From Spirochaetia bacterium (GTDB taxonomy: Bacteria; Spirochaetota; Spirochaetia; CADAEX01): 64,000 bases of DNA. Where the stretch lies: NCBI GenBank assembly GCA_963662795.1, contig OY759746.1, positions 576,001 through 640,000 on the forward strand, given 5' to 3'. Numbering within the stretch: position 1 is the stretch's first letter; every line of letters begins with the position of its first letter. The notes beneath the pieces were generated by a model that worked only from the letters and a program-made list of their open reading frames with translations, was not told the origin of the DNA and made no database searches. This document shows, in pieces, positions 1-64,000 of the stretch. The translations under genes and the position numbers were made by a program.

Positions 1-1
1 A

Positions 2-1345
2 GATATCAAAGTGCCTGTACTCCTCTCTGTAAGCGTTACCCATCCGGGCCTTGATGAAATCGCGCTTGATTATCTTGCACAGGAGCTTGAAAAAGGAGGC
101 CGGCCTGAGCATCTTGACGTATTTGTTTTCGGAGAAAAGGATACCCGGGATCTCGTGGAAAACTTCCTGGTTCCCTCAGCTGTGGAAAAAGGACTTTCAG
201 ATTCTGCCGGTACAGCGCGAAGCCTTCTCGAAGTTTTCGGTGTTGACGGTGAGTACGGCAGGCACTATTCATTTTTAAAAGCTATTGCTGCGATGTGGAA
301 GCTCATTGTAAACCCTTCTGTAAAGGGGGTATTCAAGATTGATCTTGATCAGGTATTTGACCAGGAAATTCTTGTAAGTGAAACCGGAAAATCTGCTTTT
401 CAGCATCTTTCATCCCCCCTCTGGGGAGCTTACGGGACAGACTGGATAAACCGGGAAGTGTTTCTCGGAATGATAGCCGGATCACTTGTAAATGAAAAAG
501 ATATAAGCAAGGGGCTTTTTACGCCTGATGTGGATTACCCGCCGTCCAGGGAGAACAACGGCGGCAGAGCGGATTTAAAAAGCGAAGATAAAATATTTTA
601 CTCCCGGCTTCCCCAGGCCCTTTCAACACATGCGGAAATGACATGCAGATACGGGGAAAATGGAGCGCCCGACGGAAAAAGGGAATGCCTGCAGAGGGTG
701 CATGTCACAGGTGGTACCAACGGAATTCTGATTGAGGCGCTCCGCAGATGGAGGCCGTTTACTCCCTCTTTTTTCGGGAGGGCGGAAGACCAGGCTTATA
801 TTCTGTCCGGCTTTACCCATAAGGGGCCGCAGCTTGCCTACCTTCATCAGAGCGGGCTTATAATGAGGCATGACAAGGACGCGTTTGCGTCTGAGACAAT
901 CAAGGCGGCCGAAGGGGGAAGACAGACAGGGGACTATATAAGAACGCTTCTTTTTTCACGTTATGCGGAATGTTTGCCCGGAGGCAGGAAAGCGGTAAAA
1001 GAAAGGATTGACCCGTTTACCGGCAGTTTTGTGTCATATCTGCCGGTAGCGACGGCGGTACTCAGAATGCTTTTTAAAGCACAGGAGATGCTTGAAAGCG
1101 GTAAAAACACCGATGCACAGCAGTTTATCATATCAGCGGCACAGCGGCTGAAAAATGCTGTTCTATTCACAGAAACAGAGTTTGAAAAACAGCTGGACAG
1201 GGAAAGAAAAGGGTGGAACCTTTATTACGATATACTGGAGAAATCTGAAAAAGAAAATGATTCCGGTAAGCTCATCAGCAGCGCTTCAGGGAAAATCCTC
1301 TCATGCAGAATAGAGGATTGCGGAGAAAGGATTGACAGATGGTAA
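2..1345 (+). CDS. Hypothetical protein, 5'-truncated by the window edge; possibly GT-A-fold glycosyltransferase-like
   Basis: Frame is open from base 2 (GAT ATC AAA GTG). Motifs KIDLDQ (DxD), TGGTNG and GRAEDQAY resemble GT-A landmarks. Overlaps the next start codon. Confidence 0.55.
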   Translation, partial: DIKVPVLLSVSVTHPGLDEIALDYLAQELEKGGRPEHLDVFVFGEKDTRDLVENFLVPSAVEKGLSDSAGTARSLLEVFGVDGEYGRHYSFLKAIAAMWKLIVNPSVKGVFKIDLDQVFDQEILVSETGKSAFQHLSSPLWGAYGTDWINREVFLGMIAGSLVNEKDISKGLFTPDVDYPPSRENNGGRADLKSEDKIFYSRLPQALSTHAEMTCRYGENGAPDGKRECLQRVHVTGGTNGILIEALRRWRPFTPSFFGRAEDQAYILSGFTHKGPQLAYLHQSGLIMRHDKDAFASETIKAAEGGRQTGDYIRTLLFSRYAECLPGGRKAVKERIDPFTGSFVSYLPVATAVLRMLFKAQEMLESGKNTDAQQFIISAAQRLKNAVLFTETEFEKQLDRERKGWNLYYDILEKSEKENDSGKLISSASGKILSCRIEDCGERIDRW

Positions 1346-3198
1346 ACCGCTCTGCAAATGAAATTAAAACAGGCGCTCTGGTCCTTTATAAATCAGGTCC
1401 TGCAAGGGTTTTAAAAACAGGTGATAAAATTGAAATCGAACTTGCGGATAAAAAGACACTCCAGGTCAGGGGCAAGGACATAACATTTCTTCACCCCGGC
1501 CCTGTTGATAACCTGTCCGTTCTGAACAGCCTGAGTCAGGACAGCAGCGAATTGAAAGAAGCATGTGAAGTCCTTCAGGGAGAAGCCCTTACTCTCGGGG
1601 AATTCGCGGAGCTTGCATACGGGGCTTTTACTCCGCAGACTGCCTGGGCAGTATATACCGCTCTGCTTGACGGCCTTTATATTACAGGCTCTGCGGAGAA
1701 GATAATAATCCGCTCAGAAAGCGATATTGGGAAAGACTTGTCAGCACGGAAACTAAAGGCTGACGAGAAATCAGCCTGGAATAGTTTTATCTCCAGTGTA
1801 AAAAAAGGAATAATCAGCGCTGAGGATAACAAGTATCTCCGGGACCTTGAACTGTTTGCTCTTGGAAGGCAGGGGGGGAGCAGACTGCTTAAGGAAATCA
1901 GGATGCAGGAGACAGTTGAGAATGCCCACTCCCTGCTCCTGAAACTTAAGTACTGGGATAATTATATAAATCCCTATATTTCAAGGTTCGGATTTTCAAA
2001 TGACACTAAATATCCTGAGATAAATATCAGCGACAGTGAAATATTTAACGGGGAAAGGCTTGATCTCACCCGCCTGGATGCTTACGCAATTGACGATGAA
2101 GGGAACACTGACCCTGATGACGCAATAAGTTTTGAAGAGGGGAAACTCTGGATACATATTGCAGACCCGTCATGCGTTGTAACTCCCGGATCAGATGCGG
2201 ATATTTTCGCAATGAACCAGGGGGCAAAAGTCTATCTTCCTGAAATAAAAATACCGATGCTCCCCCGGAATGCGGCAGATACATTTGCACTTGGCCTCAG
2301 GAGTGAATCCCCTGCTCTTTCATTCTGCATTAAACAGAATGACGACGGCTCAATAGGCAGCAGCTCCATTTATTTCTCAAGGGTCAGGGTAAAACGGATT
2401 ACATATAAACAGGCGCAGGAAGCAATTAGAACCCATCCGTTTGATAAGATTCTTGCGGCTGCCCGGAAGTATATGAGCCGGAGAAAAGCGGAAGGGGCAT
2501 CATCTTTTGATTTTCCCGAAGTAAATATAAAAGTTGAAAACAATAAAGTTTCAATAACGCAATACCGCCGCCATGAATCTGCAATGATGGTTCAGGAAGC
2601 GATGCTGATGGCGGGGGAAGCAGCCGCTGCCTGGGCAGATGAAAACAGGATACCTTTTATCTTCTCAACCCAGACTGGAAATCAGACAGAAAATCAGCCG
2701 GAATTTCCGGCAGCAGATCTTGCGTCCATGTTTGCGCTCAGAAGGAAGATGCGCCCGGGAATAATAAAATCAGTTTCCGACGTTCACTCGGGACTCGGTC
2801 TTCCATCCTACAGCCGGGTAACAAGCCCCTTAAGGCGCTATCTCGACCTTGCCGCGCATCAGCAGTTAAGACTTCACCTGGCAGGAAAAAAGGTCATGAC
2901 AGCTGATGAGATAATCAGCATAATAGGAGCCGCCTCTGCAGGGGCTTCAGCAGTTCAGAAGCTTGAAAGGCTTTCCAATATGCACTGGACTCTTGTATAT
3001 CTGATCCAGAACCCGAATTGGGAGGGCAAAGGGATAATTGTTGAAAAACGGGACAGGTCAGATACTGTAATTATACCTGAGATCGGACTTGAAACTGCTA
3101 TTCCCTCACAATCAGACAAAACACTGAATGATGAAGTAACGCTTAAATCATCAGGAATTGATCTTCCGAATTTAAAAGGGTATTTTACTGCTGTTTAA
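1339..3198 (+). CDS. rnb: RNB-domain exoribonuclease (RNase II/R family)
   Basis: Catalytic AIDDEGNTDPDDA, HIADPS, and HSGLG...YSRVTSPLRRYLDL signature. Confidence 0.9.
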   Translation: MVNRSANEIKTGALVLYKSGPARVLKTGDKIEIELADKKTLQVRGKDITFLHPGPVDNLSVLNSLSQDSSELKEACEVLQGEALTLGEFAELAYGAFTPQTAWAVYTALLDGLYITGSAEKIIIRSESDIGKDLSARKLKADEKSAWNSFISSVKKGIISAEDNKYLRDLELFALGRQGGSRLLKEIRMQETVENAHSLLLKLKYWDNYINPYISRFGFSNDTKYPEINISDSEIFNGERLDLTRLDAYAIDDEGNTDPDDAISFEEGKLWIHIADPSCVVTPGSDADIFAMNQGAKVYLPEIKIPMLPRNAADTFALGLRSESPALSFCIKQNDDGSIGSSSIYFSRVRVKRITYKQAQEAIRTHPFDKILAAARKYMSRRKAEGASSFDFPEVNIKVENNKVSITQYRRHESAMMVQEAMLMAGEAAAAWADENRIPFIFSTQTGNQTENQPEFPAADLASMFALRRKMRPGIIKSVSDVHSGLGLPSYSRVTSPLRRYLDLAAHQQLRLHLAGKKVMTADEIISIIGAASAGASAVQKLERLSNMHWTLVYLIQNPNWEGKGIIVEKRDRSDTVIIPEIGLETAIPSQSDKTLNDEVTLKSSGIDLPNLKGYFTAV

Positions 3199-3242
3199 AA
3201 CGTATGTCAGTTTAACCGGCAAAGCGGCTGTAATCTGTCATT

Positions 3243-3617
3243 TTATTTAAAAAAACCGAAATAGCCGAAAATCAATCCAAAGCATACCATAAAAGCGCCC
3301 CAGAAGCGGGATTGTCTGTAGAACTTTTTGCAGTAAAAAAGGGAGCGGGGGGAAATAATGATTACAATCCCGCCGATAAATATTATCCAGCTGATAATTG
3401 TAATCAAAACTGTCCAGTTCATAATCCAGATGTTGTGATAGTAAAGCAGAATTGTACCTGTTATTATTGCCAGGGTACCTGCTATGTAGGTCAGCACCGG
3501 CGATCTTCCGAATTCATTGGCAATAGCGGAGAAATTAATCTTTCCGGTTAAAACGCCAATACCGCTTGCAATATAAATAACAGCAATTATTCTCGCCAAT
3601 AATACTGATAAATCCAT
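3243..3617 (-). CDS. Small integral membrane protein (about 4 TM helices), function unknown
   Basis: 124-aa hydrophobic ORF with an AGGAGG RBS just upstream of the ATG. Confidence 0.75.
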   Translation of the reverse strand: MDLSVLLARIIAVIYIASGIGVLTGKINFSAIANEFGRSPVLTYIAGTLAIITGTILLYYHNIWIMNWTVLITIISWIIFIGGIVIIISPRSLFYCKKFYRQSRFWGAFMVCFGLIFGYFGFFK

Positions 3618-3725
3618 ATTTACCTCCTGCTGTCAACAATTGCTGATTCCTGATACCTGACTTTTTGCACATCTATTATAAATTATGATACTATGGAGTA
3701 ATTATAGCAAGGATACCGCAGGAAT

Positions 3726-5135
3726 ATGGATATATCTGATTTAATTAATATAAATTCCCGAATCAGGATAAGAAAAGACTCTCCCCTGCCCCGGGACGCC
3801 GGATGTGTTGTTTACTGGATGCAGCGCTCCCAGAGGGCCTTTTCAAATCCGGCGCTCGATACCGCATCTGAGTGCGCCAACAGACTTTCCCTTCCCCTTG
3901 CTGTAGTTTTTAATCTGGTAAAGAACTATCCGGGAAGTACGGAAAGACACTACAGGTTTATGCTTAACGGTCTTGCTGAAACAGGCAGAGCCCTTGAGCA
4001 GCTTGGCGCGGGGTTTTTTATCCTTGAATCTGACGAAGAGGTGCATGAAGCTATAATACGCTTTACACTATCGGTAAAGGGCGCTCTGCTTGTATGTGAT
4101 GAAAATCCGCTTAAAACACCTGAGCTCTGGCGGGAAAAAACTGCAAAGGATATTCCGCTGACTTTTATTACAGTTGATTCTGATGTTGTTGTTCCATCCT
4201 CCCTTTTTGAGAAAGAGGAATATGCTGCCCGTACATTAAGACGAAAGATTAAACCTCTTATTGAATTATATCTTGAAGATGCTGAAAATACTGCACTGTT
4301 AAAGAAATGGAAAAGAGGGAAAGGAACACCTGACTGCAGTATAGACAGTTACGCAAACCGGTTTTCAGAGTGGAAGAACCGTACCGGGAAGAATTACAGT
4401 ATTAAAACTGCAGGGAGTAAAGCTGTGTGCCTTAACGGCGGAAGGAAGGAAGGGCTTTCACGCCTTAAAGATTTTACAGCGAACAGGCTCACAGGTTATG
4501 CCGAATCCAGAAACAAACCGGAGATTGACGGGACAAGCAGGCTTTCCCCATATCTTCACTTCGGACAGATAAGCCCGGCCGAGGCTGCCATCGCGGCATT
4601 CAATGCTGAAAGCCCGGCAGAAAGCAGGGATGCCTTTATCGAAGAACTCATTGTAAGGCGTGAGCTTGCTGTTAACTATGTGCTTAGAAACAGAAACTAT
4701 GATTCATTTGACGGTTTGCATGAATGGGCGAAAAAATCGCTGTTGAAGCATCTGTCAGACACAAGGGAATATATCTATTCGCTAAATCAGTTTGAATACG
4801 GAGAAACTCACGATCCCATCTGGAACGCGGCACAATATGAAATGAGGGAAACCGGTTTCATGCATGGTTATATGAGAATGTACTGGGCAAAAAAGATACT
4901 TGAGTGGAGTAATTCTCCTCAGGAAGCTTTTAATACCGCAGTTTATCTTAACGATAAATATCAGCTTGACGGCCGTGACCCCAACGGATATACAGGAATC
5001 GCCTGGTCAATCGGTGGAAAACACGACAGGCCGTGGGGCCCTGAGCGGCCGGTATTCGGGCTTATAAGATTCATGAACGCGAACGGTATGAAAAGAAAAT
5101 TCGATACCGCCGCGTATATTTCAAAATACTCCTGA
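3726..5135 (+). CDS. phrB: Class II CPD DNA photolyase
   Basis: VVYWMQRSQR, SRLSPYLHFGQIS, FIEELIVRRELA, THDPIWNAAQ, MHGYMRMYWAKKILEW, DGRDPNGY. Confidence 0.95.
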   Translation: MDISDLININSRIRIRKDSPLPRDAGCVVYWMQRSQRAFSNPALDTASECANRLSLPLAVVFNLVKNYPGSTERHYRFMLNGLAETGRALEQLGAGFFILESDEEVHEAIIRFTLSVKGALLVCDENPLKTPELWREKTAKDIPLTFITVDSDVVVPSSLFEKEEYAARTLRRKIKPLIELYLEDAENTALLKKWKRGKGTPDCSIDSYANRFSEWKNRTGKNYSIKTAGSKAVCLNGGRKEGLSRLKDFTANRLTGYAESRNKPEIDGTSRLSPYLHFGQISPAEAAIAAFNAESPAESRDAFIEELIVRRELAVNYVLRNRNYDSFDGLHEWAKKSLLKHLSDTREYIYSLNQFEYGETHDPIWNAAQYEMRETGFMHGYMRMYWAKKILEWSNSPQEAFNTAVYLNDKYQLDGRDPNGYTGIAWSIGGKHDRPWGPERPVFGLIRFMNANGMKRKFDTAAYISKYS

Positions 5136-5173
5136 TTTTTAAGCCGCAAAGCGGAAAAAAGGTTAAGGAGATA

Positions 5174-6292
5174 TCACCTCCCTTTTCTGTCTTTCATGAT
5201 GGTTCTTATCTGTTTTGCGAGGTTTTTCCCCTTCTCTTTTTTTTCAATCCGGGCCAGCTGGCTTTTTCTTCCCTCAAGATACTCAAGCTCTTTTCTAAGC
5301 TTTAAATAGCTTTCATACCTTTCCCTGCTTATAAGCCCCTCTTCAAGCGCGCTTATTACCGCGCATCCGGGCTCTTCCGTGTGCAGGCAGTCGTTGAACC
5401 TGCAGGTGCGGGCATAAAACTCAATCTCCCTGAATACTTCATCAAGCGAAGAAGCGCCCCCTTTATCCCCGGCCCACAGCTGTATCTCCCTTAAACCGGG
5501 TGAATCAATTATCACGGCTCCTGTTTCAAGCTGAAACAGGGTCCTGCTGCTCGTTGTATGCCGTCCTCTCTTGTCGTCCTCCCTGATATCTCCTGTAATC
5601 TGCTTCTGTTCACCTGTAAAATAATTGGTGAGCGTTGATTTCCCGACTCCTGACGGGCCGATAAAAACTGCGGTTATACCCTCATTCAGATAACCTGCCA
5701 CAAGATCAAGCCCGTTTCCCGAAACAACGCTTACAGGAATTACAGCGGCACCGGGAGCGGTATTTTCAGCTTCCGGAATAAAATATTCAAAATCATCGCA
5801 GAGGTCTGTCTTGTTAAGAAGAATTACCGGACTTGCTCCGCTGTCCCACGCAAGTGTCACATACCTCTCAAGCGCCCTCAGGTTAAAGTTTCTTCCCCCC
5901 TCGAGGGACATTACAATAAAAACAATATCGATGTTGGCGGCTATTACCTGTTCCACAGTCTTTTCCCCGGCGGATTTTCTTGATATCCTGCTCCTTCTCG
6001 GAAAGAGTTCAGTGATGATATGAGTTCCGTCTGCAGGATTTGAACCTGAACCTGATGCGTTTCCGGCTTTAAGCCAGACCCAGTCGCCTGCGGCAGGCCT
6101 GTTGTTCCCGTCACCGGACAGCGTCTGGCCAAGCATCCTGCCGGAAAGTGAAGCGTTTACAATCCCCCCTGATGTTGCCGCCTTATAAATATTTTTACCT
6201 TCAAAGATTATCCTTCCGGGTATTCTGCCGCTGCTTATATTTTCTTCAATATATTTACTTTCTTTTTCAGTTAATCCCCATTTTTTTAACAT
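5174..6292 (-). CDS. rsgA: Ribosome small subunit-dependent GTPase A (long-type paralogue)
   Basis: Circularly permuted GTPase motifs NKTD, GPSGVGKST, GRHTT and DSPG, plus the Zn-finger CRFNDCLHTEEPGC. Confidence 0.93.
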   Translation of the reverse strand: MLKKWGLTEKESKYIEENISSGRIPGRIIFEGKNIYKAATSGGIVNASLSGRMLGQTLSGDGNNRPAAGDWVWLKAGNASGSGSNPADGTHIITELFPRRSRISRKSAGEKTVEQVIAANIDIVFIVMSLEGGRNFNLRALERYVTLAWDSGASPVILLNKTDLCDDFEYFIPEAENTAPGAAVIPVSVVSGNGLDLVAGYLNEGITAVFIGPSGVGKSTLTNYFTGEQKQITGDIREDDKRGRHTTSSRTLFQLETGAVIIDSPGLREIQLWAGDKGGASSLDEVFREIEFYARTCRFNDCLHTEEPGCAVISALEEGLISRERYESYLKLRKELEYLEGRKSQLARIEKKEKGKNLAKQIRTIMKDRKGR

Positions 6293-6496
6293 TGTTAATC
6301 ATACTCCCTGCAATTGAATGTTGACAGCTGCCACAGCCGCCTGGTTTGAGTTAATGTTATTGTATGAATTGATATGGGTTTTCAGTTATACCTGAGTTAC
6401 GGTATGGACCGGAATATTCTGCTGAAACAAATTATCTGCGTAATTGTCAAAGAGGCAATTATTTTTTTATTTTGATGCCGAAGGAAATATTTCCGG

Positions 6497-6529
6497 CTAA
6501 AAGCCCATACCCCGAACAAAGACCGACAT
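6497..6529 (-). CDS. Putative leader peptide MSVFVRGMGF upstream of rsgA
   Basis: Minus strand reads GGAGG-tacata-ATG TCG GTC TTT GTT CGG GGT ATG GGC TTT TAG, between a sigma70-like promoter and rsgA. Confidence 0.6.
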   Translation of the reverse strand: MSVFVRGMGF

Positions 6530-6560
6530 TATGTACCTCCCTGATAAAAATATGCTATTA

Positions 6561-6589
6561 ATTATTCTTTTTTCAAGTAAAAAAGTCAA
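6561..6589 (-). promoter_or_regulatory. Sigma70-like promoter for the rsgA leader
   Basis: TTGACT-N17-AATAAT on the minus strand. Confidence 0.5.
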
Positions 6590-6594
6590 TCTGA

Positions 6595-7260
6595 TTAATA
6601 CGGTTCCTCGGAACTCCATTTTATTGAAACACCTATTTTTGAGGCGACCTCTTCCATCAGCGCGTCATCATGATAAAGCAGCGGAGCATTTGCCCTTGTT
6701 GCGCTTCCTTCTGAAAGGGTAATCCTCATTGCCTTATGATGTCCGGCCTTTGCAGATTTTTTATCATTACCGCTCCTGTCATAGGTATTAATTTGTCCGT
6801 TGCATATACAGACATAGGTATTGTTTTCATCTTCCTTTTTGATAAAGAAAACTGTCCCGCGCACACCGGCAACAGCGCTGCTTGTTCTGACAGAAAGGGA
6901 ATCTGCATTAAAAGCAATTTTTTTCAGTTTGCTTGTTACAAGCGCGATTGATCCTTTATCAAGATTGAATTCCGATCCTCCGAACTTCAGGGAACTGCTG
7001 CCCTCGAGTCTGAAGATATTCCTTTTGCCGAACAGCACTTCACAGAAGGAATCACGGCCTGTTTCGATCCTGTCGCCAATGGCAACTTTTGAACCTATGG
7101 AGGTACTTTCGCCGTTAAGCGTTACTTCTCCGGTAATAAAGGATATTACCCCTTCTCCCGAAAGCTCTTGGGTTTTTGAATCCTCCCTGCCTCCGCCTGC
7201 GTACACCAGTGATACGAGGGATAACGAAAGAAATAAAAACAGAATTTTCTTTACTGACAT
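6595..7260 (-). CDS. Exported FecR-domain protein
   Basis: Signal peptide ending YAGG; FecR-like GDRIETGRDS and VRTSSAVAGVRGTVF. Confidence 0.8.
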   Translation of the reverse strand: MSVKKILFLFLSLSLVSLVYAGGGREDSKTQELSGEGVISFITGEVTLNGESTSIGSKVAIGDRIETGRDSFCEVLFGKRNIFRLEGSSSLKFGGSEFNLDKGSIALVTSKLKKIAFNADSLSVRTSSAVAGVRGTVFFIKKEDENNTYVCICNGQINTYDRSGNDKKSAKAGHHKAMRITLSEGSATRANAPLLYHDDALMEEVASKIGVSIKWSSEEPY

Positions 7261-7276
7261 AAAACCTTTCTCCTTT

Positions 7277-9091
7277 TTATATATTACCGGCAGGCCTCTT
7301 CAGCAGAACGACACTTAAGGCTTCCGGACCTGCGTTAAGCGAAATTACGGGTGATATCGCGCTTATATAAAGCGGCGGCCCGCCCGCGTGAGAAGCAATT
7401 TCTGCTGCGACATTTTCCGCATCTGTTTCCATGCCGGAATGAACAACAGCATAATCCTCAAGTTCACCAGCATCCGCTGTTTTCTTCACATATTCAATTA
7501 TCTTTCTGTCATTTGTTCTTCTTGAAAAAGCTTTTCCCCAGAGAATTGATTTCCCTTCCCTGTCAACGGAAATTACCGGCTTTAAATTCAGAAGTGAGGC
7601 GGCAAATCCCTTAAGCGGAGAAACACGGCCGCCCCTTACCATATATTTAAGATTTTTTACACTTACATAGTTCCTCGACAGGGGCCTGTATTTCATTATT
7701 TCAGCGACGACATCATCGTGAGCCATCCCCTCTTCCATCAGTTTGCCTGCTTTGGCGACAAGCAGCCCCAGAGAACCGGAGAGGGTAAGTGAATCAATTA
7801 CTTCCAGTTTTTTATCAGGAAAAATTAATGCGGCCTTTCTAGCTGACTGCACAGTTCCGCTTAGATTCCCTGATATATGGATTGAGATCACAGAATCATA
7901 ATATGTAAGGAGGAATGAATAAAGATTTGCAAAAACAACGCTGGAAGGCTGGGAAGTCTTCGGATAGTTCTTTTTACTCTCCATCATGCTGAATACTTTT
8001 TTCCTGCTTATGGTAAGCCGGTCAAGATAAGAGTTTTCCCCGCTTACAATATTTATGGGAACTACATGGATATTGTATCTGTCAAGAAGTTCCTGGGGCA
8101 TATCGCAGGACGAATCTGTTACTATCGCTGTTTTGTGCTTCCTCTGAAAAACATCGCGGTATTCTGAAAGCATGTCGTCAATCTTCTGTTCCGCGACACT
8201 GCCTAAATGTGAAAGTTTTTCAACAAAGCTTTGAGGATCATCAGTATGGAGATGTACCCTCGAAAGATTGCCGGTACCTGTGATAACAAGACAGTTTCCG
8301 CTTCCTGCAACGCTTTGCCTTATTCTCTCCCTTTTAATGTTTTTCCCTGAAAGCAGAGACTCGCAGCAGTATCTGTATTCAGGCGGGACTGATGAATATT
8401 TATGTGCTGACATCTCCTGTATTTCTTCATCCTCATCCAAAGCATTCTGAAATACAATACCTTCAGGATAATCCTTTTTAATATCATCAAAAAAATTCAG
8501 ACACCCCTTTATGAATGCGACAAAGCCGTATCCTCCGGCATCCACAACCCCGGCATCTTTAAGCACGCTGTTCTGATGCATTGTCCGTTCAAGAGCCTTT
8601 TCCGCCGATAAAAGGCTTTCAGACAGCAGTATCCTGAAATTTTCAAGTTTTTGAGACAGGACAAGGGACTCGGCCCAGTTTTCAATTACAGTCAGTATTG
8701 TTCCGTGTCTTGGATTTTCAAGCGCCAACGGCACGACGCCCGCAGCTGATTTTACGGCTGAGGCAAAATCATGTGTGCTCAAAGTACCTATCCCGCTGAC
8801 AGCAAGTGCAAAACCTGAAAAGAATTCGCTTAATATAAGTCCGGAATTGCCTCTCGCTCCCCTGATTACAGCGCCGGCAACTGAAGTCATGGTATTTTCT
8901 ACAGATTTTTCAGCTTTTGAATTTAAAATCATTGATCTCATTGTATTTGAGAGATTGGTACCTGTATCGCCGTCAGCTACAGGAAAGACATTTATTCTGT
9001 TGATATGGTCCTTTTCACTCGAAACACGATGACTTCCCCAGGAGAACATCCTGTGAAGAAAAAAACCGTCAAGCTCTTTGATATCATGCAT
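7277..9091 (-). CDS. DAK2-DegV fusion (fatty acid kinase FakA-FakB-like)
   Basis: N-terminal INVFPVADGDTGTNL, GARGNSG, GVVDAGG; C-terminal DegV motifs IVTDSSCD, PKTSQPS, SGNLSGT, GGRVS. Confidence 0.9.
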   Translation of the reverse strand: MHDIKELDGFFLHRMFSWGSHRVSSEKDHINRINVFPVADGDTGTNLSNTMRSMILNSKAEKSVENTMTSVAGAVIRGARGNSGLILSEFFSGFALAVSGIGTLSTHDFASAVKSAAGVVPLALENPRHGTILTVIENWAESLVLSQKLENFRILLSESLLSAEKALERTMHQNSVLKDAGVVDAGGYGFVAFIKGCLNFFDDIKKDYPEGIVFQNALDEDEEIQEMSAHKYSSVPPEYRYCCESLLSGKNIKRERIRQSVAGSGNCLVITGTGNLSRVHLHTDDPQSFVEKLSHLGSVAEQKIDDMLSEYRDVFQRKHKTAIVTDSSCDMPQELLDRYNIHVVPINIVSGENSYLDRLTISRKKVFSMMESKKNYPKTSQPSSVVFANLYSFLLTYYDSVISIHISGNLSGTVQSARKAALIFPDKKLEVIDSLTLSGSLGLLVAKAGKLMEEGMAHDDVVAEIMKYRPLSRNYVSVKNLKYMVRGGRVSPLKGFAASLLNLKPVISVDREGKSILWGKAFSRRTNDRKIIEYVKKTADAGELEDYAVVHSGMETDAENVAAEIASHAGGPPLYISAISPVISLNAGPEALSVVLLKRPAGNI

Positions 9092-9147
9092 GATTCTTCA
9101 TCCCAAACTGTTTTACCTTTTTAATATGCATCAGTATAATATATATT

Positions 9148-9930
9148 ATGGTATATATAATAACTTTTTTGATAAGTTTTTTAATACAAACAGTGTTTTT
9201 TCTGATTGCATACAGGTTAAAAAGCGACAAATTCACCGATATTACATACAGCCTGACTTTTTTTCTGCTGTCCCTGATTTCACTTTCAGGCAGCCGCAAT
9301 GCCGGATGGCAGCAGGTTGCTGTTTTTTCAATGGTAACACTCTGGGCTTTAAGACTCGGCTCATACCTCCTTTACAGGGTGATAAAAACAGGAAGGGACA
9401 AAAGATTTGACGGGAGAAGGGAGAATTTCAGGGATTTTGCGGCTTTCTGGGCGCTTCAGGCCGCGGCAGTGTGGATTATAATGCTTCCGCAGATATTTTT
9501 TATAACAGGAAGCTTTAAATCAAATTTTCTCTTTTTCTCTGCCGGTGCAATACTGTGGACAGCGGGGCTTATCATTGAAACGGCAGCAGATATACAAAAA
9601 TTCACCTTCAGGAATAAAAAGGAAAATAACGGCAGGTGGATTGAGTCAGGTCTCTGGAAATACTCACGGCACCCCAACTTTTTCGGGGAAACACTTCTGT
9701 GGTGGGGTCTTTTCATTATAATAATACCGCACCTCGAAGGTTTTTCATGGCTTGTTACGGCAGGCCCGTTATTTTTAACTTTTCTCCTTTTATTTGTAAG
9801 CGGAGTGCCGACAGTCGAGAAACAGTCGGAAATCAAATACGGCAGGGACCCGGGCTATATTCTTTATAAAAGAGTTACAGGCATCTTTATCCCGATGCCG
9901 CGCAAAAAAAGGATGAAAGCTGATGGCTGA
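9148..9930 (+). CDS. DUF1295 family membrane protein (steroid 5-alpha-reductase-like)
   Basis: WALRLGSYL, DKRFD, GLWKYSRHPNFFGE; multiple TM segments. Confidence 0.85.
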   Translation: MVYIITFLISFLIQTVFFLIAYRLKSDKFTDITYSLTFFLLSLISLSGSRNAGWQQVAVFSMVTLWALRLGSYLLYRVIKTGRDKRFDGRRENFRDFAAFWALQAAAVWIIMLPQIFFITGSFKSNFLFFSAGAILWTAGLIIETAADIQKFTFRNKKENNGRWIESGLWKYSRHPNFFGETLLWWGLFIIIIPHLEGFSWLVTAGPLFLTFLLLFVSGVPTVEKQSEIKYGRDPGYILYKRVTGIFIPMPRKKRMKADG

Positions 9931-10546
9931 CCTTGCTTCCGTTATTATTCTCTCATATTTCATCGGAGCAGTCCCTTTCGGCTACCTGGCTGGAAAGTTT
10001 TTTAAGGGAATAGACATAAGAAGCAGCGGAAGCGGGAACACAGGGGCGACAAACGCATTGCGTGTACTTGGCAAAAAAAACGGTATCACAGTACTTATCC
10101 TCGATTTTCTGAAAGGAGCTTTCTGCGTGCTTGTAATTTCACGGACAGCCGTTTTTGGAGAAGCGGTCCTCTCCCTGGAATACATAAAGCTGATATCCTT
10201 TGCCGCCGTCTTTATCGGGCACATCTACCCGGTCTATCTGGGCTTTAAGGGCGGCAAAGGGGTAGCTGTCGCGGCCGGAGGCGCCTCGTCCCTCTCCCCG
10301 CTTGTATTTCCGCTATGCACTATCGTTTTTTCCGCCGTACTTATTAAAACAAAATATGTTTCTGCAGCTTCCCTTTCGGCCGCCTGGGCGCTTGTCCTGG
10401 TTTATCCTCTCTCGCTCATATTCAGAGGCCTTTCGTTTTATCCCCTTTATGAGGCGGTTTTTATATCAGCTGCTATTCTTGTTACATATAAACACAGGGG
10501 CAATATCTCGAGACTGATCGGGAAAAACGAGAATCGTATCGGATAA
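9923..10546 (+). CDS. plsY: Acyl-phosphate:glycerol-3-phosphate acyltransferase
   Basis: DIRSSGSGNTGATNALR, GHIYPVYLGFKGGKGVA, KHRGNISRL. Confidence 0.95.
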   Translation: MADLASVIILSYFIGAVPFGYLAGKFFKGIDIRSSGSGNTGATNALRVLGKKNGITVLILDFLKGAFCVLVISRTAVFGEAVLSLEYIKLISFAAVFIGHIYPVYLGFKGGKGVAVAAGGASSLSPLVFPLCTIVFSAVLIKTKYVSAASLSAAWALVLVYPLSLIFRGLSFYPLYEAVFISAAILVTYKHRGNISRLIGKNENRIG

Positions 10547-10774
10547 TTTAATACCTAATAATCACTTTCAGGAAAGACCGGCCCATTTAAAAACAACGGA
10601 TTTGACTTCTTTTTTTCTTTTAGCCGGATAAAACCAGACATAAAAGCAGTTGCCTTGAGAAAAGTGTTAAATATTTGTTAAAAACCGGATATTTTTTTAC
10701 CGCATTATTGCCAGAACTATAATTTCTGCTATAGTGTTCAATTATTGAACAATAATAATAAGGAGCAGCTGAAA

Positions 10775-11920
10775 TTGATAGACTGCGGTATATTTTATAA
10801 AGAGCTGATTAAAAACAATATAAATTATTTCTGCGGAGTGCCTGACTCTCTTTTAAAAAACATCTGTGCCTATATTACGGATAATGCCCCGGAAGGGCGT
10901 CATATAATTGCCTCCAACGAAGGTGCGGCAGCAGCGCTTGCCGCCGGGTGGTATCTGGGATCAGGCCGTCCGGGACTCATCTACATGCAGAACTCAGGTA
11001 TAGGCAACGCTGTAAATCCCCTTTTGTCGTTAGCAGATCCTGCCGTCTACAGCATACCGATGCTGCTTTTGATAGGCTGGCGGGGTGAACCAGGTGTTAA
11101 GGACGAACCTCAGCACAAAAGACAGGGAGAGCTGACTCTGCCCCTTCTTGAAACTCTTGGAATTCCATATTCGGTAATCGACGGCAGCTGCAGTGATATA
11201 AAAATAATTATTGAGCGAGCTGTAAAAGAATCTCTGGCAGGACTTAAGCCTTATGCAATTGTAGTTAAAAAGGACACTTTCGCCCCGTACATTAAGGAAA
11301 AACAAAGTGAAGGACCCGGCATCCTTGTACGGGAGAAAGCAGTAATACTTGCAGCTGAACTTGCAGAAAAGGACTGTGCGATTGTATCAACAACAGGAAT
11401 GATATCAAGGGAACTTTATGAATACAGGGAAAATAACGGATTGTCCCATGATTCGGATTTTCTTACAGTAGGCTCAATGGGCCATTCATCGCAGATTGCT
11501 GCCGGTATTGCCGCCTCAAATCCAGGCAGAAAAATATACTGCTTTGACGGCGATGGCGCCGTGATAATGCATATGGGAAGTCTTGCTGTTAACGGAACAT
11601 CGGCACTTTTGAATTTTATTCATATAGTATTTAACAATGCATCGCACGACAGTGTCGGAGGGCAGATGACGGCAGCAGGTAAAATTGACCTCTGCGCGGT
11701 CGCCAGGGCCTGCCGCTATAAAACCGTAATCAGCGCATCGGATGAAAGCGAAATGAAATTGGCGTTTGACACAATCAGAAAAACCGGAGGCCCCTCCTTT
11801 CTGGAAATCAGGGTTAAAAAGGGAGCAAGGGAAAACCTCGGCCGCCCGGCAGCATCGCCGCAGGCACAAAAAAATAATTTTATCCAGTATTTATCAGGTG
11901 AAAAAAGGGAGATTGTATGA
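10775..11920 (+). CDS. aepY: Phosphonopyruvate decarboxylase (ThDP-dependent)
   Basis: [50 protein letters not shown]. Start placed at TTG 10775 (RBS AAGGAG at 10760-10765); the ORF track starts at 10745. Confidence 0.93.
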
Positions 11921-13227
11921 AAAATAAAAAAACTGTATATGTCGGGATGAGCGCGGATCTTGTACATCCCGGACACCTTAACATTATAAAAGAAGCATCA
12001 AAACTTGGAGAAGTCTATATCGGGCTTTTAACAGACAGGGCGATTGCAGGCTACAAAAGGCTGCCGTACCTTGAATTTGAGCAGAGAAGAATCATTATTG
12101 AGGGATTAAAGGGAGTCAGGCAGGTTATTCCCCAGGAATCGCTTGATTACAGACCCAACCTTGAAAAACTGAAGCCGGATTTTGTGGTGCACGGCGATGA
12201 CTGGAAGGAAGGAGTGCAGAGAGAGACCAGGCAGCAGGTAATTGAAACACTTGATAAATGGGGAGGGGCCCTTGTTGAGATACCGTATACACAGGGAATT
12301 TCCTCCACAAAGCTTAATAAGGCCCTGCGTGAAATCGGCACCACACCCGACCTCAGAAGGGCAAGGCTCCGCAGATTAATAAGCAGCAAGCCGTATGTCA
12401 GAATAATTGAAGCCCACAACGGCCTTACAGGATGCATTGTTGAAAACCTTAAGGCGGAAGTAAACGGGGAAAGCCGTGAATTCGACGGTATGTGGTCAAG
12501 CAGCCTTACCGATTCCACGGCAAAAGGCAAACCTGATATTGAAGCTGTGGATATTTCCTCAAGGATCGCGAATATCAATGATCTTCTTGAGGTTACAACA
12601 AAACCTGTTATTTTCGACGGGGATACCGGCGGTAAACCTGAGCATTTTGTTTATACTGTACGTACCCTTGAGCGGCTCGGTGTATCAGCTGTCATAATCG
12701 AAGACAAGATAGGACTAAAGAAAAACTCACTTTTCGGAACAGAAGCTGAGCAGATTCAGGATACGGTTGAAAATTTCTGTGCAAAGATAAAAGCGGGAAA
12801 ACAGGCCCTTGTTACAGACGATTTCATGATTATTGCGCGGATTGAAAGCCTTATTCTCGCCCGGGGGATGGATGATGCGGTAAAGCGGGCAAAAGCCTAT
12901 ATTAATGCAGGCGCGGACGGGATAATGATACATTCGAAGGAGAAAAAGCCTGATGAAATACTCATTTTCTGCTCAGAATATAACAAAATAAAAGACCGCC
13001 CTCCTCTTGTCGCTGTTCCTACAAGCTACGATACGATATATGAAAATGAACTGGCGGAAGCAGGGGTGAATGTTATTATCTACGCTAATCAGCTTATAAG
13101 AAGCGCGTATCCGGCAATGGTAAATACTGCAAGAAGCATTCTTGAGAACAGGCGCGCTTTTGAAGCAGGGCCGAATTTGATGGCGATCAGGGATATAATT
13201 GAGCTCATTCCGGAATTTAATATCTGA
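11917..13227 (+). CDS. aepX: Phosphoenolpyruvate mutase with N-terminal cytidylyltransferase domain
   Basis: PepM signature [10 protein letters not shown] (EDKxxxxxNS); N-terminal DLVHPGH (HxGH) and HGDDW. ATGA overlap with aepY. Confidence 0.95.
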
Positions 13228-13581
13228 AAATACGGCATCCTGAATGTTCCGGTTTTACAGACAGAGATCACCCCAACAGATAACAACTGAGCATTTTTAC
13301 TTCAGTCAGTTAAATTATCGTTAACTGCCTTTTGCAGTTTATTCCGGATTATTAAAATTGGATTAGTAAACTCAAAAAAATAATACAACATTTATTTTAC
13401 GTATTATGTAATAATGTTTTCTTTTATAAGGTTTTATTTTCATTTTTACCCCATTATTCATAGATTTTTACTTCCTTTTTTTCATTTTCTCATTTAATTG
13501 ATTTTTCACTCAACATTAAAAATGTACTAACAAGATCATTGCAAATTACATTTGAATTAAATTTTTTCATAAGGAGTAAAA

Positions 13582-14589
13582 ATGAAAAAAACAATTTTGT
13601 TGATGCTGGTTTTACTAACGGCAGCTTATTCCCTGTTTGCCGGAGGCAGCAGTGAAAAAAAAGAGCGCAGCAGTGGTAAAACAGCATGGATTACGGAAGA
13701 TTCGGAAGATGCAATTCTTCCGGGAATTAATCCCCTCAAGGTATCCGGTGATATTGTAACTGCAGGCAGCTCAACTGTTTTTCCCCTGTCGGAGAGAATG
13801 GCTGAGAGATTCAGGGCGGAAGGATATGGCGGCAGCATCACTATAGACAGTATCGGAAGCGGAGCAGGTTTTGAAAGGTTCTGCATTGCGGGTGAGACTG
13901 ATATTTCAAATGCCAGCAGGCCGATGAAGGACTCTGAGGCAGAAAAAGCACGCGCTATCGGCAGAATACCGGTTGAATTCAAAGTAGGCACAGACGCAGT
14001 TGCAGTAGTAGTAAGCAAAAAAAACAGTTTTGCACAGGAAGCGACAAAAGATGAACTGAAAAAAATATTTTCTGATGCAAAAAAATGGTCGGATGTAAGA
14101 AGCAGCTGGCCGGAAAAAGATATTGAAAGGTTCATCCCCGGAACAGACAGCGGAACTTTTGATTTCTTTGTTGAAACCATTTTCAAAAAAGACAACAAAC
14201 CCATGCTTAATGCTGCCAACCTCCAGATGAGCGAAGATGATAATGTTCTTGTACAGGGTATAGAAGGAAGTCCTTACGCGGTAGGATTTTTCGGATATTC
14301 CTACTACAAGGAAAACATGGAGCAGCTTACCATACTCAAAATAGACGGTGTTGAAGCAAGTGATAAAACTGTCGATAACGGAACCTATCTTCTTTCAAGG
14401 CCCCTTTTCCTCTATACAAGTGAAAACATATTAAAGGAAAAACCTCAGGTTGCGGCTTTTATCGCGTATTACCTTACCTATGTAAATGAAGAAATTGGAT
14501 CAGTCGGGTATTTCCCTGCTGCAAAGGATATCCTGTCTGCATCAAAGGTGAAGTGGATGGAGCTTATGTCAGAAAGTCTGAAAAGGTAA
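13582..14589 (+). CDS. pstS: Phosphate ABC transporter substrate-binding protein
   Basis: Signal peptide ending LFAGG; AGSSTVFP, GSGAG, DISNASR, DSGTFDFF, LSRPLFLY. Confidence 0.93.
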   Translation: MKKTILLMLVLLTAAYSLFAGGSSEKKERSSGKTAWITEDSEDAILPGINPLKVSGDIVTAGSSTVFPLSERMAERFRAEGYGGSITIDSIGSGAGFERFCIAGETDISNASRPMKDSEAEKARAIGRIPVEFKVGTDAVAVVVSKKNSFAQEATKDELKKIFSDAKKWSDVRSSWPEKDIERFIPGTDSGTFDFFVETIFKKDNKPMLNAANLQMSEDDNVLVQGIEGSPYAVGFFGYSYYKENMEQLTILKIDGVEASDKTVDNGTYLLSRPLFLYTSENILKEKPQVAAFIAYYLTYVNEEIGSVGYFPAAKDILSASKVKWMELMSESLKR

Positions 14590-14614
14590 CAACCGGAGTG
14601 AGTCAATTTATAAA

Positions 14615-15550
14615 ATGAAAATTTTTTCTGATATAAGAAAAGAAAAAAGGCTGAGTCTTTATAAAAAGGCCAGGCCTTTTGAGCTTTTTGTTCATCTTCT
14701 TCTTTTCATGGTCACATCATTTTCCATACTTATAACAATTTTTATTGTAATAATCCTCGGAAGGGAATCAATGAGGTTTTTCATGAGCGACAATGTATCG
14801 CTTATCGAATTTCTGACATCGCGGGAATGGCAGCCTGTCATATCAAAATTCGGCATACTTCCCCTTTTTAATGCGACACTAATGACAAGCGCAATTGCCA
14901 TGCTTGTTGCCATACCACTTGGGCTTTTTACAGCCATTTACCTAAGCGAATACGCAAAGCCAAGGATAAAGTCAATCCTTAAACCAGCCCTGGAAGTCCT
15001 TGCAGGAATTCCGACAATAGTTTACGGATATTTCGCGCTGACATTTATGACTCCCCTTCTAAGAATAATTTTTGGAAATGACATTGTTCAAATATACAAT
15101 ACAGCTTCTGCCGGTATTGTAATAGGCATATTAATAATCCCCCTTATTGCGTCAATGTGCGAAGATGCGCTTTCCGCAATCCCGGGAGATCTGCGCGATG
15201 CAGGTACCGGTCTCGGGGCTACAAAACTCGAAGTAACAACAGGAATTGTTATTCCATCAGCATTCTCAGGACTTGCGGCTTCATTCATAGTCGGCATTTC
15301 AAGAGCAATTGGAGAAACAATGATAGTCGCAATTGCGGCAGGGGCAAGATCAAACCTTACATTGAATCCTTTTGAATCTGCCGAAACAATGACAGGCTAC
15401 ATAGTGAGGATCAGCGGCGGAGACATCTCATTTGACACACTTGATTATAACAGTATTTTCGCAATCGGCATGGTGCTGTTTCTAATCACACTGCTCCTCA
15501 ACATGGTCAGCAGAATAATAGTAAAAAAATACAGGGAGATTTATGAATAA
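14615..15550 (+). CDS. pstC: Phosphate ABC transporter permease
   Basis: YLSEYA, LAGIPTIVYG, SRAIGETM; operon position. Confidence 0.93.
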   Translation: MKIFSDIRKEKRLSLYKKARPFELFVHLLLFMVTSFSILITIFIVIILGRESMRFFMSDNVSLIEFLTSREWQPVISKFGILPLFNATLMTSAIAMLVAIPLGLFTAIYLSEYAKPRIKSILKPALEVLAGIPTIVYGYFALTFMTPLLRIIFGNDIVQIYNTASAGIVIGILIIPLIASMCEDALSAIPGDLRDAGTGLGATKLEVTTGIVIPSAFSGLAASFIVGISRAIGETMIVAIAAGARSNLTLNPFESAETMTGYIVRISGGDISFDTLDYNSIFAIGMVLFLITLLLNMVSRIIVKKYREIYE

Positions 15551-16787
15551 TAATTTCGATCAGAGCTATTTTGAAACAGACATTTCAGGCAGACAGAAAA
15601 AAAACAGGTACTTTATTCTATTGTTTATTGTCGCGTCGGCGACCGGCATCATTTTCCTTTTTATCCTTCTTTTTTCAATTGTGAATAACGCATTTGGAAT
15701 GACAGCGCTGAAATATGAAAAAAATCCTGAAGCTTTCCCGGAACTAAATATAAATATGAAGGAAAGTACCCGTAATGAATTGATAACTTTCCTGACTGGG
15801 AATGTATCCAAAGGTCTTATAAGAAAACTGGAACATGAGAAGCCGCTGATAAAAAGAAATAAAAATGAAATTATCAATCTGATCCATGATGAAATATTCC
15901 GGATCAGGGTAGTAAAAAGCTGGCCGCTATCCGACCTTTTGATAAATAAAAAAAAAATTGAGGAATTTATTAAGGAAAATCCCGGGACAAAACTTGAATT
16001 CAAAAGCTGGATCAACGCTGATTTCATAAAAAACACACAGTCAAGCTTACCGGAAAAGGCAGGGGTTAAGACCGCGCTGCTCGGAACAATCTGGCTTGTT
16101 TTGCTCACGGTTCTTTTTGCATTCCCAATCGGTGTCGCGACAGCAGTTTATCTTGAAGAATATGCAAAGGACAATTTTTTTACCCGGATAGTACAGCTGA
16201 ATATTTTCAATCTGGCAGGAGTACCGTCGATAATATTCGGAATACTGGGGCTCACTGTTTTTGTAAGATTCCTTTCCCCGCTTACAAGCGGCGCGATTTT
16301 CGGTCTTGATGGTTCATCAGGGTCAACCGGAAGGACAATACTTTCTGCAGGAATAACACTTTCCCTCTTAACACTTCCTGTAATAATCATAAATGCCCAG
16401 GAAGCAATACGGGCAGTTCCTTCAAGCCTCCGTAGTTCCAGCTATGGACTAGGCGCCACAAAATTGCAGACGATAATCCACCATGTCCTCCCTGCCTGTT
16501 TTGACAGGATATTGACCGGAACAATTCTCGCAATATCAAGAGCTGTCGGAGAAACTGCTCCGCTTGTTGTCGTAGGAGCTTCTACATTCATTACTGTAAA
16601 CCCGTCAACAATTTTTTCAAAATTTACGGCACTGCCGATTCAGATATATCAATGGACTTCGAGGCCTCAGCAGGAATTCAGAAATACTGCCGCCGCTGCG
16701 ATAATTGTCCTGCTGCTGCTTCTTCTTTCGATGAATACAACAGCCGTAATACTCAGAAACAGAATAAGGAGGAACAGGGAAGCATGA
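15543..16787 (+). CDS. pstA: Phosphate ABC transporter permease
   Basis: [24 protein letters not shown]; extra soluble loop near the N-terminus. Confidence 0.92.
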
Positions 16788-17596
16788 ATTCTTCTGCTGT
16801 ATTACTTGAAAAGGAAGGTAAAGTTATTTCCGGAATAAAAGTGCTCGAATTAATTGATCTCAATATTTATTACAACAATTTTCCAGCGGTAAAAAATGTT
16901 AATCTTGCGATAAATAAAAACAGTATTACCTCAATAATAGGGCCTTCAGGCTGCGGGAAAAGTACGGTACTTCGTTCCATAAACAGGATGAACGAGCTCA
17001 TTCCAGGATCAACTGCTACCGGACAGATAATATTTGACGGAATAAATATATACGGGAAAAACATTGATCCTGTGGAAATCAGAAGGCGGATAGGGATGGT
17101 TTTTCAGAAACCAAATCCGTTTCCAAAATCAATTTACGAGAATATCGCGTGGGGCGCAAGAATAAACGGTTACAAAGGCAGCATGGACAGTCTTGTTGAA
17201 GAGTCACTCCGAAAGGCAGCCCTTTGGGATGAAGTCAAGGACAAGTTAAAACAAAGCGCAATGAGACTCTCTGGAGGACAGCAGCAGCGGCTCTGCATAG
17301 CCCGGGCCATAGCGCTAAGACCGGAGCTTATCCTGATGGATGAACCTGCATCAGCCCTTGATCCGATTGCTACCTTAAAAATAGAAGAGCTTATGGAAGA
17401 GCTTGCAAGGGAATTTACAATAATTATTGTAACGCACAACATCCAGCAGGCATCAAGAATATCTGACATGACTGCATTTTTTATGGTAGACCCTGGCAGG
17501 AGCGGTTTTCTGGTTGAATATGATAAAACAGAAAAGATATTTTTAAACCCTTCAGATAGAAGAACAGAGGATTATATAACAGGACGGTTTGGATGA
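16784..17596 (+). CDS. pstB: Phosphate ABC transporter ATPase
   Basis: [39 protein letters not shown]. Start at ATG 16784 (ATGA overlap with the pstA stop). Confidence 0.96.
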
Positions 17597-17624
17597 TAAA
17601 ATATCAGTGTAAAATGGAGAATTT

Positions 17625-18281
17625 ATGACAGCAAGAAATAATTTTTATAATTCATTGCAGCATCTCAAAGAAGAAATATCAGACATGGGAAAACTTGTAG
17701 ACACTGCAATAAACAGATCAATAGTCGCACTTAAAAACAGGGACATGATTCTTGCAAATGAACTTGTAGAAGCTGATAAACTGATAAATCAGAAGCAGAC
17801 AGAAATCGAGGATCTATGCGTTATTCTTATTGCACGTGAACAACCTGTCGCGGGGGACCTCAGAAATATCATTACAGCGCTCAAAATAGTTTCAGAGCTT
17901 GAGAGGATGGGAGACCATGCCGGGCATATTGCAAAAGCTGCGATGAGACTGGCGAATGAGGATTATATAAAACCTCTTATCGATATCCCTGAGATGGCAA
18001 GAATTGCCGTTGAAATGCTTGACGGGGCGCTTGAGGCTTACCTTGCGAATGATGCAGATAAAGCAAAGGAAATAGCCCGGCTTGATGATAAAATCGACAA
18101 TCTGCATGAACAGGTACTGAGGGAGCTTTTGACTTATATGATGGAGGATCCCCGAAATATCAGGCAGGCAAACAATTTTCTCTTTATAAGCAGATTCCTT
18201 GAAAGATTAGGCGACCATGTTACAAATATATGCGAGTGTGCTGTATTTTCAAGCAGAGGCGAGCATATACAGCTTAACTGA
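17625..18281 (+). CDS. phoU: Phosphate signalling protein PhoU
   Basis: QPVAGDLR plus two LER(M/L)GDH repeats. Confidence 0.95.
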   Translation: MTARNNFYNSLQHLKEEISDMGKLVDTAINRSIVALKNRDMILANELVEADKLINQKQTEIEDLCVILIAREQPVAGDLRNIITALKIVSELERMGDHAGHIAKAAMRLANEDYIKPLIDIPEMARIAVEMLDGALEAYLANDADKAKEIARLDDKIDNLHEQVLRELLTYMMEDPRNIRQANNFLFISRFLERLGDHVTNICECAVFSSRGEHIQLN

Positions 18282-18289
18282 AATGATTT

Positions 18290-18628
18290 TCAGTCTTTGA
18301 AAATATAAAGGATTATTTTTGAAGGCACTGATGAGTCTATGCCGTGGAGAACATTATCCGGGACTGCGATCAGCTCTCCTGACCTCAATGTTTTCCCGGT
18401 ACTTTCACCGATTGATACTGATACCTCACCTTCAATGACATGAATAAGAACTTCTCCGGCCATAGCGTAAGGGCTTATACCTTCGCCGGGGGAAAAAGAA
18501 AAAAAGGTAAATGAAAAATTATCCCGCTGGACAAGCGCCCTGCTAATGATTCCTCCCTCAGTGTATGATACGTAATCTTCAATTTTCTTTACTTCTTTTT
18601 CTTTTACTTTTTTTATGTAAATGCTCAC
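18290..18628 (-). CDS. Cupin domain protein
   Basis: Cupin-like VIEGEV...GELIAVPDNVLH; paralogue of the upstream gene. Confidence 0.8.
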   Translation of the reverse strand: MSIYIKKVKEKEVKKIEDYVSYTEGGIISRALVQRDNFSFTFFSFSPGEGISPYAMAGEVLIHVIEGEVSVSIGESTGKTLRSGELIAVPDNVLHGIDSSVPSKIILYIFKD

Positions 18629-18981
18629 TAGTCCCCCTTTTTCTGCGGCTTTACAACAATCAGCATCATCTTGTATTTTCCTATTGCCTGTACCGCATGG
18701 GATACATTAGCCGGCATTACAACCGTATCTCCTTCTTCAAGTATTACTTTTTCATCTCCTATTGAGATTTCCCCTTTCCCCTCGATCGCATACACCCAGG
18801 CATCTCCTGGAGCTGTATGGCGGCTTAAGCTCTCATCTTCATCAAACGCAACAAGTGATATGCTGAACTCGTCCCTCTGGACAATTGTTTTGCTGCTTAC
18901 GCTCCCTTCAGCATAATCAAGCAGGTCCTTGAGTTTCAGAACAGATTCATATTCAATGTTTTTCAGAAATCTCTCTTCCAC
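18628..18981 (-). CDS. Cupin domain protein
   Basis: SLSRHTAPGDA...EG...MPANVSHAV; GTG start with GGAG RBS. Confidence 0.85.
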   Translation of the reverse strand: MEERFLKNIEYESVLKLKDLLDYAEGSVSSKTIVQRDEFSISLVAFDEDESLSRHTAPGDAWVYAIEGKGEISIGDEKVILEEGDTVVMPANVSHAVQAIGKYKMMLIVVKPQKKGD

Positions 18982-19014
18982 AGATACTCCTTATTCAGGC
19001 CTTTATCTTATAAA

Positions 19015-19039
19015 GCCCCGGCTTTGTGCAGGCCGGGGC
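19015..19039. terminator. GC-rich hairpin downstream of the SOD gene
   Basis: gccccggc-N9-gccggggc flanked by A/T runs. Confidence 0.6.
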
Positions 19040-19059
19040 ATCTTTTTTTCCGGCCTGTA

Positions 19060-19662
19060 TCAAGCCTTGTAGTAATCAGAAACCTGTTTCCAGTTTATGA
19101 TTTTGAAGAAGTTCTCGATATAATCAGGACGCCTGTTCTGATAGTTAAGATAATAGGCATGCTCCCATACATCAAGCCCCAGAACAGGGGTATCTCCTTT
19201 TGTAATCGGTGAGTCCTGGTTCGGTGTGGAATATACGCTTAAGCTTCCGTCCGGCTTTACAGCAAGCCAGGCCCATCCTGATCCGAACCGCGAAACCGCA
19301 GTTTTTGAAAACAGCCCTTTGAAGAACTCAAATCCGCCGAACTCCTTCTTTATTGCATCCGCAAGCTTCCCCTCCGGCTCGCCGCCACCCTTGCTGTCAA
19401 GTATTGTCCAGAAAAGGGTATGATTGGCATGGCCGCCGCCGTTGTTCCTGACTGCTTCCCTGATTGATTCAGGAATGCTGTCAAGGTTTTTAAGCAGATA
19501 CTCTATGGTCTTTTCAGCCCATTCTGTCCCCTTTACGGCATTGTTGAGGTTGTTTACATATCCTGCGTGATGTTTATCATGATGAATCTCCATTGTCTTT
19601 GCGTCAATGACAGGTTCCAGAGAATTAAAGCTATATTCAAGTTTCGGTAATATAAAATCCAT
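19060..19662 (-). CDS. sodA: Fe/Mn superoxide dismutase (GGH signature, Mn-like)
   Basis: [30 protein letters not shown]. Start at ATG 19662 with an AGGAG RBS. Confidence 0.95.
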
Positions 19663-19751
19663 ATAAACGCTCCTATATAATACTAATATTGTATGATATA
19701 AAATAATAAATATGGCGGGCAAAATCAAATTTATTCAGCCTGATCTGCTGA

Positions 19752-20468
19752 TTACTTTAATGGATGGAGATAGACTATCCCGTCTGTCTTATCATGCTTC
19801 ATAAACTGCGGTATAAGGAGGAGCTCCCTGTCTGATTTGACAATCAGCCTGAAGCGGGCATCGGGAAAGGAGCTGTCTGTTTCAAACTCGTTTTCCTTTA
19901 CATACCTTAAATAGTGCCATCCCTCCTCGTTGTAGCGGGATGCCTCGTCGTAATCAGGAATATAGATGAGGAACTGAAAGTCGCCCCGGACAGTTTTGTA
20001 TTCGTGATATTCATCTGGTGAACTTTTAAATGTCCAGTCGCCGTAGAGGGGGTCTGTATCTTTTTTGTAGTTGCCGTTAAAGACGCGGTACATTGTCGGG
20101 GTTGTAAGGATCTCGCTGCCATCTGTGCGTTTAATCAAATGCTCCCATTTATAGATTTCCGTACTCAGTTCAAGGATTTTGTCACCATTATCATCCATTA
20201 CATCCGGCATATACATCATTCCATCATGTATTTCTTCAATATAGTAATTGATCCCTTCCCTCCTTATCTTGAAAAGCCTTGACCCCTCTTTCCGGATAAA
20301 AGGTTTTATTTCGAAGATATTGTCCTTGTGATGGTATATTTTTTCCCCCTCCCACCTGCCAGAGACAAGAAAGCTGTACCTGTTATAATTAAACTCCTCT
20401 TCAGCAAAAAGGGCTGAAGAGATAAATATAAAAATCATACCAACAAAAATTCTACTTTGGATTTTCAT
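19752..20468 (-). CDS. Exported hypothetical protein; candidate immunity/partner protein of the giant protein
   Basis: Signal peptide MKIQSRIFVGMIFIFISSALFA; TAATG stop/start overlap with the upstream gene. Confidence 0.75.
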   Translation of the reverse strand: MKIQSRIFVGMIFIFISSALFAEEEFNYNRYSFLVSGRWEGEKIYHHKDNIFEIKPFIRKEGSRLFKIRREGINYYIEEIHDGMMYMPDVMDDNGDKILELSTEIYKWEHLIKRTDGSEILTTPTMYRVFNGNYKKDTDPLYGDWTFKSSPDEYHEYKTVRGDFQFLIYIPDYDEASRYNEEGWHYLRYVKENEFETDSSFPDARFRLIVKSDRELLLIPQFMKHDKTDGIVYLHPLK

Positions 20469-23400
20469 TACCGCTCCTTCCCGTAAAAAATGTCACCTGA
20501 ATTGCGCACCATCCTTAAGTCATCAGCACGGGACCTGCTTATCTTCGCCCTGAAGAAATCATATCTTTTTATCTCATCCGGCCGGTAGGTTGTCCTTCCC
20601 CCTTTCAGGGGATTCAATACCTCGATTTCAGAAATAACCTTGCTCCCCTCTTTATCTGTAATGGTATTAAAATCCTTAAGTACCATAAAATGGGTGCCGG
20701 TCGATACACGGACAGATTCAGGCGAGCCTGAATACTTTCCCGCTTCAAGTATTCTGATAATTGTGTTGTCTGAATAATCCTCTGTTGAAAGGGTAGCAAA
20801 ACTGAAGCTGTATTTTCCTTCCGTGAGGATATTTAAGGCCTTGCTTGAATCTGTATAGAGAAGATTTCCTTCCGTGAACTGTTTTTCCTTTTTAAGGATT
20901 TCATTGGCATCCCTTCCATCAATTTTATTGCCGGTGAGCGTCTGCTGTATGTAAAGGAGTGTATAGAGGTTGCAGCCTGCCTCAGATATGGATTCATTTT
21001 TGTATAGGTCGATTTTATATTTCTTTTGTGTTTTATCATCATTCTTCCAGAGTGAAATAAAATCATCTTTGCAATAACTTTCACCAGGTATTCCGTTATC
21101 TGTCAGGAATTTCTGATACTGCACCTCAAACCTCGCCCCGTTCACCTCGCTCTCGTCATACCCCAGCGTTGCGTTGCTGTTTACGATGCCGCTGTTCTGC
21201 TTAAGGCCGAAATCCTTAAAATCAGGAAAATAGTTGTCACTGTCGCTGTTGTATGATGCAGATGCATAAGCCTTGAACAAATCAATATTGCCGCTCTCAA
21301 GCGCAAGCTCAAGCAGCTTTGCCTCAACTGCGAGATGAGGATTGCTTTCAGCAAAACCTGCATATTCTTTTCCGATATCACCTGCCATGACTGTGTGGGC
21401 AAGTACTGCGTTTAAAGTTTCTTCCGTCTGTTCAGCCCCGCTGCCGGCAATTCCGTCACGGTGAGCCTCATGCCCGAGAAGGACCGCAAGTTCAAGCGAG
21501 CTGTAAAGGCTGCCGGCCCCGCTTTTAACCCTTATGTCCCTTCCTCCCCGGTTTGCGTTATAAACAGTCTGCGCGCTCCCCTTAATTGAATCATCAATGA
21601 CAAGCGCGTTTTTGCCGGATAGCAAGTTTTCAAACAGGATACCTGCCTCTTCATCACGCCTGTTTGAATAAAGGCCCCTCATGCTTACTGCGTTTTCCCT
21701 TATATTCTCTTCCCCTGACGCGTATATCCTTCCGTTCTGGTGCCAGACTTCAAGCCCTTTCACCGAAGAGGCTGTATTTGAAACGCTTATATTCTGCCCA
21801 TCCATCCCTATGTTTAAAATATTTCCTCCGCTCCCAATCCCCAGTTCAAGCAGTCCTGTATTTCCGAACCCGAAATCGGAAGAATTAAGGATATTGAGCT
21901 TAACCTTCCCTGTCCGGCTGTATTCCCACATTGATGCGGCTGAAGATGCGATTGTGCTGTCAAGCGCCCTCCCTTTTTCGAGCGAAGCGCCGTAAAAACC
22001 TGTAAGAGTGCTGTCAAGCGCCGCAGAACCCATACTGCAAATATATCCGGCAGCAGCGCCCGCGCCCAAAAGGCTGTTTCTGCTGTTCTTCTCAAAATCC
22101 TTTAAATCAAAGTATAATCCATCTGAATTCAATGCAAAAGAATTTATTCCGGCAGATGCAAGATTTGAGGCGCTGTTTCTAAGCCCCGCTTTTGCGGATG
22201 CGGTTATAAAACTGTTTTCGGTATATGCCGGCTTTCCAATGCCTGATATTCCTGCCGAAGCAAGACTCACGGCGGCGCTCCTTCCAAGCGACAGCACCCC
22301 TTCATCCCAGTCCGTAATACCGTAACCGGCATCAAGTGCCGCAAATGCTGCGTCATCCGCCAGATTAAGCGCTAAAGAGGTAAAAAGACCGGCGCCGCCT
22401 GAGGCGATGCTCATCGCGATATTTGCGGCACTTCTCGCGCTTGGAGCACCGAGGAGGGTATCTGATTTGCCGTCATTGTTTTTATCATCATCCCACATCT
22501 TCCGGCTGTACCATGGCTGGTCTATTGCTGCAAGACCCCGTCCGAGCCGGGCCTCGTTTCTCAGGTAAAGCTCATATATCCTTCCGTATTCACCATAGCC
22601 TTCCTTACTGACCTTTTCAGGGTTTTTCTCACTCATTAAAGGGGCATAACCAAGATGCATATAAAAGAGCCCGCTAATATTTCTGTATTCTTCATACCGG
22701 CCTGAAGTTTTATACTTCCCTTCCAGTCTTTTTGTATACTCAAGGAAATCCTCATCAAAACCGCTCCATTTTTCTGCTTCTCCCGAATCTGTTTTTCCAA
22801 AAATCAGCTCAGAGTACCGAGAAAGATTTTTTACCGCTTTATCAATTTTAAGCTCAATCTCACAGGCTCCCGACATTGCAAGCGAGTCCCTGTCAAGGTC
22901 AACACCGATATCGAAATCAGGTGCAGCAAAATATCTGTACCCTTCTATCTCCTGCCGCTCATTCTCAATTCCACCTAAAAGTGAAATATCAATTATTGCG
23001 CTTCGCGAAAATATATTTCCTTTCCTCTTATACGCTTTTCCCTCAAGAGTGTCCGACAGCTGCTTGGTGCTTTTAATATTTGCTGTTTCTATATTTTCCC
23101 TTATGCTGTCCTCAATTTCAGTAATTACCTTTGCCGTCTTCATACCGGTAAGAAGCGCTCCCCTCTTTCTTATATCTTCTGTTATTTTTTTCTGATAGTT
23201 TTCAAGGGCAGCGGCTGAACCGGAAAACGTACATACATCAGGCAGATATGATGCGATAAAAGTTTTATCATTTCCAATTCCTTGAGTATGGTATCTTGCA
23301 GATTCGGCAAGAGAGCTTAAAAGAACGCTGTCTGTAACTTCCTCAACAATGCCGTCGAGGTCCACGTTATTTGTATTCACTGCAGGAACAAAGGTAAATT

Positions 23401-26400
23401 CAGCTGCTGAAATCAACTCATCCGCCCTTATTCCGCTTTTGCGGGCAAGGCTTTCCCCTGTGCCTTTTGCCGCGGAACATGAGAAATCATTAATCCATTC
23501 CTCCCTGCCTGAGACGAGAAAACTGTATTTGTCATTCCAGAGCTCCTCCATTCTCAAAGCTTCAAGCGAATATTCTTCCTGCCATTTTTTCCTTTGCTCC
23601 CTTATTGTATCAAAACTCCTGTTCCATTCAGAAATGCCGCATCTGTGAAGCTCCGACATCCTCTCCTGCCACTTTATTTCAGCATTTTGAATCTGCTGAT
23701 ACTCTGTTACAAAAGCATCCTCATTATTATCAATAAAATTCAGCATGCATGCCGTTAAAAGATTTACTGCGGAGCTGTTTCCTGATGCGAGGACCCTCTC
23801 CTTCCCTGAAAAGTCGACAAACGCAGATTCTTTTATTATCTCATATTCACCTGCCGCGCCGCTCTTCATGCTCCATGACGGGTTGTAGTACAAATCAATA
23901 TATTCCTTTTTGATATCATCAGCAGATATACTGCTTTCTTCCTCCATAAGGCAGAGATCTGCTTTTTTATTATTCCTTTCTTTTTCAAGCATCAGGGAAA
24001 GGGCCAATATAGATTCATCCAGTACGGCAATTTTTTTTTCATATTCAAAGGCAAGCCTTTCTGCCGCCGCATAACTGGTGGTCTTGCATTCACTCTCCAA
24101 TGACGAATATATATTTTCGGCATCGCCCGGAAAACCGTTTCCCGTTTCAGCGGGGGCTTTACCCACGGCCTTTTCAATTGAAATAACAAGTGAGCTGAAC
24201 GGAATGACAGATCCGTTCTCAGCGCTTCTTCCGGTAAGAAGCTCAATTTGATTATTGCATTTATCAAGGTTTTTCCGGTTTTCAAATGCTGCCATAACAG
24301 CATCAGATATTATTGTCCGCTCTTCCCCGCCATTGATATCAGCCATATTATGACGCATCCTGCTCATTTTAGAGGTAGTCCTTTCAAAAAAATTGCTTAC
24401 AGGATGTTTTTTCTTTATCTCTTTTTCTTCTTTTTTGGATTCATCCCAGAGATAATCATGGGCAATATGACCTGCATCCTTTCCGATAAATGACGTGTCA
24501 AAAACTACCCTGCCCGACAGCATCATTGTGCGGAAAAAACTGTACAGAAGAAAAAGATCACGGTCATTTTTTATGCTTTCAAGAACAGCTTCGGCAGATT
24601 CATCTGTATATTCTTCAGGATCGCAGTCTGCGTATTTTCCTTTTTTCAAAGTGCAGTAATTCTGGTCTGAATAAAGTGCAACATTGACCTTATCCTTGTA
24701 TTCGCTGTAAAAGGCTATTCCGAATTTTTTCAGGAGCGCAGAACCGGAAGCCCTCCCCCCGCTGAATAGACCATTCATCCAGTACCATGTATCTTTGCTG
24801 AAAATATTTCCCGCATCCTGACGTGAAAAATACTCTTCAGAAGCGCAGAGCAGTGACATTATATCATTGTATTCGGTGAAATCAGTTATTTGATAATTTT
24901 CTTCATCATCAGGCAGAGTAAACCGGTAATCATATATAAACAGCTCACTGACCGCATCCGTTATCTGCGAACATAATATACCTGATTTTTCTTCAAGCAC
25001 CATTATATCCCTTCCCAGCTGTGCGGCCCCGGCAGACAGGTAATTAAGGGAGCTTAAGGCTTCTCCCTTCTTTTCAAGAAGGTCAAGATATTCAGGGTCA
25101 AGGCATTCCATATACTCTTTTTTTTCGACACTATCCCTGATACCGCTAACTGCTTTATATATAAGGTCAGCGCGCTCATAATCATCCTTTTTTTCCTGCA
25201 GTACTGCAAGCGGATCTGTAAGGGGGAGCCGGTAGGGGGAGACAGCATAATCCATTATTTCCTGAGCAAGCTGGAGCGCATCAGATGCTTCCCTGTAATC
25301 TATATATGCGGTATCCGCCTCTGTTTTTTTTATCCTATAGGCGCCTGCAACAGCAGAAAGGTCAGACAGTGATTGTTCATATTCCGATAAAGCATAATCA
25401 AATGCTGCTTTCTTCTCATCAAGAGAAATTTTCAGATCAGCGACATTATTTTCAAAATATCCGGCTGTTTCAACTTCAAAACCGGCAAGCCTGTTTTCGA
25501 GATCAGAAAGTTTTGTCAAAGCAGATGCAGCTGATTTTTCAAGCGCAAGGACAGCTTCCCTTTTTTCTTCCGGGTTCCCGCAGGCAGCAAAGTCCTGCCC
25601 GTCTGAGCTGAGCGCGGAAAGAGAGAGGAGCAGCAGTTTTTCGAAGTTTGCCCTTTCCCTGTATCCTTCAGAAATATAAAGCGATCTTTCAAATGAAAGT
25701 TTTGCAGCGTTTACCGCATCACTCCCTTCAGAAACGTCAGACGCAACAGATGAGGCCATAATATTTTTTGCTTTTATTTCAGCAGCTGCAATATTGATCA
25801 GAATTTCTGTAATATAATCCGGCGCCCCGATTTCAAAAACTGATTCAAACAGCTCTGTTAAATCTTCTTCATCCTCAAGATCTGCGGTAAAACAGACACT
25901 CACGCCCCCTGCATCATCTCTTTCTATAACACCAAATATTTCAAACAGCGCTTCTGACAACCCTTCCCTTTCAGAATCAATATATGCTGAAGAAAGAGGG
26001 CGCCAGAGGGCAACAGCCCTTCTTTCCGCATCAAGAAGCATCAAATCACCTGATGACATTTCACCCCCGGAATAGTTTGCGCCGCTGCCGCCAGTCAGAG
26101 GATTTTCTGTATAATCCCCCTGAAGCAATGCAACTGCAGTTTCCTTCTCAAGCACCAGGCAGTCCTGTTGAATTTTTAGTTTTTCCCAGCAGGATAAAGC
26201 ATCTTCAGTGTTGCCGTCCAGAAAGAAAACTTCAAATGATTTAAAATCTGCTGATTCTGTATCAATTCCTGCCAGGGCAAGCTGCGCCTTTAGTTCTCCG
26301 ATACTTTCAGGATCACCGAAATCCGGTTCTATCCTGTAAAGGTTGTCCCTCCTGGCAAGAGCAGTTTCAAGATTTTCAATATTGTCAAATCGTGAAAGAC

Positions 26401-28561
26401 CGAGAAGATCCGCAAGAAGTTCGGAAGAGGTTTCAGAAATTTCCTCCCGCAGGGCATTTTCCATGCTTAAGAAATATTCATTCCAGGCTTCACATCTTTC
26501 TGATTCGTAAAAAAAATCGACATCTTCCCTTAAGTTTTCAATACTGCACTGAAGAAGCCCGGAATCCTTTAGTCTGAATATTTCCATGCTGTTTTCATAT
26601 TCAGCTTTCGCAGCCTGATATAGATAATCCGCCTCTTCAAGAATCTTTTTTTTCTCACTGACGTTTTCTTCTGCAGTGCTTAATCCGCTCTCAAGCAGAG
26701 AATCAAGATCTGAAATAATCAGGCTGTATTTTTTTTCATATTCATCAGACAGGGCAAGGGCTGCCCTGTAATTTTCTTCAGATTCTGCTTTTCTCTCCCT
26801 TTGAGATGTAAAATCGATGGAATAATCATAAACTGCCTGTGCAATTTCCAGCTGCCGGCAGAGCAGGTCTCTTTTTTCTTTCAGCAGCTCAAGTTCCATT
26901 TCAAACTCATCCCCGCCGTACGGGCTGTCTTCAATCCGCTTTTCAAGGGACAGGATTTCTGATTCAGCCCTTTCCATCCCTTCCCTGCAGCTGCCAGCTG
27001 CAGTGCTCCAGTATGAGTGTTCTGTAATATAGCCTGCCAGTTCATCATCCTTTGTATTGATGAGAACAAAAGCCCTTTCGTATTTCGATTGTAGATCCGG
27101 CAGCTGCATTTCGAGTTCGGTAATTCTGTTATTGAACAGCTTTACTGCTATTGCACGCCCTATATTGAGACTGCCGCTGCCATGTTCATCATCACCTGAA
27201 TCTTCGTTATCTTTAAGATTTTCAAGAGCATTTTTACACGAATCTATTTCCTTGTTTATATCTTCAATCTCACTTTCATATCTGTCTGCAGTTGCCTGTT
27301 TGCCTGCTTTCCATGCAGTAATTCTGTCGATTTCGCCCTTAAGCCAGGAAATATTAATTACAGCAGTTTCCCCGAGGCATCTGTTTTCACGGTACAGGGA
27401 CAGAAGCATATCAGCTTCCCTGTAAAACCTCTCTATCTCATTACGGGAAGCCTCTTCCATCTGCCTGGAAGCATTTTCCTGACAGGTGAAAAAATCAGTT
27501 TCTCTCTCCCTCCAGTAAGCTCTTCCTTCCTCCATGATTGTGCTCATCTCTGAAAGCCATCTGTCTCTGGCTATCGCCAGACTTCCGGCCGCCTCATCCC
27601 ACCTTTCTTCCGCTTTTATATAGCTTTCCTTTGCATCATATTCCCAGCTGAGTCTTTCCGACAGAAAAGATTTTTCGACGTTTTCCCATTTCTTTATTCC
27701 GATCTCAAATTCATTTTTATAGCTTTCCTCCCATTCCGATAATTCAGCATTTACCCTCTCTTCCGGCAGCGATGATATTGAATTCAAATCCTTCTCAAGA
27801 CGCTCTCGCGCTTCAGAGAGAGATACTTCAATCTCTTTTAAAGCATCAGATGCAGCTGATGACGCGCTGCTGTTTTCGCTTTCCTTTTTGAGAGAAAAAC
27901 TGTCAAGGCTTCTTTTTGTCAAAAAATATTTTTCTTTTTCAGTAAAAATATATTCAAATTCCTTTTTTATTTTCTCCCTGTACTCATTAAATGAAACAGT
28001 AAGGCGATTATTAAATTCTTCAGGACAATCATCGGAGAGCCGGGAAAGTTCATCATAAACAATACACACACTATTTTCCCAATCCTCGAATATACTGTTT
28101 AAGACAGAGCACACCTCATCATCCCAGAGTGTTTTATCAGATTCAAGCCCTGCTAATTTCTTAAACACCGGGTCCCTGTTGCTGTCAAAAATAATTTCCC
28201 CGTTTTCGGTATCATAAAGATATTTAATATTCAGCCTTTCTATTTCCTTAAGCAGAGTTTCAATGCCGGATGACGGCAGATCCTTCTCAATCTGTCTCAT
28301 CTTCCAGATACCATAACGCTTTGCCATCTCTGCCTCTGCAGAAGCCCTCTCTCCGGAGGAGAGATTATCAAACCCAGTCAGGGAAGTCCGCATCCAGCGG
28401 GCATCGCGTTCTTCCAGATCCGCCCTGTCAAAATACACTTTCATGTTCTGCGGGGAGGGACGATACGACAGATCAAAATTACGGACTGACTGGGCCCCTG
28501 TCTTACTGATAATTACTGAAAACAGCACAAGGACTGTTAATATTTTAAGGTTTTTATGCAT
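20468..28561 (-). CDS. Giant (~2697 aa) secreted coiled-coil protein with a C-terminal papain/C39-like domain; polymorphic-toxin-like
   Basis: ATG 28561 with AGGAGG RBS and a signal peptide, long acidic helical body, Gly/Ala/Ser-rich segment, LGHEAHRDG motif, and C-terminal GC...HFMV...LNP. Confidence 0.7.
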   Translation of the reverse strand: MHKNLKILTVLVLFSVIISKTGAQSVRNFDLSYRPSPQNMKVYFDRADLEERDARWMRTSLTGFDNLSSGERASAEAEMAKRYGIWKMRQIEKDLPSSGIETLLKEIERLNIKYLYDTENGEIIFDSNRDPVFKKLAGLESDKTLWDDEVCSVLNSIFEDWENSVCIVYDELSRLSDDCPEEFNNRLTVSFNEYREKIKKEFEYIFTEKEKYFLTKRSLDSFSLKKESENSSASSAASDALKEIEVSLSEARERLEKDLNSISSLPEERVNAELSEWEESYKNEFEIGIKKWENVEKSFLSERLSWEYDAKESYIKAEERWDEAAGSLAIARDRWLSEMSTIMEEGRAYWRERETDFFTCQENASRQMEEASRNEIERFYREADMLLSLYRENRCLGETAVINISWLKGEIDRITAWKAGKQATADRYESEIEDINKEIDSCKNALENLKDNEDSGDDEHGSGSLNIGRAIAVKLFNNRITELEMQLPDLQSKYERAFVLINTKDDELAGYITEHSYWSTAAGSCREGMERAESEILSLEKRIEDSPYGGDEFEMELELLKEKRDLLCRQLEIAQAVYDYSIDFTSQRERKAESEENYRAALALSDEYEKKYSLIISDLDSLLESGLSTAEENVSEKKKILEEADYLYQAAKAEYENSMEIFRLKDSGLLQCSIENLREDVDFFYESERCEAWNEYFLSMENALREEISETSSELLADLLGLSRFDNIENLETALARRDNLYRIEPDFGDPESIGELKAQLALAGIDTESADFKSFEVFFLDGNTEDALSCWEKLKIQQDCLVLEKETAVALLQGDYTENPLTGGSGANYSGGEMSSGDLMLLDAERRAVALWRPLSSAYIDSEREGLSEALFEIFGVIERDDAGGVSVCFTADLEDEEDLTELFESVFEIGAPDYITEILINIAAAEIKAKNIMASSVASDVSEGSDAVNAAKLSFERSLYISEGYRERANFEKLLLLSLSALSSDGQDFAACGNPEEKREAVLALEKSAASALTKLSDLENRLAGFEVETAGYFENNVADLKISLDEKKAAFDYALSEYEQSLSDLSAVAGAYRIKKTEADTAYIDYREASDALQLAQEIMDYAVSPYRLPLTDPLAVLQEKKDDYERADLIYKAVSGIRDSVEKKEYMECLDPEYLDLLEKKGEALSSLNYLSAGAAQLGRDIMVLEEKSGILCSQITDAVSELFIYDYRFTLPDDEENYQITDFTEYNDIMSLLCASEEYFSRQDAGNIFSKDTWYWMNGLFSGGRASGSALLKKFGIAFYSEYKDKVNVALYSDQNYCTLKKGKYADCDPEEYTDESAEAVLESIKNDRDLFLLYSFFRTMMLSGRVVFDTSFIGKDAGHIAHDYLWDESKKEEKEIKKKHPVSNFFERTTSKMSRMRHNMADINGGEERTIISDAVMAAFENRKNLDKCNNQIELLTGRSAENGSVIPFSSLVISIEKAVGKAPAETGNGFPGDAENIYSSLESECKTTSYAAAERLAFEYEKKIAVLDESILALSLMLEKERNNKKADLCLMEEESSISADDIKKEYIDLYYNPSWSMKSGAAGEYEIIKESAFVDFSGKERVLASGNSSAVNLLTACMLNFIDNNEDAFVTEYQQIQNAEIKWQERMSELHRCGISEWNRSFDTIREQRKKWQEEYSLEALRMEELWNDKYSFLVSGREEWINDFSCSAAKGTGESLARKSGIRADELISAAEFTFVPAVNTNNVDLDGIVEEVTDSVLLSSLAESARYHTQGIGNDKTFIASYLPDVCTFSGSAAALENYQKKITEDIRKRGALLTGMKTAKVITEIEDSIRENIETANIKSTKQLSDTLEGKAYKRKGNIFSRSAIIDISLLGGIENERQEIEGYRYFAAPDFDIGVDLDRDSLAMSGACEIELKIDKAVKNLSRYSELIFGKTDSGEAEKWSGFDEDFLEYTKRLEGKYKTSGRYEEYRNISGLFYMHLGYAPLMSEKNPEKVSKEGYGEYGRIYELYLRNEARLGRGLAAIDQPWYSRKMWDDDKNNDGKSDTLLGAPSARSAANIAMSIASGGAGLFTSLALNLADDAAFAALDAGYGITDWDEGVLSLGRSAAVSLASAGISGIGKPAYTENSFITASAKAGLRNSASNLASAGINSFALNSDGLYFDLKDFEKNSRNSLLGAGAAAGYICSMGSAALDSTLTGFYGASLEKGRALDSTIASSAASMWEYSRTGKVKLNILNSSDFGFGNTGLLELGIGSGGNILNIGMDGQNISVSNTASSVKGLEVWHQNGRIYASGEENIRENAVSMRGLYSNRRDEEAGILFENLLSGKNALVIDDSIKGSAQTVYNANRGGRDIRVKSGAGSLYSSLELAVLLGHEAHRDGIAGSGAEQTEETLNAVLAHTVMAGDIGKEYAGFAESNPHLAVEAKLLELALESGNIDLFKAYASASYNSDSDNYFPDFKDFGLKQNSGIVNSNATLGYDESEVNGARFEVQYQKFLTDNGIPGESYCKDDFISLWKNDDKTQKKYKIDLYKNESISEAGCNLYTLLYIQQTLTGNKIDGRDANEILKKEKQFTEGNLLYTDSSKALNILTEGKYSFSFATLSTEDYSDNTIIRILEAGKYSGSPESVRVSTGTHFMVLKDFNTITDKEGSKVISEIEVLNPLKGGRTTYRPDEIKRYDFFRAKISRSRADDLRMVRNSGDIFYGKER

Positions 28562-28698
28562 TTCAGCCTCCTGATTCAATCCGGATCCGGATGAGACCTG
28601 TTCTGTTTAAGTAAACAGGCAAAAAGGGGTGTTTAATTCAATTTTCACTTGAAAGATTCAGTTTTTTAACCCATATTTTCCTTAGCTGAGGCGCTAAG

Positions 28699-29208
28699 AT
28701 GAAAATTGGAACTGAACGGCTGCTGGTAAGAGGGCTTGAAGAAAAAGATGAATCTGATTATTTCGAAATATTCGGGAACCCGGCAATTTCAAGATATGAT
28801 GATTTTTCCCCTATCAAAGAAACTGAAGCACTGGAGAATATTCACGATATTATTGAGGCGTATAAAACCGAAGACTCTGAAAAAGAATATGGGGTAGAAC
28901 TTAAATCCGAAAAAAAGATTATCGGGGTTCTTTATCTAAACCTTGAAAACGGCATCTGGTTTACAGGATATCATTTCAACGAGAAATACCACGGCAAAGG
29001 CTACGCGGCAGAAGCTGTAAGCGCTTTTTTAAACGATCTGGAAAAAAGGACAGGAAGGGAGATCAGGGCAATCGTGGATCCGGAAAACAGGCCGTCCATC
29101 AAACTGCTTGAAAAACTTTCATTTGAATTCATGGAACAGAAAAGCAGGGAAAAGGAAGGTAAAGTTATTCACGAGTGCTTTTACAGGAAAAAGCCGGGGA
29201 AATTCTGA
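28699..29208 (+). CDS. GNAT (RimJ/RimL-type) N-acetyltransferase
   Basis: TERLLVR, YHGKGYAAEA, ENRPSIKLLEKL. Confidence 0.88.
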   Translation: MKIGTERLLVRGLEEKDESDYFEIFGNPAISRYDDFSPIKETEALENIHDIIEAYKTEDSEKEYGVELKSEKKIIGVLYLNLENGIWFTGYHFNEKYHGKGYAAEAVSAFLNDLEKRTGREIRAIVDPENRPSIKLLEKLSFEFMEQKSREKEGKVIHECFYRKKPGKF

Positions 29209-29277
29209 AAGTACGAACCTGAAACCGGGCAGAGTTTTGCCGGCAGTCATTTTTCAAAAGGCGGTATAATAAATAAT

Positions 29278-30048
29278 ATGAATATAATAATTACAAACGA
29301 TGACGGCATTTTCTCACCCGGCCTTGCCGCGGCGGCGGAAGCCGCATCCGGATACGGGGACCTTTTTATCGCGGCCCCTTCAAAACAGAAAACAGCTTCA
29401 GGACGGAGCCTTATCGGAGATAAGGATGATTTTTTCCATGAAACTCTCATAAATTACGGTAAGAAGAAGTTCAGGGCATTTCACATCGACTGTACGCCCG
29501 CCCTTGTTCTTAAAATGGCTTTTGAAACAGTATTCAGAGGGGTTAAATTTGATCTTGCGGTTTCAGGCATAAACTACGGTGAAAATATTGGTTCCGATGT
29601 GACGATATCAGGCACGCTCGGTGCAGCATTTGAAGCGGCATCTGTCGGAATACCCGCGATCGCAGCATCACTTCAAACCTCACTTGACAACCACTTTCAT
29701 TACGGGGATGAGAACTGGGAAAGCGCACTCTTTTTCCTGAAACAATATATAGGTATATTCAGCGAAAAAAGGACATTCAACAATTTCCAGATATTAAAGC
29801 TTGATGTCCCGTCCGGGGCGACAGCTGCCACACCCGCTGAAACTACAAGACTTACGGATAAACCATATTACAGAAATCTTGTTGAAAACGGGACTCCCTC
29901 TTCAAAGGTCTCTGAGCTTAAAGTAAGCATCAATAATGTAGAACACAATAAGGGGACAGACGCCCACACGCTGAATGTTAAAAAAATGGTATCACTTACC
30001 CCCCTCTCACAGGATTTTTCATCTCCTTCCGTAAGCCGGCTTTTCTGA
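29278..30048 (+). CDS. surE: 5'/3'-nucleotidase SurE
   Basis: ITNDDG, SGINYGEN, SGTLGAAFEA, VSLTPL. Confidence 0.92.
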   Translation: MNIIITNDDGIFSPGLAAAAEAASGYGDLFIAAPSKQKTASGRSLIGDKDDFFHETLINYGKKKFRAFHIDCTPALVLKMAFETVFRGVKFDLAVSGINYGENIGSDVTISGTLGAAFEAASVGIPAIAASLQTSLDNHFHYGDENWESALFFLKQYIGIFSEKRTFNNFQILKLDVPSGATAATPAETTRLTDKPYYRNLVENGTPSSKVSELKVSINNVEHNKGTDAHTLNVKKMVSLTPLSQDFSSPSVSRLF

Positions 30049-30103
30049 AAATACAAAAGAAGGGAGTTTATGCCGATTGAAATGAAGGGCGCTTTGGTAT
30101 AAC

Positions 30104-32560
30104 TTGTACAGAGTGAAAAAACCTGAAATCCTGTCTCCCGCGGGAGATATCATGAGCCTTAAGGCGGCTTTTGCCGCAGGTGCCGATGCGGTATATTTCG
30201 GCCTTCCCTCATTTAACGCAAGGCAGAGAGCAAAAAATATCAGAACTGAAGATCTCCCCTCAATCGTATCGGAGGCTTCACTCAGGGGAATAAAACTTTA
30301 TCTTACGCTGAATACCCTTATCACAGAAACTGAGGTCCGGGAGGTCCTTGATGTTATAGACTCTGCAATGACCGCGGGAATCAGGGCCTTTATCATACAG
30401 GATATGGGCGTTTTATATCTGCTTAAAAAGGTATATCCGCAGGCGGAGATACATATATCCACACAGGCGACAACCCACACAAAAGGGCAGATTGCTTTCC
30501 TCTCAAAATGCGGAGCCCATCGTGTAAATCTCGCGAGGGAACTTGACGCGGATGAGGTGAGAGAGATCACATCAGAAGCGCACAGGCTTGGAATGGAAAC
30601 CGAGATTTTTGTGCACGGCTCATACTGCCTGTCTTATTCAGGACAGTGCTATCTCTGTTCTTTTCTCGAGGGAACATCCGGCAACAGGGGGCTGTGCCAG
30701 CAGAACTGCAGAAGGCTTTACAGGAAAAACAGGAATACAGGATATTTCCTTAATCTTAAGGACAACAGCGCTCTTTCTTTCGCTAAGGATCTCATTGCCG
30801 CCGGAGTTGATTCGCTTAAAATTGAGGGAAGGATAAAAAGCCCCGCCTATGTTTATTCAGTGGTAAAAGCCTGGAAACATCTGATATCAGATCCTGACGA
30901 TTACAGCAAAAAGGAACTGGCAGAAGCGCTGATTGACGGAGTATTCAACCGTGATTTCACAGACAGCTATCTTGCGAATAACGTCAACAGCCGAATGTTT
31001 GCCGACCTGCCTTCCGACCGTTCCATGAAACAGTTTGCGTCTGTCCTGTCATATACCGCGGACAGTTTCACATTATGCATGGATTCAGGGATAGCCTCCC
31101 CCCTTCCCGCCGAGATTATAATAAAGGAAAACTCCGGCAGATTTATCTGCGCGGCAGTTTCAGAAGAAGAGGCTGATACACCGGCTTTTGCGGCAGAGGC
31201 GGCCGCAGGGCCGGGCAGTTTAAAAGGCATCAGATACTGTTATAAAATTAAAATCACCGGAAAACTCGAGGGAAAGATAAACAGGGGTAACGCAGTCTTT
31301 GCCCAGAGGCCGGCGCTTTCTGCGGGAGAAGCGGAAAGCAGCATTAATAATGTCGTTTTCAGAAAAATACCGGTTACAGCGAAGGTTACGGCCGAAGAGG
31401 GAAAACCGCTTCGCCTCGAACTTGAGGCAAGCGGAAAAAGAGCCTTTTATGAATCGGGGGAGACACTTTCCCCTGCCCGCAAAGCTCCGGCCGGCAGGGA
31501 GAGTTTTATTAAACAGCTTTCAAAATTCGGCAATACTCCGTTTACACTTGAAAATACATTATTTGAAAAATGGGACGATAATCTCTTTATCCCGGCGGGA
31601 GAAATCAACAATACCAGAAGAAGCTGTACAGCATCCCTTCTCGGAACAACAGGGGCGGAAGGAAAAGAGAAATTTCTTCAGGAGTATAAGGAAAACAATA
31701 AATCTCATGAAGAAACTTCTAAAATGAAAAGGGAAAGCACCCTGGCCGTCTATCTTGACAGTCTCCCTGCGGCAAATGAGCTTAAATCCATTTACGGAAA
31801 CGCTATAACAATCATGTTTGAAATTTCAGACCCGGATGTTAAAATTGATGATAGTTTTATACCTGTATTTCCGGCGGTCATGGAATGGGAAGCTGAAAAA
31901 AAGTATATGGATTATATTGAAAACAGCAGCTGTTCCCTGATAGTGCTTAACAATACATCCCTTGCAGAAACTGCCGACAGGTCCGGCAAAAAATGGATAG
32001 CCGGCAATTACCTCAACATAACAAACAGCTTTGCCCTTAAACAATTGTCCCTGGTCTCAGGATGTACTGAGGGAATTGCGTCGCTTGAGCTTTCTTCAGA
32101 GCAGACAGCCTCCCTTGCTGAAAAATCTGAAATACCGGTTTCCATGTTTATCTACTCAGCTGTAAAGCTGATGACTACAAGACAGTGTCTGCTCGGATAC
32201 AGATGCGGGAAGAAAACAAGCGATAAAAACTGTTACTACTGCTCCTGCGGAGAGGAGAACCTTGACGAAGTCAAAGGGAGAAGGCTTAAAATATATAAAA
32301 GAAGCTGGAATTACACGGAACTTTATGACAGCAGCTTTATTTCTGTTCCCGAAATGGTTCCGGGGTTCAGCGGGAAAGTGTCAAAATTCATAATTGACTT
32401 AAGGTCTTTCAGTTTTGCAGGACACTCGGCAGATACAATACCGGTTATTACTGCGGCATTTAAAGAGTATATCGAAAATCCCGACGCAAAGGGAAAAGCA
32501 AGAATCAATGAGCTTTGCATCAATATATCAAAAGGCAATATCAGGAAAGGGCTTCAGTAA
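30104..32560 (+). CDS. U32 family protein, long form (RlhA-like RNA hydroxylation protein)
   Basis: PEILSPAG, GADAVYFG, HISTQ, Cys cluster CLSYSGQC...NRGLCQQNCR, LKIEGR, long C-terminal extension. Confidence 0.85.
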   Translation: MYRVKKPEILSPAGDIMSLKAAFAAGADAVYFGLPSFNARQRAKNIRTEDLPSIVSEASLRGIKLYLTLNTLITETEVREVLDVIDSAMTAGIRAFIIQDMGVLYLLKKVYPQAEIHISTQATTHTKGQIAFLSKCGAHRVNLARELDADEVREITSEAHRLGMETEIFVHGSYCLSYSGQCYLCSFLEGTSGNRGLCQQNCRRLYRKNRNTGYFLNLKDNSALSFAKDLIAAGVDSLKIEGRIKSPAYVYSVVKAWKHLISDPDDYSKKELAEALIDGVFNRDFTDSYLANNVNSRMFADLPSDRSMKQFASVLSYTADSFTLCMDSGIASPLPAEIIIKENSGRFICAAVSEEEADTPAFAAEAAAGPGSLKGIRYCYKIKITGKLEGKINRGNAVFAQRPALSAGEAESSINNVVFRKIPVTAKVTAEEGKPLRLELEASGKRAFYESGETLSPARKAPAGRESFIKQLSKFGNTPFTLENTLFEKWDDNLFIPAGEINNTRRSCTASLLGTTGAEGKEKFLQEYKENNKSHEETSKMKRESTLAVYLDSLPAANELKSIYGNAITIMFEISDPDVKIDDSFIPVFPAVMEWEAEKKYMDYIENSSCSLIVLNNTSLAETADRSGKKWIAGNYLNITNSFALKQLSLVSGCTEGIASLELSSEQTASLAEKSEIPVSMFIYSAVKLMTTRQCLLGYRCGKKTSDKNCYYCSCGEENLDEVKGRRLKIYKRSWNYTELYDSSFISVPEMVPGFSGKVSKFIIDLRSFSFAGHSADTIPVITAAFKEYIENPDAKGKARINELCINISKGNIRKGLQ

Positions 32561-32567
32561 CTACAGG

Positions 32568-35093
32568 TCACCCCTTCCCTTTACCATTAAATATTACCGA
32601 AAGAAGTTCCTTTAATTTGGACATGCTGTACGGTTTCTGCAGTACTCCGGCAAGATTTTTGCCCGCGAACCTGGCCCCTACATCATCCTTGTTGTAGCCG
32701 CTCGCGATTATTACATTAACCTGCGGATTTATCCTTTTAAGCTCGCTGAAGGCCTGGTTGCCGTCCATATGAGGCATTGTAAGGTCAAGTATAACAAGAT
32801 CGATTTTTTCAGGATAACTTTTAAAGAGGTCAACAGCTTCCTTTCCGTCCGCCGCCGTAATCACCTTGAAGCCCAGATGCTCAAGCATGCTGGAGCCAAC
32901 CGCCCTTAGACTTTCCTCGTCATCCGCAATAAGGACAGTACCGCTGCCTTTCCACCCCGCGATATCTTTCTCGGGATCAGATTTGCCGCTCATGCTGCTG
33001 TCGGGGAGAGCCGGAAAAAGGACCTTGAATGTCGTTCCCCTGTCTTTCTCGCTGTAAACCTTGATGGCGCCTTTGTGGGCACGGACAATTCCAAGAACCG
33101 CGGCAAGGCCGAGTCCCCTTCCTGCAAATTTTGTTGTAAAAAAAGGCTCAAAAATATGCTCCAGCGTCTCCCTTTCCATACCGCAGCCTGTATCTGCGAC
33201 TTCAAAATAAACATAATATCCGGGGACAATCTCTTTAAAAAGATCTGTCCTGCTTAAATAATCAGCGTCACATTTGACTGCACCGAGCGATATTGTAATT
33301 ACTCCGCTTCTCTGGCCGATTGCATCAGAGGCGTTGATTATGAGGTTCATGATAATCTGCCTTATCTGCCCGGGGTCCGCCATAATCGGGGGAAGCCCTT
33401 TTTCAAGATCAAGGTTAAGTATCGCTTTTTTTGAAATAGATGTCTGAAGAAGATGCACCATTTCCTCGATCATTTCCCTAAGATCTACCCTCTCAAGGAA
33501 AAAAGAGGCTTTTCCTGAATATGCAAGCATCTGTCTGCATAGTTCAGCGGCCCTTCTGGCGGCAGTTTCAATTTCCTTGATACTTCTCCTTGCCGGAGAC
33601 ATGGAGGAAAGCTCGTCAAGGGCAAGCTCCGAATGCCCAAGTACTGCCATAAGGATATTATTGAAATCATGGGCAATACCGCCCGCAAGAACACCGAGGC
33701 TTTCAAGCTTCTGTGTCTGCTGTATCTGCCGCTCAAATACAATCCTGTCTTCTTCCATTTTTTTTACTTCTGTGATGTCCTGGTTAACAACAATGGCCCC
33801 GTCAACATTTCCATCATCATCAAGTACAGGCGCAGTGTGATTCAGAATTATCCTCTTTATACCGTCGAATCCTTCAATTTCCAGAATTTCATCCCTTATC
33901 GTTACACCCTCAGTTATTGTATGGTAAAGGGCCCAGTCCTCGGTTTTTATTTCTTCCCCCGACGGCAGGCGTTTAGCCCTGAAAAGGCCATAATCATCAG
34001 TTCCGACTTTTTTATCAGCGCCCCATATTTTAATCCCGGCCGGATTACCATAATTAAGCTTCCCGGTTTTATCCGCAATCCAAAGGCCCACAGGAAGTAT
34101 CTCCAGTATCTTCCCAAAAAGTTTTTCCCTTTTCCCGAGCGTCTTATCAGCCTTTTTTCTCCTGACAATCGAGTTATACGCTGCCATAATAATAAATGAC
34201 TGTAGAACAAGAATCAAAATAAATATAATAAAAAAAATCCTGGTCCTTTTTTCAAGCATTTCATTTGCGTCTGTATATTTTGTAATATTGCTTATAATGC
34301 CGAACACCTTATTGGTTTTCTGATCATATTCAGCGAATGATCTGACGGAAAGTATTGCCCCGTCTGTATTCCTTTTAATTTTAAAAACCAAGTCATAGGT
34401 TTTATTCTCTTCAATCAAATCCTTTAAGGCGCTGCCTAGCATTTCCCTGTACTCAGGAAGGGCCGTATTTCTGATATAATCCAGGTCATTATCTGAAGCG
34501 CTTAACCCGTACAGCGCCATGGCCCCATCCGATGCATAAAATATTTTTTCTTCTATATCAAAAATCCAATGACCGAACTCCGCTATATTTTCAGCCTTCC
34601 GGTGTTCCCTTTCGCTTTCAATAGTTTTGCTTTCAAGAAGATGTTTTTCAGTTATGTCATGAATTATTGAAATAAGAAGCTCTTTACCTGATGATTTTAC
34701 AGGCCAGGAATATATCTCAACATTTTTAAGCTCGCCATTTGAGATTCTATGGCTGAAAATAAAATAATTTCTGCGCTCTTCCCTGGCCGCCGTCATTTCC
34801 CTTGCTATATCGGCCTGAGGCATAATATTGATTTTGCAGATATTCATTCCCCGGAATTCATCTGCAGAATATCCGTAAAACTTCTCAGCTGCGGGATTTA
34901 CAGTCTGGATAATTCCTGTGTCCGGGTCCAGAACCATTATCGGAATCCCAATATTTGAAAAAGCCTCTTTATAGAAATTGTCGGAATCAGGGATGGAAAA
35001 AAGGAATTGAGCGGAAAAGAACAATAATAAAACCACAGCCGACTTTTTGATAATCCTTGAAACGTTGAAATACATGGTGTTATTAACGCTCAT
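32568..35093 (-). CDS. PAS-domain hybrid sensor histidine kinase with C-terminal receiver
   Basis: Three PAS/PAC-like segments, GGIAHDFNN H-box, EPFFTTK/GRGLGL, receiver DDE...LDLTMP...KP. Confidence 0.92.
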   Translation of the reverse strand: MSVNNTMYFNVSRIIKKSAVVLLLFFSAQFLFSIPDSDNFYKEAFSNIGIPIMVLDPDTGIIQTVNPAAEKFYGYSADEFRGMNICKINIMPQADIAREMTAAREERRNYFIFSHRISNGELKNVEIYSWPVKSSGKELLISIIHDITEKHLLESKTIESEREHRKAENIAEFGHWIFDIEEKIFYASDGAMALYGLSASDNDLDYIRNTALPEYREMLGSALKDLIEENKTYDLVFKIKRNTDGAILSVRSFAEYDQKTNKVFGIISNITKYTDANEMLEKRTRIFFIIFILILVLQSFIIMAAYNSIVRRKKADKTLGKREKLFGKILEILPVGLWIADKTGKLNYGNPAGIKIWGADKKVGTDDYGLFRAKRLPSGEEIKTEDWALYHTITEGVTIRDEILEIEGFDGIKRIILNHTAPVLDDDGNVDGAIVVNQDITEVKKMEEDRIVFERQIQQTQKLESLGVLAGGIAHDFNNILMAVLGHSELALDELSSMSPARRSIKEIETAARRAAELCRQMLAYSGKASFFLERVDLREMIEEMVHLLQTSISKKAILNLDLEKGLPPIMADPGQIRQIIMNLIINASDAIGQRSGVITISLGAVKCDADYLSRTDLFKEIVPGYYVYFEVADTGCGMERETLEHIFEPFFTTKFAGRGLGLAAVLGIVRAHKGAIKVYSEKDRGTTFKVLFPALPDSSMSGKSDPEKDIAGWKGSGTVLIADDEESLRAVGSSMLEHLGFKVITAADGKEAVDLFKSYPEKIDLVILDLTMPHMDGNQAFSELKRINPQVNVIIASGYNKDDVGARFAGKNLAGVLQKPYSMSKLKELLSVIFNGKGKG

Positions 35094-35235
35094 ACAATAC
35101 TCCGGATTTTTGATATTACATTGATTATAACAGAGGTTAGGGAATTTTAGTTAATAAAAAATTGCCACATTCCTGTAATATTACCGGGATGAAACGGTTT
35201 AAGGATTCTCTCTGTTAACAGCGGCGAATCAAGTA

Positions 35236-35994
35236 TTACAGCAGGCCCCTGCCGTCGTGGGCAAGATTTGAATGTGCAAGAACGTTATATCCCTGCCATG
35301 GGCTGATGCCCGGCCAGAAGCCGTTTTCATCCTGCCGTTTTTCCAGCTCTTCGACAGCGTAGATTACCCCGGGGATTGCGGCGCTTTCCTCAATTATAAG
35401 TGTTCCCCGAAGGTAATTGTACAGATCCGCCGTTTCTGTGTTTCCGCAGCGCGAAGTGATTCTTTTCCCTTCTTCTTCCGCCTTATCCCGCCACTCTTTT
35501 TCTTTGTGTTTTGTGAAAACAGCAACGCTGAAAAGCCATGCATGAAGGGGGAAATACGGGCTGCAGGCAGGCTCGAACGGCAGATCGCGGAAAGTGTCCT
35601 GAATGAGCGAGCCGCCCCTCCCTGCAGGTGCGGCTGCCGTCACTGCCGCAGGGGATGTATAAGTGAACAGGAGGTCAAGGGCATTTACTGCTCTGTCACT
35701 TGATTCCCTGACAGTAAGGTGGAGAAAGAAAAGTTCCCTTGCAAGCGTGTAAAGGGCAGCCTGCCTGTTCCCGGCTAGCCCCTGCTCAAGGATACTAAAG
35801 AGAGTTTCGATCCTTTTAAAACTGCCCTCCGCAAAGTTAAGCGCCCTTCTTCGCCAATCAGGTGACTGACGCTGTTGTTTCCATTTCCCATCCGCATATA
35901 TCCTGTAGGGGCTTTCAGCCTGCCATTCGTAAAAGCGGGGATCTTTAATACTTTTCATATTACTGTCATAGTAAATATATTTACCTTCAATCAT
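35236..35994 (-). CDS. Hypothetical protein with one QW-like motif (RQDENGFW), possibly truncated
   Basis: 252-aa ORF; no family recognised apart from a prenyltransferase/squalene-cyclase-like QxxxGxW near the C-terminus. Confidence 0.5.
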   Translation of the reverse strand: MIEGKYIYYDSNMKSIKDPRFYEWQAESPYRIYADGKWKQQRQSPDWRRRALNFAEGSFKRIETLFSILEQGLAGNRQAALYTLARELFFLHLTVRESSDRAVNALDLLFTYTSPAAVTAAAPAGRGGSLIQDTFRDLPFEPACSPYFPLHAWLFSVAVFTKHKEKEWRDKAEEEGKRITSRCGNTETADLYNYLRGTLIIEESAAIPGVIYAVEELEKRQDENGFWPGISPWQGYNVLAHSNLAHDGRGLL

Positions 35995-36089
35995 GATTAT
36001 AATGCTTCAGCTATCTGCATTCAAGATTTTAAAAAAATACAATTCTTGGTAGACAAAACAGATCAGGATATGTTAACGTTTTTTTCATC

Positions 36090-36734
36090 ATGCTCATTCA
36101 GAAAAGATTTTTTCTTTCTTTTTTATTGTTTTTTAGTTTAACTGCTTCCATATTCGCACACCCCCACACGTTCATTGATTCAGTTATTGAATGTGAATTC
36201 AATGAATCAGGAATATCAGGCTTCTGGATTAACTGGAGTTTTGATTCCATGTTTGCAACCTCAATAATTATGGATTTCGACCGGGACAGAAACGGTTCTT
36301 TTTCAGAGTCAGAAATCGAGGATGTAAGGGAAAATGCCTTTTCAAATCTTGAAAATTTTAATTATTTTATTTATATAACAGAAAACAGAAAAACAAGACG
36401 TCCAATTACAGTAACAAATTTTTCAGCTTCCATAGTTGAAAAAGATATTTTTTACAGATTTTTTGTACCTTATAACTCAATTTCTAAAGAAAATCAAAAC
36501 AGCGTAATCATTGCAATATATGATGACACCTTTTTCTGTGATATTTCAATAAAATCGGCAAAAGCAATTCCTGAGAATATTTCAAATGTTTTTAACATTG
36601 AAACAGAAATAAGAATAAATGAAGAAAAAACAATAAGATATGATAACGCTTATCAGTCAATAACAAGAGACGGAGCCTCATATACAGGGTTTGTCAATCC
36701 ACAGGAACTTGTAATCAGGTTCTCATTAAAATGA
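36090..36734 (+). CDS. DUF1007 family exported protein (ZevA-like)
   Basis: Signal peptide followed by AHPHTFID; WSFD; YDDTFF. Confidence 0.85.
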   Translation: MLIQKRFFLSFLLFFSLTASIFAHPHTFIDSVIECEFNESGISGFWINWSFDSMFATSIIMDFDRDRNGSFSESEIEDVRENAFSNLENFNYFIYITENRKTRRPITVTNFSASIVEKDIFYRFFVPYNSISKENQNSVIIAIYDDTFFCDISIKSAKAIPENISNVFNIETEIRINEEKTIRYDNAYQSITRDGASYTGFVNPQELVIRFSLK

Positions 36735-37642
36735 CAAACCGTATAATATTTTTATGTATTATTATATCTCTTTTCATCCCGGGCAGTATTCTTTATTCGC
36801 AGGCCAACAGCTCCAATCCATTTTACAGCGGCACAAAACAAAACCAGTTGACAAAAAAAATACCAGCTGAAAATAATGGTTTTATTCAGAAAATCTCGGC
36901 AATCCAGAAGAATATAAACAAAAAAACATCTGATATCATAAACAGCTACAGGGATAATAAAAGCGGGAATCTTCTTTTATATATTGCCGGAATATCACTT
37001 ATTTATGGCTTTATACATGCCATGACACCGGGACACGGTAAAAGCATCATACTTGGATGGATACTTGCATCACAAAGAACATTTACAAAAGTTCTTTTCA
37101 CATCTGTCTTTGGAATGCTTTTACATGTTTTTAATTCTGTAATCATGGTTTATGTAATCTGGTATTTTATCAAAGGGAAAATCAGTGTCCAGTCTCCGCT
37201 GTTTATAAAATATTTCTCGTTCGCTGCATGCGCTGTTTTAATAATATTGGGATTAGGGGAAATGAAAAATATTCTTACCAGGCATCATAATTCTCACTCA
37301 CACGAGCTTGAATCCATAAACAGTACTACATCGGTAAAAGAATGCCTCATGATCTCTGCCGGAATCGGAATAGTTCCATGCCCTGTTGCATCCATCCTTA
37401 CAGTATTTATGATATCAGCCGGACTATATGCGGAGAGCCTGCTTACAGCCCTTTTTTTCGCATCCGGCATGACATTAACACTTATAATCTACACCTCCAT
37501 AATATGGACGTTAAGATCATATATTACAGGTATAAAAAACATTCACTTTAAAAAAGCAGGAGAGATATTACTGCCGGTTACAGGAAGTTTCTTGCTTATA
37601 ATGTCAGGAATATTTATAATTTTACCTTATGTAAATTTTTAA
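36731..37642 (+). CDS. NiCoT/RcnA-like metal transporter (ZevB-like)
   Basis: YGFIHAMTPGHGK, His-rich loop HHNSHSH, GIVPCP. ATGA overlap with the DUF1007 gene. Confidence 0.85.
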   Translation: MTNRIIFLCIIISLFIPGSILYSQANSSNPFYSGTKQNQLTKKIPAENNGFIQKISAIQKNINKKTSDIINSYRDNKSGNLLLYIAGISLIYGFIHAMTPGHGKSIILGWILASQRTFTKVLFTSVFGMLLHVFNSVIMVYVIWYFIKGKISVQSPLFIKYFSFAACAVLIILGLGEMKNILTRHHNSHSHELESINSTTSVKECLMISAGIGIVPCPVASILTVFMISAGLYAESLLTALFFASGMTLTLIIYTSIIWTLRSYITGIKNIHFKKAGEILLPVTGSFLLIMSGIFIILPYVNF

Positions 37643-37659
37643 AAATTACACTTTGAAAT

Positions 37660-37686
37660 ACGGCAGGAGCACTTAACCCCTGCCGT
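37660..37686. terminator. Hairpin between the convergent metal transporter and feoB genes
   Basis: acggcagg-N11-cctgccgt. Confidence 0.5.
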
Positions 37687-37692
37687 TAACTA

Positions 37693-40005
37693 CTATGCCA
37701 TTTTCCTTACAAGCTTATCGTCCCTGCCAAGGATTTTAAAAAACAATACTGTAAGTACCAGGAAGAGGATCCCTGCAGCAATCCATAACAAGCTGTGACC
37801 CAGTGTAATCTGATAGAAAAGTACTGCTACAATCCACGCAAGAAACGTCAGATAGGAGGTTATAAGTATCCCGAAAAATTTCCCTGCTTCCTTTATGAGA
37901 GCTCCGAAAGCTGCAAGACACGGAAAATATATCAGCACAAACAATAGATAGGCAAAAGCCTGCAATGGCCCTTCTGTAAAGTATTTCCCCATTACGCCGA
38001 ATGTATCAGATGTTGAACCAATCTCTTCCGCAAGCGCATCGTTATCAGTTTCTTCAAGAAGAGATGTGCCCAAGGGATCGCTTAGACCTCCTCCTGCTCC
38101 GGCAAGCGCTTCAGGAATTGAGGCAAATGCTTCTGTCACGCCGCCAAAGAAATCGAATGAATCATCTTCACCATCATTTTTTCCTGAAATCTCTTCAACT
38201 GAAGATGACTCAATCTGGGAGTATAGCGCATCAAGAGTTCCGACTACCGCCTCCTTTGCAAAAAGCCCTGTAAAAAGACCTACTACTGCCGGCCAGTTTT
38301 CTTCTTCCACACCCATTGGCCGAAACACAGGACTCAATGTTTTTCCGATTCTTGAAAGAACAGAGTTATCCGAATCCTCATTGCCGAATGACCCGTCAAG
38401 TCCTAAAGAGTTTAAAAAAGCAAGGACAAGAACTGCTATTATGATGACCTTACCGGCCCTTATCATAAAGTGTTTAAGCCTCATCCATGTGTGGATCATT
38501 ATATGATTAAATTTCGGAGCATGATATGGAGGAAGCTCCATGATAAAATAGGAAGCTTCGCCTTTAAAAAGTGTATTTTTGAGCATCAGCCCTGTAAGAA
38601 CAGCAAGAACAATACCTGAAAGATAAAGAAGAAAAACCATTGTACCGCGGGAATCAGGGAAAAACACTGCAGCAAAAAGAGCATATACAGGAAGCCTTGC
38701 TCCGCAGGACATAAAAGGAGCCATAAAAAGAGTCATAAGCCTGTCGCGCCTGTTTTCTATAGTTCTTGTTCCCATTATTGCGGGAACTGTACATCCAAAT
38801 CCTACAAGCATTGGTATAAAAGCTTTACCGGGAAGACCGATTGCCCTCATAAGACGGTCCATTACAAACGCTGCCCTTGCCATGTACCCGGACACCTCAA
38901 GTATAGACAGACACAGGAACATCATAAATACAATCGGAACAAATGTAGCAACAGTCTGCAAACCTGCGCCTACTCCTCCGGCAACAATGGATATAATCCA
39001 TTCAGGGGATCCGGCTGCAGCAAGAAGATGGGCAACACCGTCTACAAATATCGTGCCGAACAGGATATCAAAAAAATCAATAAATGCACCGCCGACTGTG
39101 TTGGTCAGCCAGAAAACCATATAAAGAGCAAACAGAAAAACCGGAATACCAAGAAACCTGTTAAGGACAATACTGTCAATTACTTCTGTAACTTTTACTT
39201 TAATATCCGATCTTTTTACAATATCTCCCAGAATCCCCTTGATATAACCGTATCTGTAATCTGCAATAACAATATCGGCAGAATCTCCGAGAATCTTTTT
39301 CAGGTATTCTTTTTTTTCAGTAATTTCATCCTGTGTCAGCTCAGTTTTAGCGACAATTTCTTCAGTTATTAATTTATCATTTTCAAGTATTTTTATTGCT
39401 GTCCATCTGACAGATTCATTCTGGACATTTTTTATTTTCTTTTGCCAATTATTTATTACATCTTCCAGTTCATTAGGGTATTCAACAGCTTGACCGGTAG
39501 GCGAAGACGAAGAAAAATAATTATATAAAGAGTTTTTTACTCTTTCAACATCGTTTTTATTTACTGCAGAAATTGACTCTACAGGAACTCCCATTTTTTT
39601 TGAGAGTTTCTCTGTATCGATGCGGATTCCGTTTTTTGCCGCAATATCAAGCATATTAACCACAACAAAAACAGGCACACCCATCTCAATAAGCTGGGTT
39701 GTAAGATAGAGGTTTCTCTCAAGATTATTGCCATCTACTATATTGATAATAAACTGAGCTTCTCCGCTGAGAATGTATTCACGCGCTGCTTTTTCATCTT
39801 CAGATGATGCATAAAAAGAATAAATACCGGGAAGATCGACTATGGTAACCTTTTCTTCAGGATATGAAATTACGCCTTCAAATTTTTCAACCGTAACGCC
39901 GGGCCAGTTGCCTGTTCTTACATGACCGTTTGTAAGGCCGTTGAACAGGGTAGTCTTTCCGCAGTTGGGATTACCGGCTATAGCAATTATTTTTTTATCA
40001 CTCAT
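37693..40005 (-). CDS. feoB: Ferrous iron transporter B
   Basis: GNPNCGKT, GNWPGVTVE, DLPGIYS, GFGCTVPA, MSCGARLP, MELPPY, AKEAVV. Confidence 0.97.
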   Translation of the reverse strand: MSDKKIIAIAGNPNCGKTTLFNGLTNGHVRTGNWPGVTVEKFEGVISYPEEKVTIVDLPGIYSFYASSEDEKAAREYILSGEAQFIINIVDGNNLERNLYLTTQLIEMGVPVFVVVNMLDIAAKNGIRIDTEKLSKKMGVPVESISAVNKNDVERVKNSLYNYFSSSSPTGQAVEYPNELEDVINNWQKKIKNVQNESVRWTAIKILENDKLITEEIVAKTELTQDEITEKKEYLKKILGDSADIVIADYRYGYIKGILGDIVKRSDIKVKVTEVIDSIVLNRFLGIPVFLFALYMVFWLTNTVGGAFIDFFDILFGTIFVDGVAHLLAAAGSPEWIISIVAGGVGAGLQTVATFVPIVFMMFLCLSILEVSGYMARAAFVMDRLMRAIGLPGKAFIPMLVGFGCTVPAIMGTRTIENRRDRLMTLFMAPFMSCGARLPVYALFAAVFFPDSRGTMVFLLYLSGIVLAVLTGLMLKNTLFKGEASYFIMELPPYHAPKFNHIMIHTWMRLKHFMIRAGKVIIIAVLVLAFLNSLGLDGSFGNEDSDNSVLSRIGKTLSPVFRPMGVEEENWPAVVGLFTGLFAKEAVVGTLDALYSQIESSSVEEISGKNDGEDDSFDFFGGVTEAFASIPEALAGAGGGLSDPLGTSLLEETDNDALAEEIGSTSDTFGVMGKYFTEGPLQAFAYLLFVLIYFPCLAAFGALIKEAGKFFGILITSYLTFLAWIVAVLFYQITLGHSLLWIAAGILFLVLTVLFFKILGRDDKLVRKMA

Positions 40006-40009
40006 AATT

Positions 40010-40240
40010 TTAAAGCCTCCTCAAGTTTATGATTTCAGCTTCTTCTTTTCTGAGTGTAAGCTTATAACCCCTGACTTCAATTTCCACAGGATCGCCGAGC
40101 GGTGCTTTTTTTGTAACTGTAATTTCTGCATCTTTTGAAATACCCATAGAGAGTATTTTATTTCTATAATCCTCATTGCCATTTTCAAATCCGGTGACGA
40201 CAGCTTTGTCCCCGACTTTCATGTTTTTGATTCTATCCAT
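40010..40240 (-). CDS. feoA: Ferrous iron transport protein A
   Basis: LSMG...APLGDPVEIEVRGYKLTLRKEEA; GGAGG RBS. Confidence 0.93.
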   Translation of the reverse strand: MDRIKNMKVGDKAVVTGFENGNEDYRNKILSMGISKDAEITVTKKAPLGDPVEIEVRGYKLTLRKEEAEIINLRRL

Positions 40241-40260
40241 AAAAAGAAAACCTCCATATC

Positions 40261-40551
40261 TTATTCTGCAGTAACATAAATCTGCTCTGCAGTATTTGAA
40301 TCCATCATAATTTTATTGTCTCCGGTTGAAATCAGGCACGGATGATTTTTCCTTCCGCATATCAGTGTTAGCGATATTCCAGGGAAAACACCCTGCTCAA
40401 TCATCTTTATTCTGAAATTTTCATCACCAAGAATTTGACGGACAATCAGCTTTCTTCCGCATGCAGCTTCAGGTAAAAGGCAACTCCTACACCGCGAATG
40501 TCTTTTTCTTCCATGTCTTAACCTCATATACCCGCCTTTAAAAATGTTCAT
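40261..40551 (-). CDS. feoA: Second FeoA-domain protein (alternative start 40527)
   Basis: MIEQGVFPG...AEQIYV, FeoA-like; first gene of the feo operon. Confidence 0.75.
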   Translation of the reverse strand: MNIFKGGYMRLRHGRKRHSRCRSCLLPEAACGRKLIVRQILGDENFRIKMIEQGVFPGISLTLICGRKNHPCLISTGDNKIMMDSNTAEQIYVTAE

Positions 40552-40578
40552 TCATAATATTTGTTGTTTCTAATTTAC

Positions 40579-40592
40579 TTAGACATGCCTAA
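40579..40592. promoter_or_regulatory. DtxR/TroR/SloR-family-like operator upstream of feoAAB
   Basis: Palindrome TTAG-ACATGC-CTAA directly upstream of the feo operon. Confidence 0.6.
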
Positions 40593-40748
40593 TTTTTAAC
40601 ATGGAAGAATCATTCTGTCAATATTTTTTTAATATTTTACAGGGAATTACAGAAAAGCATTATGAAATAAAGGGATTAGAGGTTTAAGGGCATCTTAAAA
40701 AATGAAATTACCGGGGAAAACCCGGTTATTAATAATGTTTTACGGATT

Positions 40749-41135
40749 TCAGGAAAGCCTTTCGGCCCCGCAGTAGACCTCATCCACTTTCATGAAAAAT
40801 GCCGCTTTAGGGGAGAGGTGAGGAAATTTCCCGTGGACCCATTTGACAGTTTCATCAAATCTGGTTCCTTCAGTATAACACTTCATCCTACCCTTGACCT
40901 GATATGCTTTTTTTGTATCCTTGTCGAGGACTACAAATGCCATAACCGGATTTGCATCCAGATTTATCCTTGTCTTGAAAAATTTATTGTCAGCGATTAC
41001 AACTGTATCATCATCGATAACCTTCAGGCATTTTATATAAACAATGTTTGGAATCCCGTTTTTATCCGCAGTCGCTATGCAGATCGGGTCTGTTTTTTCT
41101 ATCGCTGTCTTTACTTCCGGTGTCAGTTTTATCAT
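40749..41135 (-). CDS. Pyridoxamine 5'-phosphate oxidase-like FMN-binding protein
   Basis: IATADKNGIPN, ADNKFFKTRINLDANP, YQVKG; AAGGAGG RBS. Confidence 0.85.
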   Translation of the reverse strand: MIKLTPEVKTAIEKTDPICIATADKNGIPNIVYIKCLKVIDDDTVVIADNKFFKTRINLDANPVMAFVVLDKDTKKAYQVKGRMKCYTEGTRFDETVKWVHGKFPHLSPKAAFFMKVDEVYCGAERLS

Positions 41136-41232
41136 CGATATATCCTCCTTAAATGATTTTTACATATTATCATACACATCCATCTTCAATATAATAATGG
41201 CAGATACTTTTTTTTACAACAAGAGAGGGAAG

Positions 41233-42123
41233 ATGAATAAATCATATCTTTACATGTTTTTCGCCGCGTTATGCTGGTCCGGCGCTTTTATCGCGGGAAA
41301 AATAGGCGGAGCAGAGATAAGCGGACTTGTGATGAGCTTTTACCGGTTTTTGATCGCTGTCATCTGCCTTTTCATCTACGGGAATGTTAAAAAAATATCT
41401 TTCAGAATCGCACCAAAAAATGTTTTAATACTGATGGGTATAGGGATTTTCGGAATGGCAGGATACCATATTCTTTTTTTCGAAGCACTGCACACAATCA
41501 ATGTGCTTGAGGCAAGCGCTATAAACACATTAAACCCTGTCCTGTCCGCCCTGCTCGGATTCATTATTTTCCGCGAGCCCTTAAGCAGAAAAGGACTGCT
41601 ATTTCTGATAACGGCGGCATTCGGGGTGCTTACAATTGTTGTTAAGTGGAATTTTTCACTCCTTTTATCCGGGACAGGGACTGCGGGAACTGTTCTGATG
41701 ATTTCCGCAATGGTTATCCTGGTAATATATTCACTTTTAATCCGTAAATTCGCTGCCGGCATAAAATCCGTAGTATCTTCATTTTATACATTTATGGGAG
41801 CTTCCCTTTTCCTTCTTCCGTTTATCGCCGCCGGGGGGGAATCCCCCGTCACCTGGTCAGGCAATGTCTGGGGTTCAATAGTATTCATGGGAGTTTTCTC
41901 TACTTTTCTGGGCTATACCCTGCAGCAGGAATCCATATCAAAGATAGGTGTATCACGTACCAATTTTTTCATCAATTTTGTCCCGGTTTTTTCCATGTTT
42001 CTCGGAGTGCTTATGCTCGGGGACCAGTTTTATCCGGTTAATATTTTAAGCCTCGCAATAGTAATTGCAGGAATGATCGGATATCTCGGAGAAAAAGAGA
42101 AGCTGGCCGTCAGACAGGGATAG
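41233..42123 (+). CDS. DMT/EamA family transporter
   Basis: About 10 TM helices in two EamA repeats (CWSGAFIAGK...FYRF). Start at ATG 41233 after a GAGG RBS. Confidence 0.88.
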   Translation: MNKSYLYMFFAALCWSGAFIAGKIGGAEISGLVMSFYRFLIAVICLFIYGNVKKISFRIAPKNVLILMGIGIFGMAGYHILFFEALHTINVLEASAINTLNPVLSALLGFIIFREPLSRKGLLFLITAAFGVLTIVVKWNFSLLLSGTGTAGTVLMISAMVILVIYSLLIRKFAAGIKSVVSSFYTFMGASLFLLPFIAAGGESPVTWSGNVWGSIVFMGVFSTFLGYTLQQESISKIGVSRTNFFINFVPVFSMFLGVLMLGDQFYPVNILSLAIVIAGMIGYLGEKEKLAVRQG

Positions 42124-42138
42124 ACAGGCGGTATGTTT

Positions 42139-42810
42139 TCACTCTTCTGATATGTCCTCAAGTTTATTGCGGTCAAGAATATGAATTGCGCGCCCTTTCA
42201 GCTGGAGGATATCCGCTTTAACAAATCTCGCAAACACACGGGAAAGAGTCTCCGGTGTTGTCCCGAGAACCCTCGAGAGCTCTCTCTGGCTAACGGGGAG
42301 TTTTATGTCTTCAGTTTCTCCATCACAGTCCGCCGCGACAAGGATATAGGAGGCAAGCCGCTGGGGGATTTCCTTTAACGCAAGAAACTCGACTGTCCTG
42401 ATACATTCATTCATCCTCATCGCAAGGGCGAAAAAAAGATTAATCAGAAGAGAAGGGGCAGCTTCTGCCGTATTCTCAAGGTTTTTACGCGGGAACATAA
42501 GGACAACACTGTCTTCAAGAGCTACAGCGTTGGCAGGAAAGGGAACGCCTGTAAACAGGGTAAAAAGGCCTATCATCTCTCCGGGTTTATACATCTGTAT
42601 AGTCTGTTCCTTGCCGTTATACGATGATTTAGTCAGCTTTACCCTTCCCTTCCTTAAAAGGAAAAGTGCGCCTGACTCTTCCATTTCTTTTGTAATGTAT
42701 TGCCCGGAGGAATATTTTTTTTCAACTGCAGCACGGTTTAACGCTTCAATCTCCTGATCCGAGAGCCCCTGAAACAGCGCGACAGTGCTGATAAATTCAA
42801 TCCTGTCCAT
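42139..42810 (-). CDS. Crp/Fnr family transcriptional regulator (no FNR Cys cluster)
   Basis: cNMP-binding-like domain and HTH SQRELSRVLGTTPETLSR. Confidence 0.92.
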   Translation of the reverse strand: MDRIEFISTVALFQGLSDQEIEALNRAAVEKKYSSGQYITKEMEESGALFLLRKGRVKLTKSSYNGKEQTIQMYKPGEMIGLFTLFTGVPFPANAVALEDSVVLMFPRKNLENTAEAAPSLLINLFFALAMRMNECIRTVEFLALKEIPQRLASYILVAADCDGETEDIKLPVSQRELSRVLGTTPETLSRVFARFVKADILQLKGRAIHILDRNKLEDISEE

Positions 42811-42953
42811 GTTATCGCCTTTTTGTGATGATCTTCAGTATCCACCTGAGGGCATTTTTTATCAAGTGCCAGCCACATATTACAGGAATGCAGCACCTGC
42901 CGGATTCTAAAAAAAGAGACTTTTTAAAATATTTAAGTGACATTCCGGAAAAA

Positions 42954-42995
42954 TTGATCCAGGTCAATTACAGGACAATTTATCAGGTATAGCTT
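42954..42995 (+). promoter_or_regulatory. Fnr-type box with class II activated promoter geometry
   Basis: TTGAT-CCAG-GTCAA at 42954-42967. TAGCTT at 42990-42995 lies where a -10 is expected if the box is centred at -41.5. Confidence 0.7.
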
Positions 42996-43042
42996 TGAAT
43001 CATATTACCGGATTTCAAACAAAAACATTTAAGGAGATTTTT

Positions 43043-44389
43043 ATGATTAAAGCTGATGTTGTCATATTGGGAGGACTGTCAGGAATTACCGCAGGAATAA
43101 GCTGCAGAAGACACTATCCTGACAAAAAGATAGTTCTTGTCCGAAGGGAAGGGACAGTTCTTGTTCCCTGCGGAATTCCCTATATTTTTGGCACTGTGGG
43201 AGGGCCTGAAAACAATGTTGTGCCTGACGGACTTCTTGAAAACAACAAAATTGACCTTATCAAGGATGAAGCGGTCGATGTGGACAGGGAAAAGAAGATA
43301 GTTACATTAAAGAACGGCGAAACATTAAACTATGAAAAGCTCGTATTTGCCACAGGATCCCTTCCGATTATTCCGCCGATTTCCGGAATTGAAAAAGAGA
43401 ATGTATTTCCCGTTAAAAAGGATTTCGCTTATCTTAAGGACCTTCTCGCGAGAATGGACAATGCAAAGGACATTGTGATAATCGGAGGAGGATTTATCGG
43501 TATGGAATTTGCCGATGAATGCCGCAAGAACAGAAAAGTCAATGTTACAGTAGTGGAAATGCTCGACAGGTGCCTTCAGATGGCAATGGATGATGAATAC
43601 TGCGATGAAGCGCAGAAGAAACTTGAGAACACCGGAGTAAAGGTTCTGACAGGGGAAAGAGTAGTCTCGCTTGAAGGGGGAGATGCTGTTGAATCCGTAC
43701 TTCTAGCAAGCGGGAAAAAAATAAAAGCCGATATTGTAATCCTTGGAATAGGTGCGGTACCGAACAGCAAACTCGCTGAAAAAGCGGGGCTTGAAATAGG
43801 CTTCAGGAAAGCAATCAAGGTTGACCGCTTCATGAGAACCTACAATGACAGCAGTGTTTTCGCATGCGGCGACTGCTGCACGAAAGAATCATTTTTTGAT
43901 GGTAAACCTTCGGGCGTAATGCTTGCTTCTGTCGCTACAGCTGAAGCCAGAATGGCGGGAGCAAACCTTTTTTCCCCGGTTCATCACAACTGCGGAGTAA
44001 TAAGCGTATTTGCTACAGTTATAGATGAAAGGGCTTTCGGCGTAGCCGGAATTGTTGAGAGGACGGCAAGGGATAGCGGAATGAATATTGTTGTCGGCAG
44101 GGCGGAGGCCGCCGATACACACCCCGGAGGAATGCCGAATTCAACCATGCTTAAAGTTAAAATGATATTTGCCAAAGATACAGGCATCCTGGTCGGAGGA
44201 GCTGTTTCAGGCGGCAAATCCACAGGAGAGATGATCAATGTAATCAGCGCCTGTATCCTTCACCGGATGACAGCGGATGATATTGTGAAGTTCCAGATGG
44301 GGACACACCCTGCGCTCACTTCTTCGCCGATAGCCTACCCGATAGTAACAGCCGCCTGCAAGGCAATTATCCCGATCCACAGGGGATAA
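43043..44389 (+). CDS. FAD-dependent pyridine nucleotide-disulfide oxidoreductase (NADH oxidase / CoA-disulfide reductase family)
   Basis: Single redox Cys VPCGIPY, ATGS, IGGGFIGME, FACGDC, THP. Start at ATG 43043 with an AAGGAG RBS. Confidence 0.88.
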   Translation: MIKADVVILGGLSGITAGISCRRHYPDKKIVLVRREGTVLVPCGIPYIFGTVGGPENNVVPDGLLENNKIDLIKDEAVDVDREKKIVTLKNGETLNYEKLVFATGSLPIIPPISGIEKENVFPVKKDFAYLKDLLARMDNAKDIVIIGGGFIGMEFADECRKNRKVNVTVVEMLDRCLQMAMDDEYCDEAQKKLENTGVKVLTGERVVSLEGGDAVESVLLASGKKIKADIVILGIGAVPNSKLAEKAGLEIGFRKAIKVDRFMRTYNDSSVFACGDCCTKESFFDGKPSGVMLASVATAEARMAGANLFSPVHHNCGVISVFATVIDERAFGVAGIVERTARDSGMNIVVGRAEAADTHPGGMPNSTMLKVKMIFAKDTGILVGGAVSGGKSTGEMINVISACILHRMTADDIVKFQMGTHPALTSSPIAYPIVTAACKAIIPIHRG

Positions 44390-44399
44390 TAAAAACAGT

Positions 44400-44426
44400 A
44401 AAGCCGCCTTTACGGCGGCTTTTTAT
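44400..44426 (+). terminator. Rho-independent terminator, possibly bidirectional
   Basis: aaagccgcc-tttac-ggcggcttt followed by T-rich sequence. Confidence 0.85.
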
Positions 44427-44661
44427 TTATGGGCCCACTTGAACTTGAATTTAACCAGCCCTTTAATGTTTCTAATATACAGCTTCATAAAATGATCGCC
44501 ACGCTAAAAGCCAGTCTATCCTGTTGTTTCGATTACAGTATGATCGGGGAAAAAATAAATATTTTTTTATTTTCTTTATTTTCTTTATTTATTATTACCC
44601 TATCCCGCAAGGTATTTAATGCTACAATTCTTATATTTCCAAAATTAGTCGGGAGGTTGTG

Positions 44662-44808
44662 ATGTCATTAAAAACTAATATTCTATCAGGATTAAGTGCC
44701 GGTGCTTTAATTTATCCAGAAGTTATAAAAGGGAATCAAGTTCCGGCAGAATGGATGATAAAGGATACAAGGAATAGTAATAAAATTAAATTCTATTTTG
44801 CAATATAA
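44662..44808 (+). CDS. Putative 48-aa small ORF or gene remnant
   Basis: GGAGG at 44652-44656, then MSLKTNILSGLSAGALIYPEVIKGNQVPAEWMIKDTRNSNKIKFYFAI. Confidence 0.3.
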   Translation: MSLKTNILSGLSAGALIYPEVIKGNQVPAEWMIKDTRNSNKIKFYFAI

Positions 44809-44834
44809 ACTGAACCTTAATCTGGAGAAGGGAC

Positions 44835-46004
44835 ATGAATAAATCAAATATTCTGATTTTAGATGATGAACCTCTAATTAGAGATCTTCTTGAAAATTAT
44901 CTGTCAAATGATTATGAAATATTTCAGGCAGATTCCGGATATAAAGCGCTTGAGATGCTTTCAAATATTAAAATAGATTTAGCTTTTGTTGATATAAATA
45001 TGCCGGCAATGAAAGGAACTGATTTTATTAAAAAAGCAAGAATAAATTATCCTGACATTGCCTATATCATTATTTCCGGTGAAAAAGATATAGATGCCGC
45101 GATTGAAGCTTTACATTCAGGAGTTTTTGACTTTATCAAAAAACCTTTTACTGATTTAAAATATTTAAAAAAAGTAATAAACAACTCATTGGAAAAAAGA
45201 AAGCTTATTACAGAAAACAAAAAATATAAAGAAAATCTCGAATCTCTTGTCGAAAAAAGAACAGCAGAACTGGAGATAAAAAATAAAGAGTTAATACATT
45301 CTCAAAACAGGATAGTAGGTATTTTATCCCGTGCAGCAGAGTATAAGGATTATGAAACTGGTCAGCATTTTATCAGGGTATCCCAATATTCAGGCATTAT
45401 TGCAGAAGCCTTGGGACTTGAGGAAAAAAAGATTGAGATTATCAGACAGGCAGCGCCAGTTCATGATATAGGGAAAATAGGGATCCCGGAAAAATTACTA
45501 TTAAAACAGGGAAAACTGACTGATGAAGAATATTCAGAAATGAAAAATCATTGTATATATGGTGAAGAAATATTAAATAGCCAGTCTCTGGATATCTTTA
45601 TACAAAATAAGCATTTTGATGTTGACAGCATGATATATACTGATGAATTGCTTAATACTGCTGCGGTTATCGCAAAATCGCATCATGAAAGATATAACGG
45701 AAGCGGATATCCGGATAGACTTAAAAAAAATGAAATACCAATTGAAGCAAGAATAGTTTCAGTTGCAGATGTATATGACGCGATAGGAACAGAAAGAGCA
45801 TATAAAAAAGCCTGGGATGAACAAAAATGTCAGGATTATATAAAAAATAACGCTGGAGAACTTTTTGACCCTGTTGTGGTTAATGCTTTTATATCAAATA
45901 TAAATAAAATAACAATGATAAAGCGTGTTTTTAAAGAAGAGCAAAACACATCAAATTCTTACGTGCTCCAAAAACTGGAAAAAGAAATGGCCTTAATTAA
46001 TTAG
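44835..46004 (+). CDS. Response regulator with HD-GYP c-di-GMP phosphodiesterase domain (RpfG-like)
   Basis: Receiver DDE...DINMP...KP; HDIGKIGIP, HHERYNGSGYP, ADVYDA. Confidence 0.93.
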   Translation: MNKSNILILDDEPLIRDLLENYLSNDYEIFQADSGYKALEMLSNIKIDLAFVDINMPAMKGTDFIKKARINYPDIAYIIISGEKDIDAAIEALHSGVFDFIKKPFTDLKYLKKVINNSLEKRKLITENKKYKENLESLVEKRTAELEIKNKELIHSQNRIVGILSRAAEYKDYETGQHFIRVSQYSGIIAEALGLEEKKIEIIRQAAPVHDIGKIGIPEKLLLKQGKLTDEEYSEMKNHCIYGEEILNSQSLDIFIQNKHFDVDSMIYTDELLNTAAVIAKSHHERYNGSGYPDRLKKNEIPIEARIVSVADVYDAIGTERAYKKAWDEQKCQDYIKNNAGELFDPVVVNAFISNINKITMIKRVFKEEQNTSNSYVLQKLEKEMALIN

Positions 46005-46113
46005 ATTAATTATCTTATACTGAGACATAAATCCCTGACGATATATATTTTATTATTATAGAATTTTCAAATACGTTCTGCAGGAAACCTTTAAATAAAA
46101 AACAGGGGAGAAA

Positions 46114-47434
46114 ATGAGTATTACACTGATGAATGAACGGGCATCTGAAATTAACTCAACAACAGAATGTTTATTACACAGGTAAGCTTTTTTATAGTAT
46201 TGGTTCTTATTCTTTCTATTTCAAGTGTCTTTTTTTTTAACAATGAGACATATATAACACATAAAGTTTTATCAGACTTTAATCATGAACTTGAGTTGAT
46301 TGCAAATCAGTTTAATTTCAAGCTCCTAGTGACCGAAGAACAAATCAAGGCAATTACAAGCCGATCAATGATAAAAAAAAGCTTCATGAATTTCACTTAA
46401 ACAATATTTCAATTGATGAAGTAAGGGCCTTTACACAAACAGAATACGCAGACGACACCTCTGTATATGCAAACCTGCTCCATGCAGTCAGATTTGATGC
46501 AAACAATAACATTATTGCATCCTACGGGAACTCCCCGATTAAAATTAAAAAGACAAATGACAAAGAGTTTTTTAATAATGAAAACGGATGTAATATTATT
46601 CTGAGAAATGAAATCATTCATAACAATGAACTAATCGGCTATGATAATGCAGCTTTTCTGCTATGCAATTTTAAAGATCACAAATCACTTTTACTTAAAA
46701 ATATTTCAATAATTAAAAATCCTGTTCAAAATATAAATCGAGTCAAATATTTTTACTCAGTTGCAATCGAAAAAACCAGATATTCATTATATGCAGAATT
46801 AAATCGGGATTAATTAAAATCAGAGTTATTGACTCAGTTAAAATAAATTTTGCTCCAGTCTGCTTTATTAATAATTATAGTCTCAGATTTTACAATTTTA
46901 AAATCAACATTTCACATAATACAGGACTTGAAACAGTCTTCACGGAAAGACCCATTGACCGGCTTGGCAAACAGAAAAGTTTTATGGGAAAAAGCAGCAT
47001 ATTTACTGGAACAATCAAAAAGATACAATTTTAAATTCGCATTACTATATATTGACGTTGACAGCTTCAAAACAATTAATGATACATACGGGCACAAGGC
47101 TGGTGATGATTTATTAATAATGATTGCTTCAAGATTATCAGAAAGTGTGCGCTCAACTGATGAAGTTATAAGAATTGGCGGAGATGAATTTGTTATAATA
47201 ATTTCAAGAATTAATGAGCATGGGGACGGCGGGAAAATAACAGAAAAAATTCTAAACAATTTTTTCAGGATTTTTAAGATCGGATTATATGATTTAAAAA
47301 TAGGGGCAAGCATAGGTATTTCTGTTTCAAAACCTGACAACAAATTAACAGTAGATAAATTATTGTCGGAAGCTGATCTTGCGATGTACGAGATTAAAAG
47401 ATCAGGTAAAAACAGCTTTAAATTTTCCAATTAA
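46114..47434 (+). pseudogene. Disrupted membrane-bound sensor diguanylate cyclase; intact GGDEF remnant at 46850-47434
   Basis: The TM-bearing ORF 46167-46400 can be joined by a frameshift at the A8 run (46373-46380) to a long open frame. That frame is interrupted by TAA at 46811 and 46844, then continues into TM2 and DPLTGLANR...RSTD...GGDEF. Confidence 0.75.
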
Positions 47435-47439
47435 ATAAT

Positions 47440-48039
47440 TTATTTCTGATCATCATTAAATAATATAATTTTAGAATTATTTTCAATGTTTTCCTTCACA
47501 ATATTATCCATATATTTTTTTTCATAAAGCATTAAAAGATTTGTGCTTTTTATAATTTTTCTTACAAGAACTTTCCCTGTTTCGGGGAAAAAGTATATTT
47601 TACGTCCGTAATCTTCTCCTGTATCTCTTGCAATTACCGGAATATTTTCAGCTGCAAGAAATTTAAAAACAAACTCTGTATTTTTTAGCCCGATATGATA
47701 CTTCACGGAAGAATCCGTATAAAGGACATTGCCACCTCCAAAAACTTTAGCAATAAGCTCTCTTTTTTCAACACTTCTTTTCATCAGGCTGTTGATAAGG
47801 AGTTCCATTGCATATACTCCGTATCTCCCAGGGAAACTGTTTTCCAAGAAAACAATTTCAGATGATGCAGGAAGCATAAAATGATTAATACCTCCAATAT
47901 GTTTTTTATTGGAGTAAAGAACAACAGAAACGCACGACCCGAGTATTGTGCATATTACATCTTCCGCGCTTGTATAATACTCTCCCGGGTTAATAAGCAT
48001 AACTTCCCTGTCAATTTTAGAGTTGTAGATTTTTTTCAT
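47440..48039 (-). CDS. cheD: Chemoreceptor glutamine deamidase
   Basis: TILGSCVSV, GGINHFMLP, AKVFGG. Confidence 0.93.
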   Translation of the reverse strand: MKKIYNSKIDREVMLINPGEYYTSAEDVICTILGSCVSVVLYSNKKHIGGINHFMLPASSEIVFLENSFPGRYGVYAMELLINSLMKRSVEKRELIAKVFGGGNVLYTDSSVKYHIGLKNTEFVFKFLAAENIPVIARDTGEDYGRKIYFFPETGKVLVRKIIKSTNLLMLYEKKYMDNIVKENIENNSKIILFNDDQK

Positions 48040-48063
48040 ATTATTTGCTGCAGAGTGCAGACA

Positions 48064-48426
48064 TCAATCCAGTACTTTTTTTACAGTATTGAGCAACCCT
48101 TCATTTGTAAAAGGTTTTACAATCCATCCGGTAGCTCCTGCCGCCTTCCCCTTCTCAAGCATATCATTGGCGCTTTCTGTAGTAAGAACAAGGATGGGAA
48201 CATACCTGGTAGAATCCTGCGCTCTTAATTTTTTAATCAGATCTATTCCATTCATGTTCGGCATATTTATATCTGTTATAACAAGATCTATATTAACGCC
48301 TGATGATTTTGCAACCCCGTCAACCCCGTCAACGCCTTCCAGAACATTGAAACCGTTTTCCTTGAGAAGATAACTGAGACTCATTCTTACTACAGAAGAA
48401 TCATCAACAATCAGTATTGTTTTCAT
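48064..48426 (-). CDS. cheY: Chemotaxis response regulator
   Basis: Single receiver with VDDS, TDINMP, LTTES, GWIVKPF. Confidence 0.92.
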   Translation of the reverse strand: MKTILIVDDSSVVRMSLSYLLKENGFNVLEGVDGVDGVAKSSGVNIDLVITDINMPNMNGIDLIKKLRAQDSTRYVPILVLTTESANDMLEKGKAAGATGWIVKPFTNEGLLNTVKKVLD

Positions 48427-48575
48427 ATTGCACCATCCTATAATTTATGGACCCCTCAAAAAACTGTATTTTCCCCGGGGCAAGGAAGCAAAATACCCTA
48501 AGGCACATTGCATGGGGATAAACCTGTTTACACAGGATTATTCAAAAGTTATTCGATATCACCTTTTATACTTTT

Positions 48576-50312
48576 TCAGAACAACGTTATACTGCTTTCA
48601 GATACACTTTGCTCAAAATTTTCTTCATTCATAATTTTACCTTTATGGCGGAAAATTGTAAATTTATTTAAAAGATTATCAATTTCGCTGCTCTTAGCCA
48701 AAACAGCAAGTCTCTCCTTATCAATCATGTTGTATGATTGATTAATTTCTTCAAGACTCCGGATAATTTCGACTTTCATAATTTTCAGGGACTGTTTCGA
48801 TTCACCGATCAATCCGATATTTTTCTTTATGCTATCATAAATCATCACAAAGGGCCTGTTTATAAAGGTCAGTTTATTTAACAATTCTCTGAAAATATAT
48901 CCTGATTGCTCTGACAATTCAGCAAGTTTTTTAATTTCATTTTTGAAATTTTCAGTAAATAATTTATTATCATTGATAATTTTTCTCAATTCAGTGTCGG
49001 TTGCTTTATTCAGACTATTAAAATTATCATAGATACTTTCAATCTGTTTTGCAGATTCTGAAATAATATCAACTTCCCTTTGAATATCATTTATTGATGT
49101 TTCAACATTTGCTATTGCCGGGTGCCTTGCGATTTCAATCCTTGCCAGAACTATTGTATGATTGAATACCGAAACAGGATCGGTAAATGCAGCTATAAAA
49201 TCATGAAGCTGAGCAAATGCATTTAAAAGCAAATTTTTATGTTTTATTAACTCTGCCTCAAAACCGCATATATTTTCACTTTCCGAAACTACTCCTTCAA
49301 GCGTTGACGACATACCGTTAAGACATCCAATAAGGTTCACCCTTTCTGAATCTGCATTGAACTGCTCTTTTGCGAATCCTTCTTTCTTTTTTTGAAGTTC
49401 TTTAAGAAGAGTTACCATTTTATCAATGTTATCTTTTAAAACTACTTCATCAGTATCAAGCCGGTCAGCAACCTCATCCAGGACAAATACTGATAAATCA
49501 TATATCTTTTTACTTAGATAGGTTACTTCATCAGAACTTCTGTCAGTTTTCAGCTTTTCAAGCTCTTCAAGTGATAGAAGTATATGGTCCATGGACTGTC
49601 TTATAATATCCTGATTCTGAAGTCCCTCGAAAACAGAAAGAACAGCAGGTTTCATTTTCTGTGCTTCATTATAGACTGTCTCAATAAAATCAACAGCAGA
49701 ACTGATTGATTTCTTCAATGCAGAAAAATCACTTGTAAGTGCGCTATTAATAATTGTTGCTATTTTTTTCTGGAGAATCAGTATCCCTTCCGACTTATTT
49801 TTAAGCTTATCAAAATGTTCGTATACTATTCCGCGCTGAGTATTGAGATTCCCTGCCAGATAAAATGTATTTTTTGCGTTTTTCTGGAATCCGTCAGTGA
49901 TGCAGGTAAACCCTCCTCCATGCTTTCCGGCCTGTATTGCAACTACCATCGCATTTAGGGCAAGAAGCTCCATCTGTTCAGCTGATTTAATAATTTCCCC
50001 TATTGGGTGATGCATTTTATTGAGAACTTCAAAACTGTCAAAAATCCTGGACAGGACAGAAACGAACCCTTCAGTGTATTCTTTATGTTCTTTCTGAGCT
50101 TCTGTTACTTTTTTCTCCAGAAGAAATATGACACTGCTCAGACTTTTTTCAGAAGTATTTTCAAGATTATTCCTGAACTCATCTATAACTGTTTCTGATT
50201 CTGACAGGGAACTGTCTACCTCAATTTTTAATTTTTTCAGCAAATCTCCTATTTTGAGATAAGATTCTCCGAGTATATTCTGTGTTTCAATAAGAGATTC
50301 TATGTTTTTCAT
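48576..50312 (-). CDS. Soluble, degenerate MCP-like coiled-coil protein
   Basis: QMELLALNAMVVAIQAGKHGGGF (divergent MCP hairpin), LQNQDIIRQ, C-terminal SITLF; no TM. Confidence 0.7.
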   Translation of the reverse strand: MKNIESLIETQNILGESYLKIGDLLKKLKIEVDSSLSESETVIDEFRNNLENTSEKSLSSVIFLLEKKVTEAQKEHKEYTEGFVSVLSRIFDSFEVLNKMHHPIGEIIKSAEQMELLALNAMVVAIQAGKHGGGFTCITDGFQKNAKNTFYLAGNLNTQRGIVYEHFDKLKNKSEGILILQKKIATIINSALTSDFSALKKSISSAVDFIETVYNEAQKMKPAVLSVFEGLQNQDIIRQSMDHILLSLEELEKLKTDRSSDEVTYLSKKIYDLSVFVLDEVADRLDTDEVVLKDNIDKMVTLLKELQKKKEGFAKEQFNADSERVNLIGCLNGMSSTLEGVVSESENICGFEAELIKHKNLLLNAFAQLHDFIAAFTDPVSVFNHTIVLARIEIARHPAIANVETSINDIQREVDIISESAKQIESIYDNFNSLNKATDTELRKIINDNKLFTENFKNEIKKLAELSEQSGYIFRELLNKLTFINRPFVMIYDSIKKNIGLIGESKQSLKIMKVEIIRSLEEINQSYNMIDKERLAVLAKSSEIDNLLNKFTIFRHKGKIMNEENFEQSVSESSITLF

Positions 50313-50313
50313 A

Positions 50314-51375
50314 CTATCTTACCAGATCTATCACTCTAGGGGCTATTTTTAAAAGAGGAAGAACTTCATCTACAGCGCCTCTCTTTACTGCTTCCTTAGG
50401 CATACCGTAAACTACGCATGATTTTTCATCCTGTGCTATCGTATAAGCACCGTTGTCTTTCATCTCCTTCATCCCCCTGGCGCCGTCATCACCCATGCCC
50501 GTCATTATAATCCCTATAACATTCTCCCCGGCAAAGCGGGCAGCGGATCTGAAAAGGACATCAACACTCGGACGGTGTCTGCTTACAAGAGGGCCTGTCC
50601 TTACTTCAATAAAATATTCTGTTCCTGAAGTTTTTAAAAGCATATGATCATCTCCGGGAGCCACAAATACATCTCCCCTCTTCATTTTCATACCGTTTAC
50701 AGCTTCCTGGACATGCGCTTTTGAAAGAGTATTCAGCCTGTCTGCAAAAGCTTTGGTAAAATGCTTAGGCATATGCTGTACAATTAAAATTGGAGGCATG
50801 TTATCTGGAATCATCATAAGAAAATCCTTTAATGCCTCAGTTCCTCCAGTTGAAGCTCCGACTACAATAACCTTTTCCGTTGTTTTAATATTCCCCGCTT
50901 TTCCTGCAGGAAGTATTACATCTGCCGTAAGTTTAGAAGTTACGGAAATTGTTTTTTCAGGACTCTTTTTCCCGACTTTTGCATTTACAGCAGCCTTTAC
51001 AGTATCCTGGATCTTTGTTTTGGATTCTTCGATAAATTCTTTCGTTCCAAATTTGGGCTTTTCAATTATCTCGAGTGCTCCGTGATCAAGAGCAGATATC
51101 GCATTTATGGAATTATGCTGGGAAAAACTTGAGCAGATAATAACAGGAAGGGGTTTTTCAGCCATTATTTTCTTTAGATATGTAAGACCGTCCATCTGGG
51201 GCATCTGAAGATCAAGAATCAGAACATCAGGGCTGAAACTTGCAAATTTATTTTCTGCAAAGACAGGATTGGATGCAGAAAGAGTCTCAAATCCGTCTGC
51301 TTCAGGCAGAATAGCCTGCATTGTCTGCCGGACAAGTGCGGAGTCATCAACAATCATAACTTTAATTTTTTTCAT
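50314..51375 (-). CDS. cheB: Chemotaxis methylesterase with receiver domain
   Basis: GASTGG, VQHMP, HRPSVDVLF, TGMGDDG. Confidence 0.96.
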   Translation of the reverse strand: MKKIKVMIVDDSALVRQTMQAILPEADGFETLSASNPVFAENKFASFSPDVLILDLQMPQMDGLTYLKKIMAEKPLPVIICSSFSQHNSINAISALDHGALEIIEKPKFGTKEFIEESKTKIQDTVKAAVNAKVGKKSPEKTISVTSKLTADVILPAGKAGNIKTTEKVIVVGASTGGTEALKDFLMMIPDNMPPILIVQHMPKHFTKAFADRLNTLSKAHVQEAVNGMKMKRGDVFVAPGDDHMLLKTSGTEYFIEVRTGPLVSRHRPSVDVLFRSAARFAGENVIGIIMTGMGDDGARGMKEMKDNGAYTIAQDEKSCVVYGMPKEAVKRGAVDEVLPLLKIAPRVIDLVR

Positions 51376-51393
51376 TATTCCCTCAATCTAACT

Positions 51394-52218
51394 CTATATT
51401 TTTTTAAAAACAGCAGGCGCACAGGATTTGAGATTAAAATTCATTCCAGCCATTGATTCGGAATGCCCAAGAAAGAGATGTCCTTCGGGACAGATTTTTT
51501 TTACCAGATTCCCGATAATATATTTCTGCTTTTCTCTCTCAAAATAAATCAAGACATTCCTGCAGAAAACAATATCAAAAGTCCCGGGAACATTATAATT
51601 ACTGCTCATCAGATTAAAGGTTCCAAGTTTAATATTATTTTTCAGAAAGGATTTAAAACGGTACTTTTTCTGTCCGGAATCTGCAGGTTCCAGATATCTG
51701 TCAATAAAGCCGGGAAAAGGGATGGTCTTTACATTGTCTTCTGAATATTCCCCGCTTTTCGCAATTTCAAGTACTTTTGTGGAAATATCTGTACCAATTA
51801 CAGAATACTTTAGTCTGTAATTATGCTTTTTTATATACTCTTCTATTTCCATGGCAATAGAATAAAGTTCCTCTCCGGAAGAACTTGCGCATGACCATAT
51901 TTTAAGCTCTTTTTTCCCTTTTTTCTCATATTCAGGGAGAAGGACCTCCCGGATATAATTAAAATGCCCTATTTCCCTGAAAAAGTCTGTTTTATTCGTT
52001 GCAATAGTGTTACAGAATTCAACAAGCTCTTTTTTTGAATTACTGTCACCCGTCTTCAGATAGTCGCAGTAATCCTGAAAAGAAGTAAGACTCAGAATCC
52101 TTAATCTTTTTGTAAGACGGGTTTCCATCAGCTGTTTCTTTTCAGGTGTCATTTTTATACCCATTATTTTCTTAACCAGTTCTGACAGGTATAAAAAGCT
52201 TTTATCATCAATATTCAT
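51394..52218 (-). CDS. cheR: Chemotaxis methyltransferase
   Basis: TNKTDFFRE, WSCASSSGEE, FCRNVLIYF, LGHSES. Confidence 0.96.
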   Translation of the reverse strand: MNIDDKSFLYLSELVKKIMGIKMTPEKKQLMETRLTKRLRILSLTSFQDYCDYLKTGDSNSKKELVEFCNTIATNKTDFFREIGHFNYIREVLLPEYEKKGKKELKIWSCASSSGEELYSIAMEIEEYIKKHNYRLKYSVIGTDISTKVLEIAKSGEYSEDNVKTIPFPGFIDRYLEPADSGQKKYRFKSFLKNNIKLGTFNLMSSNYNVPGTFDIVFCRNVLIYFEREKQKYIIGNLVKKICPEGHLFLGHSESMAGMNFNLKSCAPAVFKKI

Positions 52219-52236
52219 GGTTTGTACCGCATTACG

Positions 52237-54282
52237 TTAAATCTTTTTAGTCAGATTGTTTACATTAAGAATAAGGGCTATTCTCCCGTCTCCCATAATT
52301 GTTGCGCCTGAAAATATTTTTGCGTTGCTGAAAACTTTTCCAAGATTTTTAATTACTGTCTGATAATCTCCAATAACCTCATCAACTACAAGTCCGTATT
52401 TTGTGTTTTCTGTGTTAATAATTACAATCTGCTCCCGATCAGGCAGAACTGTTTTGTAACTAAGCAAACCGCGCAGGGAAAGATAAGGGACAAACAAATC
52501 CCTGTAAAGAATTATATTTTTATCACCTTCTTTCTTTTCTTCAGCATTATTCCGGTCTATACAGGCCTCAATACTTGACAGAGGGAGAATATAATGGTCG
52601 TCATCAACTTTAACAAGAAGACCGTCAATTATTGCAAGAGTCAAAGGCAATGAAATAATTACCCTGGTATTCTTCCCCTCTTCCGAGGAAAGGACCACAT
52701 TTCCCTGTAAATTATCAATCTCTTTTTTTACGACATCCATTCCGACACCGCGGCCTGATACTTTTGAGACAGTTTCAGCAGTGGAAAATCCGCTCTGAAA
52801 TACAAGGCTGTAAAGTTTATCATCAGACAATGATTCATCAGGCATCATAAGCCCTCTTTCAGCTGCTTTACGTCTTATAACTTCCCTGCTAATCCCTTTT
52901 CCGTCATCTTCAATTGTGATATTGACATGTCCTCCTGAATGCTCAGCGGAAAGCCTGATTGTTCCGGTTTCATCCTTGCCGGAACTTATTCTGATATCAG
53001 GTCTTTCTATTCCATGATCAATGCTGTTCCTTATTATGTGAACAAGGGGTTCTTTAAGTTTATCCAGCACAGTTTTATCAAGTTCAGTTTCCTCACCGTA
53101 TGTCACAAGCTGTATTTTTTTCCCCAGTTCCGCAGAAAGATCTCTTACAAGACGTCTGAAAATCCCGAAAGTCTGCCCTACCGGAATCATTCTTACCCCA
53201 AGGACAGAATCCCTGAGTTCCTCTGTAAGTCTCTGAAGCGATTCTGCAATGTTGGAAAGTTCATAATTGTTGGTATCGAGAGTATACTGATTAAGCTGCG
53301 CCTGGAGAGTAACAAGTTCTCCCACAAGATTTACAAAATCATCAAGTTTTTCAGTACTTATCTTGATGTTCTGTTTTGCAGTCTGTTTACTGTGGATTTT
53401 TTTCAGGTGCTCCTGTTCAAGAAGCGCCACCTCAAGATCATCCTTTGATACAAGATTCTTTTCAACAAGCTCTTCGCCGATTTTCTTTTTATTTTCAAGA
53501 ATATTATTTATAACATCAGAACTCACAGAGCCCCTGTCAATCAGGATCTCTCCAATTCTGGCTACATCGTCATCATCGGAAATCAGATCGTGGGCCGCTT
53601 CTTCTATTGTAATTTCACAGTCGTTCTCGACAAACAGAAAGACATCCTTTATTTCAGTAATCTTTTTTCCAGTAGTAAGAAACAGATTCCATCCGATATA
53701 ACACTTGTCATTTCTAAGCTCACCAAGTGAAGGCAGCATTACATCATCGACTTCAATTGTAAGAATCCCAAGATCCTTAAGCTCCTTTATAATAAGAAGG
53801 GGATTAACGCCTTTTTTGAAAATGTTCTCATCCGGAAAAAATTTGATCTGATATGTTTTTTCCTTTTGTGATCCGTTATTTTTGGAATTTGCAGGAGCCG
53901 ATCTGTTTTTCCGTTCAGGAGCACCCAGCTTTTCTTCAATTTTTTTAATTTTCTCGTCAACAGAAGGATCTGAATTATTGAGAAGAGAAAAAATAATATC
54001 TCTGGATTCAAGCGCAAGGTTAGCTGTTTCTGATGAAAATGACATTTCCCCGGTTCTTATCCTGTCAAAAACATCTTCCACCATATGTGCAAATTTATAG
54101 ATTTTATCCGCACCTACCATCCCCGCAGAACCCTTAATTGTATGCATTACCCTGAATACGGCATCAAGGTTTGATTTATCATCAGGATTGCTTTCAAGAT
54201 CGAGGAGAAGCCCCTCAAGTTCTGAAAGAAGCTCTTCCGACTCATCAACAAAAGTCTGTTTTATCTGATCAGCTATTTCCAA
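52237..54282 (-). CDS. cheA: Chemotaxis histidine kinase
   Basis: Hpt HTIKG, RNSIDHG, DDGKG, GFST, SGRGVGMDVV and a C-terminal CheW domain. Probable TTG start at 54282 after an AAGGAG RBS. Confidence 0.95.
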   Translation of the reverse strand: MEIADQIKQTFVDESEELLSELEGLLLDLESNPDDKSNLDAVFRVMHTIKGSAGMVGADKIYKFAHMVEDVFDRIRTGEMSFSSETANLALESRDIIFSLLNNSDPSVDEKIKKIEEKLGAPERKNRSAPANSKNNGSQKEKTYQIKFFPDENIFKKGVNPLLIIKELKDLGILTIEVDDVMLPSLGELRNDKCYIGWNLFLTTGKKITEIKDVFLFVENDCEITIEEAAHDLISDDDDVARIGEILIDRGSVSSDVINNILENKKKIGEELVEKNLVSKDDLEVALLEQEHLKKIHSKQTAKQNIKISTEKLDDFVNLVGELVTLQAQLNQYTLDTNNYELSNIAESLQRLTEELRDSVLGVRMIPVGQTFGIFRRLVRDLSAELGKKIQLVTYGEETELDKTVLDKLKEPLVHIIRNSIDHGIERPDIRISSGKDETGTIRLSAEHSGGHVNITIEDDGKGISREVIRRKAAERGLMMPDESLSDDKLYSLVFQSGFSTAETVSKVSGRGVGMDVVKKEIDNLQGNVVLSSEEGKNTRVIISLPLTLAIIDGLLVKVDDDHYILPLSSIEACIDRNNAEEKKEGDKNIILYRDLFVPYLSLRGLLSYKTVLPDREQIVIINTENTKYGLVVDEVIGDYQTVIKNLGKVFSNAKIFSGATIMGDGRIALILNVNNLTKKI

Positions 54283-54646
54283 TTTCAGCTCCTTTTTTAC
54301 CAAGAAAAGGAAATAAAACTTCTGAAATATTCCCTCTTTCAAGAAAACCGCAGTCATAAAGCCTGTTTGAAAACAACTCCTTTAGAGGACCCCTGAATGC
54401 AACCTGAAAATCATTTATCATGCATTCTTTATAAAAGGACAGAAGGATCTGAAGCGAGGAGAGATCTGCATTATTCACCTTCCTGAGATCCAGAGTGATT
54501 TTTGTGTACTCACTTTCAAATACAGATTTAAGTTTTCTGAGAAGTATCTCATTATTGGTAATTTTAAGTTCCGGCGGCAAAGTTAAAACAGCTCCTTTGG
54601 CTGTTTTAACAACTGCTTTACCAGAATCAGCTGTTTTCGCTATCAT
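54269..54646 (-). CDS. STAS domain protein
   Basis: TLDLRKVNNADLSSLQILLS; lies between cheW and cheA. Start placed at ATG 54646. Confidence 0.8.
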   Translation of the reverse strand: MIAKTADSGKAVVKTAKGAVLTLPPELKITNNEILLRKLKSVFESEYTKITLDLRKVNNADLSSLQILLSFYKECMINDFQVAFRGPLKELFSNRLYDCGFLERGNISEVLFPFLGKKGAEIGNS

Positions 54647-55145
54647 TTTTTTCTTCCTTTGATATATCATTTTTGACTTTCGGAATAAGAATAAGCTCCT
54701 CATTACTTAAAACTCTGTTTATATCAAGAATTATAAGAAACTTGTCATTATGCTGGCACATTCCCTGAATGAAATCAGTCTTGAGATTGAGTCCGATTTT
54801 TGGCGCCGGCTCTATCTGGGCGGATGATATATCAATAACTTCCTGCACAGAATCAACAAATGCGCCGATAAGCATAACATCATCATCTTTTGATTCGATT
54901 TCAAGTATTATTATGCTTGAGTCTATAGTCTGATCTTCCTCTTTTATTCCGAATTTTTTTCTCAGATCAATAACAGGAACAACACTTCCCCTGAGGTTGA
55001 GAACACCTTTCATAAAATCAGGCATTCCCGGCACCCGTGTTATCGGAACAATTTCAAGAACCTCTCTGACACTTAAAACAGACACTGCATAATTTTCACT
55101 ATGAAGTGTAAAAGTAAGATATTGTGACATTTCATTGTTAAGCAT
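54627..55145 (-). CDS. cheW: Chemotaxis coupling protein
   Basis: QYLTF, ITRVP, GVLNLRGSVVPVIDLR, VDSVQEV. Confidence 0.95.
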   Translation of the reverse strand: MLNNEMSQYLTFTLHSENYAVSVLSVREVLEIVPITRVPGMPDFMKGVLNLRGSVVPVIDLRKKFGIKEEDQTIDSSIIILEIESKDDDVMLIGAFVDSVQEVIDISSAQIEPAPKIGLNLKTDFIQGMCQHNDKFLIILDINRVLSNEELILIPKVKNDISKEEKNDSENS

Positions 55146-55431
55146 ATTTTCATCTCCATTCAGTTTTATATAAAATACTTTGATTACAGAAAAGCAGGAT
55201 ATTACTGCCCCCGATAATTTATCAGGTCAAAAACTTTAAACTCCGTAAAATCTTTTTTACATCAAATATCAGTATAAAGTCCTTATATATCAATATAGTT
55301 AATTTTATCAAATCAAATCCATTTTTTTTATTTTTTAAACTTTTTTTATTTTCTAAATTAAACAGATCCTGTTTCTTTATGCTATTTTATATCTATCTTT
55401 CAGTGAAATATAAAAACATGTGAGGAAAATT

Positions 55432-57447
55432 ATGAAAAACATGAAACTTGCATTAAAAATGTTTATCGGTTTTGGTGCAACAATACTAATTGTGTCTCTT
55501 GTGGGTCTTATCGCTGTTATTAATATGCAGAGAATAAAAAACAGCACAGAAATTCTCAATAATGAATATCTGCCGGAAGTTGAGATTGCAAACAATCTGG
55601 AAAGAAATGCTCTCCAGACAATGTTCAACATGAGAGGATACAGCCTTAATTTCAGCGACAGCTACCTGTCAGCCGGAATGGATTTCTTTGGAAAGGTTAA
55701 AGAAAATTACAAGGAAGCAGTCGCTCTCTCAGAAAAGGCAGATAATCTGACAAAGCTTAAAGAACAGGCCTCTGTGATAAACGAAGAAATAAAAACCTAT
55801 GAAAAAGAAACTTCTACAACTGTTGAAACAATTAATAAGATAAAAGAACTCAGAACAGAACTTGATAATGAGGCCCCTTTATTCATGAAAAACTGTGAAG
55901 ATTATCTTGAAAGCCAGGATATAAAAATCAAAGAGGAAATAGATTCCGGTAAATCACGGAATGCTTTGAAGGAAAGGGTTTTCAAGATGAAACTCATGAA
56001 CGAGGTTATTGATCACATAAACAGTGTAAGGCTAAGCAACTTCAAGGCCCAGCTTCTGGTTGACTACAAGATAATGGAAGAAGGAATAAGCAATTTTGAA
56101 TATATCTATAAAACTCTTGCTGAAATCCGCAAAATAACTTTCCAGAAAGCAAATATTGAACAGCTGGATCGTATCGAAACATCCGGGAATACATACAAAA
56201 AAGGGATGGAGGAAATCCTGTCGCTTTATAAAAAACTCGCAGAATTAAACAAAGTCCGGAACGAAGCAGCCCTTAATGTTCTTGAAGGTTCAAAGAATCT
56301 TTCCGTTGCAGGAGTATCAAACACTCTGGGAAAAAACAGCTCAGCCCTCAGGCTGATAATATCCTCAACAGTGATTGTTGTAGCAGGCCTCCTTGCAGCT
56401 CTTGCAATATCAATAGTTATTGCAGTTTTTCTCACAAGAATGATAACTGTATCACTCAATAAAGGAGTTATTTTTGCCCAATCCATTGCGAAAGGAGATC
56501 TTACATCAGTAATTGATCTTGATCAGAAAGATGAAATAGGAGTTCTTGCTGCATCTCTAAATGAAATGTCTTCAAAACTCAAGGGAATAATGGAAAATAT
56601 TATTTCAAGTTCCAGAGATGTTGCGCAGGGGGGGGATGAGCTTAAAAATCTTGCAATGAATATATCCTCAGGAGCAAGCGAGCAGGCATCATCCAGCGAA
56701 GAGGTAGCCTCATCAATAGAGGAAATGGCTGCAAACATAAAGCAGAATACTGGAAATGCGTCCATGACAAGCGATATAGCTGACAAGGTTGCAAAAGATG
56801 CAAAAGTGAGCGGCGATGTTGTAAAGGAAGCAGTTGAATCAATTAAAAAAATATCGGAAAAGATAGAAGTAATTGACAATATATCAAGACAGACAAACAT
56901 GCTTGCCCTTAATGCAGCAATTGAAGCTGCACGGGCAGGAGAACACGGGAAAGGCTTTGCGGTAGTCGCATCGGAAGTAAGAAAGCTTGCCGAAAACAGC
57001 CAGAAAGCGGCAATTGAAATAATGGAACTCTCATCCCACACTGTAAATAAAGCAGTTACTGCAGGGAAAATGCTGGAAGAGCTTGTTCCTGAGATTATCA
57101 AGACATCAGATCTTATAAAAGAAATCAGCAGCGCAAGTTCTGAACAGGAAAAAGGTGTGGATCAGATGAATATAGCCATCAATCAGCTTAATGAAGTAGT
57201 CCAGACAAACGCATCGTCGAGCGAAGAAATGGCCGCAACTTCTGAAGAACTTAATGCAAAATCCGATTTTATGCTTCAGACAGTGAGCTTTTTCAAAATA
57301 GGAAAAAATACCGGCAGCAGAAAAAATCAGAAAAGCACAGGGAAAAAAGAAGATACCAATATAAGAGACAAAAAATCCGAGAAAAAAGAGGACTATGATA
57401 CTGGAAACGACTTCCCCGACCAGGAAGGCGGGTTTAAGGAATTTTAG
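55432..57447 (+). CDS. Transmembrane methyl-accepting chemotaxis protein (helical periplasmic sensor, HAMP)
   Basis: Two TM helices, HAMP (DEIG), [36 protein letters not shown]-terminal pentapeptide GFKEF. Confidence 0.95.
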
Positions 57448-57460
57448 GCAGAATTAATCC

Positions 57461-57492
57461 TATCCCGGCAGTTTTTTATATCTGCCGGGATA
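57461..57492. terminator. Hairpin downstream of the MCP gene
   Basis: tatcccggcag-N10-ctgccgggata perfect 11-bp stem. Confidence 0.6.
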
Positions 57493-57628
57493 AATAATCA
57501 TAGTCTTTAAAATGCCTGGCAATGCAGCAGAAGAATATTATTCAAAGGCTGTGCAATCAGGCAGACCAAAAATCCAGAATCTGAAAAGACGTATTACCAT
57601 ATACGCAAAACCTGATAATTGTACATAA

Positions 57629-58075
57629 ATGAATCGGTTTTCATCTGCATCTTACAGGGAGGAAAAAGGCAGAATGATAGCAACAGATAATAAAGCTGAT
57701 AAAAAAAGTAAAATATTGATAATGGATGATGATGATTTTATACTTGATATTTTGACAGAAATGCTTGATTTGCTGGGACACACAGCTGTAGCAGCAACAG
57801 AAGGGGATGAAGCACTGAGGATTATAGAATCATCATATAAAAAAGGTGAAATATTTGCTGCCTGCATACTGGATCTTGCAATACCGGGAGGGAAAGGAGG
57901 ACTTGATATAGTCAAGGAAATCAGAAGTATCTCGGAAAAAACAGAAATTATTGCTTTAAGCGGATATACAGAAAATCCTGTAATTGAATTCCCTGAAAAA
58001 TATGGATTCAGCGGCAGCCTGAGGAAACCTTTCAAACTTGATGAATTTTCTGAAATTATCAGAAGGTATGTCTAA
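57629..58075 (+). CDS. Stand-alone receiver domain protein (alternative start 57674)
   Basis: MDDD...LDLAIPGG...SGY...KPF; resembles the receivers of hybrid kinases. Confidence 0.85.
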   Translation: MNRFSSASYREEKGRMIATDNKADKKSKILIMDDDDFILDILTEMLDLLGHTAVAATEGDEALRIIESSYKKGEIFAACILDLAIPGGKGGLDIVKEIRSISEKTEIIALSGYTENPVIEFPEKYGFSGSLRKPFKLDEFSEIIRRYV

Positions 58076-58169
58076 ATTCCCCCCCAACAAGCATTACACC
58101 TAATAAAAATTATAAATTCTACGATAATTAAATATAGTTCTATATATTTAATTATCAGGAATTTGGATA

Positions 58170-58862
58170 ATGATTAAGATACTTATAGTTGAAGATGATC
58201 CCATGGTAATTGAAATAACAAAATCCTTTATTGATAAAATATCCGGATACACTATCTCCGGGGAGTGCAGAGGCGGGATATCTGCACTTGAATTTTTAAA
58301 AAAAAATGATGTAGATCTTATCATGGCAGATATATCCATGCCGAATATGGACGGGTTAACCTTTGTTAAGGAACTCCGGAAAGAACAGAATAATTCAGAT
58401 ATAATATTTGTTACAGCATTAAATGACTCAGAAACAATTAAAACCGCATTAAAATACGGAGCGGTAGACTATATTGTAAAACCATATGATTTTAATCGCT
58501 TTAAAAAAACAATGGAATCCTACAAAGACCGGTTTAATACATTAAACCGGAAAAACAGTATAGAGCAGAGTGATATCGACAGGATAACCAACATAGAAAG
58601 TACTAATAATACAACATCAGAACTTCCCAAGGGAATTCATTCATCAACACTCAAAAAAGTCCTTAAGACTTTTGATGATTCTGATCCTGATATGGAACTT
58701 ACCATAGAATACTTTTCAAGTATTTTAAAAATGAGTGTAGTTTCACTGCGCCATTATATGGACTATCTATGTTCTGAAGGTATAATTGAGTACGATACAA
58801 AATACGGAACAGTAGGAAGACCAAAATATCTCTATCGTAGAACCAATAAACCAGCTGAATAG
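58170..58862 (+). CDS. CitB/DcuR/MalR-family response regulator
   Basis: VEDDPMV, DYIVKP, LPKGI, and C-terminal HTH ending YGTVGRP. Confidence 0.88.
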   Translation: MIKILIVEDDPMVIEITKSFIDKISGYTISGECRGGISALEFLKKNDVDLIMADISMPNMDGLTFVKELRKEQNNSDIIFVTALNDSETIKTALKYGAVDYIVKPYDFNRFKKTMESYKDRFNTLNRKNSIEQSDIDRITNIESTNNTTSELPKGIHSSTLKKVLKTFDDSDPDMELTIEYFSSILKMSVVSLRHYMDYLCSEGIIEYDTKYGTVGRPKYLYRRTNKPAE

Positions 58863-58868
58863 GAAAAA

Positions 58869-61055
58869 TTACAACTGTTTATTAATTTTTTCAATTATCT
58901 TGTCAAATTTAATAATAGAAAAAGGCTTCTGCAGTGTGATACAGCCATCATTTATCATTTCCGCTATATCGTTTTCATTAGTGCTATAACCAGATGACAG
59001 GATAACCTTTTGATCCGGTTTTATTGATTTTATTTTATCATAAACTTCTTTTCCGCTTATATCAGGCATCATATAGTCAAGAACAACTAAATCAATGTTA
59101 CTATATCTGTTACTGAAATATCCCAGACCGTCCAATCCGTTGTTGACCAATTTAACAATATGGCCGGAATCTTCAAGATGTTCCTTCAGCATAATTGAAT
59201 ACTCAATATTATCATCAATAATCAAAACAGATAACTGATTTTGAAAGTGCCGGCTGGATTCGTTTTTATTATCGTTAATAGTGATTTCTGATTTGCTTAT
59301 CCATGGCAAATATATAATAAATTCAGTCCCAATATTGACTTCTGATTTTACTTCAATGGCTCCATCATGGCTTTTTATTATACCGAATACTGAAGCAAGA
59401 CCCATTCCCGTTCCTTTGCCTACTTTTTTTGTAGTAAAAAATGGTTCAAAGATCCTGCCAAGAGTTTCAGCGGTCATTCCTGAACCATTATCAGTTATTC
59501 TTAATTTAACATAATTCCCGGGACCTACCTCAAAACCATGCTGAAGTTCTTTTCTGGTTTCAATATTTATCAATCCAATCTCAAAAAATATTTCACCTGT
59601 TCCATGTATTGCGTCTTTTGAGTTCAGGGCAATATTAAGTACAGCATTCTGGATATTTGTATAATCTCCGTTTATATTTGCATCCAGAAGATTAAGCTCT
59701 TTTTTAATTTTAACCCGTTTATCAAGGGAATGATTTAAAATATCTATTACATCCTCAACAACAGGAACAAGATTAATAACTTGTTTTTTATAATTCCCTA
59801 TCCTGGCAAAAGACAGAAGCTGCTTTGTCAGAACAGAGCTGTTTTGAACAGATTTTATTATTTTTCCAATATAATTTTTAAGCTGCTGATCAGTAATTTT
59901 ACTGCTTAAAAGTTCTGAATACCCTAAAATTGAGGATAACTGATTGTTGAAATCATGCGCAATTCCTCCGGAAAGCTGACCTATCGACTCCATCTTCTGA
60001 CTTTGAAACATTTTCCTTTCAAATAATTCTTTTTCCTCTTCCTGTTTCTTCAACTCTGTAATATCCTGAACAATGCCTATGGCTTTACAAATTTTTCCAT
60101 TATCATCACATATATGTACACACTTTTCAAAAACAAATCTTGTCTCTCCTGTTGTCTGGTTTATTATCCGATGCCGAAGCTCATAAGATTCACGATTGTT
60201 TTCCAGGGATTGTTCGTATTTATCATTTACTGATTTTATATCTTCCGGATGTACCATTCTTAAGAAGAATTCATAGTTTATTTCCCTTGATTTATCATCA
60301 ATACCGAAAATTCTGTAAGTTTCTTCTGACCAAATCAGTTTATTGTCAGCTAAATTCAATTCCCATGATCCTGTATGGGATATTTTCTGTGTTTCAGTTA
60401 ATAAAAAAGTCTTATCTTTAATTTCATTTAGTGTTCTAATAAGATCCTCTTTGTTTTTCTTGTAATAAATAAAAATAAAACTGAACGCTATTGCAAATTC
60501 AAATAATGCGCCAAGAAAAAATCCGATCGGGGCAAACCATACTGATGTTCCTAAAAACGGATAATTCATTTTATGTATGCCCCATAAAATGAATGTTACA
60601 CCAGCTATTTTATGCTCAGTATTATTTATAGTTTTATCTTTAAATAATATAACCCCTGTTTCGATATATATAATTCCCATAAACAAAAAAGTAGGAAGCG
60701 TAATATAAAGATATGAGAAATGCAGAACTACACCCGAAATTATCCATATCTGTAGAATAATATAAATAATACCCCATTTTTTTACTGTTTTTTTGTCAAG
60801 AAATAATAAAGTCCCGTATAACAAAAAAATTCCGCTTAACAATGAGGCTGATTGCTCTATGCTTATTAAAAAATGTGTTGGGGAATATTTCTGTATTAAA
60901 AATGAAAACATAAAGCGGAAAGCATATAGCCACCAGCTGATGGCCCATATTTTTAAATAGTCTTTTCTTTCATTTAAATAAAGAAACGAGTAAACAAATG
61001 AAATTGCCAGAGTCCCTATCAATGTTGATACGATTGCCGGTAATATCCAATTCAT
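58869..61055 (-). CDS. Membrane-anchored PAS hybrid histidine kinase
   Basis: About 7-TM N-terminus, PAS (GSWE...VHPED), GGIAHDFNN, EPFFTTK, GTGMGL, receiver. Confidence 0.92.
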   Translation of the reverse strand: MNWILPAIVSTLIGTLAISFVYSFLYLNERKDYLKIWAISWWLYAFRFMFSFLIQKYSPTHFLISIEQSASLLSGIFLLYGTLLFLDKKTVKKWGIIYIILQIWIISGVVLHFSYLYITLPTFLFMGIIYIETGVILFKDKTINNTEHKIAGVTFILWGIHKMNYPFLGTSVWFAPIGFFLGALFEFAIAFSFIFIYYKKNKEDLIRTLNEIKDKTFLLTETQKISHTGSWELNLADNKLIWSEETYRIFGIDDKSREINYEFFLRMVHPEDIKSVNDKYEQSLENNRESYELRHRIINQTTGETRFVFEKCVHICDDNGKICKAIGIVQDITELKKQEEEKELFERKMFQSQKMESIGQLSGGIAHDFNNQLSSILGYSELLSSKITDQQLKNYIGKIIKSVQNSSVLTKQLLSFARIGNYKKQVINLVPVVEDVIDILNHSLDKRVKIKKELNLLDANINGDYTNIQNAVLNIALNSKDAIHGTGEIFFEIGLINIETRKELQHGFEVGPGNYVKLRITDNGSGMTAETLGRIFEPFFTTKKVGKGTGMGLASVFGIIKSHDGAIEVKSEVNIGTEFIIYLPWISKSEITINDNKNESSRHFQNQLSVLIIDDNIEYSIMLKEHLEDSGHIVKLVNNGLDGLGYFSNRYSNIDLVVLDYMMPDISGKEVYDKIKSIKPDQKVILSSGYSTNENDIAEMINDGCITLQKPFSIIKFDKIIEKINKQL

Positions 61056-61228
61056 TATAATCCTTAATCTTTTTATGTATGCACTCTGGAATTATCTTTG
61101 AGCTGCAAAACATAAATCCCCAGATATGTTCAAATTGTTTTATGATGGAAACTTTTTTTTCAATAATATGTTAATGTATATTGCCGGTATTTGCTACAAA
61201 AAAATTAAAATGACTAAAGCAGATATCT

Positions 61229-61257
61229 AAAAAAAACACCCTAATAGAAGGGTGTTT
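61229..61257 (-). terminator. Rho-independent terminator after the small ORF
   Basis: Minus strand: aaacaccct-tctatt-agggtgttt followed by a T run. Confidence 0.7.
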
Positions 61258-61261
61258 ATAT

Positions 61262-61390
61262 TTACATGATTTTACCTGTTTTCTCAGATAAATCCCTTGC
61301 TTTCCTGAAAAGCTGTTCAGCTGTACTGTAATCACCTGCCTGCATCATTTCCATTCCTCTCTCAAAAAGTTCAGTTATGTTTTTTTCCAT
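61262..61390 (-). CDS. 42-aa small protein, single TPR-like helix pair (not in the ORF track)
   Basis: MEKNITELFERGMEMMQAGDYSTAEQLFRKARDLSEKTGKIM, with an AGAGGAG RBS at 61400-61406 and its own terminator. Confidence 0.7.
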   Translation of the reverse strand: MEKNITELFERGMEMMQAGDYSTAEQLFRKARDLSEKTGKIM

Positions 61391-61421
61391 TATTAGTAGC
61401 TCCTCTTATAGTCTATCTTGT

Positions 61422-61448
61422 ATATCGGGAAAAAAAATAAATATTAAA
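61422..61448 (-). promoter_or_regulatory. Possible sigma28 (FliA)-type promoter for the small ORF
   Basis: TTTA-N15-CCCGATAT versus the consensus TAAA-N15-GCCGATA(A/T). Confidence 0.35.
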
Positions 61449-61520
61449 GGTTTTTAGCAGTTTTTTTATAATATATTTCATAATTTCAAATGCTGTTCAT
61501 TGCTGGGATGTAAAAAAATA

Positions 61521-63998
61521 CTATTCGAATTCAAAAGCAGGACTCAGTATTTCATTAATTTTATAAGATAATTTTTCAATAGTAAAAGGCTTCTGTATGA
61601 AGATATTTGTTGAATAAATATTCTGTCCACTAATACTAAAATCATTGGAATAACCGGATATTAAAAGGAACTTGATATTTTTATATCTCGCCGACACAAT
61701 TTCATAAAGACCAATACCATTCAGTTCCGGCATTATTACATCAGAAATTATTAAATCAAAGTTTGAATCTTTATCAAGGAGCTCCAATGCCTTTTTCCCG
61801 TTTGAAACTTTTTCAATTCTAAATCCTTTTTCAGTCAGTATTTCTCCCAGCATTTCGAGTATTTCTTCATCATCTTCAACAATCAGAATCCTTTTTGAAT
61901 CGGAATTGTCTTGTACTCTATTATTAATCTGGACATCTTTCATCCTTTCCTGAAATTCCGGAAAAGCTATTATAAACTCCGTTCCATTTCCGGAAGATGA
62001 TTTAACATCAATCTCCCCGTTATGCTGCTGTACAATACCATAAACAATGGATAAACCAAGTCCTGTCCCATTGACACCTTTTGTGGTAACAAATGGCTCG
62101 AAAATATTGGAAAAAACTGATTCGGGGATTCCCGTACCGGAATCCTTTACAGACAAAATAATTTTGCTGTTCCTGGAATAAGTTGCAATTATGATTTCAC
62201 CGCCGTCAGACATTGAATCCTGGGCATTTACACATAAATTCATAATGATTTGTTCAATCTCTCCCTGATCGCCGTTTATATAACCGATACTGTTATCAAG
62301 GTTTAATTTTATCGTAATATTTTCATATATTGTTTTTCCAAGTATTTTAATGAAATCCTCGATAATTTGATTCAGGTTTAATGATACATATCTTAAAGGC
62401 TGCTTTCTGCTGAATGCAAGAAGCTTGGTTACAAGTGAAGAGGCTCTTATTCCAGCTCCATATATTTTTTCAACATGAAGTATTTCTTTTTCATTCATAT
62501 TTTCACTGTATTTCAGAAGTTCACTATATCCGAGAATAGGGGTCAGTAAATTATTCAAATCATGTGCAATACCTCCGGCAAGTTTGCCGATTGATTCCAT
62601 CTTTCTGGCCTGCAGTATTTCTTCTTCCAGGTTTCTCTGATTAGAATAATCAGCAAATAAAACAATCATTTTACCATCAGGCAATTTTGAAACACGAATT
62701 TCCAAATACAAGGTAATTCTATGGTTTTGATAATCAGTTCTAGGGATAAAATTTGGTTTTCCGGTCTTGTAAACACTTTGAATTACTTTCAGAATTCCAT
62801 AATCTTCCACACCAAAAAACACTTCAGTAATTATTTTCCCTCTTATATTTTCTATATCACAATCAATAATTTTCTGCCCGGCAGGATTCATATCAAAAAT
62901 AATAAAATTTTCTCCACCATTTACAGCTTCACATAATGCAACGCCTGTGGAAATATTCTCAAACATATTTCTAAAATACGATTCCCTCTCTTTTAAAATA
63001 TTTTCCGCTTTTTTTTTCTCAGTAATATCATTAAGAATACAATGGGTTTGTTTAAATGAACCATCAGGATTATGAGCAATCCGGCCTTCAAAAGCAATAT
63101 AACAATCTTCTCCGCTTTTTTTCCGCATATAAAATTCGCTGTGGATTTTACCTTTTCTTATAAAAAGAGGAAATCTTTCTTTAAAGGCACTAACAAAATC
63201 AGGATGTAAAAAATCGCCAAACCATTTGCCAAGCACTTCTTCCTTTTGATAACCAAGAGTATCAAGCCAGGCCTGATTAACTTCTATAAAACAGCCATTT
63301 TCATCCAAAGACTGATATCCCAAGGGGGCTTTATCAAAAAACATTTGAAAACGTTCTTCGCTCTCTCTCAATGATTTGATTGCTTTATTCCTGTCTGTCA
63401 AATCATGTATTAAACATATTATACTGTTTTCAGGAGATGTGATATTTTTACTTACAGATATTTCAACATCAATTTCTTTGTCATACCTGTTTTTTATTAC
63501 TGACAAAAAAGACAGGAAACCAGTAGAAATTACTTTTTCAATATTATTTTTTATATGATTTATTAAGTTTTCAGAAAATATCTGAAATATTTTATAATTG
63601 TTTTCTGATAGATCAAAATTAAAACATTCATCAGCCGCATGATTCATAAAAAGGATATCACCTGTTTTGCTAATAACAAATATTGAATCCCTTGTATTAT
63701 TAATAATAGTTTCATAATTATATACAAGACTGATATTCTGATCCCTGTTTTTCAAGTTAAAAAGAGCATAACTTAAATCATCCACCATCTCTGTAAACAG
63801 AGCCTGCTCTTCACTATCTTCTGCATACTTTTTCGGAACAGAAACAGTAATCCATCCCAATAATTTATTTTTCCAGATTAACGGACAAGAGAAACCCGCA
63901 CATTCATTATGATTATTAAAAAAGGGGCAATATTTACATTTTCTGACCGGATCTTTTATTACAGATAATGAATGTGTATTTAATGCCTGCTCAGCGCA
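61521..63998 (-). CDS. GAF/multi-PAS hybrid histidine kinase, 5'-truncated by the window edge
   Basis: Frame is open to the window end (CAEQALN...CKYCPF...CPLIWKNKLLGW, GAF-like); three PAS domains, GGIAHDLNN, GTGLGL, receiver. Confidence 0.9.
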   Translation of the reverse strand, partial: CAEQALNTHSLSVIKDPVRKCKYCPFFNNHNECAGFSCPLIWKNKLLGWITVSVPKKYAEDSEEQALFTEMVDDLSYALFNLKNRDQNISLVYNYETIINNTRDSIFVISKTGDILFMNHAADECFNFDLSENNYKIFQIFSENLINHIKNNIEKVISTGFLSFLSVIKNRYDKEIDVEISVSKNITSPENSIICLIHDLTDRNKAIKSLRESEERFQMFFDKAPLGYQSLDENGCFIEVNQAWLDTLGYQKEEVLGKWFGDFLHPDFVSAFKERFPLFIRKGKIHSEFYMRKKSGEDCYIAFEGRIAHNPDGSFKQTHCILNDITEKKKAENILKERESYFRNMFENISTGVALCEAVNGGENFIIFDMNPAGQKIIDCDIENIRGKIITEVFFGVEDYGILKVIQSVYKTGKPNFIPRTDYQNHRITLYLEIRVSKLPDGKMIVLFADYSNQRNLEEEILQARKMESIGKLAGGIAHDLNNLLTPILGYSELLKYSENMNEKEILHVEKIYGAGIRASSLVTKLLAFSRKQPLRYVSLNLNQIIEDFIKILGKTIYENITIKLNLDNSIGYINGDQGEIEQIIMNLCVNAQDSMSDGGEIIIATYSRNSKIILSVKDSGTGIPESVFSNIFEPFVTTKGVNGTGLGLSIVYGIVQQHNGEIDVKSSSGNGTEFIIAFPEFQERMKDVQINNRVQDNSDSKRILIVEDDEEILEMLGEILTEKGFRIEKVSNGKKALELLDKDSNFDLIISDVIMPELNGIGLYEIVSARYKNIKFLLISGYSNDFSISGQNIYSTNIFIQKPFTIEKLSYKINEILSPAFEFE

Positions 63999-64000
63999 TA

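Follow-up and report, generated by a model that had tools for sequence, protein, structure and literature searches.

A giant exported spirochaetal protein with exchangeable C-terminal tips and a coupled exported partner: a probable polymorphic toxin and immunity pair

Two overlapping genes in a 64 000 bp stretch of DNA from a Spirochaetia bacterium (contig OY759746.1, positions 576 001 to 640 000; hereafter the window) probably encode an antibacterial toxin of the polymorphic type together with its immunity protein, the carrier belonging to a family found mainly in Spirochaetia. This reading was drawn from sequence comparison. The first-pass annotation had proposed the same toxin and immunity layout, and comparison of homologues, covariation of tip and partner and the finding of orphan cassettes lend it support. 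Established here are the anatomy of the giant protein, the swapping of its tips and their covariation with the partner, as well as the existence of orphan cassettes, the fold of the tip and the gene linkage.

Anatomy of the giant protein and its partner

The giant ORF described in the first pass was located on the minus strand (Table 1). Its longest reading, from a TTG codon, covers 20468..28579 (2703 aa); translation more likely begins at ATG 28561, preceded by AGGAGG at a distance of 7 nt, for a product of 2697 aa, the length also of the database copy (P0004). A set of 5.8 billion proteins yielded 13 homologues, all unnamed or 'hypothetical' and from Spirochaetia wherever named. Searches of Pfam and NCBIfam returned no family above threshold, and RHS, haemagglutinin, PAAR and VgrG domains accordingly went undetected in the giant protein; no TpsB gene adjoins it, and the first-pass annotation had likewise seen none of these. 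The neighbouring genes are housekeeping genes (pst/phoU, cupins, SOD, GNAT, SurE, U32 and a histidine kinase), which are also kept in genome G002.

Table 1. Features of the two genes, in window coordinates.
Feature	Position	Strand	Basis or detail
Giant gene, putative carrier-toxin, 2697 aa	20468..28561	-	ATG 28561, stop TAA 20468-20470; ORF list and translation
Signal peptide, Sec-type, about 23-24 residues, ending ...TGA before QS	28490..28561	-	Read from translation; hydropathy
N-terminal domain, conserved, ending at about residue 430	27290..28489	-	Distant homologue alignment
Variable acidic middle, about residues 431-1600	23780..27289	-	Unaligned in distant homologues; charge
Gly/Ala/Ser-rich, moderately hydrophobic segment, residues ~2040-2230	~21890-22462	-	Composition and hydropathy
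Pre-toxin domain, residues ~2265-2454, L-x-HEA-x-R-x-G, ending near D-Y-W/F	21218..21787	-	Alignment and AF2
Exchangeable tip, residues 2456-2703, predicted papain-like cysteine peptidase	20471..21214	-	AF2, Foldseek, VIA-align
Putative triad of tip, Cys2536	20972-20974		
Putative triad of tip, His2630	20690-20692		
Putative triad of tip, Asn2656	20612-20614		
Coupled gene for the exported partner (238 aa), a putative immunity protein	19752..20468	-	TAATG overlap

The N-terminus of the giant protein, MHKNLKILTVLVLFSVIISKTGAQS, combines a basic n-region with a hydrophobic core (Kyte-Doolittle maximum 1.83); read by eye from the translation, it agrees with the Sec-type signal peptide called previously. 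Similar N-termini were seen in most of 17 full-length relatives inspected and in L095, and a shared Y(F/Y)DRAD motif comes after the signal peptide. Distant homologues (P0012-P0016) align with residues ~12-427 at 22-29% identity and leave the middle of the protein unaligned. This variable acidic middle is probably a stalk of variable length; each 200 aa of it bears a net charge of -10 to -30, and lengths in the family span 1925 to 4139 aa. Every 200 aa segment up to residue 2600 is net negative (D+E 10-24%), as expected from the long acidic body noted in the first pass.

The glycine, alanine and serine-rich hydrophobic stretch of the earlier annotation was also recovered. Between residues 2001 and 2200 these amino acids make up 42%, with moderately hydrophobic runs at 2051-2114 and 2169-2189 (hydropathy peaks 1.2-1.4). 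The region is the best-conserved part of the body, residues 1969-2190 retaining 34-43% identity even in distant genomes. A role as translocation segment is putative. The LGHEAHRDG motif, reported at this position before, occupies residues 2368-2376 (21452-21478) within the pre-toxin domain. In an alignment of 21 sequences (A3) the L, H, E, R and G are invariant, and ET, AVxAH and Y..D nearly so. Structure models were made for two C-terminal segments. In that of the pre-toxin domain (pLDDT 77) a predicted sheet precedes a helix that has HEA at its end; its fold matches are weak (Z up to 5.7), with many zincin peptidases among them.

The exchangeable tip begins after this domain. Similarity to differently tipped relatives stops at residues 2416-2470, confirming that the distinct C-terminal domain of ~250 aa recognised earlier is real. 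No Pfam family matched the tip. Its model (pLDDT 74.6) folds as a papain-like cysteine peptidase with conserved Cys, His and Asn; Foldseek placed UfSP first (E 9e-4) and C39 domains next, and VIA-align gave the phytochelatin-synthase-like Alr0975 (Z 10.9, rmsd 3.6, 146 aligned), UfSP (Z 10.1), C39 (Z 9.3) and StbD/CdiA-CT (structure 8ssm; Z 7.8, rmsd 3.1, 117 aligned). In the alignment Cys is present in 11/11 covering rows, His in 13/13 and Asn/Asp in 13/13. Against the toxin reading, a papain-like domain in terminal position might serve in processing and not itself be toxic. Matches to Peptidase_M23 were found in 21 of 73 metagenomic tips of the family and in the tails of P0014 and P0015.

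The stop codon of the tip overlaps the start of the 238 aa gene in the sequence TAATG, as stated in the first pass, and a GGAGC-type ribosome site lies ahead. The N-terminus of the partner, MKIQSRIFVGMIFIFISSALFA followed by EEE, resembles a signal peptide on reading, and the earlier descriptions of it as a signal-peptide protein and as one of no recognisable family both stand, the latter against Pfam and NCBIfam. A word-indexed search found only four other clusters at E<=1e-3; BLASTP added 19 partners of this kind among 84 units. Of the 24 ORFs lying downstream in genomes, 18 are exported by reading (16 were flagged by a crude script), and most metagenomic partners start with a signal peptide or lipobox. 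The export of nearly all partners suggests a periplasmic site of action. Domains matched in the partners (n=60), SH3_3 (7), LRR_8 (4), Ank (2) and WD40 (1), are protein-binding repeat or adaptor domains.

The first-pass annotation had pointed to a link with the Leptospira family TIGR04388 ('Lepto_longest'), with which the giant protein shares great length, export and spirochaetal origin. In a protein-language-model search the N-terminal 424 aa fell nearest a TIGR04388 cluster, with a score of only 0.76. The TIGR04388 HMM matched neither the giant protein nor anything in genome G000 at E<=1, a profile of the giant-protein family gave no significant score on seven TIGR04388 proteins, and membership is not supported. 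Of 121 genomes, eight had TIGR04388, all of family f47.

Exchange of tips and covariation with the downstream gene

Homologues share a common body to about residue 2455 and then carry unrelated tips. The bodies of P0008 and P0011 are 91% identical over 793 columns and their tails do not match; P0013 and P0014 show the same at 46% body identity. Conversely, P0011 and P0012 have bodies only 31% identical and tails 47.5% identical (E 7e-80), as do P0001 and P0016 at 24% and 29% (E 1e-6). These comparisons show that tip exchange is independent of the body.

The downstream gene differs according to the tip. Among 84 units, a gene of the partner family came after papain-like tips in 23/27 and after other tips in 0/57. 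Within genomes the papain-like tip was paired with the partner family in 4/4 cases, the class C tip with an ankyrin lipoprotein in 2/2 (G005, G041) and the class B tip with an exported protein of ~130 aa in 2/2. These counts overstate the support, since the metagenomic loci include many near-duplicates and the related genomes lack independence from one another. Covariation is not one-to-one at the broad clustering level, because 235 locus pairs share a tip cluster and differ in partner cluster, the tip clusters being broad and the partner clusters many. The first pass had suggested following the sequence after HEAHRDG and the downstream gene between related genomes; both change across the family, in which full-length conservation with an invariant C-terminus and downstream gene was not found.

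Orphan cassettes of tip and partner, beginning at or upstream of the L-x-HEA-x-R-x-G motif, were found in a related genome and in metagenomic loci. G005 has three downstream of the main gene; one is 88.7% identical to the second copy in that genome over 346 aa and diverges after, and one pairs a partner homologue with a tip fragment that matches the tip of G011 at 92.7% identity. Two tandem pre-toxin places occur in 4/80 metagenomic loci. Against the toxin and immunity reading, tip and partner are conserved in the genus of the window, at 75% and 73% identity to those of G002, and G000 carries a single tip with a single partner and lacks orphans. The polymorphism appears only at family scale. 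Six species of genus g2 have a single tail at 71-97% identity, followed by PyrK and not an exported protein; the partner of a related orphan had no homologue in five genus g2 genomes in a search run without a positive control. The giant gene is patchily distributed, in 25/61 related genomes and 4/121 phylum-wide.

A candidate export route and mode of action

A TolC/HlyD/RND operon with Big_5 lipoproteins, repeatedly beside giant genes and co-occurring with them, is a candidate export route. A TPR/OEP/HlyD/Big_5 operon adjoins the giant gene divergently in G005, G046, G022 and G024; a Big_5 match lies within 5 kb of it in G059, an RND permease gene lies 43 nt upstream on the same strand in L095, and a match to the operon was found in 16 of the 33 metagenomic loci whose upstream sequence extends over 9 kb or more. 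Among 61 related genomes, 21 have both the giant gene and Big_5, four the giant gene only, three Big_5 only and 33 neither. In G000 the operon also contains two AcrB-type permeases and is 2.4 Mb from the giant gene; this distance, and the presence of Big_5 homologues in 17 genomes phylum-wide that have no giant gene, argue against a pump reserved for the giant protein. A literature search found no description of an RND pump exporting a folded or giant protein.

In the mechanism we propose, the giant protein would leave the cytoplasm by Sec, with the conserved N-terminal domain and the acidic stalk forming the carrier. The Gly/Ala/Ser segment and the zincin-like pre-toxin domain (HEAxRxG) would be the junction at which recombination exchanges tips, and the papain-like cysteine peptidase would be the toxic tip in this genome. 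As partners across the family are exported proteins or lipoproteins, and M23 peptidoglycan peptidases make up many of the sister tips, the most likely place of tip action would be the periplasm or cell wall of competitors. The 238 aa partner would block the tip in the periplasm of the producer and its kin, and the linked operon with its Big_5 lipoproteins may provide for passage across the outer membrane of the producer, or for anchoring there.

Alternative explanations and related systems

The giant protein may instead be a self-directed envelope protein, a fibre in the periplasm or on the surface. Its enzymatic tip would then remodel the wall of the cell that makes it, or process envelope proteins of that cell, and the partner would be a timing regulator or inhibitor. 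M23 and papain-like enzymes serve also in normal wall turnover, the RND/TolC operon would be linked because all the genes serve envelope maintenance, and the operon without the giant gene, the stable tip and partner in the window's genus and the single tail without an adjoining exported partner in genus g2 are consistent with this. We consider it unlikely, however, as housekeeping enzymes are not expected to carry swapped tails on bodies 91% identical, to occur as orphan cassettes or to have tip-specific partners from ankyrin, LRR and SH3 binders, and the family is patchy.

An effector or adhesin against a eukaryotic host or prey, with the partner as chaperone or secretion helper, would suit a large, stalk-like protein whose nearest tip folds include the ubiquitin-like-modifier proteases UfSP and ZUFSP. 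This seems very improbable given that the partners are exported and covary with the tip, that many sister tips are M23, acting on peptidoglycan, and that the sources, where named, are Spirochaetia MAGs from the environment; a search of G000 for an injection system found neither TssC nor secretin, while positive controls matched. In tape-measure proteins a long helical body is joined to hydrophobic Gly-rich segments and an M23 or other lytic tip; the giant protein may resemble them in this order of parts, and M23 tips are common in its family. Descent from such a protein, domesticated or in a tailocin or prophage remnant, is nonetheless hardly credible for a product with a Sec signal peptide, encoded among housekeeping genes with no tail, capsid or integrase gene nearby and matching no Pfam tape-measure family.

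The toxin and immunity reading has parallels in known systems. MafB/MafI and other Sec-dependent polymorphic toxins rely on an N-terminal signal peptide, with no secretion domain of their own. They join a conserved N-terminal region to a variable tip, and have an adjoining immunity gene and orphan cassettes; the giant protein and its relatives share these features, its partner lying downstream. The MafB carrier is about five times shorter, and the giant protein differs in having N-terminal, Gly/Ala/Ser-rich and pre-toxin domains that Pfam does not contain, and in the candidate RND tripartite route across the outer membrane. Type VI Tae/Tai pairs are wall-directed enzymes, with papain-like and M23 folds as weapons, neutralised by exported immunity proteins; the exported putative immunity partner and the papain-like and M23 tips resemble these, whereas no sheath gene was found in G000, the enzyme is fused to a Sec-exported carrier of 2450 aa and peptidoglycan activity of the window's tip is putative.

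CdiA/CdiI (type Vb) likewise combines a giant filamentous carrier, exchangeable tips, an immunity gene directly 3', the place of the putative immunity gene here, and orphan cassettes; its swap point is marked by VENN, that of the giant protein by HEAxRxG...DYW. In contrast to CdiA, neither a TPS domain nor haemagglutinin repeats were detected in the giant protein, no TpsB gene adjoins it, and its body shares no sequence family with CdiA. According to bioRxiv 10.64898/2026.05.07.723447, a C39-family peptidase is the tip of the CdiA-like toxin StbD, which acts in the cytoplasm, whereas the partners here are exported. Sec-dependent polymorphic toxins are listed as a general class in PMC3482391, and PMC4686830 describes an ankyrin protein that guards Bdellovibrio from the wall peptidases it secretes, an idea matched by the ankyrin-repeat lipoprotein after the class C tip; organism and carrier differ, and the partner in the window is not an ankyrin protein.

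The giant protein would represent a type of exported carrier absent from family libraries, and an exchangeable enzyme tip with its own exported partner would be the signature of a toxin and antidote used in bacterial competition.

The two-gene unit and its surroundings

The giant gene and the partner gene immediately downstream form a real, intact two-gene unit. An ATG at position 28561 lies six codons past the TTG from which the giant ORF was listed and is preceded by AGGAGG 7 nt upstream, therefore the product was taken to be 2697 aa; an identical database protein is also 2697 aa in length. The N-terminus is basic and then hydrophobic, resembling a signal peptide, Gly, Ala and Ser constitute 42% of residues 2001-2200, where moderately hydrophobic segments also occur, and the stop codon overlaps the start of the 238-aa ORF (TAATG), which itself begins with a signal-peptide-like segment. 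Translation, composition and ORF listing thus placed the giant ORF, its signal-peptide-like segment, the Gly/Ala/Ser stretch, the LGHEAHRDG motif and the coupled exported ORF where the first-pass annotation had located them. The acidity ascribed to ∼2000 aa was borne out and the protein is net acidic over its entire first 2600 residues. Scans with Pfam and NCBIfam gave nothing usable for either the giant protein or its partner, aside from a sub-threshold FlxA match on the former, and phmmer found no match among PDB sequences for the whole giant protein or for four other tips.

Locations of the principal features
Feature	Location	Strand	Source or remark
Giant-gene ORF	window 28579 to 20468	-	ORF listing; 2703 residues when read from TTG
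LGHEAHRDG motif	residues 2368-2376, window 21452-21478	-	translation
Partner ORF	window 19752-20468	-	238 aa
Fe/Mn superoxide dismutase gene	window 19060-19728	-	directly downstream of partner gene
Transport operon of the same genome	G000:C1:3001559-3014245 (locus L058:3559-16245)	-	2.4 Mb from giant gene

The flanking genes encode a phosphate ABC transporter with PhoU, two cupins, superoxide dismutase, a GNAT protein, SurE, a U32 peptidase and a hybrid histidine kinase, and no phage genes or classical secretion genes were found among them. The TTG listed for the superoxide dismutase gene adds 22 hydrophobic residues before a conserved MDFILPKL start, seen also in the related genome G002, so the internal ATG is probably the true start. 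The G+C content is 0.30-0.40 in most 2-kb windows of 36000-64000, compared with 0.42-0.47 in the first 34 kb, and positions 36000-64000 may mark an island or a stretch of different composition.

Exchange of tips and downstream genes

A word-indexed search recovered 13 homologues of the giant protein at E<=1e-3, of 1930-4139 aa, all unnamed or 'hypothetical' and from Spirochaetia wherever named. Distant relatives could be aligned only over about residues 12-427 and 1600-2456, indicating that the head and the C-terminal body are conserved and that the middle varies. Alignments with relatives carrying other tips ended at query residues 2416-2470, leaving 320-370 residues unaligned, which agrees with the distinct C-terminal domain proposed from the sequence. 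Relatedness of the body (alignment columns for residues 1640-2440) and of the tail (last 240 aa) was clearly discordant among the homologues. P0008 and P0011 share 91% identity in the body with no match between their tails, and P0013 and P0014 share 46% in the body, again with no tail match. The bodies of P0011 and P0012 are 31% identical and their tails 47.5% (E 7e-80), while P0001 and P0016 share 24% in the body and 29% in the tail (E 1e-6). The swapping of tips between relatives past the junction, which the first-pass annotation had suggested should be sought, was therefore observed, with unrelated tails residing on 91%-identical bodies.

The giant gene was present in 25 of 61 related genomes searched, from which the downstream DNA was then retrieved. 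One motif scan of metagenome contigs produced 276 pattern matches, from which 173 relatives were confirmed and 80 loci kept, and a search with the 21-row junction alignment, restricted to proteins of 679-2000 aa, added seven further unnamed proteins without Pfam domains. Members of one genus, g2 (L029-L034; G016, G018, G012, G017, G006, G014), have small genomes and a shorter protein of ∼1935 aa. A single tail is kept at 71-97% identity across six species of this genus, with PyrK and PyrD downstream instead of an exported partner. This tail has weak similarity (24-27%) to the tip of the third orphan cassette of G005, described below, and a search of five g2 genomes, run without a positive control, found no homologue of the partner of that cassette. 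The giant protein may be used otherwise in this genus, or the partner may be located elsewhere.

Orphan cassettes were found in relatives. In the related genome G005 the main gene and an ankyrin partner are followed by three cassettes. Orphan 1, an ORF of 711 aa with its start within the Gly/Ala/Ser region, is 88.7% identical over 346 aa to the other copy in the genome and carries its own tip beyond, followed by a lipoprotein; upstream of its ATG the homology continues through a stop codon. Orphan 2 is a 151-aa fragment of a papain-like tip, 92.7% identical to the tip in G011, followed by a partner homologue, and orphan 3, an ORF of 398 aa, starts at the HEAHRDG region and has a further exported protein downstream. 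Orphan 1 displays, by eye and with support from no tool, an NlpC/P60-like DC...GHIAIL pattern. A single orphan cassette was detected in G041, two short database proteins (P0026 and P0027) start just ahead of the junction motif, and 4 of the 80 metagenomic loci have two tandem junction domains. Orphan cassettes and extra partners were searched for in the genome under study (G000) and none was found.

The gene downstream changes with the tip. The tip type of the window occurs in G000, G002 and G011 and as the fragment in G005, and in 4/4 cases the next gene encodes a homologue of the 238-aa protein (53-73% identity). An ankyrin-repeat lipoprotein follows tips of a second class (G005 copy 1 and the G041 orphan) in 2/2 cases, and an exported protein of ∼130 aa follows those of a third (G005 copy 2 and G008), also in 2/2. 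A single-sequence scan of the genome contigs with the partner returned the G002 copy only. Clustering was performed on 84 tip and partner units (60 metagenomic, 24 genomic), counts that are not independent because several loci are near-duplicates. Papain-like tips form the largest class (27/84) and a gene of the partner family follows 23 of these 27 versus none of the 57 others, upholding the proposal that the downstream gene is exchanged together with the tip. Among locus pairs, 299 were concordant, 235 combined the same tip cluster with different partner clusters and 11 combined different tips with the same partner; pairing thus departs from a strict one-tip-one-partner rule, as broad tip clusters go with several partner clusters.

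Downstream ORFs were judged to be exported in 18 of the 24 genomic units by reading and in 16 by a crude script, and most metagenomic partners have a signal peptide or lipobox at the N-terminus. Domains recognised among the 60 metagenomic partners were SH3_3 (seven), LRR_8 (four), ankyrin (two) and WD40 (one). Two successive exported proteins or lipoproteins, rather than one, follow the tip at L026 (in G042) and L038 (in G041), which could mean that immunity genes are paired or duplicated there. Co-folding of the tip with the mature partner (residues 24-238), each from its alignment, scored 0.00 twice in runs without controls, a result that favours neither side.

The junction domain and the predicted fold of the tip

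The 21-row alignment of the junction domain has an L-x-HEA-x-R-x-G motif in which L, H, E, R and G are invariant, and a D-Y-W/F motif ∼75 residues further on, after which similarity stops. A model of residues 2230-2470 (pLDDT 77) comprises a three-stranded sheet, a helix that comes after the sheet and has HEA at its end, and a long helix bearing a near-invariant AVxAH. Fold matches were weak (best Z 5.7) and many of the top rows were zincin peptidases; Foldseek returned none at E<=1e-3, and in a language-model atlas the clusters nearest to residues 1950-2460 were M48 and zinc-protease clusters, all with scores below 0.9. The HExxH zinc-binding motif is absent from the junction, which reads HEAHR with Arg at the position of the second His in 21/21 rows, the one exception being the distant homologue P0015, which reads HEGTH. 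The domain is putatively zincin-derived and probably not a standard metallopeptidase; it may act as a junction, perhaps with a processing role.

The tip was modelled from its last 264 residues with a 13-row alignment at medium confidence (pLDDT 74.6). Both Foldseek and an independent all-against-all aligner (VIA-align) matched the predicted fold to papain-like cysteine peptidases. The best Foldseek match was UfSP (E 9e-4), then C39 domains, while VIA-align gave Alr0975 (Z 10.9, rmsd 3.6, 146 aligned), UfSP (Z 10.1), double-glycine C39 domains (Z 9.3), pseudomurein endoisopeptidase (Z 8.5) and the C39 tip of the CdiA-like StbD (Z 7.8), and every one of its top 17 rows (all Z at least 8) was a papain-like enzyme. 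The putative catalytic residues, in the numbering of the tip model, are Cys97, present in 11/11 covering rows, His191 (13/13) and Asn/Asp217 (13/13); the Cys lies at the start of a helix (95-110), and in sequence the His and the Asn/Asp border strands 192-202 and 208-216. The last 330 aa matched no Pfam family at E<=0.05, Peptidase_C39 included.

Among 73 metagenomic tips, Peptidase_M23 was detected in 21 (best E 2.3e-16) and calpain-type Peptidase_C2 in one, and Pfam gave no usable match on 15 genome-derived tip stretches. Four homologue tails yielded weak Peptidase_M23 matches (P0014 and P0015), a sub-threshold TraO match (P0016) and none (P0013). As the partners are exported and the sister tips are wall-directed, these data suggest action in the periplasm. 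The C39-type toxins published so far are reported to act in the cytoplasm (StbD preprint, bioRxiv 10.64898/2026.05.07.723447).

Relation to known systems and a candidate export route

Unrelated tips on a conserved carrier, a tip-specific downstream gene and orphan cassettes in relatives together match the layout of a polymorphic toxin system, the kind of system that the first-pass annotation had proposed. The best reading of the unit is that of a polymorphic toxin, mounted on a spirochaete carrier and ending in a papain-like peptidase tip, together with its immunity protein, toxicity and neutralization being putative. CdiA and other two-partner secretion toxins differ in possessing a TPS domain and haemagglutinin-type repeats, and Rhs/YD toxins in possessing RHS/YD repeats with PAAR/VgrG; a Pfam scan of the whole giant protein found none of these, substantiating their reported absence, and TssC was not found in G000 by a search that detected its control. 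A phage tape-measure protein would be located among tail genes, and the ten flanking genes scanned are housekeeping genes. The suggested link to the Leptospira family TIGR04388 (Lepto_longest, curated cut-off 45 bits) was discarded, as HMM searches run both ways gave it no support. No NCBIfam match to it was present on the giant protein at E<=0.1 or in G000 at E<=1, and the reverse profile search was not significant; a TIGR04388 cluster was nearest to the N-terminus in the language-model atlas, with a score of 0.76. Systems of this kind are already known, and none of the libraries searched contains the carrier, the junction domain or the families of tip and partner.

TIGR04388 proteins do occur in genomes of family f47 (L062-L069), with several copies per genome and open frames of 1934-3205 aa, and the C-terminal end of one (L063) appears Hint-like by eye (...VVHNYD). 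These proteins, unrelated in sequence to the giant family, might themselves be polymorphic toxins.

The giant protein has a Sec-type signal, and an operon is linked to it by position and co-occurrence. The same operon, encoding a TPR lipoprotein, a small unknown protein, a TolC-like protein, an HlyD-type adaptor and two Big_5 lipoproteins, divergently precedes the giant gene in four distant genomes (G005 copy 1, G046, G022 and G024), and in G059 a Big_5 match lies <5 kb from it. In G000 it codes for the TPR lipoprotein, an unknown protein of 183 aa, the TolC-like OEP and HlyD adaptor, the two Big_5 lipoproteins and, in addition, a pair of AcrB-type RND permeases; homologues of this operon adjoin giant-toxin genes in other genomes as well as on metagenome contigs. 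At metagenomic locus L095 an RND permease gene stops 43 nt ahead of a 2755-aa family member on the same strand, at L101 the operon is divergent and at L137 it is downstream. Of the 33 metagenomic loci whose upstream sequence extends for 9 kb or more, 16 had an operon-type match. Across the 61 related genomes, 21 had both the giant gene and Big_5, four the giant gene only (two of these fragments), three Big_5 only (one genome being 81% complete) and 33 neither. The same tally by genus was 10, 3, 2 and 28, with a Fisher p of 8e-6 that overstates the support because kin are not independent. Dedication of the operon to the giant protein is counted against by Big_5 homologues without the giant gene in a phylum-wide sample of 121 genomes, where Big_5 homologues occurred in 20, the giant gene in four and both in three.

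Neither a type VI sheath gene (TssC) nor a secretin was detected in G000 by searches that detected their positive controls; PF03865 (TpsB) was not found in G000, although the control genomes were equally silent, and none lies near the gene within the window. A possible but rather unlikely arrangement is that the TolC-like channel, HlyD-type adaptor, paired AcrB-type permeases, two Big_5 lipoproteins and TPR lipoprotein form a dedicated machine that would move the Sec-exported ∼300 kDa toxin from the periplasm, threaded or mounted through the outer membrane. If true, this would be an RND-pump-driven route of protein secretion with the giant family as its polymorphic cargo. The literature covered, which excluded the supplementary tables of PMC3482391 that possibly list spirochaete toxins, contained no description of the carrier family or of RND-dependent toxin export.

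The polymorphic toxins known so far come chiefly from proteobacteria, Bacteroidota and Firmicutes, where their carriers are associated with secretion types V, VI and VII. The family described here adds a large uncatalogued spirochaete carrier that has a junction domain of its own. Neither its papain-like tip nor its partner family is filed, and the tips and partners suggest that it acts in the periplasm and on the cell wall. How a spirochaete without detectable type II secretin or type VI genes would place a giant protein beyond the outer membrane is now testable, with the RND/TolC/Big_5 operon as a concrete candidate, and the tip and partner pairs are a source of new peptidase-inhibitor pairs.
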